Positions 1-35,614 of a DNA stretch of 35,614 nt are shown piece after piece; positions within the stretch are counted from its first letter, which is position 1, and every line of letters begins with the position of its first letter. Under the pieces are notes generated by a model. That model made no database searches. It saw only the letters and a program-made list of their open reading frames with translations, and was not told the origin of the DNA. Origin of the DNA: a virus (Duplodnaviria; Caudoviricetes); IMG/VR virus record IMGVR_UViG_3300020044_003831, positions 1 through 35,614 of that record. One strand, written 5' to 3'. A program made the translations under genes and the position numbers.

Positions 1-121
1 CGTCGATCCCAGCAAAAACGCCAGACTTGTCGGCGGCAAGCTCTTTGGCGTAGTCCCAGGCCCAAGATTTCCATGCCGGGTCTTTTGCGATTTGCACCAG
101 GCGGTCGAGTTGCATCTTGTA
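1..121. repeat. Direct terminal repeat, copy 1 (assembly overlap of a circular contig)
   Basis: 1-121 is identical to 35494-35614, and an ORF reads through the join. Confidence 0.95.
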
Positions 122-139
122 GGCCAGTTTGTAGTCCAT
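1..139 (-). CDS. Hypothetical 63-aa protein, 5' part; it crosses the circular junction and ends at TGA 35443-35441
   Basis: ATG at 139 overlaps the upstream TGA (TGATG). Hand translation: MDYKLAYKMQLDRLVQIAKDPAWKSWAWDYAKELAADKSGVFAGIDADLVARMNEKKIISKKD. Confidence 0.75.
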   Translation of the reverse strand, partial: MDYKLAYKMQLDRLVQIAKDPAWKSWAWDYAKELAADKSGVFAGID

Positions 140-462
140 CAGGCCCGTCTCCAGACATTCTTTGGCGAGCAATGGCAGGATGGCGATTCCTGGCGCTTGT
201 AACCGATGCTGCGGATCACCTTGGCCTTGCTGGCCGCAATGAACACGCCACCCCATGCGCGGCGATCTGGTGGCTTTGGCATCCCGCAATCCTCGGCCCA
301 GGCCCTGACCTGTTCGGCCATAAATGCCTTGCCTGGGTTTTGCTTCATGAACAAAAGCATCATCACGCTGGCCTTGTCAAACCAGTCGCCGTGGATGCGC
401 TGGGCGTGATTGACTGCGCGGGCGATACCGGTGTCTCGGTGTTGTTCAGCTTTCGTCATCAA
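139..462 (-). CDS. Hypothetical phage protein (107 aa)
   Basis: Coupled to both neighbours; RAWGG motif and C-terminal HCSPKNVW typical of phage small DNA-binding proteins. Confidence 0.75.
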   Translation of the reverse strand: MMTKAEQHRDTGIARAVNHAQRIHGDWFDKASVMMLLFMKQNPGKAFMAEQVRAWAEDCGMPKPPDRRAWGGVFIAASKAKVIRSIGYKRQESPSCHCSPKNVWRRA

Positions 463-562
463 TGTCTCCGGTCAGTTTGAGGGCTTGGGTGATGATGTGC
501 TCGGGGTATGGCTGGCCTTCGCGCACCTGGTCGAGGATTTGCATGGCTTGAAAATAGTTCAT
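446..562 (-). CDS. Small hypothetical protein (38 aa)
   Basis: ATGA overlap with the initiator stop; MNYFQAMQILDQVREGQPYPEHIITQALKLTGDIDDES fills the gap exactly. Confidence 0.65.
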   Translation of the reverse strand: MNYFQAMQILDQVREGQPYPEHIITQALKLTGDIDDES

Positions 563-1365
563 GCCTTCCTCAGCACTTGGTTGATTTGTTGGCGAATGTG
601 CTCAGGCATCGGCGCGGCTTTTTTCAAGTCGGCCTCAATCTTGAGTAACGCTGGATCCGGGCCGGTGTGCAAAGGTGGCACGGTTGTCCTGGCAATGTCT
701 GCGGCTTGTTGGGCAAATGATTGCTTTGCAGGTCTTGCGCTTCTGCACCAATTACGCCAAGTGGCCTCCCAATCCAACTTGGTCGCATCCTTGCCGCTTT
801 TGGCCGTCCAATAGTCCTTGAATTTCTCAGCCTCAAGCCTGACCGTTGCGGCATCCCATACCATGGCCTCCAATGCCCACTCACCCCATGGCTTTGGAAG
901 TTGCCAATCAGGTGAAAGCCTTTTTGCTTTGGCCTTGCCGACAGGCGGGGCGTCAACAATTGGTGTTGGTGTTGGTGTTGGTGTTGGTGTTGGTGTTGGT
1001 AGCTCAACATCCGTTGAGCGAACGTTCAACGACCGTTCAACGTTCGCTTTGCGAGCGTTAACCGACGCTTGAGCGGACGCTCTTGCCTTGGCCTGCTTGT
1101 CCTGCATTTTCTCAATTTCTTGATCGCATCTAGCGTGCCTCCAGCCGTCTTCGTCAAGCTGAAAAAACTCATTCAAGACATCGCGCACAGTGGTTGCATG
1201 GTCGCGCATTCTGATGATTCTGGCGACTTCGCTGGCGTCTTTTGGCAATGGGCCTTCACGCAAGTAATAGGCATCAAGGCATCGGCGGTAGGCCAAATCC
1301 TCAAGCAAGTCGAGGTGGCCGGTATGAGCGGAATAGTCGCCCAAATGGAATGGAAAGTAATTCAC
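559..1365 (-). CDS. Phage replication initiator, YdaU/DUF1376-type N-terminus
   Basis: GTG start; NYFPFHLGDY..T.HL..LEDLAYRRCLDAYY motif; PT linker; C-terminal FKDYW...KLDWEATWRNW initiator motif. Confidence 0.85.
   Translation of the reverse strand: MNYFPFHLGDYSAHTGHLDLLEDLAYRRCLDAYYLREGPLPKDASEVARIIRMRDHATTVRDVLNEFFQLDEDGWRHARCDQEIEKMQDKQAKARASAQASVNARKANVERSLNVRSTDVELPTPTPTPTPTPTPIVDAPPVGKAKAKRLSPDWQLPKPWGEWALEAMVWDAATVRLEAEKFKDYWTAKSGKDATKLDWEATWRNWCRSARPAKQSFAQQAADIARTTVPPLHTGPDPALLKIEADLKKAAPMPEHIRQQINQVLRKA
960..1000. repeat. Hexanucleotide tandem repeat (TGGTGT)n, about 7 copies, encoding a Pro-Thr linker
   Basis: Visible run tggtgttggtgttggtg...; protein PTPTPTPTPTPTP. Confidence 0.9.
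1011..1080. other. Probable replication origin (iteron-like repeats inside the initiator gene)
   Basis: Clustered GAGCG/AACGTT/CGTTCAAC motifs including the inverted repeat gcgaacgtt..aacgttcgc; lambdoid origins lie at this position in initiator genes. Confidence 0.5.
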
Positions 1366-1394
1366 AAATTTTCCGTTCTCTGTCCTTCGCAAAA

Positions 1395-1461
1395 GAAACG
1401 CACGGCAGGCGGGAAGGCTCGCTTTTCGGTCAGGGGATCAGTCCCAACCTATCCGGGTTTC
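1395..1461 (-). ncRNA. Structured leader RNA, three-way junction (motif copy A) upstream of the initiator
   Basis: GAAAC-CGG-AUA-[GGUUGGG..CCCUGACC]-GAAAA-[GCG AGCCUUCC CGC]-CUG-CCG..GUUUC; preceded by TAAAAT; same architecture at 11305-11360. Confidence 0.6.
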
Positions 1462-1474
1462 AAACAATTTTACA

Positions 1475-2092
1475 TCAAGCGATGTATCTTCCGAGTTTTA
1501 CCTTTGTGATTGTTGACCTGTTGACATTGAGCCGTCTTGATAAATCTACGACTTTCTCTCCATCTGCAATGCACTTCAAAATCATTTCAACATCATCGTT
1601 TGTAAATTTTTTGTTTGCTTGTGAAATTTTGTCTTTCCACGTTATTTTTCTTCCCTTCATTGCTGCGCTATGTTTTTTTCTTGTTTCATCGCTTGTGACG
1701 CGATTTGCCCTTGCAGCCTTGAGTTTTTCAATTGTCTTTGGACTGTGTTTTCTTCCAATCCATGTCTGCGCCATTTTTTTTCGCGTTTCTTCTGGAAGGT
1801 CATTGACACCATCTCCGCCAGATGTGTTGTTGACTAGCGGCCAATAATTCTTTTTTCCAAATGAAATCCAGTAACGCTCTGCGCTTTGCCAGTCACTGTC
1901 ATTGTCAAGCTCTTGCAAAATTATTTGATGTGGACGCTTTCCGTCTGCCTTCAATTTTTGCAGCCAATGAGAGCGGTGGCAGTTTGATGCCTCATTCATA
2001 TGATTGGAGAGTCTTTCCTTTGGACGTATTGACTTTCCAATGTATCGAATTTTGCAAGTATCAGGGTCAATGAGTGCATAGATAAATATCAT
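1475..2092 (-). CDS. GIY-YIG homing endonuclease with NUMOD3-like repeats and C-terminal HTH
   Basis: IYALIDP...IRYIGKS...RLSNH; repeats EETRKKM, KHSPKTIEKL, SDETRKKHS; AT-rich relative to the genome. Confidence 0.88.
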   Translation of the reverse strand: MIFIYALIDPDTCKIRYIGKSIRPKERLSNHMNEASNCHRSHWLQKLKADGKRPHQIILQELDNDSDWQSAERYWISFGKKNYWPLVNNTSGGDGVNDLPEETRKKMAQTWIGRKHSPKTIEKLKAARANRVTSDETRKKHSAAMKGRKITWKDKISQANKKFTNDDVEMILKCIADGEKVVDLSRRLNVNRSTITKVKLGRYIA

Positions 2093-2118
2093 GTGTACAT
2101 TTTAGCACACATGATATT
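2085..2118 (-). promoter_or_regulatory. Hairpin sequestering the GIY-YIG start codon, with an extended -10 (TGcTAAAAT) whose hexamer forms the loop
   Basis: Perfect 12-bp inverted repeat aatatcatgtgt/acacatgatatt; TAAAAT at 2104-2099 lies 6 nt before ATG 2092. Confidence 0.65.
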
Positions 2119-2124
2119 CACCAA

Positions 2125-4320
2125 TCAAGCAAATAAGCCATGTTGTTCTTTTTGCGCATCCTCAATGTTTTTGCACGCAAGATCAAAATAGGATGGCTTT
2201 AGCTCTGTACCAATAAACCTGCGGCGCATTTTCAATGCAACATAACCTTCGCTGCCAATTCCAGTGAATGGGCTAAACACCAGGTCTCCAGGATTTGTCC
2301 ATAGATGAATGCATCGTTCGATTACATCAAGCTGCAAAGGGCAAGCGTGCTTGAGATCATTTTCATCTCTAGCAGGCATCTTATTCAGCGTCTTTCCTTG
2401 CTCAATGTCATCCCAGATTGGGCTGGCGTACTTTTGCCACAGGTGGACGGGCAAGTCTTCGCCGTGCGTGACGCGCTCCTCAATCTCGCCGGGCTTGCGC
2501 ATAGTCACGACGTAATCAGGCAGACCCATGCGGCTCATGGTGCTGTTTTCGCGGATGGTCTTGTGCAGCAGACCAAGCGCCTTTGTGCGCTGCATGGCGA
2601 CGACTGGGTCTTTCCAAATGCAGACCTCAGAATGATAGATGAACCCGGCATCCTGAAATGCGCGGATCAAATCGCCACGAAAATCACGCAGGCCAATGAA
2701 GCCCTGGCGCATCTTTGTCGTAGGTAGGTTCATGCAATGAAATGAGACATTGCGGCCAGGCTTCAAGACCCGGAAAAGCTCGGAGATCAGGAACTTCAAC
2801 TGCTCGACAAACTCATGATCGTTTTTGCAGTTGCCCATGTCGTGGTCGCTGTTTGAGTAAACAAAAAGATCAGCAAATGGTGGCGAGAAAACAGAATAGT
2901 CCACGCTGTTGTCTTTCATGCGGCGAGACCACTTCACACAGTCACCCAAATGGACGGTAAAGCCATCGCCGTTGAATGTGTCTTCGCGATATTCATCGAC
3001 GATGTTCTCTTGTCCTGCGAGTTCTTTGTTCATAATGTCTTTCATGTGTTCGATCATGTTTGCACTCATCTCGTGATGTTGCACTTCTTTGCGTTTGAGG
3101 TTTGCCAGAATTTGGCCTTCGTTTTCTGCGGTGAACATATGCACCTGCACATTGCGCTTTTGGCCGAATCGGTAGCATCGGCGGACGGCCTGATAGAACT
3201 TCTCAAATGAGTCATCCAGGCCGACAAATGCCATGCGTGCGCAGTGCTGCCAATTCATGCCGAACCCACAAATTTTTGGCTTAGAAATCAGGACGCGCAA
3301 TTCACCGCTGCTGAACTTCATCATTTGTTCGGCTTTGTATTCAGCCTTGTCGCTGCCTTGCACGTTGACAGATCCTTCAATCAATTCGGCCAGCAACTCG
3401 GCCTCGTCATTCAAGTGACACCAGATAAGCCATGGCTCGGATGTGTCTGCATTGACAACATCGGCAAGCGCCCTGCATCGTGCTTCAATGCTATCGCGCT
3501 GGGCCTTTCTGCGCTCGGTCATGGTCATGGCTGGGCGCGAGAACAAATCGCCTTCAATGGCCTCGGTTTGAATGACATGCTCGACGTATTCTGGCGCGGG
3601 CAAAATGTACTTACTGCCATCAAAGCCCAAGTCGGACGGATTGCGCAGCACCACAGCCCAAGATCCCATCCACTCCCAGAACTTGGATGCGCCCCATCCT
3701 TTGAGTCGCCAAGTGCCGGTGTCGCCGGTGTCGTTGACAAAATAAGTCGCCAGCATCTCGGTGCGTGTCATGACGCCCAAGAACTCGCACTGATTTCCAA
3801 GCTCCTCGAAGTCGTTGGGCGATGGCGTAGCCGTGCAACTCAAACGATAAGGCACACCCTGGGCCGATGTAATGATGTGTTGACGGGTCTTGCCGTCGTG
3901 GGCCTTCAGGATTGATGACTCATCCAGCACAAGGCCATGCAACTCGGCGAAGTCAATCGCATCCATGCGCTCGTAATTGGTGATCCAAACACCAGGCGAA
4001 TCAATCACGCCAGAATGAGGAACGCGCTTGACCTCAATGCCAAACGTGGAGCCCTGCTCAATGGTCTGCTCAGACACGGCAAGCGGGGCCAGCACCAACA
4101 CAGATCCGCCAGTGTGGCTTGCCACTTCATCAGCCCATGAAAGCTGCATCAGCGTTTTGCCAAGGCCTGTATCGGCAAAGATGGCGGCACGGCCACGGCG
4201 AACAGCCCAGCTAACGATGGCGTGCTGAAAGTCGAACAAATGCTCGTTCAGGTCGCCAGGTTGATGGCCGGTTGCCACTTCTTTGCGGCGCTTGGCTGCT
4301 ACAAAATCTTCATATTCCAT
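2125..4320 (-). CDS. SNF2/SF2 helicase-like domain fused to an N4/N6 DNA methyltransferase
   Basis: Walker A DTGLGKT, LDESS, TATP and QAVRRCYRFGQ; C-terminal FSPPF (motif IV) precedes FSPFTGIGS (motif I), i.e. beta-class order. Confidence 0.9.
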   Translation of the reverse strand: MEYEDFVAAKRRKEVATGHQPGDLNEHLFDFQHAIVSWAVRRGRAAIFADTGLGKTLMQLSWADEVASHTGGSVLVLAPLAVSEQTIEQGSTFGIEVKRVPHSGVIDSPGVWITNYERMDAIDFAELHGLVLDESSILKAHDGKTRQHIITSAQGVPYRLSCTATPSPNDFEELGNQCEFLGVMTRTEMLATYFVNDTGDTGTWRLKGWGASKFWEWMGSWAVVLRNPSDLGFDGSKYILPAPEYVEHVIQTEAIEGDLFSRPAMTMTERRKAQRDSIEARCRALADVVNADTSEPWLIWCHLNDEAELLAELIEGSVNVQGSDKAEYKAEQMMKFSSGELRVLISKPKICGFGMNWQHCARMAFVGLDDSFEKFYQAVRRCYRFGQKRNVQVHMFTAENEGQILANLKRKEVQHHEMSANMIEHMKDIMNKELAGQENIVDEYREDTFNGDGFTVHLGDCVKWSRRMKDNSVDYSVFSPPFADLFVYSNSDHDMGNCKNDHEFVEQLKFLISELFRVLKPGRNVSFHCMNLPTTKMRQGFIGLRDFRGDLIRAFQDAGFIYHSEVCIWKDPVVAMQRTKALGLLHKTIRENSTMSRMGLPDYVVTMRKPGEIEERVTHGEDLPVHLWQKYASPIWDDIEQGKTLNKMPARDENDLKHACPLQLDVIERCIHLWTNPGDLVFSPFTGIGSEGYVALKMRRRFIGTELKPSYFDLACKNIEDAQKEQHGLFA

Positions 4321-4337
4321 TTCTTGCTTTCAATAAA

Positions 4338-4440
4338 AAAGCCCTTGGTCGCACTCTCATCCTTCCGGAAGTTGGTCGAACCGGGAAGTACCGGCCAGAG
4401 TGCGCCCAAGGGCTTACTTCAAAATCCCGACCAAGGGATG
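4338..4440 (-). ncRNA. c4/CI-like antisense RNA with an upstream complementary target site
   Basis: Long stem AGCCCUUGGGCGCACUCU/AGAGUGCGACCAAGGGCU followed by a U-tract; internal UACUUC and CGACCAA are complementary to upstream GAAGUA and UUGGUCG. Confidence 0.65.
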
Positions 4441-4447
4441 TAATATT

Positions 4448-4804
4448 TTACCCAATCATTCGCATCGGCTCAAGGTTTATTTTCACCATCCCTCCGACAT
4501 CGCCAGCAAAGGAAAAGCTCATTGTCCACTTGCTGTCGTCCACACCGCTGATCTCGGCCACTGCGTCGATGGCTTGCTTGATCCTGGCGATGCAGTTGTC
4601 CAGGTCGATCCGGCGCTTTGATGGAGGGTAGAAGATGATCGTGGCGTGCAGACGCGGTGCATCAATCCGGATCAGGCCTTGCTGCTTTGCGGTGATGTAG
4701 CAGGCCTGGCGGTAGGCTTTGGCTGCGCGGGCTTTGATTGCCCAGTGGCCGCGTGAATTTGGGCTTAGGTCTGGCGACGGCCATGGCAAAACAAGCTGAA
4801 TCAT
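4448..4804 (-). CDS. rusA: RusA-like Holliday junction resolvase
   Basis: LPWPS..LSPN, FYPPSKRRIDLDN, K..ID and GVDD acidic motif pattern. Confidence 0.8.
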   Translation of the reverse strand: MIQLVLPWPSPDLSPNSRGHWAIKARAAKAYRQACYITAKQQGLIRIDAPRLHATIIFYPPSKRRIDLDNCIARIKQAIDAVAEISGVDDSKWTMSFSFAGDVGGMVKINLEPMRMIG

Positions 4805-5004
4805 GTGATTTCCTTCTGATCGGCAAATAGATCGCCCTGGCCGTTGCTTTCGGGCTTTGCGGGCTTGATGAATTTCAGCCGACTATTGCGCCACGACTTG
4901 GGCAGCAGCCCAGCCTTGGCCGCGCATTTCGGGCCGATGGATTCTCGGCCGATCATGACGAATGGCTTGGTGGGTCGGCCACAAAGGGCGCATATCGGCT
5001 TCAT
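4801..5004 (-). CDS. Small Cys-containing (Zn-binding) hypothetical protein
   Basis: ATGA coupling; CALCGRP...IGPKC; QGDLF near the C-terminus. Confidence 0.7.
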   Translation of the reverse strand: MKPICALCGRPTKPFVMIGRESIGPKCAAKAGLLPKSWRNSRLKFIKPAKPESNGQGDLFADQKEIT

Positions 5005-5228
5005 CGACTGCATTCCATGACAACATTTGGCTCGTACCAGTCCACAACAAACAAAACCCTTGCTCGTTTGTGGTTTGACGTCATAAACAGCACGGCACAA
5101 GACATGGCTTGCTCAGGGTTTTGGCACTCAATTGTCACTGTTTGCCATTTTTGATGGCCGCGCAACCGTACTTGCCCAATGTAATGGCCCTTTGGCGCGT
5201 GAATGTGTATGCGGTTCACGCTTACCAT
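5001..5228 (-). CDS. Hypothetical protein
   Basis: GAGG RBS before ATG 5228; alternative start at 5276. Confidence 0.65.
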   Translation of the reverse strand: MVSVNRIHIHAPKGHYIGQVRLRGHQKWQTVTIECQNPEQAMSCAVLFMTSNHKRARVLFVVDWYEPNVVMECSR

Positions 5229-5262
5229 GGTGCCTCGCCTTGCTGTTCGCGCTTGGCTCGGG

Positions 5263-5739
5263 TTAATGCTTCGCACATATGATCTGCCTTGCCTTTCCTG
5301 ATCGGATGACTTTTTTCACGTACTCAATAGCCTGCTCAAGCTGCTGCACGGTGACGGCCTCAAGCTGTGCGTCGTGGATGTCCATCGCAAGATTCAGTGC
5401 GGCCAGCTCCTGCGCCTTAAATACAAAGCGATCATCGCGCTCAACGCCTCTGGCGCAAAGGTCTTTTAGCGCGTCTTGGCCTGCGCGGATCTCGGCCTTG
5501 TAGTCTTCGCCAATGCCTCTCAGCGCCAGCGCCTCAGAAATGTTGGTGGCAGCGATCAAGATGTCCATGTCGTCGCGGGTAGCTTGGCCCTGTGCTGTCG
5601 CGGCCATTGCGCCGTGGTTTTTGATCTTGAGTGTCGCCAGTTCGTCTCCGCTGTCTGTCAATGGCTTGAGCCCGGACAAAACGTAATTCACAGCATCAGC
5701 CCTGATCGGCTTGGGTCGGTATGAACTGCGTTTTCTCAT
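5263..5739 (-). CDS. Hypothetical phage protein (158 aa, helical)
   Basis: Long coupled ORF beginning MRKRSSYRPKP. Confidence 0.8.
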   Translation of the reverse strand: MRKRSSYRPKPIRADAVNYVLSGLKPLTDSGDELATLKIKNHGAMAATAQGQATRDDMDILIAATNISEALALRGIGEDYKAEIRAGQDALKDLCARGVERDDRFVFKAQELAALNLAMDIHDAQLEAVTVQQLEQAIEYVKKVIRSGKARQIICAKH

Positions 5740-5999
5740 TCAAACCCCAATTCTTTTTTGAACGCAGACAAAGCCATCACCAACGCCTGGGCCTGGTCGT
5801 AGTCCATGCAGACATAGTTGTCTTGGTGCGTTGATGTGTACGATTTAAAATGGGCGATAAACCCGTTGCCGGTGTCTTTCAGTTCGCAGCGCATTTTGCC
5901 TTTGATGGCGTAGCCTTGACCGGCAATGACAATCGAATTCTCGCCATCGCGAAAAACATGATCCTCAAGGCCTTCGCAGATAAATGTTTGATTGCTCAT
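5736..5999 (-). CDS. Hypothetical protein
   Basis: ATGA overlaps on both sides. Confidence 0.7.
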   Translation of the reverse strand: MSNQTFICEGLEDHVFRDGENSIVIAGQGYAIKGKMRCELKDTGNGFIAHFKSYTSTHQDNYVCMDYDQAQALVMALSAFKKELGFE

Positions 6000-6511
6000 A
6001 AGCCCGCCCATGGATTGTTTGTGTAGGACTTGTAGCTGCGGCCCGTTCTGATCTCGGTCACAACGCTGAAATTGATGCCAAGCTCGCGGGCAATGCTTTT
6101 GCTGGTGCCTTCCATGTTCCTGATTTTTTCAATCAACTCAGGAGAGTGAGGAGATCTTGCGCGTGCGGCCAATGCCAGTTTGTAATTTCTGGCCGGGTTT
6201 TGCTGATACTTTGTGCGTGCAGTAGTGAATTGCTGGAGCTGTTTGCGGGTCATCATTTGAATGTGTGCAGGCTCAACACAGTGCGGGTTTCCGCATTTGT
6301 TGCTGGCAAGAAGTCCATCAACTTTGAGTCCCAAATGATTGATTGCGATCCATCGACGAACCGGGATAAGTGCTCTTTTGTTTGGCACTCGCATATATGG
6401 CACATCGCTGCCTTTGCCACCATCCCAGATAAGGCAATCGCCGTCTTCGTGGCTTTTTGCTCTGATGAATTCCATTGTGATTGGCTCACCGGGTTTTCGT
6501 ATGACTTTCAT
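5996..6511 (-). CDS. Zn-loop HNH/homing-endonuclease-like protein with C-terminal HTH, possibly degenerate
   Basis: DCLIWDG, CGNPHCVEPAHI, IARELGINFSVV; the usual H before the first Cys and the downstream N appear substituted. Confidence 0.65.
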   Translation of the reverse strand: MKVIRKPGEPITMEFIRAKSHEDGDCLIWDGGKGSDVPYMRVPNKRALIPVRRWIAINHLGLKVDGLLASNKCGNPHCVEPAHIQMMTRKQLQQFTTARTKYQQNPARNYKLALAARARSPHSPELIEKIRNMEGTSKSIARELGINFSVVTEIRTGRSYKSYTNNPWAGL

Positions 6512-6556
6512 TGGTTTGTGTGTTGTGGTTAATGAGGATTTTATTATATCGTAATT

Positions 6557-6874
6557 TTATGGGATGGGCACATCATCCGGCCACAATCCTAACTTCGTCA
6601 GTTTTTCTATGGTCTTGATGTGTGCGGGCTGCCACATGGCCTGGCGCTCAGCTTTTGTCATAGATGCGCCTTGATCGAGCGATGCGTGGCATTGGAAGCA
6701 AAGCGATGCGATCAGGTTGTCATCCGCCTTGATGCCCCGGCCCTTGCCGCCGCCGTGATTTGTATGCGCGGCCACAACCGTGCCATCGTCAGCGCCACAA
6801 TGCTGACAGGGTATCTCGCGGGCGTTGCGCAGAAGCGTTTTGCTTCTGACGTAGTCGTGCTTTGGGAATCTCAT
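6557..6874 (-). CDS. YbcO/DUF1364-like putative nuclease
   Basis: CQHC..TVVAAH..GKGRGIKADD..LCFQCH..D pattern. Confidence 0.75.
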   Translation of the reverse strand: MRFPKHDYVRSKTLLRNAREIPCQHCGADDGTVVAAHTNHGGGKGRGIKADDNLIASLCFQCHASLDQGASMTKAERQAMWQPAHIKTIEKLTKLGLWPDDVPIP

Positions 6875-7395
6875 GCCATGCTCAAGATCTGGTCGACAAC
6901 GGCGTCCAGTTGCTCGCGGTTTTCGTACGTGGTCAACACTCGCGCAAGCAGGACGTTTATCACGGCGGAATAGAGTTTTTCAAACTCGGGTTCTTCCATG
7001 CGGCCAAAGCTGATCGACTTAGCTTTGAGCGTCATCGTGCCATCAAGGGTGAAGGCTTGCTCGTAGAAGCCCGCAAGGATGGTCACATCGGATCTGAACT
7101 GGTCAAAGTCCTTGGCGATGTCCATGCCTTTGAATTTGGTTGCAGGCGTCCAGGCTTCAAAGCCTAGGTTAATCAAGGCAAAGAACTTGCGATGAAACTT
7201 TAGGTTGCGCGGGAAAGTGGCCTCAATCGTGACGATCTGGCCTGGCTCGGATTGAAACATCCGCGCCCAGAGTTTTTTCCATGCGCTTGCGTCTTCGTCG
7301 GTGCGGCCAGCGAAGCATTTGAAAAGAAGGGCGCGAGCGCCCTCCAGTTCTGCGGGGATGGCCTGACCGGTGCGTTGGATGGTGAATTTAGCCAT
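6871..7395 (-). CDS. DUF1367-family protein (Nin-region-like)
   Basis: RN.KFHRKFFAL...FDQFR..V.I.AG.Y...KSISF..MEE.EF..LY motif. Confidence 0.75.
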   Translation of the reverse strand: MAKFTIQRTGQAIPAELEGARALLFKCFAGRTDEDASAWKKLWARMFQSEPGQIVTIEATFPRNLKFHRKFFALINLGFEAWTPATKFKGMDIAKDFDQFRSDVTILAGFYEQAFTLDGTMTLKAKSISFGRMEEPEFEKLYSAVINVLLARVLTTYENREQLDAVVDQILSMA

Positions 7396-7738
7396 TCAAT
7401 TTGGTTTTCAGTTCGTAGCCCATCAAAGGCCAGATTTTTTGGACGGCGTTCTGGCGGGCCACCTTGCGTCCAATTTCCGCATCGAAGTTCTCGGGGCTGG
7501 CACAGGCCGACTCGCCCGTAACGGTGAAGCCGTTTTGCAGGACAAGGACGCAAAAGGTCAGCAGATCAAGTTCTTTCGGCGTGGCCTGCCATTCAGGACC
7601 GCGTGTTTCGCCGACAAGCGCCTGTGATGCCGTGAAGTAGTGTTCGCTGGTGATGTTCGCCTCGATGTCATCAGGCGTGATGCGCGGGGCGGTTTTGCCC
7701 TTGGCGATGATTTCTTGCTCAATGGTTTGGTCGTTCAT
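7388..7738 (-). CDS. N4 Gp49/Sf6 gp66-family protein; candidate Acb4-like cyclic-nucleotide sponge
   Basis: APRITP..IEA.I...LTFCVLVLQNGFTVTGESACASPENFDAEIGRKVA..NAV.KIWPLMGY signature; AAGGAG RBS. Confidence 0.85.
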   Translation of the reverse strand: MNDQTIEQEIIAKGKTAPRITPDDIEANITSEHYFTASQALVGETRGPEWQATPKELDLLTFCVLVLQNGFTVTGESACASPENFDAEIGRKVARQNAVQKIWPLMGYELKTKLNG

Positions 7739-7764
7739 GCTTTTCTCCTTGGTTAAAAAATGGT

Positions 7765-7833
7765 GGGCCTACTCGCTGCGTCTGTGTTGCATCCCCCAAG
7801 AACCCTCAGAGGCACAGCATCCGCTTTCAGCCC
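7765..7833 (-). ncRNA. Structured RNA with a sarcin-ricin/loop-E motif between ssb and the Gp49/66 gene
   Basis: GGGCU-GAAAGC..GC-GAGUA-GGCCC (GAA/AGUA loop E); inner CUGUG/CACAG stem; followed by a U6 tract. Confidence 0.55.
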
Positions 7834-7840
7834 GTAATCG

Positions 7841-8263
7841 TCAAAATGGGATGTCGTCGTCCATGTCATCAAAGCCACTTGATGCGGGTGCAGGCGCTGG
7901 CCGTGCAGCTGGTCGCTCTTGTCGTGCAGGCGCTTGGCCTTGCTCGCGTTGTCCTGCGATCAATTCAATCTCCAGCACGGTCGCGGCTAGTTTGTGGCCT
8001 TGGCCGTTTTTGCCTTCGTAGGTCTGGATGTGCGGATCGCTCAGGACGGCGTAAATCTGCGAGCCTTTGAGCAGGTAGGGCGCGAGCGATTCGGCGCGCT
8101 TGCCCCAAATGGATGCGTCGATCCATTGCGATGGGCGCTTGTTGTCGTCGCCTTTTTTGCCGTAGTTGAACGCCAGCGACAGTTGAGCGACAACATCGCC
8201 TCGCGGTGTGTGACGGACTTCAGCGTCCCGACCAATGCGAAAAACTCCAGTGATTTGAGCCAT
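7841..8263 (-). CDS. ssb: Single-stranded DNA-binding protein
   Basis: OB-fold motifs IGRDAEVR and WGKRAESLAPYL.KG; acidic tail DDMDDDIPF. Confidence 0.95.
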   Translation of the reverse strand: MAQITGVFRIGRDAEVRHTPRGDVVAQLSLAFNYGKKGDDNKRPSQWIDASIWGKRAESLAPYLLKGSQIYAVLSDPHIQTYEGKNGQGHKLAATVLEIELIAGQREQGQAPARQERPAARPAPAPASSGFDDMDDDIPF

Positions 8264-8273
8264 GTTTTGCCTT

Positions 8274-8621
8274 TCAGTATGAACTCAGCGCGTCGTGCGC
8301 CGTTTGAATTGACTTGGCGGCTTTTGCCAAGTCCTGCTTGACCTCGCCAGCGATGGCTTTGGCCTTGATCTTCTTTTGCTGGATAGCGCCCAGCTTGGCG
8401 GTCGCGGCCACGCCATCATCTGTGTCTGCGTCGATGTGGATTCCGCAAACGTAGCGGGCCACCACCAGGATGCGCACGGGCTTAGGGATAGCCGTTTTGC
8501 TTTCGTAGCCCGAGGATGCGGACTGCTTTACGCCAATCGGCCCCCAAAATTCAGCCTGCCCAAGGCCAAGCGACTTGCGCAGCACCTTGACGGATTCGTT
8601 TGTGATCTCTTGCTCTGTCAT
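8274..8621 (-). CDS. XRE-family HTH transcriptional regulator
   Basis: LRKSLGLGQAEFWGPIGVKQSASSGYES...PKPV; first gene of a divergent operon. Confidence 0.85.
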   Translation of the reverse strand: MTEQEITNESVKVLRKSLGLGQAEFWGPIGVKQSASSGYESKTAIPKPVRILVVARYVCGIHIDADTDDGVAATAKLGAIQQKKIKAKAIAGEVKQDLAKAAKSIQTAHDALSSY

Positions 8622-8629
8622 GAATTACC

Positions 8630-8762
8630 CTTTGCTATCTTGATTTGGATAATTGTAATCTGTTTTTTTATGTTTCGATGAAAATTATTTTGCCGCAACA
8701 CGTAAAAATTAGCTTATAATAATTTCCATGGCACAGTCGCCATGCAAACTGAAAGTCAGACT
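8630..8762. promoter_or_regulatory. Divergent AT-rich promoter region
   Basis: TATAAT at 8715-8720 (+) and TACAAT at 8657-8652 (-); -35 boxes are weak. Confidence 0.6.
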
Positions 8763-9371
8763 ATGCAACCGACGCAAAAAATTGCATCTGCTCTTGTCAA
8801 AGCCCAAAAGTCTTTTGGCCCAGCACTCAAGACAAAAACCAACGCGGCGTTTAGTCGCAATGGGAATGGCGGTCAATATGCAGACCTGGCATCCTGTATT
8901 GATGCCGTCATGAGCGCCCTCAATGAAAACGGCATCATGCTCATGCAGCCAACCCACGAATGCGAGGCTGGCGTAATTGTTGAAACGCTGTTCATCCACG
9001 AATCTGGTGAAACGCTTAGTTCTGGCAAGCTCCATGTTCCAGCGACCAAGCACGACGCGCAGGGATATGGATCAGCAATGACCTATGCCCGCCGCTATTC
9101 GCTCATGTCTGCCTGCGGCATTGCCCCTGAGGATGACGATGGCAATGCGGCCAGCGGCAAGCCGGTAGCCAAAAAGCAAGAGAAAGCGCCGGTCATCAGC
9201 GAGGAGCAGGTCGCCACCATTGAGGCATTGATTGAAGAAGTCAACGCAGACAAAAAAGAATTGCTCGCATGGGTTGAACGCAACGCAAACACCGAAGTCA
9301 AGAAATTGGATCAGATCCCAGTCATGGCTTACACACACGTTATCAAAGCACTTGAAGGGAAACGCAAATGA
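8763..9371 (+). CDS. erf: ERF-family single-strand annealing protein
   Basis: YADL..., HESGE and AQGYGSAMTYARRYSL...GIAPEDDDG signature. Confidence 0.92.
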   Translation: MQPTQKIASALVKAQKSFGPALKTKTNAAFSRNGNGGQYADLASCIDAVMSALNENGIMLMQPTHECEAGVIVETLFIHESGETLSSGKLHVPATKHDAQGYGSAMTYARRYSLMSACGIAPEDDDGNAASGKPVAKKQEKAPVISEEQVATIEALIEEVNADKKELLAWVERNANTEVKKLDQIPVMAYTHVIKALEGKRK

Positions 9372-9877
9372 GCTTGCCAGCACTTTACACATTGCGCCAG
9401 GAATACATTGAGCTAATGACCAAATTGGCCGACATGGACTTGGACGCGCAGACAATCGCAGACACCATTGAATCGACCGGAATAGCTGAGTCGTTCAACG
9501 AGAAGGCGCAAAACATTGTGCTGATGTCTCGCCAGTTTGAGGCGCATTGCGATGCGATTGATGGAGAAATTAAGCGCCTGCAAGAGTTGAAAAAGCAGCG
9601 CCAAAACGCATCCGACAAGCTGCAAGACTACCTGTTGCAGAATATGTTGGCCGCGCAGATTGATGTAATCGAAAGCCCAATTTGCACGATCAAGATTCGC
9701 AAGAATCCCGAATCGGTTGATGTGTTTGAGCAAGGCCTGATTCCTCAAGAATTCATGGACTGGCCTGCAATGCCGCCGCCAAAGCCAAACAAAACGCTCA
9801 TCAAAACTGCGCTGAAATCAGGCACTGATGTGCCAGGGTGCAAGCTGGTTCGCTCCCATTCTTTGACAATCAAGTAA
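9368..9877 (+). CDS. Siphovirus Gp157-family protein
   Basis: LY.L, coiled coil EIKRLQELKK, IRKNPESV, PNKTLIKTALKSG.DVPGC.L; adjacent to ERF. Confidence 0.88.
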   Translation: MSLPALYTLRQEYIELMTKLADMDLDAQTIADTIESTGIAESFNEKAQNIVLMSRQFEAHCDAIDGEIKRLQELKKQRQNASDKLQDYLLQNMLAAQIDVIESPICTIKIRKNPESVDVFEQGLIPQEFMDWPAMPPPKPNKTLIKTALKSGTDVPGCKLVRSHSLTIK

Positions 9878-9880
9878 GCC

Positions 9881-10336
9881 ATGAAACATCAAATCAAACA
9901 CCGTTACACGGACGCCGTTCTTTTTGAGTGCGAATTGCCAGACAGCACGCCGTCAGGACTTACCACTCGACATGCACTAGAAAAGGCAGTGAGCGCCCGG
10001 GCCAACCTCGCCGGGGCCAACCTCACCGGGGCCAACCTCACCGCGGCCAACCTCACCGGGGCCAACCTCCCCGGGGCCAACCTCACCGGGGCCAACCTCA
10101 CCGTGGCCAACCTCACCGGGGCCAACCTCACCGGGGCCAACCTCGCCGGGGCCAACCTCGCCGGGGCCAACCTCGCCGGTAAAAAACTTATTGGCAATCG
10201 CCCAATCTTCATGATTGGCCCAATCGGATCACGTTGTTCTTATTTCACCTCATACATCACGGATGCGGGCATCATGCTTCGTGCTGGGTGTTTCTTTGGG
10301 TCAATTGATGAATTCAAGGCAAAGCTCATTAAATAG
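9881..10336 (+). CDS. Pentapeptide-repeat protein; C-terminal domain interrupted by TAG, with the frame continuing to 10414
   Basis: 12 x ANL(T/A)G, then IGPIGSR...[11 protein letters not shown]..; after the TAG: HGENDHRKEYEAALTLIECHHQIWK. Confidence 0.85.
10001..10180 (+). repeat. 12 tandem 15-bp repeats, GCCAACCTC(A/G/C)CCG(G/C/T)G
   Basis: Counted directly; encodes the pentapeptide repeats. Confidence 0.95.
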
Positions 10337-10426
10337 CATGGCGAAAACGATCACCGCAAAGAATATGAGGCCGCACTCACATTGATTGAGTGCCATCATC
10401 AAATCTGGAAATAACCAAGGAAAACC

Positions 10427-11299
10427 ATGTTCAAAAACGCCACCATTTACCGCTACAAAATCGAATCAGCCTTGCCGCCAGACTTTGGCGACTTTCCGTC
10501 CTTTGTCCCATGCGGCGACTTGCAGGAAAAGTCTGTCGGCTGGATTGAGCCTCGCGGCCACAACCACGGGCCAATGGTCGAGATCGTCAACGGCGAGCGC
10601 ATCGTCAAGCTGATGATTGAAACCAAGTCAGTGCCCGGAAAAGTCCTGCGCGACGAGGTGGAAAACCGCATTTATGAAATCGAGCAGGCCCAGGGCCGCA
10701 AGCCTGGCAAGAAGGAAATCCGCGAGATCAAAGAGGATGCCCGCCTTGCATTGCTGCCACAAGCCTTCCCAAAGCAAACAGCAGTCTTGGCCTGGCTTCG
10801 TGATGATGGCCTGATGATCGTGGACACGGCCAGCAACTCACGCGCCGACGACTTTGTTGGCGCGATCCTTGCAGCCGTTCCGTCGATGCAACTTTACCTG
10901 GTGGCGACGCCAACAAGCCCGCAGGGAATGATGACAAATTGGCTGCTGGGCGATCATGACGAGTTGCCGTACGGCTTCAGCATTGGCCGCGATTGCCTGC
11001 TGGAATCGATCGGCGACGATTGCGCCAAGGTCAAATTCACGCATCACAATCTGGATTGCGACGAGGTGCGAAACCATGTGCGCGAAGGCAAGTTGCCGAC
11101 GGCGCTTGGCCTTGAATGGGATGGCCAGGCGGAATTCATGCTGACGGATTCCATGCGGATCAAAAAGATCAACCTGCTTGATGCTGGCGCAGGCGAACAC
11201 GGCGAAGATGCGTTTGATACGGATGTGGCGATTTTCACGGGCACGTTTGGGCCGCTGGTGGATTCGCTAATTAAGGCGCTCGGGGGTGAGCTAGTGTAA
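10427..11299 (+). CDS. rdgC: Recombination-associated protein RdgC
   Basis: MFKNATIYR, SVGWIEPRG, LLPQAF and GKLPTALGLEW motifs; about 290 aa. Confidence 0.92.
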   Translation: MFKNATIYRYKIESALPPDFGDFPSFVPCGDLQEKSVGWIEPRGHNHGPMVEIVNGERIVKLMIETKSVPGKVLRDEVENRIYEIEQAQGRKPGKKEIREIKEDARLALLPQAFPKQTAVLAWLRDDGLMIVDTASNSRADDFVGAILAAVPSMQLYLVATPTSPQGMMTNWLLGDHDELPYGFSIGRDCLLESIGDDCAKVKFTHHNLDCDEVRNHVREGKLPTALGLEWDGQAEFMLTDSMRIKKINLLDAGAGEHGEDAFDTDVAIFTGTFGPLVDSLIKALGGELV

Positions 11300-11304
11300 A
11301 ATTA

Positions 11305-11360
11305 GTGTGTGGCTACCTTTAGCGGGGGAAAAGCAGATTGAATCACTGCCTGCCACATTC
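11305..11360 (+). ncRNA. Structured leader RNA, three-way junction (motif copy B) upstream of HNH-AP2
   Basis: UGUGG-CUA-[CCUU UAGC GGGG]-GAAAA-[GCAG AUUGAAUCA CUGC]-CUG-CCACA; preceded by TAAAAT. Confidence 0.6.
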
Positions 11361-11388
11361 TTCTTGATTCGTACATGAGAGATTCATC

Positions 11389-11904
11389 ATGCAAATTTTC
11401 CAAAATTCGGAAAAATCACTGACATTACAAAAACTTTACGAAATGTTTTTTTATTGCCAAGAAACTGGGCTATTTATTAGAAAAATTGGCGTAAAAGGTT
11501 CTTCTGCCGGTGCTGTTTCTGGATCGCAAATGTCAAAAGGATATTTGCAAATTGGCGTAAACAAAAGAAAATATCTTGCTCATAGACTTGCTTGGTTTTA
11601 TGTTTATAAAGTTTGGCCGGATGGCCAGATAGATCACATTAATGGAATAAAAACTGACAATCGAATTGAAAATCTTCGATGCGTTACAAACAAGCAAAAC
11701 CACGAAAACTCAGGGATAAAATCATCAAATAGCAGCGGATTTCGTGGTGTGTCTTTCTACAAAAGAGATGGCACATGGACTGCTCAATTAACTCACAATT
11801 ACAAAAATATATATCTTGGAAGATTTGCGACAAAAGAGCAGGCAGCCCAAGCCGCACAAGAAGGTCGCGCAAAATTTTTTACACATTCATCAAGGCAAAA
11901 ATGA
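11389..11904 (+). CDS. HNH homing endonuclease with AP2 DNA-binding domain
   Basis: AHRLAW, IDHINGIKTDNRIENLR, SGFRGVSF..W.A and YLGRF; AT-rich. Confidence 0.92.
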   Translation: MQIFQNSEKSLTLQKLYEMFFYCQETGLFIRKIGVKGSSAGAVSGSQMSKGYLQIGVNKRKYLAHRLAWFYVYKVWPDGQIDHINGIKTDNRIENLRCVTNKQNHENSGIKSSNSSGFRGVSFYKRDGTWTAQLTHNYKNIYLGRFATKEQAAQAAQEGRAKFFTHSSRQK

Positions 11905-12350
11905 AAACTAATTTTCAAAGAACAAAAAAATGGCTAGAGACTTGCGGAAAAAAACAAAGTCAAGAAAACTTATCTACACAGATAGGCGTTCATATTGAGG
12001 AATTTTGCGAGCTTCTTGAATGTTTGCGAACTGATAGCGAAGGATATGCAAAACTTTTAGATAGAACAAGACTTGATTTGACTTGGTTTGCCTCAAAGCT
12101 CAAGCGCGGCGAGCAATCGGTTTACATCCCTGTCCATCTGCGCGTGGATGCCCTGGATGCGCTTTGTGATGGCGAGGTTACAGGCAACGGCGTGGCGTAT
12201 CTGGCGGGATTTGACAAGGATGCCGCCGATCAAGCCGTGCTGGACTCCAACGATTCAAAGCTCGAGGATGGCGTGGCCGTGATTCTTGAGGGTGGCAAAA
12301 TCGGCAAAGGTAAAGATTTCAAGCCGCCGAACCTGCGTGGCTTTGTTTAG
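11901..12350 (+). CDS. MazG-like/all-alpha NTP pyrophosphohydrolase
   Basis: IEEFCEL, DALDALCD, V.DSNDSK and GKIGKG..F..PNL; ATGA coupling to the HNH gene. Confidence 0.82.
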   Translation: MKTNFQRTKKWLETCGKKQSQENLSTQIGVHIEEFCELLECLRTDSEGYAKLLDRTRLDLTWFASKLKRGEQSVYIPVHLRVDALDALCDGEVTGNGVAYLAGFDKDAADQAVLDSNDSKLEDGVAVILEGGKIGKGKDFKPPNLRGFV

Positions 12351-12784
12351 GCAAATGGGCGCACGCCATTGCGGTCAATGATCAACGCTTGCCTTCGGGC
12401 AGGCGTGTCGATTGTGTTGGGCACGCTGACATGGACCCACGCATCGTACTCTCGAATGACCTGATGAAAAGCGATGCCGCTGGCAATGATCTTGCGGCAA
12501 ACTTGGTCTGGCGTCATGCCAGGCACACGGATGTCTGCCGCGCAGCCAATCCGGTGCTGGCTGGTGTCTTTGCTTCCCACTGCATCGTTCACGCGCTTTG
12601 ACCTGAATGCGCTGTTCACCAGAACGGGCTTGCCAAGCAATGCGCGCACTTGCTCCAATAGGTCGGCAAGGCGTTTGAGGTTTGCAAGCTCTGACGGGCC
12701 TGGCGTGTTGTCCCAGCCATGCCGCGCAGCCGTCTCGCTGGCCGCCAATTCGGCAAGCGTGAAGTTTGGCGTGATATGCGTCAT
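12347..12784 (-). CDS. Endolysin, peptidase M15A family
   Basis: NFTLAEL, NSAFRS..VN.AVG...SQH..G.AADI and WVHVS Zn-peptidase motifs. Confidence 0.9.
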   Translation of the reverse strand: MTHITPNFTLAELAASETAARHGWDNTPGPSELANLKRLADLLEQVRALLGKPVLVNSAFRSKRVNDAVGSKDTSQHRIGCAADIRVPGMTPDQVCRKIIASGIAFHQVIREYDAWVHVSVPNTIDTPARRQALIIDRNGVRPFA

Positions 12785-12948
12785 TTATCAGGCGCTGCAA
12801 CGCCAATCGCACCAGCCAAGCCAAGGCCGATGGTGATGATTGCATTAGCCATCTCAGGAGCCACAGGAACGCCAATGGCAGTCAGGATAAGGAACAAACC
12901 GCGCCAGCTTGATGGCTCTTTAGCGCGTGCAATGAGGTAATCTTTCAT
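12781..12948 (-). CDS. Probable holin (55 aa, two hydrophobic segments)
   Basis: Hand translation MKDYLIARAKEPSSWRGLFLILTAIGVPVAPEMANAIITIGLGLAGAIGVAAPDK; GGAG RBS; ATGA overlap with the endolysin. Confidence 0.75.
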   Translation of the reverse strand: MKDYLIARAKEPSSWRGLFLILTAIGVPVAPEMANAIITIGLGLAGAIGVAAPDK

Positions 12949-12957
12949 GTCGTTCTC

Positions 12958-13191
12958 CTATTTGTCAGCCTTGCCGTCCAGCTTGTCAAAAATCTTTCCC
13001 AGCATGTCTTTGACCTCGCGCATGTCCTCGCGGAAATCATCGCGGGTCACGTAGGTTTTGGGCAGTTCCTCGCGCAGTTTTGCAAGGTCTGTCTTGAGGT
13101 CTTTGACCGCAGTCCAAAGCTCTCTGGCAAACCAGCCAATGGTTGCTGAGGCGATGCCCAAAACGTAGTTGATAAGCGTTTGAGGTTCCAT
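12958..13191 (-). CDS. Lysis-module membrane protein (N-terminal TM helix plus coiled coil; holin/antiholin-like)
   Basis: LINYVLGIASATIGWFA, then coiled coil with YVTRDDF. Confidence 0.75.
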   Translation of the reverse strand: MEPQTLINYVLGIASATIGWFARELWTAVKDLKTDLAKLREELPKTYVTRDDFREDMREVKDMLGKIFDKLDGKADK

Positions 13192-13511
13192 CATTCACCT
13201 GCGATTGGGTAGCGTGCTTTGATCTCTGCGATTTTGTCCAGCCATTGCTGCTGGGTGGCTTCGCCTCGTTGCCATTTGAAATAGAGCGGGTCTGATTCGG
13301 CTGTGTATGCAGCGCGGCGCAACTCTGCCGCCTGCTCTGGCGTGTATTGAATCGGCGTGCCGCCCTCAATCTCGCATGGCGGCGCGATGGGGCCGTATTC
13401 GCCCGCAATGATGGCTTGATACTCGTTGCCGGAATCAAGGTAAACAACGGCCTCTGCTGTGTCGTAGCAAATGCCAATGTGATCGGGGTTTGCCCAGCGA
13501 AGATTGTTCAT
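13191..13511 (-). CDS. Tail fibre assembly/chaperone-like protein
   Basis: Follows the fibre gene; GEYGPIA and RRAAYTAESDPL...W...IAEIKARYP motifs. Confidence 0.65.
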   Translation of the reverse strand: MNNLRWANPDHIGICYDTAEAVVYLDSGNEYQAIIAGEYGPIAPPCEIEGGTPIQYTPEQAAELRRAAYTAESDPLYFKWQRGEATQQQWLDKIAEIKARYPIAGE

Positions 13512-14101
13512 GGATTTACTGCGTCCAATTCTGAGATGTAAAGGGGCCTTGCAGTGTATCCATTTGATGCTGCGCCAGAGTCATTCCTAAATTGAGTGAT
13601 ATACCCTGAAAATTGAGCTCGTATGCGCCATTCAAAAACATCACCAGGAGCACATGAAACATCGTTTGTTCTTTGAACAAAAGCAGATGAGGCACTTGTA
13701 TACTCTTGAACCAAAATATTATTTTTATATAAAGCCAAGTATCCCAAAACTGAGTTTCCACTTGGCTCATCAAGGGCCAATGTATGGCTTGCTTTTAGCC
13801 TAATTGAGCCGGTGTATAGCGCAATCGTATACCGATACGCAACAATATAACTTCCACTTGATGTGCTTGTTAAAAGTGAAGCAGGATTTGATCCATTCAC
13901 GATGCTGTACGTATTTGCCGCAGAAACTGTCAAAACCGGCATATCTTGAAGTCGCTTTGCGGCTTTTCCAACGACGCGAGGGGCGGTTGCATCACCTTCA
14001 ATAATTGCCAGCGGGTTATCGCGCAGAGCGAGGCCATTAATTGACCTGATCGGCTTGCCGGGCTCAAGGCTTGAGTTTGGGATTGTTGTGAATGTCGTCA
14101 T
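13508..14101 (-). CDS. Tail tip/receptor-binding protein
   Basis: N-terminal PGKPI...ALRDNPLAIIEG..AP anchor followed by an AT-rich beta-rich domain; last tail gene. Confidence 0.65.
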   Translation of the reverse strand: MTTFTTIPNSSLEPGKPIRSINGLALRDNPLAIIEGDATAPRVVGKAAKRLQDMPVLTVSAANTYSIVNGSNPASLLTSTSSGSYIVAYRYTIALYTGSIRLKASHTLALDEPSGNSVLGYLALYKNNILVQEYTSASSAFVQRTNDVSCAPGDVFEWRIRAQFSGYITQFRNDSGAASNGYTARPLYISELDAVNP

Positions 14102-14108
14102 TTGTTCC

Positions 14109-15824
14109 TCATTGCCATTCATAGCCAGCTTGGCCGGAAATCAGGCCATCGGCATCTGACCACCATGCGCCGGTGGCTTTTTGTTCGTCGGTCGCCAATG
14201 AAAAGATGGGCGCGTCAGCCGCCATCCAATAGGCGTATTTTGCCGTGAAGTCGTAGTTCTGCAAAACGTACCTAACCACCGCGCCGGGTTGCACCTCTTG
14301 GGCGCTTATGACCTGATAGCGCCGTGACAGCGGCAGGCCTTCGGTGTTGGTCTGAAGGCGCGAGCTAACGTCAACCACATCGGCTGTCCACGTGTTGCGG
14401 TCTTTGGCATCAACGGAGATGGTCAGGTAAAGCGGGTCATCGCGGTAACGGGCCAGCAGGCGTGTCGTGATGGCGATGACGATTGCGTCAGTCCTGACCC
14501 AGCGGGAATAGATTTTCTTGACCGCGCTCTCGCCATATTCGCGGTCCGTCTCGGATGCTGCGTCGACTCGGATTCTGACCTTGCGGTAGTTGTCCTCCTC
14601 GTTGACCTTTTTGGACAGGTCGGCGGGCTCGTAGTAATACCAAAGCTGGGACACGCGTTCATTGGGCGCGGTCTTGATGGTCTGCGATCCGGCAAGGATG
14701 TTGGCGTCCTCGGAAAACTGCACGGGCACCTCGGTCGGCGGGCGTACGGCGCGGAGGAGGATTTTTTGCTGGCGCTCGTCCCACCAGATAAAGAATTGGG
14801 CATCACGGCAAAGCTCGGCCAGCAGGGTATTGAGGCCGGTAGGCTCGCTGATAAGCGCGGACACAATGAAGCCGTCCAGCCATTGCGCAGCCTCAGCCGC
14901 CCATTGCGTTGCGTCAATGTAGCCTGCTGCTGATGGCGCGTAATTGTCGATCAGACTTTTGGCGACTTCCCAAGCGTTTTGGTTTGTGTAGCGAATGCAG
15001 GTCTGAACCCGCGTCTCGGCTTTGTGCTCTTTGGCCGCGCTGCCATCGGTCGCCCGGGTGATGCCGGTGAATGTGATGATCCCGCTTGTGATCGTGCGGC
15101 CCGTGTAGGTCATCAACTCAGCCTCAATCCTGAGCGTGCCGGTGGCTGGGTAATCAGCCAAAACAGCACCCGTGACGGTGATCGTCGTTTGGCTGTTGGT
15201 GATGTCGGCATTGAGCGAGCCTTTGGACTGAATGGGCGCTTGGCTTGTCTTGTCGTCCAGCAAGCGCAAAGGATCAACCGCTTTGATCGTGACCATGCCA
15301 TTTGAGTTTGGCCCGTCGATCGCCTCAATCAAATACTCACGCGTCACCATGTCTACTGGGTTTTGTCCGATGTAGCCATCGCGGATGCGCAGGGCGCGGC
15401 CTTTGGCGATTGGCCATCGAGCCTTTAGTTTTGTCCAGAACGTTCCTGCGTTGAATGGGTTTGTTGCCCGCTGTGCCACGTAGGGGTCGGTCAGCGCGTC
15501 TGAGTATGGATGGTCATCAAGCGTGACCGTGGCCTGGGCGCGTTTGCCAAGCGGCCCAGAAGATGCGTCAACATCTCCCACGTTGAGCTCGGTCGGGCTT
15601 GTCGTGGTTGATCTGACCGATGGAATGGCGTCCAACGACATCGGGATGTTTGCGCTTGGCTTGGCAAAGCGCATAACCTGGGTGACCGGATCGAAAACTG
15701 ATGTAATTTGGCAGGTGTGCCAAGTGTTGTAGCAAGGCGATCCGGTGGCTGTGCAAAGGCCAACGCCATAAACCCTTGAGCAGATGTCGCGGTCAATCTC
15801 GACCAGGGTTATTGGCTCACGCAT
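14109..15824 (-). CDS. Tail tip/hub structural protein
   Basis: Position after the Dit-like gene; N-terminal Cys cluster (C..YG...C....CYNTW.TC). Confidence 0.7.
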   Translation of the reverse strand: MREPITLVEIDRDICSRVYGVGLCTATGSPCYNTWHTCQITSVFDPVTQVMRFAKPSANIPMSLDAIPSVRSTTTSPTELNVGDVDASSGPLGKRAQATVTLDDHPYSDALTDPYVAQRATNPFNAGTFWTKLKARWPIAKGRALRIRDGYIGQNPVDMVTREYLIEAIDGPNSNGMVTIKAVDPLRLLDDKTSQAPIQSKGSLNADITNSQTTITVTGAVLADYPATGTLRIEAELMTYTGRTITSGIITFTGITRATDGSAAKEHKAETRVQTCIRYTNQNAWEVAKSLIDNYAPSAAGYIDATQWAAEAAQWLDGFIVSALISEPTGLNTLLAELCRDAQFFIWWDERQQKILLRAVRPPTEVPVQFSEDANILAGSQTIKTAPNERVSQLWYYYEPADLSKKVNEEDNYRKVRIRVDAASETDREYGESAVKKIYSRWVRTDAIVIAITTRLLARYRDDPLYLTISVDAKDRNTWTADVVDVSSRLQTNTEGLPLSRRYQVISAQEVQPGAVVRYVLQNYDFTAKYAYWMAADAPIFSLATDEQKATGAWWSDADGLISGQAGYEWQ

Positions 15825-16593
15825 TGGCAATCCCCGTGACGGCAAAGCCAACGCTCATGAGGTCTTTTGGGCCGCTGTTTGTCGGCTTAATGTCGCCGGT
15901 TGTCCAGACGAAGCCAAGCTCACCAGGGTAGGCCAATGGCCGCCAGGCGTAGAAAAATGGCGCGGTGCGTGCGGCCTCGACAAATGGGTCGAAGTTGGCG
16001 CGATACCAATCTGCTTTCAGGTGCTGATACTCGCAGTTTGTCTTGAGGCCTTTGCGCGTGATTGAACGGCCCAAATACTGACCAGTTTCAGACACGTTTT
16101 GCGTTGTGTCTGTCACACGAGAAAGCGTCAGTGGCGAGTGGCCTTGATAGATTTTGCGCTGCATGGCCAAGGCTTGGCCGATGTAAACCACCGCGATGCT
16201 TGGGACTGCGCCCGTTACCTGGATGCGCCAATATCTGGCCGTGACCGAGGCGAACAAAAACATGGCAACGCGATCTGTCGGCGCTCCGCTGACTTGCGTT
16301 GTCCATGTTGTGTTGTCTGGGCTGCTTTGGATATTGATCGTTGCGCCGTTGAAGTCGCCGACCAGACCAAAGTAATCGCAAGCCACCGCTGCGCCTTGGT
16401 CAATCGCCCAGGTCGCTGGAATCGTTGCAGGCTTCCAGTATTCGTAGGTCGTCGGGTAGGTCGCGGCAACTGCCGGGTAGCCGGTGGCGCTGGATGACGC
16501 TGTCGGCGTCTTGCCTTCGGTGTAATTCTGATACCCGATGCGCGAATAATTCAGGTCTGGCGTTGGCGTGTAGCCGCTTTGGATGAATATCAT
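15817..16593 (-). CDS. Distal tail-like protein with a discoidin/F5-8-like insert
   Basis: Directly after the tape measure; IQSSPDNTTWT...TARYWRI motif. Confidence 0.65.
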   Translation of the reverse strand: MIFIQSGYTPTPDLNYSRIGYQNYTEGKTPTASSSATGYPAVAATYPTTYEYWKPATIPATWAIDQGAAVACDYFGLVGDFNGATINIQSSPDNTTWTTQVSGAPTDRVAMFLFASVTARYWRIQVTGAVPSIAVVYIGQALAMQRKIYQGHSPLTLSRVTDTTQNVSETGQYLGRSITRKGLKTNCEYQHLKADWYRANFDPFVEAARTAPFFYAWRPLAYPGELGFVWTTGDIKPTNSGPKDLMSVGFAVTGIANA

Positions 16594-18410
16594 GACAAGA
16601 CCACCTTTGAGCCGTTGCGCTGCGCTTCGATCAATTGGTCAATCAAACCACGCACGCTGTCGCCGGAGAACATATCGCCAGCGCCGATGCCTTGGATTGT
16701 AATGACTTGATTGACGCCCTGCGACTGCTGGACGCCCTGCATTGCCGTCTGCCCGGTTGCGGCAGTACTGCCGCTTGGAGCGTAAGCCGTGCCGCCGCCA
16801 CCGCCGCCAAAGGACTGCGCCCTGATTGCGTTGATTTGCGCGCCAGTTGCCGCCACGGACAATGCAGCCATGGCCGCGCCACCAACTGGGCCACCCCACT
16901 TGCTGCCAAATGCGTATGCGTTGACTGCGGACTCGTAGCCCTTGATGACTGCGTTTGCCAGTGATGCCGCTTTGTTGATTTCAAACATCTTGCGGTTTTC
17001 GGTGGCTGCTGCGCCGGTCATGCTCATCAATTCAGATGCAACTGTTTTGGCCTGGTCTTTGTAGCTCAGAGCGTTCCATTTTTCCTGATCATCCAATCCC
17101 TTTCGGCGAATGTCCAACATCCGCTTCTCGTGGGCCTCTGCCATCTTTTCTTTGACATCCTGGTACTCGGCCAGCATCTCAGGCTCTTTGAGCAAATACT
17201 CCTCAAGGATGCGGATTTTTTCCTCGTATTTGAATTGCTCTTGGTCAAGCTCGCTGAGCGTTGCCAGCTTCATGGCCTCGGCATTGCGTGCCAAGAACTG
17301 ATTGCGCATCTCCTCCTCTCGGGCAATGCGCTGCGCTTGTTCTTCCAGCTTCTTGTCGGCGAAGTCGCCCAGGGGGTCTTTTATTTCCTCGGGCTTAATC
17401 TTGGCGATTGATGGCGCTTGAATTGTGGCTTTCGCTGGCTCAGCTGGCTTTTCGGCCAACGAATCCTGGAATGCCTTGTCTGCATCCTTAAATGCCTTTT
17501 TTGCAGCCTCAAGTTTTGCTTCCGTCTCGGCAATGTTTTTTTGCAAGACTTCCTGATTGATGAATGGATTGGATGTACGCGCTTGCAGGGCTTTCAGGTC
17601 GTTGTTCAGCTTGATGACGTCACCAGCAAGACCGGCCACGCTTGCACGCTCAACCCCGCGATCAAGCGCAGCGAAAAGCTGATTCAAGTTGACCAGCAAT
17701 GGTGTTGCAATGGCTTTGGCAGCTGCGCTTGCGCGTGCAGCCATGCGATCCAGGTGATCGTTGAATTCGGCCGCTGCTTTGGCTGTGTTTGTGCTCAGCG
17801 TGTTGCCAAGGCGATCCGATTCATTTGCAAGGGCTTTGATGGATGCGCTACCGCCATTTAGCATTGGGATCAGTTCAGCGCCAGACCTGCCAAGCAACTG
17901 AACCGCGATAGCCGTCTTGTTTGCTCCGTCCTTGTAGCCTGCAAATGCGTCAGCGACATCATTCAATACCTCAAGCTGGGAGCGCATTGATCCATCGGCA
18001 TTTTCGATGTCAATGCCAAGCGCCTTAAATGCTGCGGCTGATTCGTTGGCTGGGTCTTTGCTGTTCGCCATGTTCAGCGACAGCTTTTGCAGTGATGCGG
18101 TCAGCGTCTCATTGGATGCACCAGACATCTTTGCAGCCCATTGCAGACGGGTCAGGTCTTCAACGCTTACTCCAATGCGCTGGCTCAATTCGTCCAGCTT
18201 GTCGGCGCTGTCGGCCAGGCCTCTGGCCATGTTGAATGCAAAAGCAGCGCCAGCAGCAATGGCAAGCGGTGCAATCGTCTTCAGATCTGATGCAAGCGTG
18301 TCAAGCCTGCTGCTGAAATCTCCAACTGACTTTTCTGCTGATTTCAGACCTGCATCAAGATCAGAGCTGTCAGCTGTGATTTGTACTGCCAGTTTGCCAA
18401 TAGTCGCCAT
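16590..18410 (-). CDS. Tail tape measure protein (606 aa)
   Basis: MATIGKLAVQITAD start; Ala-rich helical; follows the chaperone genes. Confidence 0.9.
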   Translation of the reverse strand: MATIGKLAVQITADSSDLDAGLKSAEKSVGDFSSRLDTLASDLKTIAPLAIAAGAAFAFNMARGLADSADKLDELSQRIGVSVEDLTRLQWAAKMSGASNETLTASLQKLSLNMANSKDPANESAAAFKALGIDIENADGSMRSQLEVLNDVADAFAGYKDGANKTAIAVQLLGRSGAELIPMLNGGSASIKALANESDRLGNTLSTNTAKAAAEFNDHLDRMAARASAAAKAIATPLLVNLNQLFAALDRGVERASVAGLAGDVIKLNNDLKALQARTSNPFINQEVLQKNIAETEAKLEAAKKAFKDADKAFQDSLAEKPAEPAKATIQAPSIAKIKPEEIKDPLGDFADKKLEEQAQRIAREEEMRNQFLARNAEAMKLATLSELDQEQFKYEEKIRILEEYLLKEPEMLAEYQDVKEKMAEAHEKRMLDIRRKGLDDQEKWNALSYKDQAKTVASELMSMTGAAATENRKMFEINKAASLANAVIKGYESAVNAYAFGSKWGGPVGGAAMAALSVAATGAQINAIRAQSFGGGGGGTAYAPSGSTAATGQTAMQGVQQSQGVNQVITIQGIGAGDMFSGDSVRGLIDQLIEAQRNGSKVVLS

Positions 18411-18628
18411 TTATTCCTCCAACATATCGAATAGCTCGGCGCAGTCGGCATCTGTCAAACCACCGGCAAAATCAAGCTCCTTATCCCTTGGGCGCTTGGC
18501 TTCGTACACTAGCCACCATTCGGCTGGCGACATTTGCCAGAACTCGGATGGCGACAGACCCCATCCGATGGCTGCGACATAGAAGCCGCCCCAATTCACA
18601 TCAACTAGCTCGCCGCCGGTTGACTTTC
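18411..18628 (-). CDS. Tail assembly chaperone, frameshifted C-terminal (T) part
   Basis: Open -1 frame from the A9 run: RKSTGGELVDVNWGG...WGLSPSEFWQMSPAEW. Confidence 0.8.
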
Positions 18629-18934
18629 TTTTTTTTTCGGCTCGGGAAAGATGGCGACCAGGATCGAGTCGCGCATTGCCAGCAGGGATTGCACATCACC
18701 CACCATCAACTCGCGGTAAATCTCATCGTCTTCCACCCGCGCACCAGCAGCCCGCAAAAACTCACCGACCACAAATGCCAAATGAGACAGCGGAGGCGCA
18801 TCGGTTGACAAGCCACGGACAAGACCGGCAAGGCTTACGCGCTGCTCGATCTTGTTCAAAATCAGCATGGTCGGCTTGACCGTATAGGTCTTGCCTTCCC
18901 ATGCCAACTCAACATCTCGAAATATGGCGCTCAT
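18605..18934 (-). CDS. Tail assembly chaperone (G)
   Basis: TAATG coupling to the tube gene; lies between tube and tape measure. Confidence 0.82.
   Translation of the reverse strand: MSAIFRDVELAWEGKTYTVKPTMLILNKIEQRVSLAGLVRGLSTDAPPLSHLAFVVGEFLRAAGARVEDDEIYRELMVGDVQSLLAMRDSILVAIFPEPKKKESQPAAS
18629..18637 (-). other. Programmed -1 frameshift slippery site (A AAA AAA)
   Basis: CCG AAA AAA AAA GAA near the end of G; the downstream ORF is in the -1 frame. Confidence 0.8.
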
Positions 18935-19323
18935 TAGACGGCAGGCGTGAATGTGAACGTGCCAGACGATTGCAGCGAGCAACTGAATGTGCCTGCCTCG
19001 TTGTAGGCCGCACCAGATTCAAACGATGTAACCACGAAATCACCGGCAATGGTGCCGATGCTTGGGAACAGGATGGAGAAGGCATCCAGGATGTCCGATG
19101 CGCTCATGGCGACAGTCAGCATTGTGGCGTCTTTAAACACGCCCTCAACGGTCAAGTCGAGCGTCTTATTGCCTGGCTCGGCAAGCATGGTGCGGAAACC
19201 ATTGTCATCATCGGATGTGATGTCAACGACTTCGTTGCCCAATGTCATTGAGCGAGTGCGCACGGCGGCAACAGTAGTTGTGCCTTTTTTGAAAAGTGCC
19301 TTGCGGCCAACAAATGCTGTCAT
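18934..19323 (-). CDS. Major tail tube protein (TP901-1/GTA-like)
   Basis: VDITSDDDNGFR.ML and G.F.VTSFE..A.YNEA.TFS.SLQSSG motifs. Confidence 0.88.
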   Translation of the reverse strand: MTAFVGRKALFKKGTTTVAAVRTRSMTLGNEVVDITSDDDNGFRTMLAEPGNKTLDLTVEGVFKDATMLTVAMSASDILDAFSILFPSIGTIAGDFVVTSFESGAAYNEAGTFSCSLQSSGTFTFTPAV

Positions 19324-19325
19324 GA

Positions 19326-19790
19326 TTAAACCCCTTGTTCGGCCACCAGATAATGGCCTGATTCAGATTGCAGATAAACCCCTGTTTCGGTCTCAAGATA
19401 CTGCTCTGCGTATCCATCCTCCTCAACGATCAAACGAAACCGGATCACTCCGTGCCTCGTTAGCCCGTCAGGGTCAAGGAATGATTCCTCGAACTCTGCG
19501 TGGCATTCTATCAACTGACCCCCAGTGATGGTCAAGTTTGCGCGGTTCAGTGTGTGGTACACCGACCGCATGATCTCTTTCACTTCCTTGCGGCCACGAT
19601 ACTGCGACCAGACATGGATTGTGCAAATTGTCTCTGACCCCACCGAGTCGTCGGTGTCGAATGGCGTGCTGCGGTCATCCCCAACAACGATGTAAGGGTA
19701 TGTCGTGGCCTGCGGCACTTCGTCATAGGTCGGATAGCCAATGGCCGCGACTGCCTCGTAAATGGCTGTCTGGATTTCTTCTTGCATCAT
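19326..19790 (-). CDS. DUF3168 tail terminator/completion protein with C-terminal extension
   Basis: YDEVPQ..YPYIVVG, IHVWS...GRKE and DPDG.TRHGVIRFR. Confidence 0.85.
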   Translation of the reverse strand: MMQEEIQTAIYEAVAAIGYPTYDEVPQATTYPYIVVGDDRSTPFDTDDSVGSETICTIHVWSQYRGRKEVKEIMRSVYHTLNRANLTITGGQLIECHAEFEESFLDPDGLTRHGVIRFRLIVEEDGYAEQYLETETGVYLQSESGHYLVAEQGV

Positions 19791-20227
19791 GGCCGGATCC
19801 CCTTCGATGCCTCGTCGGACAACTTCAGCAGGCGCTGCTCAAATTTTGATCGCTCGGATTCAAGGGCAGGCTCCAAGAATGGGCGCGGCTCCATGTTGAC
19901 AGTGCCGAACTCAAGCGGCGCGGCGTATTGCACATCAGCAGATACTTCAGCCGTCAGGCCGGTGATGTCGGCCACAATGGACGAGGCCAGCCGCCCTGTG
20001 TCGGTCGCAGGCGCTTGGCCTGGCGCTGACGCTCGGTGGTTTCTTTTTGGGGCGTACTTGCGGTATTGCTTGCCAGTCTTTGGGCCACCTTGGATGGCGC
20101 GGATCGCGTGCGTGCGCACATTTTGCGCAGTCGCCATGACAATCTGAGCCAGCGCGGCATCGGCTTGAGCGCCATATTTGCGAATGTTGGCGATCAGGTC
20201 TTTGTCGCCGGTCAATACCATCTTCAT
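19787..20227 (-). CDS. HK97 gp10-family neck/tail component
   Basis: HRASAPGQAPATDTGRLASSI and YA..LEFGT..MEPRPFL.PA. Confidence 0.88.
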   Translation of the reverse strand: MKMVLTGDKDLIANIRKYGAQADAALAQIVMATAQNVRTHAIRAIQGGPKTGKQYRKYAPKRNHRASAPGQAPATDTGRLASSIVADITGLTAEVSADVQYAAPLEFGTVNMEPRPFLEPALESERSKFEQRLLKLSDEASKGIRP

Positions 20228-20562
20228 GTCGCCACCCCTTCCAGGCACTGCAACTCAAGCCACCGATTGCGCATTTCCACGTTGATGATGGCGATGATTT
20301 GCATGGGGTTTCCACGCATGACGATGCGGTCGGACGGCAAAAGGCCATCGCGGTATCGAATGAAAATGCGGTGGCTTACGCTGGCTTCGCGTTGCATCCC
20401 GGTCAGGGCTTCGCGGCCAGACAGCGGGCGAACACCGCCTTTGGTGCTGAACAAGTCAACCCAGTCGAGATCCTGGCCTCCCTTGCCATCGGACTGCGTT
20501 TGGCGGCGCTGGAAAACCAACGGCTCGCGCAATCCACCGGCTGAGAGGTCGCAGCACTTCAA
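20224..20562 (-). CDS. Head closure protein (SPP1 gp16-like)
   Basis: LREPL.FQ...DG.GG...W, GRE, H.I.IRYR and WLEL.C.EG; TTG start overlapping the upstream TGA. Confidence 0.82.
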   Translation of the reverse strand: MKCCDLSAGGLREPLVFQRRQTQSDGKGGQDLDWVDLFSTKGGVRPLSGREALTGMQREASVSHRIFIRYRDGLLPSDRIVMRGNPMQIIAIINVEMRNRWLELQCLEGVAT

Positions 20563-21101
20563 ATCACCACCTCGACTCGGTATGGGCGCAGCAATGTGGC
20601 AGCGCCTGATTTCTTCACGGCATCTTCGCCATCGCATTGGCTCCGGTGCTCGTACATGAATGCGGCGATCATCATGATGGCCGTCTTGATGGATGATGGC
20701 ACAGAGGCCATGCCAGCGGTGTAGGCCACCTCCACCTCGGTCATGCGATCCCAGGCGGTCAGCGTGATTTTGGCGGGCCTGCGGCTGGCCTCCAGCACGT
20801 AATCCAGCGCCTCGCCATCGGCGGTGACGGATTCCACGGAGATCAGCGCGGTGTAGGGGATCTCAAACGTGCTTTGGTGTGGCGTGTAGGGCGACAACTG
20901 CGCCTCGTAGCCGCTTTGGGCATGGATGGTGCCCAGCCACTCGCGCTCGATCAGGTCTTGATTGATCCATCGCACGGTCACATCGGTGGCGGCGACAAGC
21001 ATCCCGTCCAACAAAGGGTCGGTCGCGTCAACGCCCAGGAAAGCGGCCAAGTCAGCCGCTGTGACGGGCGATACGGTATCAGTCTGCGGCGTTGCTTGCA
21101 T
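20559..21101 (-). CDS. Head-tail connector/adaptor (gp6/gp15-like)
   Basis: PVT.ADL.AFL, YTAG...VP..IK.AI....A.MYEHR and LLRPYR. Confidence 0.82.
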   Translation of the reverse strand: MQATPQTDTVSPVTAADLAAFLGVDATDPLLDGMLVAATDVTVRWINQDLIEREWLGTIHAQSGYEAQLSPYTPHQSTFEIPYTALISVESVTADGEALDYVLEASRRPAKITLTAWDRMTEVEVAYTAGMASVPSSIKTAIMMIAAFMYEHRSQCDGEDAVKKSGAATLLRPYRVEVVI

Positions 21102-21375
21102 CGGCTTTGCGTGGTCGGCCACGGCGTTTTGTTTCGTCAGGGCCGTCGATCTTGGTGATCTCGGGGCCGGAAACTTTCTCGACTTTCGGCTCAATGACTT
21201 CGGTCACGGTCTGTGCATCGCCTGCAATGCTGGAAACGATGCGCGTGACGGTCACGGGTTTTTCGTAATCAATGACGTTATGAACTGCAAGCTGACGGGC
21301 ATCGTTGTCGTCGATGTCGATCATTTGGCCTTCAAGACCAAGATGGCAGTTCATGTTCAATTTGTAGATCGTCAT
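21079..21375 (-). CDS. Small capsid-adjacent protein with an AT-hook-like motif
   Basis: KRRGRPRK near the C-terminus; directly downstream of the capsid gene. Confidence 0.7.
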   Translation of the reverse strand: MTIYKLNMNCHLGLEGQMIDIDDNDARQLAVHNVIDYEKPVTVTRIVSSIAGDAQTVTEVIEPKVEKVSGPEITKIDGPDETKRRGRPRKADASNAAD

Positions 21376-21387
21376 GGGTAAACTTTC

Positions 21388-21421
21388 AGAAAATGGGGCA
21401 GGCCATCAAGACCCGCCCCAT
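21388..21421 (-). terminator. Intrinsic terminator after the major capsid gene
   Basis: AUGGGGCGGGUC-UUGAU-GGCCUGCCCCAU followed by a short U run. Confidence 0.7.
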
Positions 21422-21429
21422 GGCTTCAA

Positions 21430-22662
21430 TTAAGAAGAGGCAACGGTGAACTTGCCCTTGGTGAAGGCTTTTGGCAATTCGATGCCGAAGCCATAACGCT
21501 CTTCAGCCAAGATTGCCACGCCGTTCTTCACGAAGTAATCGCTGTGCGATTCGCTGACACGGATGTCCATCTGCTCGCGGTCATAGATGGTTGCGCCCAT
21601 TGTCCAGTCGCCCAGCAAGAAGTCGCCAGCGGTCATTGCGTTGGACACAATGACTGGCACGCGCCACAGACGCTGCTCACCGCCGTTGGGCACGCTCACC
21701 CAGATGTAGTGGCCATCGCTGCCTTTGGCGGTTTCCAGGGTCTGCCAATCCACAGGGTTCACCACCAGGCCGTTGATGTTGTAGTACTCAAAGGTCTGGC
21801 ACTTGGTGATAGCGCCACGGATGTGGTTCAGCATTGCGCCAGGCAAGTCGGCAGCGGATGTGCCAGCGGCGATTTGGCCTTGGTTAGAAACGCCAGAGTC
21901 AACCATCAAGCCAGTCAGGGACTGGTTTGTGCCAGCGCCGTACAACAACTGGGTGTCGCTCAGGAGGTTCAAGCCGTACATCAGCTTGGTGTCAACCAGA
22001 CGCTGGAGCATTGGGGCATCAGACAAAACCTGACGGCTTGCAGCGATCCAATGGGCCATTGTGCGAATTGGCACAGTGATCAATTCATAGGTCAGATCCG
22101 ACTCGGCTTTTGTCTGCCACTGACCTGCACCGTTGGCGGTGTTTGGTGTGGAAGGCTGTTGAGGCGCTGCATTGTTGGTGAACACGTTTTGGCGCATCAC
22201 TTCAACAGCATTGCTGGATGTTGGAATGCTGGTCAACAGATCGCGCACAAAAGTGCGGCGCTCTGCGGCCATCACCACATCTGGGCGGCGCTGAGGCTGA
22301 ATCAAAGCGCCAGCAGATGCTGCCAAACCAGACAAAGCTTTGTTCACGCGAACGGAATCAGTGCCATTGGATCGAGCATTTTTATACTCTTGCGACTCAA
22401 CGAATTGAGCGCCAATCGACTTGGATTCAGCAGCGCCGTCAAATTGACGCTTGGCTGCTTTTTCCATCTCAATGACGCGGGCATCGATGCGATCCATGTC
22501 GCATTTGATGGTGTCCAAGCGCTCGGTGGCGGCGGTCAGTGCTTTGCGGGTGGCTTCAGTAGCCTCGCCGTATTGCTTGATTTCGCTGTCGCGCTTGGCA
22601 ACGGCGGTCGTGATCTCGGACTTGACGGTGTCCAAGTGACCTTTCAATTCGGAAATATCCAT
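21430..22662 (-). CDS. Major capsid protein, HK97 fold
   Basis: N-terminal coiled-coil delta domain; KAESDLTY, AHWI.ASRQVLSDAPML, NP.DW and AEER. Confidence 0.96.
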   Translation of the reverse strand: MDISELKGHLDTVKSEITTAVAKRDSEIKQYGEATEATRKALTAATERLDTIKCDMDRIDARVIEMEKAAKRQFDGAAESKSIGAQFVESQEYKNARSNGTDSVRVNKALSGLAASAGALIQPQRRPDVVMAAERRTFVRDLLTSIPTSSNAVEVMRQNVFTNNAAPQQPSTPNTANGAGQWQTKAESDLTYELITVPIRTMAHWIAASRQVLSDAPMLQRLVDTKLMYGLNLLSDTQLLYGAGTNQSLTGLMVDSGVSNQGQIAAGTSAADLPGAMLNHIRGAITKCQTFEYYNINGLVVNPVDWQTLETAKGSDGHYIWVSVPNGGEQRLWRVPVIVSNAMTAGDFLLGDWTMGATIYDREQMDIRVSESHSDYFVKNGVAILAEERYGFGIELPKAFTKGKFTVASS

Positions 22663-22675
22663 GATTTTCTCCAGT

Positions 22676-23341
22676 TTAGATTCGGGCCAGATCGCCCAGT
22701 GCAGAGTCGATCAAGCTCTTAACCTGATCGACAGACAATGGCGGCTGTCCCTTGGAATGAGTGCCTTGATGCGGCTCACCCTTCAACAGTGCCGTAATGC
22801 TGAACAACTCGTCCAGCAATTCTTTTTTGGCCTTTGCGTTCAGGTCGTGACCCTCTGCAAATTGCCGCAGTTCTTTGAGCGTTTTGACGCCTGTAATGAT
22901 GGCTTGATCGTTTGCCGGCCAAGTGACAAGCGAAAACTCAAACAGTTTTCCTTCGTAGATGTGACGGACACCATCACCACCAATGGATGATTTTCCTTGT
23001 GGAATCGAAAATCCAACACTCATGCGGTCAATCACGCCATCACGCATCAATTCCATCGCTTCAATGCCTTTTTCGACATTGCTCAGACGGGCTTTGACGT
23101 AGAGGCCCTTTGAGTCCTCGCGCATCTCAATAGGTCGGCCAATTGGTTCATCGGCTTCGTGCTGCCAAAGAACCTTAATGCGGTTTGCTGGGAAGCCTTC
23201 TTTGATCGACTTTGAAAATGCGCCAAACTCAATGATGTCGTTGTCGCTGTCGATGTTGCCATACGATGCGGCGTAGCCCTCAAACGTGCGCTCGCCCGTA
23301 TTGATAAGCGTTTCATCGAATTTCAGGCTTTTGAATTCCAT
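22676..23341 (-). CDS. Prohead maturation protease, HK97 family
   Basis: FEGYAAS.GN.D, LWQH...PIG, EDSKGL, MSVGF and LFEFSLVTWPAN. Confidence 0.95.
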   Translation of the reverse strand: MEFKSLKFDETLINTGERTFEGYAASYGNIDSDNDIIEFGAFSKSIKEGFPANRIKVLWQHEADEPIGRPIEMREDSKGLYVKARLSNVEKGIEAMELMRDGVIDRMSVGFSIPQGKSSIGGDGVRHIYEGKLFEFSLVTWPANDQAIITGVKTLKELRQFAEGHDLNAKAKKELLDELFSITALLKGEPHQGTHSKGQPPLSVDQVKSLIDSALGDLARI

Positions 23342-23376
23342 ATCCAGTCCTCACAGTTGGCAAATTATCGCACTGG

Positions 23377-24162
23377 TCAATCGTCTGTCAAATAAACCAC
23401 GGCGCAGCGGCATGAAATTATGTTCCCAGCGCTTCCACCAGGATCACCTGGAAACATCAATTGTTCGCCGCCAACGGTGAATGAATCCTTCATGTCAACC
23501 ACTTGGCCATCGGCATCGGCATGGTCAAATTCATCGGGCGGGCTTGTGCGGGTGCGTTCATCTTGGGCTGACACCCATTCCTTGCGCATCTTGAGGCCTG
23601 TTAGCTCTGCGCCCTGCTGCGCCCCGAAGTTGGCCGCTGTGTGCGTCTCGGTGCGGGCGATGATGTTGGCGCGGGTGGCTGACATCGGCGCGGCGTAGTC
23701 GCGGATTCGCTTGCCGGTCTCGGGCACGGACAATCCCTCATCCATGGCCCCGCGAATGACGGTGCGGATCTGGTTTTCGGTCGTGCGATCAATTTGCGTC
23801 ACGCGCCTGGCCACCCATTGCGTAATAAACATCTCCAGCGCATCGTTGAAAATGTCCATCACCCCGGCTTTTGTCACCTCAGCGCCCGAGTGTGACTTGG
23901 CCTCTTTGAGCATCCGCTTGCCAAAAAACGTGGCGATTGATCGGTAGTTGCTCACAAAGGCTTGCGCCATTTGCACCTTGCGATCATCCACGGCTTGCGA
24001 AATGGCAAGCTCGCCGCGCTTTTCATAGGCATCGGCCACCTGCCTGACGGTCTTTGCAAGCTCAATGCGCAGGCGGTTTTCAAACCTGGCGCTCATGCGC
24101 GTCTGAATGGCGTCATCCAAGGCACGCTGGCGCTGTTTGTTAGCCGGGTTGATTGCGGTCAT
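23377..24162 (-). CDS. Minor head protein (Mu gpF/SPP1 gp7 family)
   Basis: RA..IARTETH, K.W....DERTR...H..ADGQ and PGDP......I.CRC. Confidence 0.9.
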   Translation of the reverse strand: MTAINPANKQRQRALDDAIQTRMSARFENRLRIELAKTVRQVADAYEKRGELAISQAVDDRKVQMAQAFVSNYRSIATFFGKRMLKEAKSHSGAEVTKAGVMDIFNDALEMFITQWVARRVTQIDRTTENQIRTVIRGAMDEGLSVPETGKRIRDYAAPMSATRANIIARTETHTAANFGAQQGAELTGLKMRKEWVSAQDERTRTSPPDEFDHADADGQVVDMKDSFTVGGEQLMFPGDPGGSAGNIISCRCAVVYLTDD

Positions 24163-25451
24163 TCTTTGCCGTATGCCATGGCTTTGAGCAACTCAGGCGA
24201 CAAGCCGGATAGTTGCAAATTAGCATCAGCAGCCGAAGTAAACCCAGCGGGCAGCAATCCGCCCTGCAAATAACCAATGTCGCCGCCCTCGATAGGCTCG
24301 ACGCCCAGCTTCAGCAATTCGCTGATCGTGTTGAATGGCACGCCCATGTCAAACAGCTTTTTGGCATCGTCCAGCTTCTTGCCGTAGTCCTCTTTGAGCG
24401 CGGCCACGCCAGACAGGTCGAAGTCGATAAACCACTCGGGGCCAAACTGTGCGGCCAGTTGTGCGTTCAGTTGCGAGCGGATCATGCGCAGCAAAGGCGT
24501 TACGGTGTCGGCCCAGAAAATCTTTCGGGCCGTCTCGATGTTCGCAAGGGTTGCATTTTCCATGATGCCGACCATGACCGGCGGCACACCCATCGCCGAG
24601 CAAATTTCCTCCCAGACCTTGCCTCGGCTGTCCACAAAATCCAACTCGACGGCTGATTGGTTGAGCGTCTTAATGTCGCGGGTTGTGAAAAATGGAGCGC
24701 GTGCGTTGTTGCTGCTGGCCTGCTTTTCTTTGTGCAACTCGCGCAGGCGGGACATTTGCTCTGCGGTCGTCTCGGGGTCAATGACGATGGCGTAATCGCT
24801 AATCCCACGATTGTGCATTGAGTTCAGTTGCCATTGGCTGGCCTCACGGTCAACGTCCACAGCGCGGCCAGCGGATTGGATGGTCGGCATCCCGTAAAGA
24901 AAATCATTGGGGTTGACCGTCTTTACGTGCACCATGTCGCTCGACTGAATGTCGCGGGTGATGCCGCCGTATTGGTAGCGGTACAAATCAATCAGGCGGG
25001 TCTTGCCGGGCTGGATTTTGATGCCCTGGGGCAGCACGGGCCAAAGCTCAACGGGGGCGTTTTGATTGCCTGCGCGGATGATTGACCAGTAGCTATTGCC
25101 CGCCAGGTCGATATGCTGAGACAAAAGCTCGGTCATCTCAGCCCAAGCGAAGTCAGGGTTCGGATTGTTGATCAGCTTTTGCAAAGGTGAATCAGGCGCT
25201 ACAACCATCGTGCCATCGCGTTGTTTCTTTTTTGCCACCCATGGGATTTGCCCGACCGACTGAGCGCGGCGGTTTACGCAGGCGTAAAAGATGGCCGATG
25301 CCTTGAGGCCTTGCTCGATGGCGACTTCGGTGTCCCACTTTTGGAATTGCGGCGCCGTGCGGCTCATGGTCATGAGCAATTCGGGCAGGGTGACGGATTT
25401 CACCTCGGTCATTGGAGAGGAGCGAAACCGCTTGAAGAAATCAAATGCCAT
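24159..25451 (-). CDS. Portal protein (HK97-like)
   Basis: PL..L...PNP, L.GN.Y, YGMP and EEIC..MGVPP..VG; 430 aa. Confidence 0.92.
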   Translation of the reverse strand: MAFDFFKRFRSSPMTEVKSVTLPELLMTMSRTAPQFQKWDTEVAIEQGLKASAIFYACVNRRAQSVGQIPWVAKKKQRDGTMVVAPDSPLQKLINNPNPDFAWAEMTELLSQHIDLAGNSYWSIIRAGNQNAPVELWPVLPQGIKIQPGKTRLIDLYRYQYGGITRDIQSSDMVHVKTVNPNDFLYGMPTIQSAGRAVDVDREASQWQLNSMHNRGISDYAIVIDPETTAEQMSRLRELHKEKQASSNNARAPFFTTRDIKTLNQSAVELDFVDSRGKVWEEICSAMGVPPVMVGIMENATLANIETARKIFWADTVTPLLRMIRSQLNAQLAAQFGPEWFIDFDLSGVAALKEDYGKKLDDAKKLFDMGVPFNTISELLKLGVEPIEGGDIGYLQGGLLPAGFTSAADANLQLSGLSPELLKAMAYGKE

Positions 25452-25459
25452 TTTTGTCC

Positions 25460-25705
25460 TTATGCCCAGACCCGGCGTGGGTTAGTTGGAATCACTGCGA
25501 ATGCTTGAAACGCCTCTGGTATCGGGCCTCTCGTGTTCACGTGCCAGCCTTCTTCAGGCGTATAGATGGGATTCTCAGGATCGGTGTTTTCCACGTTGTA
25601 GATCACCCCGATCACATCAATGCTGCCCTCGTAGCCCGCCAGCACCTCAATGCTTTGGGCTTCGTCTGCAAACTTCAGGTACAGGTCGCCGTATTCTTCG
25701 GTCAT
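25460..25705 (-). CDS. Small acidic protein coupled to the spike-fibre gene (chaperone-like)
   Basis: ATGA overlap; D.YLKFADE, IDVIG.I, GWHVN.R and P..PRRVWA. Confidence 0.75.
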   Translation of the reverse strand: MTEEYGDLYLKFADEAQSIEVLAGYEGSIDVIGVIYNVENTDPENPIYTPEEGWHVNTRGPIPEAFQAFAVIPTNPRRVWA

Positions 25706-28008
25706 GATGTGATTCCTTGTAGTTCAGCGTTAGTCAGTCGGCGGGGGTAGTAGGCGATGCGCTTAAGATGACCGTTAAAATCATTTCCACCACCAATAGA
25801 ACTATTGAATTGTGCAGAAGTTGCCAATGGAACAGTTCCCGAAGTGTCTGTTGTTCCGGCAACACCAGCAGCAGCGGCATTGAAATCGTTTAACTTGTAT
25901 GCACCAGCTAGTTTGACGGGGACGTTTGCTGTAACCGCAGAAAATGAGTAACTAGCCTGCGCAGCCCCCCCCGAGACAACAAGGAAACGAGAAAGACCTG
26001 AAGTGTTAACACCAAGACCAATTGAGTTATTGCCATCTGTACCGATAGAAAAACAATAGTCGTTTGAAGTCAGTCCCAACCAATCAAAATCTGAGAACAA
26101 AGTCCCCTCGGTAGCGTTGTACCACCGAGCAAAGTTATTCCCGATCATCGAGGCACTGTCAGCAGCCCGAGTGACTTGGGAGGCCACGGTTGGGATGTAG
26201 CTGGTGGCAAATGCTCCGGCTTCCAGTTGAGCGCCCCATACAGTGATTGACCCGGCATCGGCCAAACTTGAGTTAATAAAACCCACGTTTGTTACGTCTG
26301 TTCCAGTAGTGGTTATGGAATACCGTGTCAGAGTAGGCGTTAATGTAATGTTTGCAGTGGCGGTAGAACCCGACGAATTAAAGATAATCAAACGTGCGTT
26401 TTTTGCCGTTGTTGAAGACATCCAGGCGCTAAATGTCCAAGTTCCGGTGGTCTGCGGGGCATTTCGGTAAATACAAGACGAAGCGTTTGCAGTAAAGTCA
26501 ATTCTTGATGCACTTAATGTCCCATCAGCACCGTTCGACGTATTGCCAGTCACAACAGCAGAGTTCAAAGACTGCCAAATATTGGTGGCTGTTATTGCTT
26601 GAGAGTATAAAGCCAAGTTCGTCCGCTGCTCCTCGATCAGCAAGCCCTTGGGAGCCAGCGTCACAGGGTCATAGTCAAACCGTGGGCCGTAGTAGGCCGT
26701 AGACGTTGGAGCCTCTACAGGGTTGTAGACGTAGGGATCAACAGAGGCAGAGTCGGACAGTTGAGCACCGAAGATGTAGATGCCACTGGTGCCGTCGCCA
26801 AGGTAAATTTCTGTACCGTCAGTAGCTTGTAATGTCGGCGTAGCGGAAGAAGTCAACATGAAGATTGCGTTAACAATAGCTGTGCCAGTGGCTGTTAAAG
26901 AACAGCGATACCAGCCATTGCCGACACTTTGGATGGTTGGTGTAACCCCTGTCAGAGTGCTCCCACTTCCATTGCTGGTCCGGGACACAACACCTGTTGC
27001 CAGATTGAACACCACAGTAACCCAGTTGTTGGCTGCAATGTAGTAGCGAATAGCGAAAGTAGAGCGTTCGGCACTCTTTGCAAACATGGAAACCGTATAT
27101 GGTCCCGTAGTTGTCAAGCCTTGAAAAACAAAATGTGAAGTAGTAGCAGTGTTCTCCACCAACTTCTGAGCAAACGGTTGACCGTAGATGTCATCAACCT
27201 TTGTAGCACTGATAGAGGCATTGCTCTTAGTCCACGCAGCGTTGTCAAAGTGCTCGGTGTAGCCCAGCAGGTTCTTGACCGTGGTGGGGTTGTACGTGGT
27301 GGCTGTGGAGCCTAGTTCGAGTTGGGCGCCCCAGACAAATGCGCCTGATGTGCCGTCTCCGGTGTAGGTTGGGCTTTTTTGCAAGCCTGTTGCGTTACTT
27401 AAATTTACGCGAATGTTGACAGTTGTGTTTGTATCTGTCGTTCCACTAATTGAACAACGATACCAGCCGTTCCCAACAGAAGTGATTACGGTTTGCCCGC
27501 GTGTCCAACCGGTATCAGCGGCGTAATCCCAATACTGATTTGTTGAAACATCAAAGTTTGTGTAAAGACCGAGGCCACCTTGCTCCATTGATAAAACAAA
27601 ATATCGACCGACTGGTTTGACGTATACGGAATACGTCATTACGGCGCTTGCGGGTTTTGAAATTGTCACAACGCGCAGGCGGTGTTCCGTGTTGCCTGTA
27701 TCTTCAATCAGCTTGTCGGCAGTTGTTGTTCCGTCAGGCGCAACCGAACTATTTGCCGTGACAGTTGATCCTGTTTTTAACCAAGCAGCATTATCAAACT
27801 GCTCCGAGAACGTCAGCAGGTTCATCGGCGCATTGGCAACCAAGCCAGCCGAGTTCGTCAGCGTGGCGTTGGTTGTGCGGCTGAAGGTGACTCGGCGGTC
27901 AAGGGTGCGATTTCCAGATGTGAAGTCCAGATTCAGCGCCGAACCACGAAAACCACCGCCGAGGCCAAGAATCGCCTGGGTGAATACGGAAAAGCCGAAG
28001 CCAATCAT
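25702..28008 (-). CDS. Head spike fibre protein (RcGTA Rcc01080-like) with three carbohydrate-binding-like repeats
   Basis: N-terminal MIGFGFS.. docking-type peptide; three NLL..SE.F...GAQLE...T.Y.PT units; PRFDYDP...GLLIEEQRTN; C-terminal LamG-like domain. Confidence 0.75.
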   Translation of the reverse strand: MIGFGFSVFTQAILGLGGGFRGSALNLDFTSGNRTLDRRVTFSRTTNATLTNSAGLVANAPMNLLTFSEQFDNAAWLKTGSTVTANSSVAPDGTTTADKLIEDTGNTEHRLRVVTISKPASAVMTYSVYVKPVGRYFVLSMEQGGLGLYTNFDVSTNQYWDYAADTGWTRGQTVITSVGNGWYRCSISGTTDTNTTVNIRVNLSNATGLQKSPTYTGDGTSGAFVWGAQLELGSTATTYNPTTVKNLLGYTEHFDNAAWTKSNASISATKVDDIYGQPFAQKLVENTATTSHFVFQGLTTTGPYTVSMFAKSAERSTFAIRYYIAANNWVTVVFNLATGVVSRTSNGSGSTLTGVTPTIQSVGNGWYRCSLTATGTAIVNAIFMLTSSATPTLQATDGTEIYLGDGTSGIYIFGAQLSDSASVDPYVYNPVEAPTSTAYYGPRFDYDPVTLAPKGLLIEEQRTNLALYSQAITATNIWQSLNSAVVTGNTSNGADGTLSASRIDFTANASSCIYRNAPQTTGTWTFSAWMSSTTAKNARLIIFNSSGSTATANITLTPTLTRYSITTTGTDVTNVGFINSSLADAGSITVWGAQLEAGAFATSYIPTVASQVTRAADSASMIGNNFARWYNATEGTLFSDFDWLGLTSNDYCFSIGTDGNNSIGLGVNTSGLSRFLVVSGGAAQASYSFSAVTANVPVKLAGAYKLNDFNAAAAGVAGTTDTSGTVPLATSAQFNSSIGGGNDFNGHLKRIAYYPRRLTNAELQGITS

Positions 28009-28017
28009 GTCAATCCT

Positions 28018-28743
28018 TTAAGCCGGTGCAATTACGGTTACAGTGCCGCTTGAGCCTTTGTATTTCAACGCGCCAGCCTCAACGTACATCACGCCGCCGC
28101 CCGTTGGTGTGGCTGGTGCGGTTGTGTTGGGCAATGGCAAAACGCTGGAGTTTTCCCAGTACGTGTTCGCATCGTTGCGTTTGAGGATCTGCTTTGCGGC
28201 CACGTTGGTCTCAAGCACATCGTGAAGCTCGCCCAACTCGTAGCCGTTTTGGGTGTGAATGTGGATGATGCCGCCGCCAGCAGATCCACCCTTGACCACG
28301 TAGCCGATCATCACCAGGTGATTCGGTGCGACTGGCTTTGTCTTGGTAATGCCGCCTGCAACAGTTGACGACAACCAAAGAACATCGCCATCCGCATAGC
28401 CCGAGGTGCTGATCCCAGTGACCTCAAGGCCGCTGGTCGCAATGAAGCCCTCAGCGCCGTTGGCAATGTTGGTCAGCGCCACTCCCAAGATGGTCGCGGA
28501 TGTCTGGTCGCCAGTGCCAATCGCAAGGGCCACGGTCATGCGCGTGCCTTGCGAGCCGGTGACGTACACCACTTGGCCCTTGTTGATTTGCGAGCCGGTC
28601 AGGTTGACGACGGTCGTCAGTGGCATGAATTTGCTGGCAGGCGTGCGCACGGACACGCCGCCCTGCACCACCATCACCAACTCATTGCCGGTCAACTCGG
28701 CAGCGGCTGACAACTCGCTGACTTTGAGCGTTGGCGCTGTCAT
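28018..28743 (-). CDS. Accessory fibre/decoration protein
   Basis: N-terminal KVSEL..A..LTG.E...VVQGG; I.KG..VY..G...GD.L.LS cement-like domain; L.ELHDV; C-terminal TP..GGV.YV..GALKY.GSSGT. Confidence 0.65.
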
Positions 28744-28744
28744 G

Positions 28745-29014
28745 TCAGATCATCGCAACGATGCCGGTGGCGCTCGTTCCGGTGGCGCGGACGATTTTGG
28801 CGCGGACTGGGATGATTGCGCCCGAGGTCACGGTCAGCGACACGGCTGCGGTGTCCTCTTGGGCAATGATGGAGATCGTGCCGCCAACGCCAACGTAAAG
28901 CGCCTTGGGCACGAAGTCGAGTTCGTTGGTGTCGTGGGGCGTGATAGCGCGAAGGCGCTTGGCGGGCAGTTCGGCGGCATCGCCTCGCTGTGCTTGAGTG
29001 TCGATTGCTGGCAT
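28745..29014 (-). CDS. Head spike base protein (RcGTA Rcc01079-like)
   Basis: PA....AITPHD..EL....KALYVG.GG.I......G.IIPVR...VRATGT.AT.IVA signature; GGAGG RBS. Confidence 0.85.
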
Positions 29015-29058
29015 TGGATGGCCTCCAGTTGGTCAAGTTTGCGGCATTTTAGGCCGGA

Positions 29059-30282
29059 TTACAAAAATTCCATAACGATGTCGGCTTTGGGTGACCTGAT
29101 GAGCGGCGCTAGGGAATAGCGAACGGCATCCCAACAATGGTTATGCGCATCGACGATTTCAGGCAGGATATCACCCGATAGCCGGTCAACCTTGTAGCTG
29201 TAAAGCCTTGATTCCTTGATTGTCTCCACGCATCGAGGGTGAATGATGATTTCCCCGTACCCCCTCATGTGAGCCACGCCATCCTCAACCGATCCCGGCC
29301 ACTTCTTGACTCCCTCAATGCGCGGCAGGCCTTTTCTCTTGAGATAGCTGATTGTCTCTGGCCGCGCAGAATCAGCCCGAATAACGTGATTTTCGATGCC
29401 TGGAACGTGTTTTTTCAGGAAATCCGCTGTCTCGTCAATCTCAAGCGAAACCCTATAGGCTTCGTATTCAATGTAAAGATTGCCAGCATTGACCCAGCAT
29501 TTGACCGCCGTTGTCGGGTCTTGAGCGAATCCCCAATCCGCGCCATGATATGGCCCATCCCAATCGGCCCCAGGCGTAAATTCAGCGACTTTGACTTTGC
29601 GGGCCAGCACTTGTGAATCACTGTTTTGCAGGTAAGCGCCTTCCCAGATATGCGCGTATGTGGCCGGGTCAAGTGTTGTTTGCTGGTGTTTGCGCAGCTT
29701 ATCAAGCCCCGGGGGAAACCATGGATTGTCGCCATGGTTCATTTCCACCACCATCGCGCCCTCTGGCTTTGCCTTCCTGAATCGTGAATCAACCGGACTG
29801 CCTTCAAGGCGCGGATTCCAGATAACCCACATCTCTGACTTGAGTTGACGAAAAACCGTGGCCTCAAGCGCAAGCCATGATGCCTCTAGCACATCTTCGG
29901 CTTCTTCAACAATGGTCAAGTCAATCTTGGCCAACGATTTGATTGACCCTGTGTTGTGCCTTAACCCCCTGAAAATGAATTCAGTCCCATTTTTGCCCTT
30001 GAGATAGTCGATGCCAACATCGTAGTTGGCCTCAAGCCACGGGTAAGCAGAGATGGCCGCTTTCAGTTCGGCGTGGAATGATTCTTTGATGCTGGCCTGC
30101 AAGTCACGGGCGCAAAGTACCCGGATGGGCTCAGCATAGCCCCAGATTGCGGCCATCAAAGCAAAAGAGAATGACTTTGCAGATCCACGGCCACCACGGG
30201 CGCATCGGTATTGCAACTGGCCCCGCTGAGGCTCAAACAGCGGGATTAGCTTTGGCGGTAGTTCAACCGTGGCGGATGTCAC
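29059..30282 (-). CDS. terL: Terminase large subunit (PBSX/SPP1-like)
   Basis: GGRGSAKS Walker A; VEEAE Walker B; WNP; GADWGF..DP; ADSARPE; NH.WDAVRY. Confidence 0.95.
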   Translation of the reverse strand: MTSATVELPPKLIPLFEPQRGQLQYRCARGGRGSAKSFSFALMAAIWGYAEPIRVLCARDLQASIKESFHAELKAAISAYPWLEANYDVGIDYLKGKNGTEFIFRGLRHNTGSIKSLAKIDLTIVEEAEDVLEASWLALEATVFRQLKSEMWVIWNPRLEGSPVDSRFRKAKPEGAMVVEMNHGDNPWFPPGLDKLRKHQQTTLDPATYAHIWEGAYLQNSDSQVLARKVKVAEFTPGADWDGPYHGADWGFAQDPTTAVKCWVNAGNLYIEYEAYRVSLEIDETADFLKKHVPGIENHVIRADSARPETISYLKRKGLPRIEGVKKWPGSVEDGVAHMRGYGEIIIHPRCVETIKESRLYSYKVDRLSGDILPEIVDAHNHCWDAVRYSLAPLIRSPKADIVMEFL

Positions 30283-30665
30283 TTCTTGGCGACAATCTGA
30301 ATGACGGATGGTTTCAAGCTGCCATCCGAGTTTGTCAGGTCAACCTTTTGCGCGGCGTTGAATCCGTGCATCGCATTAAGCTCTTTAACGGCTGCAACCT
30401 TGGCAGAGGCGTTGCCCTCTTGGTACGCCTCCAAAAGCGCTGCAACGCTCCTCTCGCGCGTCCAAAGGGCCTTTTGAGTGAGTTTCTCGCGCAGTTCTGC
30501 GACCCTTCCCTTAATCTCACCATCAGCCATCAACTCCGATGCGCGGGAATAGATTGTCTCAACTTTCATTTTGTCAGCACTGAATGCGGCTCTGTATGCA
30601 TCCGCCTGCGTCATGCCATCGGCCACGCATTGTGCAAACTTTTCACGCCTTGCTGTAAGACTCAT
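30279..30665 (-). CDS. terS: Terminase small subunit
   Basis: LT.RREKFAQ....G.TQADAYR.AF..AS.L HTH motif; overlaps the terL start. Confidence 0.88.
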   Translation of the reverse strand: MSLTARREKFAQCVADGMTQADAYRAAFSADKMKVETIYSRASELMADGEIKGRVAELREKLTQKALWTRERSVAALLEAYQEGNASAKVAAVKELNAMHGFNAAQKVDLTNSDGSLKPSVIQIVAKK

Positions 30666-30843
30666 AATTTTTACCTTTTGACCGTTCCCAAATTTGCACC
30701 TTACAACTTACGGCCTTCCGGCGCTTGGCCTCTCAGCGCCATGAGTTCTCATGCGGGTGACGCTGGTCTGACATTTGGGCTTTTTAGCAAGTGGTCAACC
30801 TCGCTTGAAAGTATTGGAAAGCCCCGCCAATCAAGCCTCTATT

Positions 30844-31092
30844 TTATTCGTTTTCCGCTGTCGGATGTGGGCAATTTTCAGGCGGAATGACAATACACCA
30901 GACCGCCTCAAACTGCCCACGCGCTGCCCGCTTTTGAATCCACCGGTCGATGTAGACGTCCGGCATTTGGATCAGGTTGTTGCGGATGACGTCCTGGCTT
31001 GCGCCGAAGTATTCCGCAATGCTTGAAGTCGCCATGCCATCATCGCATTGCCTGAGCAATTTGCGGATTTCTGGCAGTCGTGACGCTCTCAT
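30844..31092 (-). CDS. Small HTH-like protein
   Basis: IR.LLR...DGM....IA...MPDVYIDRW...AVW....PENCP.P; immediately upstream of the packaging operon. Confidence 0.7.
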   Translation of the reverse strand: MRASRLPEIRKLLRQCDDGMATSSIAEYFGASQDVIRNNLIQMPDVYIDRWIQKRAARGQFEAVWCIVIPPENCPHPTAENE

Positions 31093-31322
31093 AGCCCCAA
31101 TTGTCGCAGCGCGGCTTGCAATCCTGCAACACCACCAACACGCTGACCGTCAATCGTGATTTGCGGCATTCCCTTGGCGTCTGGGTACATTCGCTGGAAT
31201 GCGGACATCAAGGCGGGCTCATCCAGGCTTTCCTCGTTGAATGCCAAACCTCTTTGATTCAGGATTTTTTTGGCTGTCATGCAGCCTGAGCATCCTGATT
31301 TTGAATAAAGATGGATTTTCAT
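31089..31322 (-). CDS. Glutaredoxin
   Basis: YSKSGCSGC (CxxC), AK..L, MPQI.IDG..VGG; ATGA coupling. Confidence 0.85.
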   Translation of the reverse strand: MKIHLYSKSGCSGCMTAKKILNQRGLAFNEESLDEPALMSAFQRMYPDAKGMPQITIDGQRVGGVAGLQAALRQLGL

Positions 31323-32161
31323 GCATCCCCCTTGATGCCGTGGGTGGTTTCGATGTCTTTGGCTTGGGTCATGCCTTCTTTGTAGCCCAGCTGCCACGCT
31401 TCATAGCACTCGCCCGGTGTGTAAGGATTTTCGATTTCTTCCTTGCGCCGGTAAGCCTGCTGCCCCTTGCCGACACCTTGCTCGTAGGCCGTCGTGATCA
31501 TCAGCACAGACAGCGGCTTGCGCTGTGCTGGTGGGGCTGTGTAGAGGGGTGTGTGCTTGGCAAACGGAATGCTTGTCTTGTGAAAATCAACGCTACGGCT
31601 GGAATACCCCCCGCCGTTATTGACTTCGTGCATCCACGCAACAGGTTCTTGTTGCACTGGCGGAAGTGCATAAAGAGGGCGGACATAGTGCTGTGTTTGA
31701 TGCTTGCTGAAATCCATACTCCAGTATTTCACTTCGCCTGCAACCGTCCACGCCACAGGCTCCTGCTGCACGGGTGCTGGCTGCGGGGCAACCATCTTTT
31801 CAAGACGCATATTCTCAACCTCTTGCTCTTGCATTGCGCGGATTGCTCGCTCAATGAATGTGCCGTCCTCAATCCAGCCTTTGATGGCCTCTTGCGTGGA
31901 CGGTTTTAATCCAGATAGGTCAGGCTCCTGCTTACGTGGCTCCGTCACTGGTGCTGGCTGCTCAGTACCCGATGATTCCTCGGCCAGTGCTTCGCGGATG
32001 GCGGCGATGGCGGGCAATGCTTTCTCCCGAAACTCTTGCAAATCCACGTAATCACCAGTTGCTGTCGGATGGAATTGACGAAAAATGTTTGCCCGAGCCA
32101 TGTTGTATTGAGTCAAGGTTTCAAACGCATCCAGCGCCAGTTTCATTGCTTCTTTGCTCAT
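31319..32161 (-). CDS. Modular accessory protein (QEPVAW-linker family, 280 aa)
   Basis: KEAMKLAL start; QEPVAW x2; PLY..PP x2; ends HGIKG. Confidence 0.8.
   Translation of the reverse strand: MSKEAMKLALDAFETLTQYNMARANIFRQFHPTATGDYVDLQEFREKALPAIAAIREALAEESSGTEQPAPVTEPRKQEPDLSGLKPSTQEAIKGWIEDGTFIERAIRAMQEQEVENMRLEKMVAPQPAPVQQEPVAWTVAGEVKYWSMDFSKHQTQHYVRPLYALPPVQQEPVAWMHEVNNGGGYSSRSVDFHKTSIPFAKHTPLYTAPPAQRKPLSVLMITTAYEQGVGKGQQAYRRKEEIENPYTPGECYEAWQLGYKEGMTQAKDIETTHGIKGDA
31512..31543. repeat. 32-bp direct repeat, copy 1 (copy 2 at 32288-32319)
   Basis: agcggcttgcgctgtgctggtggggctgtgta is identical in two adjacent genes. Confidence 0.92.
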
Positions 32162-32688
32162 GTGTTCTCCTTGACGCCGTGGACTGCCAATACCTGCATC
32201 GCGTAATCGGTCAAGTCAGACTTCGAAAATCCAAGGTGTTCGCCATTCCAATACGGACTCGGATGCTTAGGCCACTCATCTTTTGGAAGCGGCTTGCGCT
32301 GTGCTGGTGGGGCTGTGTACACGGCACTCCAACCGTAAAGTTTTGCTTCTTCCTCTGTAAATTCGCATAAATGCACAAAGTTGCGTGCTTGAGTCATCCA
32401 CGCCACAGGTTCCTGCACAGGCTCATAGTCCAGCCCCAACTCTCTGGCGTTCTCTGCCATACGGTCAAGGGCTGAATCTGCAAGGGCTTGCTTGATGGTG
32501 GTAGATGTCTTTTCCCAAGAGTCGGCAACATCAATACAACTGCGGTATTCCATTTCTTCGCGCCACAGTTTTATGGCCTCATCCAATGCCGCCAGCGCCA
32601 GCTTCAATGCTTCGTCTTTGGTCGGCTGCTTAGGCACACACCCATTCTTCAGGCAGTGCGCGACTGTTTCGCATTGGTCGCAGATCAT
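32158..32688 (-). CDS. Modular accessory protein (QEPVAW-linker family, 176 aa)
   Basis: CxxC..H.C...C start module; KDEALKLAL; QEPVAW; YTAPPAQRKPL; ends HGVKE. Confidence 0.8.
   Translation of the reverse strand: MICDQCETVAHCLKNGCVPKQPTKDEALKLALAALDEAIKLWREEMEYRSCIDVADSWEKTSTTIKQALADSALDRMAENARELGLDYEPVQEPVAWMTQARNFVHLCEFTEEEAKLYGWSAVYTAPPAQRKPLPKDEWPKHPSPYWNGEHLGFSKSDLTDYAMQVLAVHGVKENT
32288..32319. repeat. 32-bp direct repeat, copy 2
   Basis: Identical to 31512-31543. Confidence 0.92.
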
Positions 32689-32960
32689 GTGTTGCTCCTT
32701 GCTCGGATGACGTCTCGGTATGCAGCAGCACCTTGCCCCCAGCCTTCTTGATACGCTTCACCCCATGCGCTATTGCCCACCGGGGCCAGCACATCTTCGT
32801 GGTCGTGCAAGGCTTCGCAAACCTTGCGCTCGTCATCCCGGACAAGAGCTGCGAAGCGTTCAAGTGATTGACCGGACATCACGTATTCAACGTCACAGTT
32901 CTTCCTTTGCTGAGTCCATGCTCCAGCCTCGCGCGCCAAGGTCAATACGTCCTTGCTCAT
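32685..32960 (-). CDS. Hypothetical phage protein (AREAG...LERFAALV...IRAR type)
   Basis: ATGA coupling on both sides; recurrent small-protein motifs. Confidence 0.75.
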   Translation of the reverse strand: MSKDVLTLAREAGAWTQQRKNCDVEYVMSGQSLERFAALVRDDERKVCEALHDHEDVLAPVGNSAWGEAYQEGWGQGAAAYRDVIRARSNT

Positions 32961-33511
32961 ACATGCCTCCAGATTTTTTCGTTGCGGATACGACAAACCG
33001 TGCTGACGCTGACGCTGTACTTTTTTGCGATCAAAACACCAGACCCAATCGGCATTTCTGCAAGGTCAGTTTTTATTTTCCTTACAGTTTCTTCATCAAG
33101 CACGGATAGCCCATGCTTGCTGCCACGCGGTCTGCTTTCGGGTTTTGTATGCGTTCCGTTTTTGCATCCAGTTGCTTTTGTCCCGTGTAACACCTTGTCT
33201 GCTTCGTTTTCTTTGGCGGTTCCGTACACCAAGTTGCCTGATCGGTTGTTTGCTTTGTATCCATCAAGATGGCGAATTTGCAAACCTTTTGGTCTTGGCC
33301 CAATAAACACTTCAGCAACAAGCGAGTGAACGGACTTTGATTTGGTTTCACCGTTGATTTGCAAATGAACACGGCAATAGCCTTTGGCGGTAACTTGCTG
33401 CGCCATTCTTCTGCCTCGGTAGTTGTACACCTCTCCAATTTCGTCAACCCAATATCCCGGCGCAGATGGAATTGGTTTGGCACGCGCTATTGCAATGATG
33501 TCTTGGCTCAT
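32957..33511 (-). CDS. HNH homing endonuclease (NUMOD4-like N-terminus, C-terminal HTH)
   Basis: PGY.V...G.V, VHSLVAEVFIGPRP...IRHLDG.K.NN...NL.YGT..EN..D. Confidence 0.9.
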   Translation of the reverse strand: MSQDIIAIARAKPIPSAPGYWVDEIGEVYNYRGRRMAQQVTAKGYCRVHLQINGETKSKSVHSLVAEVFIGPRPKGLQIRHLDGYKANNRSGNLVYGTAKENEADKVLHGTKATGCKNGTHTKPESRPRGSKHGLSVLDEETVRKIKTDLAEMPIGSGVLIAKKYSVSVSTVCRIRNEKIWRHV

Positions 33512-33663
33512 GCTGTCACCTCATGCATGGCCCAGCCCAGCTGGAAGTAAGACCAGCGAGTCTGCAACTGGCCCAGGGTGTACTTGCCCGTGGCGCTCAT
33601 TGTGAAATCAGTGTGGCCTTTGGTGCGCATGATGGCCTCGAATACTCGTTGTGCGTGTGTCAT
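33508..33663 (-). CDS. Small hypothetical protein (51 aa)
   Basis: MTHAQRVFEAIMRTKGHTDFTMSATGKYTLGQLQTRWSYFQLGWAMHEVTA; ATGA overlaps. Confidence 0.7.
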   Translation of the reverse strand: MTHAQRVFEAIMRTKGHTDFTMSATGKYTLGQLQTRWSYFQLGWAMHEVTA

Positions 33664-33824
33664 GTTTCACTTTCAAATTTACGGCGGGTTTCTGCGCAGT
33701 CGCATTCCCGTCCTTGGTTGCAGTTTTGGTTACAGGCGCTTGGTTCGCGTGACAGATGCAGAATGCACATCAGCAAAACACCAACCCAAAAACCAATGAT
33801 GAATGCGGCAAATATCAGGCTCAT
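33660..33824 (-). CDS. Small membrane protein with Cys-rich tail (54 aa)
   Basis: MSLIFAAFIIGFWVGVLLMCILHL..CNQNCNQGRECDC; ATGA overlaps. Confidence 0.65.
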   Translation of the reverse strand: MSLIFAAFIIGFWVGVLLMCILHLSREPSACNQNCNQGRECDCAETRRKFESET

Positions 33825-34147
33825 GCGCCAATCCCTCGTGACTTGATTGCCATTGCGTTCATTGCGCCTGGTCGCGTTGGCGTGAATTCCTTGTAAATCA
33901 GCGGCTCGTAAACCCGGCCCGTGTTGATCGTCAGCTGGCCGATCCGGCTTAAGCCTTCCTGCGTCAGCTTGTATTTGCGCAGTTCGCCTGCCTTTTTAGG
34001 CAAGCCAACGATCAGGTGTTGCTGTTGCAAGTAGTTGGTCAGGCGGTGAAGCCCGGCCATGCCCAGGATGCGCTCCAAGGCCAAATAGTCTTGCGGGCCG
34101 TTCAGGTGCAGTGCGTTTAGGACGGCCATGTGTTTGACGCTGCTCAT
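33821..34147 (-). CDS. Winged-helix-like hypothetical protein
   Basis: VL.AL...GP...YKLTQEG pattern; GGAG RBS; ATGA overlap. Confidence 0.7.
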   Translation of the reverse strand: MSSVKHMAVLNALHLNGPQDYLALERILGMAGLHRLTNYLQQQHLIVGLPKKAGELRKYKLTQEGLSRIGQLTINTGRVYEPLIYKEFTPTRPGAMNAMAIKSRGIGA

Positions 34148-34515
34148 GCTTGCTCTCCGGTTGCTTTGGTGATTGCGGCGCGGGCTACCTTGAACGCACC
34201 ACGCAGTCCCGCATGATCTACGCAATCCCCGCATGGCGGCGCGATGTGGCACGAGCAATTTGGCTCTGGCGGTTCTTCCGTCATCTCTAAAAATTCCTGC
34301 ACTGCCTCCAGCAGATCAGGCGCTGCGGCAATTAGGCGGGCGTTGGCTTCTTGGATAGATCGGCGCTCATCGCTTACCGTCTCTGCAATCAATGTTGCGA
34401 CATCTGAGTAATGAGGTGTGTACGGCGCCCCGTCTGCCTGGCCGACATAGAAACACCAATCTCCATACTGCTCGCTGCGGCTGTATGTCCATGGCCCTGG
34501 TGTGTGCTCGCTCAT
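34144..34515 (-). CDS. Hypothetical protein (HTPGPW...ANARLIAAAPDLLEA type) with a Cys/His insert
   Basis: Framing motifs plus NCSCHIAPPCGDC. Confidence 0.78.
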   Translation of the reverse strand: MSEHTPGPWTYSRSEQYGDWCFYVGQADGAPYTPHYSDVATLIAETVSDERRSIQEANARLIAAAPDLLEAVQEFLEMTEEPPEPNCSCHIAPPCGDCVDHAGLRGAFKVARAAITKATGEQA

Positions 34516-34667
34516 TAGTTGCTCCCGTTGTGGCCGCACTGTGCACATGGGTCTTGGTCGTCACTGCCATTGCGGTGTTTGCACCAGCAGCATGGGATGT
34601 TGAAGTCAAACGCCTCGGGCTCGAATTTGTCGTTTGGAACGATAGGGATCATGATAGGTTGGTTCAT
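34515..34667 (-). CDS. Small Cys-rich protein (50 aa)
   Basis: MNQPIMIPIVPNDKFEPEAFDFNIPCCWCKHRNGSDDQDPCAQCGHNGSN; ATGA and TAATG coupling. Confidence 0.65.
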   Translation of the reverse strand: MNQPIMIPIVPNDKFEPEAFDFNIPCCWCKHRNGSDDQDPCAQCGHNGSN

Positions 34668-34948
34668 TTTGTTCCCTCAATTAAACGAAGTGAATTAAGA
34701 AACAAAGGCGCAGCCATTACCATCAACATATGACGCCCGTCTTTGTTTTTTTGCTTCAATAGTTCGTCGCCAACAAAAAACCATTGCAGTTCGCCAAAAC
34801 TGTACGCGCTGGTGTTTGTTTTGTGATCTTCTCGAATTACACGCGCAAGCTCATCAAAAAACTCGGTTTGCTGGCTGGAACTCATTTGCCAAAAAGCCTC
34901 AGCCATCATGGCTGGCGTAAGCTGAACTGTTGCTGTTGCGTGAATCAT
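34664..34948 (-). CDS. Hypothetical protein
   Basis: LTP...AEAFW.M.S.QQ..FF..LA; coupled to neighbours. Confidence 0.72.
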   Translation of the reverse strand: MIHATATVQLTPAMMAEAFWQMSSSQQTEFFDELARVIREDHKTNTSAYSFGELQWFFVGDELLKQKNKDGRHMLMVMAAPLFLNSLRLIEGTK

Positions 34949-35226
34949 TTTGCACCTCGCACTTGGTCAATGATTGCCTGGATGGCCGTTACTTTTGGAT
35001 CTTTTATGCCGTGGTAGTGTGCGTACAGTGGCAGCAGATCCAGAACGGCCTGATAGAGGTCTTTGGATGCGGCGATCAGGCGGGCATCGGCTTCGACCGT
35101 TTCTGGAAAGTGCCTAAAGGTCGATGCGACCGTCAGGTCGTATTTGTCAACGCCTTGGCGGATTGCGATCCAGCCTGATGTGTCGCGGTTTGATGCGTCG
35201 GTTGTCCATTTTCCTGGTGTGAACAT
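34945..35226 (-). CDS. Hypothetical protein (TPG.W...A.ARLIAA type, second paralogue)
   Basis: MFTPGKW...EADARLIAASKDLY; GAGG RBS. Confidence 0.72.
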   Translation of the reverse strand: MFTPGKWTTDASNRDTSGWIAIRQGVDKYDLTVASTFRHFPETVEADARLIAASKDLYQAVLDLLPLYAHYHGIKDPKVTAIQAIIDQVRGAK

Positions 35227-35234
35227 GGCTGGCC

Positions 35235-35369
35235 TCACTTGGAAAGATGGATGAACAGCAGTGCGGCCAAGCCGAGGCCGATGACCACTACAAGCAGCAC
35301 GCCCATTGCGGCCTCTGCGCGGTTGTTGATTTTGCGAGCCTGTCGCTCGTAGTGCCATTGATGTTTCAT
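35235..35369 (-). CDS. Small single-TM protein (44 aa), first gene after the promoter
   Basis: MKHQWHYERQARKINNRAEAAMGVLLVVVIGLGLAALLFIHLSK; GAAAG RBS. Confidence 0.65.
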   Translation of the reverse strand: MKHQWHYERQARKINNRAEAAMGVLLVVVIGLGLAALLFIHLSK

Positions 35370-35415
35370 GTCTGTCTTTCGGTTAGTGGCTGCAAGATGT
35401 TGCCGCCTGTGTGAA

Positions 35416-35444
35416 ATCATAATCCAATAATTTAACGAAATCAA
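35416..35444 (-). promoter_or_regulatory. Sigma70-type promoter driving the accessory operon
   Basis: TTGATT-17 nt-TATGAT with an upstream A/T tract (UP-element-like). Confidence 0.7.
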
Positions 35445-35493
35445 TCTTTTTTGGAAATAATTTTTTTCTCGTTCATCCTGGCCACCAAGTCAG

Positions 35494-35614
35494 CGTCGAT
35501 CCCAGCAAAAACGCCAGACTTGTCGGCGGCAAGCTCTTTGGCGTAGTCCCAGGCCCAAGATTTCCATGCCGGGTCTTTTGCGATTTGCACCAGGCGGTCG
35601 AGTTGCATCTTGTA
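35494..35614. repeat. Direct terminal repeat, copy 2
   Basis: Identical to 1-121. Confidence 0.95.

Follow-up and report, generated by a model that had tools for sequence, protein, structure and literature searches.

Two int-alpA leader RNAs in a phage genome carry a variable loop that covaries with two downstream sites

What is the common leader RNA that precedes two unrelated genes of one phage, and how might it act on them? The window, the whole stretch of 35,614 nucleotides that was analysed, is a complete phage genome of 35.6 kb with direct terminal repeats. A preliminary description of its sequence had placed an RNA of the same three-way-junction skeleton, preceded by a TAAAAT box, ahead of a replication gene and an HNH-AP2 gene. 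We located both leaders at the positions described, copy A on the minus strand (1461-1395) and copy B on the plus strand (11307-11358), each with its box (1472-1467 and 11297-11302, respectively). The two elements are a real pair from a known family, int-alpA. The window contains two occurrences of the pattern GAAAAGC-N8-25-GCCTGCC, as compared to 0.02 expected, and none of 100 shuffles reached two. Neither an Rfam scan nor a relaxed parser found a third int-alpA copy in the genome.

An existing Rfam family had been suspected for these RNAs, and the Rfam scan identified it as int-alpA (RF02996) for both copies, with no other family within E 0.5 for either; the fold is therefore already catalogued. 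Relative to the family cut-off of 35.8 bits, copy B scores 35.8, equal to it, and copy A scores 32.6, below it (E = 9e-7 for the genome). Both align over model positions 1-71, with the UA, GAAAA and CU linkers and a P3 closed by G-C/C-G, and copy A differs from the Rfam family in its longer P2 and split P1. RF02996 is typed 'Gene; sRNA' in Rfam. Its consensus structure contains no loop-target pairing and no kissing loop, although the consensus sequence reads CCUU in the loop and has AGG in the tail. The family presumably resides in phages and prophages upstream of genes, a context hinted at by its name, and it reportedly figures among the 224 candidates presented by Weinberg et al. 2017. The term 'alpA' had no match in the main text of that study (PMC5737381). 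The phage context holds here: both copies end 30-33 nt upstream of a start codon in a complete phage genome.

Copy A (1395-1461, minus strand) belongs to a long-P2 subtype that was assigned by the RF02996 match and the alignment of relatives; its MFE fold is not the three-way junction. It consists of P1 (GAAAC/GUUUC, an internal loop, CGG/CCG and A.G), UA, a 7-bp P2, GAAAA, a 3-bp P3 and CU. The putative promoter box lies 2 nt past the stop codon of a GIY-YIG gene, with a predicted start near 1460. The P2 loop ACUGAUCC (1435-1442), a predicted kissing loop, contains the palindrome GAUC at 1439-1436. As the preliminary description had noted, the P3 guide loop AGCCUUCC (1412-1419) is complementary to GAAGG (5 bp) and GGAA (4 bp). 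GAAGG is the distal site, T1 (1384-1388), and changes with the loop in Rep relatives. GGAA is the proximal site, T2 (1371-1374), an SD-like sequence 8 nt ahead of the GTG that is weak alone, with a helix predicted at −3.3 kcal/mol. The downstream gene (559-1362, minus strand, GTG at 1362) encodes a DUF1376 protein (PF07120, E = 1e-26; phrog_3992), which we infer to be the replication initiator from the PHROG label 'primosomal protein' and the gene context.

The DUF1376 gene itself contains, at 960-1045, a run of 6.8 TTGGTG units that encodes a Pro-Thr linker and 2.9 copies of an 11-bp repeat, and the 11-bp repeats may be origin iterons. Immediately upstream of copy A is the gene for the GIY-YIG homing endonuclease (1475-2092, minus strand). 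It has a promoter-like site of its own, TTGATT-18-TAAAAT (box 2104-2099), that ends 6 nt ahead of its ATG, a distance that suggests a leaderless message.

Copy B, supported by the RF02996 match and by its MFE fold, is of the short-P2 type, with a 7-bp P1, UA, a 4-bp P2, GAAAA, a 4-bp P3 and CU, and its box overlaps the rdgC stop codon. The P2 loop UAGC (11320-11323) is self-complementary over 2 nt only. The P3 guide loop AUUGAAUCA (11337-11345) pairs over 6 bp with each of the two sequences named for it in the preliminary description, UGAUUC at T1 (11365-11370; 7 bp with a G.U) and GAUUCA at T2 (11381-11386). T2 falls between the SD-like GAGAG (11377-11381) and the ATG (11389) of an HNH_3 and AP2 homing-type endonuclease (PF13392, PF00847; 11389-11904), all on the plus strand. 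The T2 helix, at −6.6 kcal/mol, is slightly stronger than the T1 helix, at −6.0 kcal/mol. The same region can form an alternative 5-bp hairpin, CAUGA/UCAUG (11373-11390, plus strand), that includes part of the AUG. A near-identical copy B leader with the same T1 and T2 occurs on a viral contig, L103, with a different ORF downstream and a different −10 box, which suggests that the leader moves as a module. Three more HNH-type genes in the window (5996-6511, 6557-6874 and 32957-33511, all minus strand) have no int-alpA leader.

Single-sequence folding of the two copies is unremarkable (z = −2.0 and −0.4) and gives little support, so that all rests on comparison. Six pattern scans yielded 719 loci, many of them chance matches, and a parser requiring P1, P2 and P3 stems kept 268 (229 distinct), both window copies included. 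A structure-only filter passed 208 of these, 138 with distinct P3 loops. Because the parser read nothing past P1, the tests of downstream targets are not circular. Among 100 records, hand-picked from 175 viral entries with longer contigs favoured, 97 match RF02996 at E≤0.01, 54 of them above the cut-off. We estimate that ∼1,900 stored viral contig stretches hold one strict pattern, and the majority of the sampled matches are real. The stems covary: in 53 short-P2 sequences, whose rows were pre-selected for pairing, 95.9% of cells are paired and there are 242 double-sided changes as compared to 69 in shuffles. The GAAAAGC/GCCUGCC skeleton is typical and variable in the family, with GUG/CAC and GGG/CCC stems and AAAAA junctions also seen. 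A subtype with an A/U-rich P1 (ACAACAAAC/GUUUGUUGU; loci L362-L473) is found ahead of HTH_36 proteins, and int-alpA does not appear to be confined to a single host group. The blastn matches of one homologue in named phages, such as the cultured Enterobacter phage Tyrion, lie between or inside genes, and no RNA annotation was found among the 40 matches listed, with one region viewed.

The preliminary description had looked to homologues for covariation between the P3 loop and its downstream sites, and this covariation is present across the 138 distinct loops. In the region from +8 to +50, the best and second Watson-Crick runs with a leader's own loop are 5.68 and 4.49 nt, as compared to 3.76 and 3.06 nt with swapped loops (0 of 10,000 permutations). 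The upstream control is null (own 3.49, swapped 3.49), as is a control in the coding region. The signal persists in 56 loops at least three edits apart. It is also kept in the 65 loops without an anti-SD word, and SD bias was therefore rejected as its cause. Chance as an explanation is rejected by the pattern shuffles, the loop-swap permutations, and the non-SD-like and distant-loop subsets. Taken alone, copy A is weak, with 10 of 137 other leaders' downstream regions matching its loop equally well, and copy B is unusual, with 1 of 137. On a contig whose Rep is 89% identical, L829, the P3 loop is UUACACCUU, T1 is AAGGUG and T2 is AAGGU; the loop and both sites have changed together and the P2 loop of copy A is retained. 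The family-wide covariation and this relative settle the two-site observation despite the weakness of copy A alone. The leader is directly upstream in 14 of the 21 Rep relatives aligned from the N-terminus and absent in 7, and T2 is just 3 nt in four Rep relatives (L845, L849, L850 and L854). None of five HNH relatives, which are few and distant among the viral contigs, has the leader. Next to the loop-target helices, G.U appositions are in excess (36 found, 25 expected) and A.C appositions are short (50 found, 71 expected), which gives modest support for a sense-strand RNA; the same counts in distal P1, 30 G.U vs 31 A.C, are uninformative.

The arrangement of the two sites was compared in the 109 leaders in which both are at least 4 bp. 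T1 pairs flush to the 3' end of the loop in 90 of them, usually with 1-3 nt left at the loop 5' end. Flush 3' pairing with few 5' loop nucleotides is the classical pseudoknot geometry. T1 starts ∼16 nt and T2 ∼29 nt from the first base of the P1 3' strand, and their spacing is 9-17 nt in 95 leaders. At least four loop nucleotides are common to T1 and T2 in 99 leaders; since the two sites use the same loop bases, one loop holds only one site at once. T1 is longer than T2 in 60 leaders, equal in 32 and shorter in 17, and T2 is predicted to be the stronger site in 38 of 114. Of the 87 leaders with a recognisable SD, 66 have a T2 that overlaps it. At the other end of the element, 75 of 136 homologues have a −10-like hexamer immediately before P1, as compared to 11 and 9 for control windows and 33 for shuffles; given this position, P1 is probably the 5' end of the RNA. 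A consensus scan accepted no −35 hexamer for either TAAAAT box.

The P2 loop has a property that was absent from the preliminary description: it is self-complementary. All 53 distinct P2 loops contain a 2-nt palindrome, and 35 contain a 4-nt palindrome (13 expected; 0 of 5000 shuffles), the 18 without one including that of copy B; 12 of 138 P3 loops contain a 4-nt palindrome. There are 13 different 4-nt palindromes, and the palindrome ends one base from the loop 3' end in 24 of the 35 (9 expected). The loop matches itself better than it matches the P2 loops of other leaders, and it has no own-match in the downstream region, the upstream region or the P3 loop. The palindromes exchange freely, unlike a conserved protein site, which fits the prediction that the loop forms a kissing homodimer. 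GACG, a recurrent P2 loop among the homologues, forms a 2-bp kissing homodimer in MoMuSV (PMC7357161). Copies A and B do not cross-pair, with runs of 2-3 nt. For eight pairs of co-resident leaders (4 of 17 fetched copies were unparsed and left out), 0 of 16 cross-matches and 1 of 8 cross-kissing matches were found vs backgrounds of 15% and 16%, neither difference being significant, so that selection for orthogonality between co-resident copies is not supported.

Comparison of homologues establishes the fold, the two covarying sites, the self-complementary P2 loop and the −10-like box upstream. It is very probable that the RNA controls translation through loop pairing, a claim common to the dimer, monomer, released-RNA and opposite-sign readings set out here. 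Our best reading, which we hold tentatively, is a concentration-sensing brake on translation. Transcription would start at about the first base of P1, and the P3 loop of each RNA would pair with its own distal T1 as a pseudoknot, so that the loop is occupied and the ribosome site is free (ON). As transcripts accumulate, a second copy would dock by P2-P2 kissing and cover the Shine-Dalgarno region by pairing its P3 loop with T2 (OFF). Initiator and nuclease expression would thereby come under negative feedback, with a separate specificity for each leader. We propose that pairing as short as 4-6 bp would suffice through the summed effect of two weak contacts. The sequence does not fix the sign of the individual steps or whether they act in cis or in trans. 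Against the dimer stand its weak contacts, as the kissing helices span 2-4 bp and the T2 helices 4-6 bp, the 18 P2 loops that lack a 4-nt palindrome, the leaders in which T2 is the stronger site, the Rep relatives with a 3-nt T2 and the lack of significant orthogonality between co-resident leaders. The P3 loop of the partner is also bound to its own T1, so that the dimer needs strand exchange or a partner whose T1 is yet to be made.

A single molecule might do the same in cis, its P3 loop toggling between T1 (ON) and T2 (OFF) while the P2 palindrome serves something else. The switch would be set by folding kinetics, by a host or phage protein, or by a ligand at the conserved UA/GAAAA/CU junction. 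SD-sequestering pseudoknots are an analogue of such a switch. The repZ pseudoknot (PMC8383071) is likewise analogous, the two sites are mutually exclusive on the same loop nucleotides, the junction is highly conserved and a second molecule is unnecessary. We nevertheless consider a monomeric switch unlikely, if still a serious contender, as it leaves 13 interchangeable palindromes in a fixed register unexplained, and with unrelated genes downstream no single autoregulatory protein is evident. The same parts could also act with the opposite sign, the loop resting on T2 by default (OFF) until dimerisation or capture by T1 frees the ribosome site, which would delay expression until transcripts build up. 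In its favour, T2 at least equals T1 in strength in copy B and in the 38 of 114 leaders, IsrK activates in trans (PMC4825925), and homing nucleases are commonly off until late (PMC2988022). T1, however, is transcribed first, lies closer, is flush on P3 in 90 of 109 leaders and is usually longer, which makes this order of events improbable.

It is distinctly unlikely that the active species is a short released RNA that ends after P1, without T1, and targets both sites of full-length messages in trans, perhaps in the form of a kissing dimer that places one loop on each site. Such an RNA would work like P1 C4 or P4 CI and could exclude related phages. The fairly fixed T1-T2 spacing would fit a dimer with two loops, the linker that follows P1 has on average a high U content, and the short isoform of IsrK acts on its own read-through transcript (PMC4825925). 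A tract of at least five U after P1 is nevertheless present in only 65 of 138 leaders, much of the U-rich stretch of copy A is the 3' strand of P1 itself, and a terminator scan flagged neither copy; an intrinsic terminator after P1, being inconsistent across the family, was rejected. The reading also lacks an upstream target, a C4 match and an integrase. An element that works as DNA, with operator half-site repeats and a palindromic methylation or protein site by the promoter and no RNA function, is highly improbable. In its favour, T1 and T2 form direct repeats, several P2 palindromes are common methylation or restriction sites, and an N6/N4 methyltransferase is among the phage genes, but the stems covary, with sequences that vary freely while pairing is kept, T2 tracks the SD, and the G.U excess and A.C shortfall beside the loop-target helices, modest as they are, also speak against it.

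A Pfam match was found for 54 of the 128 downstream N-termini (19 DUF1376, 12 HNH/NUMOD4, 6 HTH_36 of which one also has DnaD_N, 3 Rha, 3 CapR and 11 others), and 74 had none. These genes would appear to be mostly ones harmful in excess. No integrase or AlpA is among the 128, and the two genes that follow int-alpA leaders in this phage encode a DUF1376 protein and an HNH nuclease, not an integrase or AlpA.

Matches to integrase (PF00589), S24 (PF00717) and HTH_3 (PF01381) domains are absent from the complete genome, so that lysogenic immunity is not evident. A gene for an RsaL-like HTH protein (8274-8621, minus strand) lies between the leftward arm and the ERF/Gp157/RdgC arm, where the two diverge, and its product is a candidate repressor in a genome without a detected integrase. 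The phage also encodes an SNF2-like helicase domain fused to an N6/N4 DNA methyltransferase (2125-4320, minus strand). Membership in the C4/CI group was rejected: RF01695 has no match at E≤1 in the genome and none in the Rfam scan. The preliminary description was right about a fixed scaffold whose variable loop changes with two matches and that is placed where it would control translation of replication and nuclease genes. Its framing as C4/CI-type immunity is not supported, there being no C4 model match, no upstream target and no consistent U-tract to release a free sRNA.

It is possible, if doubtful, that int-alpA is a widespread RNA-only dimer switch in which leaders recognise their copies via a palindromic kissing loop and silence ribosome sites via a programmable guide loop. 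Such a portable switch would let phages sense the level of their own transcripts or the copy number of their genomes without any protein, for use with initiators, homing nucleases and Rha-type regulators. If the dimer step is true, it would represent bacterial translation control by a message that senses its own copies, for which we found no example in the open-access literature. It would also be relevant to the question of how phages that lack an evident repressor keep initiator and nuclease levels in check, and would offer natural riboregulator parts that can be re-programmed. Should the cis switch alone be true, a catalogued RNA would still gain a new function. Under either outcome, a large orphan Rfam family gains a concrete and cheaply testable mechanism. 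In the open-access literature, int-alpA was found only as a table entry, and as the same words denoting a gene order; 'RF02996' is unmentioned there, and we found no functional study of the family. Subscription papers and the Weinberg 2017 supplement, which that search did not cover, may note some of these features.

Two strongly supported features, the covarying target sites and the self-complementary P2 loop, have no counterpart that we found in print, and the mechanism that joins them is a proposal. Like P4 CI, P1 C4 (RF01695) and Gifsy-1 IsrK, int-alpA is a phage leader RNA with a loop that pairs with two sites of its own transcript. C4 carries two separate antisense segments, a' and b'; unlike C4, the int-alpA P2 loop has no own-target signal upstream or downstream. 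CI undergoes processing and has one target on either side, seqA upstream and seqC downstream (PMC4825925), whereas in int-alpA a single loop serves two sites that are both downstream, and the second loop is self-complementary. In repZ of IncI-alpha, a pseudoknot between a loop and a downstream sequence in the initiator leader sets access to the ribosome site (PMC8383071), and int-alpA has the same kind of loop-to-downstream pairing in a replication-gene leader. The repZ partner is a separate Inc antisense RNA from the opposite strand, while the proposed int-alpA partner is another copy of the same sense, with a choice of two sites; no promoter facing either leader came out of the consensus scans, which missed the boxes of the leaders themselves as well. 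T4-type homing endonucleases (I-TevI, segB and mobE) are limited in translation by RBS-sequestering hairpins (PMC2988022), and here too an RNA structure would limit translation of a mobile nuclease. Those hairpins are simple, lack a three-way junction, a second site and a kissing loop, and a late promoter relieves them. The P2 loop resembles the MoMuSV GACG and HIV-1 DIS kissing loops in its self-complementarity and fixed register, and GACG recurs in int-alpA; the retroviral loops pair genomes for packaging (PMC7357161), not messages for the control of translation.

Follow-up and report, generated by a model that had tools for sequence, protein, structure and literature searches.

A loop-E structured RNA and a predicted Acb4-family sponge gene behind phage ssb appear to be separately travelling modules

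Where a structured RNA lies directly 5′ of a gene for a putative immune-signal sponge, the question is whether the RNA belongs to that gene at all and, if not, what it might be doing there. The locus that raises this question lies in a freshwater-type phage, in a window of 35,614 bases, which is the whole virus record. On the minus strand near the RNA the order is an HTH regulator, ssb (PF00436 by Pfam match, 7841..8263), the RNA (7761..7833), a PF13876 gene (N4 Gp49/Sf6 gp66, 116 aa, 7388..7738), a DUF1367/NinB-like gene (6871..7395) that overlaps the stop of the PF13876 gene, HNH-like genes and RusA, with ERF, Gp157 and RdgC on the opposite, plus strand. A preliminary description had taken the PF13876 gene for an Acb4-type sponge candidate and the RNA for its leader, which might be an attenuator, a processing site or a sensor tying the sponge to an immune signal. 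The phage host is probably one of the Burkholderiales, since most of the 15 RNA copies in bacterial genome records that passed our structural filter come from entries so titled (Comamonas, Polaromonas, Limnohabitans, Cupriavidus, Paraburkholderia). Elsewhere, the window encodes a MazG-like nucleotide pyrophosphohydrolase (11775-12350, plus strand), of a family often found 3′ of the RNA in other phages too, and an N6/N4 DNA methylase fused to an SNF2-type helicase (2125-4320, minus strand).

The protein side of the proposal is borne out. The 116-aa ORF matches PF13876 with an E value of 9e-36 (122.7 bits against a cut-off of 27), and the Shine-Dalgarno sequence AAGGAG sits 6 nt 5′ of its ATG, in agreement with the stand-alone Gp49/Sf6 gp66-family gene with a strong ribosome-binding site that had been described. 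The preliminary description had placed Acb4 in this Pfam family, and Chang et al. (10.1101/2024.12.30.630793) do equate the two. The sole PDB sequence match of the protein is the Acb4 of SPO1 (9e4w, E 0.0018), and when its AlphaFold model (pLDDT 88.6) was compared with solved structures, a check that the preliminary description had proposed, 9e4w filled all of Foldseek ranks 1 to 10 (E 2e-4 to 5e-4, probability 1.0, TM 0.51-0.53 by query), with the entry after these at E 0.049. Modelled in four copies as a homotetramer, the protein scored 0.88 against 0.02 for the best control; among structures already solved, 20 of 30 pairs attain this mark, as does 1 of 23 single chains. Contacts agree by at least 86% between runs and pLDDT is at least 86, though the score may stem from likeness to the solved Acb4 tetramer.

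Beyond family, predicted fold and tetramer, the protein has in common with SPO1 Acb4 the pocket residues F48, F62 and I66 (F71, F85 and I89 here), and differs from it in a longer N-terminus, an insertion at about residues 38-57 and an overall identity of about 25%. The positions of SPO1 K36, E49, Y57, T70 and K81 are occupied by L, T, A, V and P, so that both basic contacts and the guanine-reading Glu are changed; this mapping was made via sequence alignment, with an inferred one-residue numbering offset and an extrapolated position for K36. With only 3 of 10 pocket residues identical, the ligand preference of the window sponge would not be fixed by the SPO1 comparison. A0A1Q9XIK3 (Pseudomonas sp. 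PA15, Table S3) is identical to the window protein at 47 of 50 residues over 59-108 and agrees with it at 9 of 10 pocket positions, both counted by eye. By label and N-terminal sequence it corresponds to an entry in Fig. S4 of Chang et al., and we take it to be the PA15 homolog, one of eight tested; all eight bound 3′3′-cGAMP, and those from Gram-negative-host phages also bound 3′3′-cAA, according to that paper (10.1101/2024.12.30.630793). Ab09 gp59, which has several of the window protein's pocket changes, is reported to bind 3′3′-cGAMP weakly, and 2′3′-cAA too. Since Pfam family, PDB sequence and fold matches, predicted tetramer and near identity in the pocket region to a tested homolog all point the same way, the 116-aa protein very probably has cyclic-dinucleotide sponge activity, and the gene is an ordinary new member of the known Acb4 family. 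The sponge would bind 3′3′-cGAMP and probably 3′3′-cAA, as its homologs from Gram-negative-host phages do, and would thereby blunt CBASS. It might also trip the Panoptes and PanDA guards, which Acb4 proteins are reported to set off.

The RNA itself is also much as it had been drawn. The 102 nt that separate the ssb stop (7841) from the ATG fold into a terminal stem P1 (GGGCU/GGCCC, 7829-7833 with 7765-7769), a loop-E module with GAAA opposite GAGUA (7825-7828 and 7770-7774), a 2-bp GC stem, a GGAUG/ACGCA loop and a stem P3 (CUGUG/CACAG, 7813-7817 with 7782-7786), beyond which lies the variable apex (7787..7812), a G-U-rich hairpin with the 3′ bulge AUGCAA. Upstream, a 7-nt spacer from the ssb stop to P1 (7834..7840), a putative RNase P-type 5′ leader, ends in A(-2) C(-1); downstream, an ACCA tail (7761-7764) is followed by the translation-initiation region of the next gene (7739..7760), which consists of U6 (7755-7760), AACC and the AAGGAG (7745-7750). 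All of these features are on the minus strand. Folding energy is within the range of chance (z 0.30 for 110 nt; z -1.44 for 70 nt, with 14 of 200 shuffles equally good), and the case for the fold is made by comparison of copies. In 117 viral copies found with P1 left free in the pattern, the four P1 pairs beside the loop are paired in 99, 97, 96 and 91%, against shuffled means of 49-73%; P3 pairs 1-3 are paired in 92, 95 and 85% of a metagenome set; and a 71-row alignment, the copies of which are related, has 82 cells with changes on both sides against 26.6 in shuffled data. These pairing statistics come from unfiltered sets, because the structural filter requires at least 3 P1 pairs; the patterns fixed most core letters and the copies are related, so that the counts overstate independence. 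The 2-bp stem, free in the pattern, is still GC/GC in 112 of 116 copies. For the loop-E letters the pattern-found sets are circular, but the lineage copies found through ssb were not chosen by them, and these keep GAA opposite AGUA in 11-12 of 12. The G-U closing pairs speak for an RNA rather than a DNA element.

As to the size of the family, a strict pattern gave 17 viral stretches. Relaxed patterns gave estimates of ~1300 stretches in viral and ~670 in metagenome data, and 120 were retrieved from either source. A loose pattern gave many chance matches; the structural filter left 240 non-redundant copies from 315 raw matches. A covariance model finds a single copy in the window (7760-7838, minus strand, 68.7 bits) and has matches in just 2 of 151 genomes of one host family, which argues against a chromosomal host RNA. 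No Rfam match was obtained in the window (at gathering), at the locus, in 14 homolog loci or in 7 variant loci. Nor did we find a paper describing the motif, and papers that contain its exact letters deal, to judge by their titles, with unrelated subjects; six supplementary files of Fremin 2023 (PMC10690425) were negative, while its other three and the supplement of Weinberg 2017 (PMC5737381) lay outside the search and could hold it. Taken with the covarying stems, the comparisons support a real loop-E structured RNA family.

Does this RNA then belong to the sponge gene? It does lie 5′ of that gene, as had been claimed, but it lies as much 3′ of ssb, and its assignment to the sponge alone does not survive a comparison of loci. 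Among the 80 best acb4 loci the RNA is present at 3, all with an ssb 90-96% identical to that of the window; it is therefore not an acb4 leader. The genes that follow it were surveyed, as the preliminary description had advised: the 240 copies precede 210 ORFs in 112 clusters, and genes of the MazG-like, HTH, nuclease and primase kinds are among them. A simple heuristic was used to call the neighbouring ORFs, not all of them correctly. The RNA is thus found before unrelated genes, an outcome that the preliminary description itself had named as telling against its proposal. Sponge homologs occur near 10 of 236 RNA-selected loci, nine upstream of the RNA and one downstream, and some counter-defence purpose may be common to both. 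At 67 distant ssb loci, 27 have sponge homologs and none has the RNA; among 80 loci of a second ssb family there are 23 strong RNA copies and no sponge match. No terminator-like site is present on the minus strand within 6000-7760, and pairing of the RNA is no better with its own ribosome-binding site (-7.07 kcal/mol) than with a foreign one (-7.19 kcal/mol; p 0.80 in 98 loci), so that an intrinsic terminator and sequestration of the ribosome-binding site were both rejected and there is no sign of an expression platform behind the RNA. With RNA at so few acb4 loci, so many downstream clusters and no such platform, the attenuator or sensor linking sponge to immune signal finds no support.

What the lineage of the window has instead is an exchangeable slot, with the layout ssb-RNA-slot-ninB, anchored upstream by ssb and bounded downstream by the NinB-like gene. 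Of 13 loci whose ssb is at least 83% identical, 12 have the RNA. Of these, six have Acb4 first in the slot (one of them with a RyR-domain gene after Acb4), one has Acb2/Tad1 and then Acb4, one a RyR-domain gene and one a 60-aa protein, while in three the slot is empty. A U-tract with a Shine-Dalgarno sequence follows the RNA wherever the slot is filled (nine loci) and at none of the three empty slots, is also found 5′ of acb4 in two loci without the RNA (L110 and L142), and as U6 is seen in just 10 of 240 RNA copies. Hence the U6 tract, which had been counted with the structured leader, is part of the slot gene's ribosome-binding region and not of the RNA family, whereas the fold ascribed to that leader stands. 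RNA and Acb4-family gene are thus best described, from these distributions, as apparently two separately travelling modules behind ssb. Tripping of Panoptes and PanDA, if it occurs, would explain the rapid turnover of the slot. The RyR-domain protein (L492:750-1088, plus strand, stand-alone, PF02026 E 8e-11; a near-identical gene lies behind the RNA in L462) is likely, by its domain, a RyR Tad-type sponge, a RyR-like domain having recently been reported as a gcADPR sponge. The 60-aa protein (L001:1291-1470, minus strand, on the same contig as L463) has no Pfam match, matches unnamed clusters only in the ESM Atlas and has the shared ribosome-binding region; because the slot otherwise holds Acb4, Acb2/Tad1 or a RyR-domain protein, it is a candidate new anti-defence factor. 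In three other loci (L213, L244, L292), the ORFs directly before the RNA encode Acb4 or Tad2-like domains with a common Cys-containing C-terminal tail.

The position and ends of the RNA are more telling than its downstream neighbours. In 144 of 229 copies the core is preceded, at a distance of 8-14 nt, by a same-strand stop codon, which is the case at 2.3% of random places. The upstream genes belong to unrelated families; an acidic tail of the SSB type ends 62 of the 192 proteins, and upstream representatives include SSB profile matches. Start codons of the following genes are commonest 16-22 nt beyond P1. The first P1 nucleotide is G in 74%, the leader is A/U-rich with C(-1) in 58% and A(-2) in 50%, and RCC follows P1 directly in 135 of 240 copies (176 with a shift allowed) against a background of 3.5%; ACCA, as in the window, occurs in 30. 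Behind the stop of the second ssb family, a G-start helix with RCC is found in 44 of 79 loci against 7.7% background, and of these, 12 have the window-type RNA, 14 a shorter or altered loop-E form and 18 no loop E. All five loci with a tRNA have it 6-118 nt from the RNA on the same strand, and several copies without an upstream ORF lie just behind -10-like hexamers or beside tRNAs. Throughout, the RNA is in sense orientation, between co-oriented genes or just after promoter-like sites, and it is present in tandem at two loci (L342, L387). RCC anchoring is described in two papers (PMC12710915, PMC11143913), which also give hairpin, 4.5S and phage RNAs as RNase P substrates, C4 RNA and polycistronic mRNAs appearing there in reference titles.

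Since a G start, an A/U-rich leader and an RCC tail are the marks of RNase P substrates, the reading that we favour, though we hold it to be evenly balanced, is a processed element of the stable-RNA type in a highly expressed operon. Of the options first offered, a processing site would then be the best, and it would not be specific to the sponge. RNase P would cut at the 5′ G, and trimming would proceed to the ACC tail. With the ssb ribosome terminating 5-7 nt before it and the ribosome of the next gene initiating 16-22 nt behind it, the RNA would be squeezed in and stay folded while both genes are translated. Cleavage would free an abundant RNA of 60-130 nt, leave the downstream message with a hairpin-protected 5′ end, or both; the near-invariant loop-E core would probably bind a Burkholderiales host factor, and the apex would be interchangeable cargo or filler. 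Some of the data sit awkwardly with processing: a cut 5-7 nt behind the ssb stop would expose the ssb mRNA, which fits badly with the ssb-like upstream bias, RNase P recognition does not explain the conserved core, and 105 of 240 copies have no RCC immediately behind P1 (64 even with the shift allowed), with ACCA in so few.

The apex varies on its own account. There are nine types among 13 lineage copies, and three pairs in the lineage have the same apex before different slot contents. Of 69 same-apex pairs, 46 have neither neighbour in common; in 23 pairs both neighbours are at least 70% alike, and the apex is the same in only 3 of these. Antisense matches of the apex show no excess in its own flanks, where the longest match averages 7.58 nt against 7.49 nt over 138 loci. 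The same holds for a host rRNA operon and for 1.9 Mb of pooled loci, with 65 matches where 67.8 would be expected. One apex (L442) has a 14-nt identity with a host-group rRNA operon, which is marginal at ~0.1 expected over all apexes. Other classes of RNA with a G-rich helix and an ACC tail, different interiors and, in some, no loop E were also seen (L542-L619, directly behind ssb stops; L478, L523, L538), and the seven tested have no Rfam match. Small Cys-rich proteins with a signal-peptide-like start (L345:1273-1479, minus strand, and 22 relatives) are encoded immediately 5′ of the RNA in 23 of 192 cases and have no Pfam or PHROG match, and a short element with H-type pseudoknot potential recurs just behind the RNA in four loci (L342, L356, L405, L431).

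How else might these facts be read? The stop codon so close before the core, the ssb-like upstream genes and the upstream placement of nine of the ten nearby sponge homologs would also suit an uncut RNA that, bound by protein, serves as a 3′ barrier and stabilises the upstream message of bulk genes (SSB, sponges) once the U-rich tail further downstream has been cut, and RCC would suit the trimmed 3′ end. For that purpose, however, a plain GC hairpin would suffice, the 67 distant ssb loci do without the RNA, and the copies behind -10-like hexamers or beside tRNAs have no upstream ORF whose message could be protected; we regard a barrier as rather unlikely. HK022 put and Bacillus EAR are cis-acting antitermination RNAs, and an RNA of that kind, loading on RNA polymerase, would account for the constant sense orientation among co-oriented genes or after promoter-like sites, for the single copy in the window and, given a conserved host partner, for the near-invariant core. 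It would not lead one to expect tandem copies, tRNA adjacency, a conserved RCC end or unrelated interiors with the same ends, and no terminator-like site lies downstream on the minus strand within 6000-7760, all of which makes antitermination improbable. The exchangeability of the apex on a conserved scaffold (46 of 69, and 3 of 23, above), together with the status of C4 as an RNase P substrate (by a reference title), brings to mind a C4/CI-like scaffold with the apex as antisense guide; the lack of antisense excess in all three places searched and of any Rfam C4/CI model match renders this quite improbable.

Nor do we give much credit to a small self-cleaving ribozyme of a new kind. A core with about 20 near-invariant letters, flanked by variable stems, and a 2-bp stem that is GC/GC though left free in the pattern, are what such a ribozyme might show, yet the fold is rod-like with no covarying pseudoknot seen, Rfam has no match, and the wider set of elements has its ends, not its core, in common: the idea is most improbable. 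Control of the sponge gene by a riboswitch or attenuator responsive to cyclic nucleotides retains the attraction that the RNA is directly 5′ of acb4 here and precedes sponge-family genes in 8 of 12 lineage loci, that the conserved internal-loop core could form a pocket and that conditional expression would pay if, as is reported, Acb4 triggers Panoptes and PanDA. Against the scarcity of the RNA at acb4 loci, the 112 downstream clusters, the behaviour of the U6 tract and the absence of any preference for its own ribosome-binding site, we find it scarcely credible. Three further candidates were rejected: stop-codon readthrough or a conserved peptide (the core falls in all three frames, 52, 44 and 44, with TAA the commonest stop), rRNA mimicry (no close core match in the host rRNA operon) and a Y RNA (GNCGAAN0-1G in just 76 of 240 copies).

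Among known systems, the processed RNA that we favour most resembles the non-tRNA substrates of RNase P, such as 4.5S RNA and the C4 RNA of phages P1/P7, in its G-start terminal helix, unpaired A/U-rich leader and RCC; the CI RNA of P4 is likewise an RNase P-processed non-tRNA substrate. It differs from them in having a loop-E core, no Rfam match to SRP or C4 and no antisense target found. The SRP RNA of one host-group genome ends in a stem and ACC, which was not so in another case checked. With the bulged-G (sarcin-ricin/loop E) module it has GAA opposite AGUA between two stems in common, a likeness at the level of sequence, but it is closed by a terminal stem and has no GNRA cap. Some copies read GNCGAANG at the 5′ strand, as bacterial Y RNAs do (YrlA; PMC4201824), whereas the window copy reads GCUGAAAG; moreover, the C covaries as an ordinary pair, the phage RNA has no tRNA-like domain, and no Ro60/TROVE gene is found among 177 representative immediate neighbours. 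As for the slot, an anti-signalling hotspot beside ssb, with Acb4-Sequestin, Tad2 and RyR Tad, is described for N4-like phages in a recent report (10.64898/2026.06.04.730250). In both settings sponge genes replace one another beside ssb, Acb4 and a RyR-domain protein among them, but here the lineage is one of small phages (~36 kb), and the slot, which holds 0-2 genes and has a common ribosome-binding region, is flanked by a structured RNA and ninB.

The RNA family described here is large and strongly covarying and had no match in Rfam or in the literature searched. One could go further and suppose that an RNase P-releasable clamp behind ssb, made of the G-rich helix and the RCC tail, is a cassette for interchangeable small-RNA cargo, an RNA counterpart of the sponge slot, and that the released loop-E RNA would serve counter-defence by decoying some immune factor of the host that binds or cuts RNA; we consider this a long shot. 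If the RNA is released as a small RNA, it would be a non-coding RNA common among phages and would have a partner in the host. New here are the lineage comparison that separates RNA, U-tract and sponge, and a sponge slot with an unannotated occupant. The slot is a clean site for guilt by association: three sponge-type families replace one another in it, and the 60-aa occupant is thus a direct anti-defence candidate.
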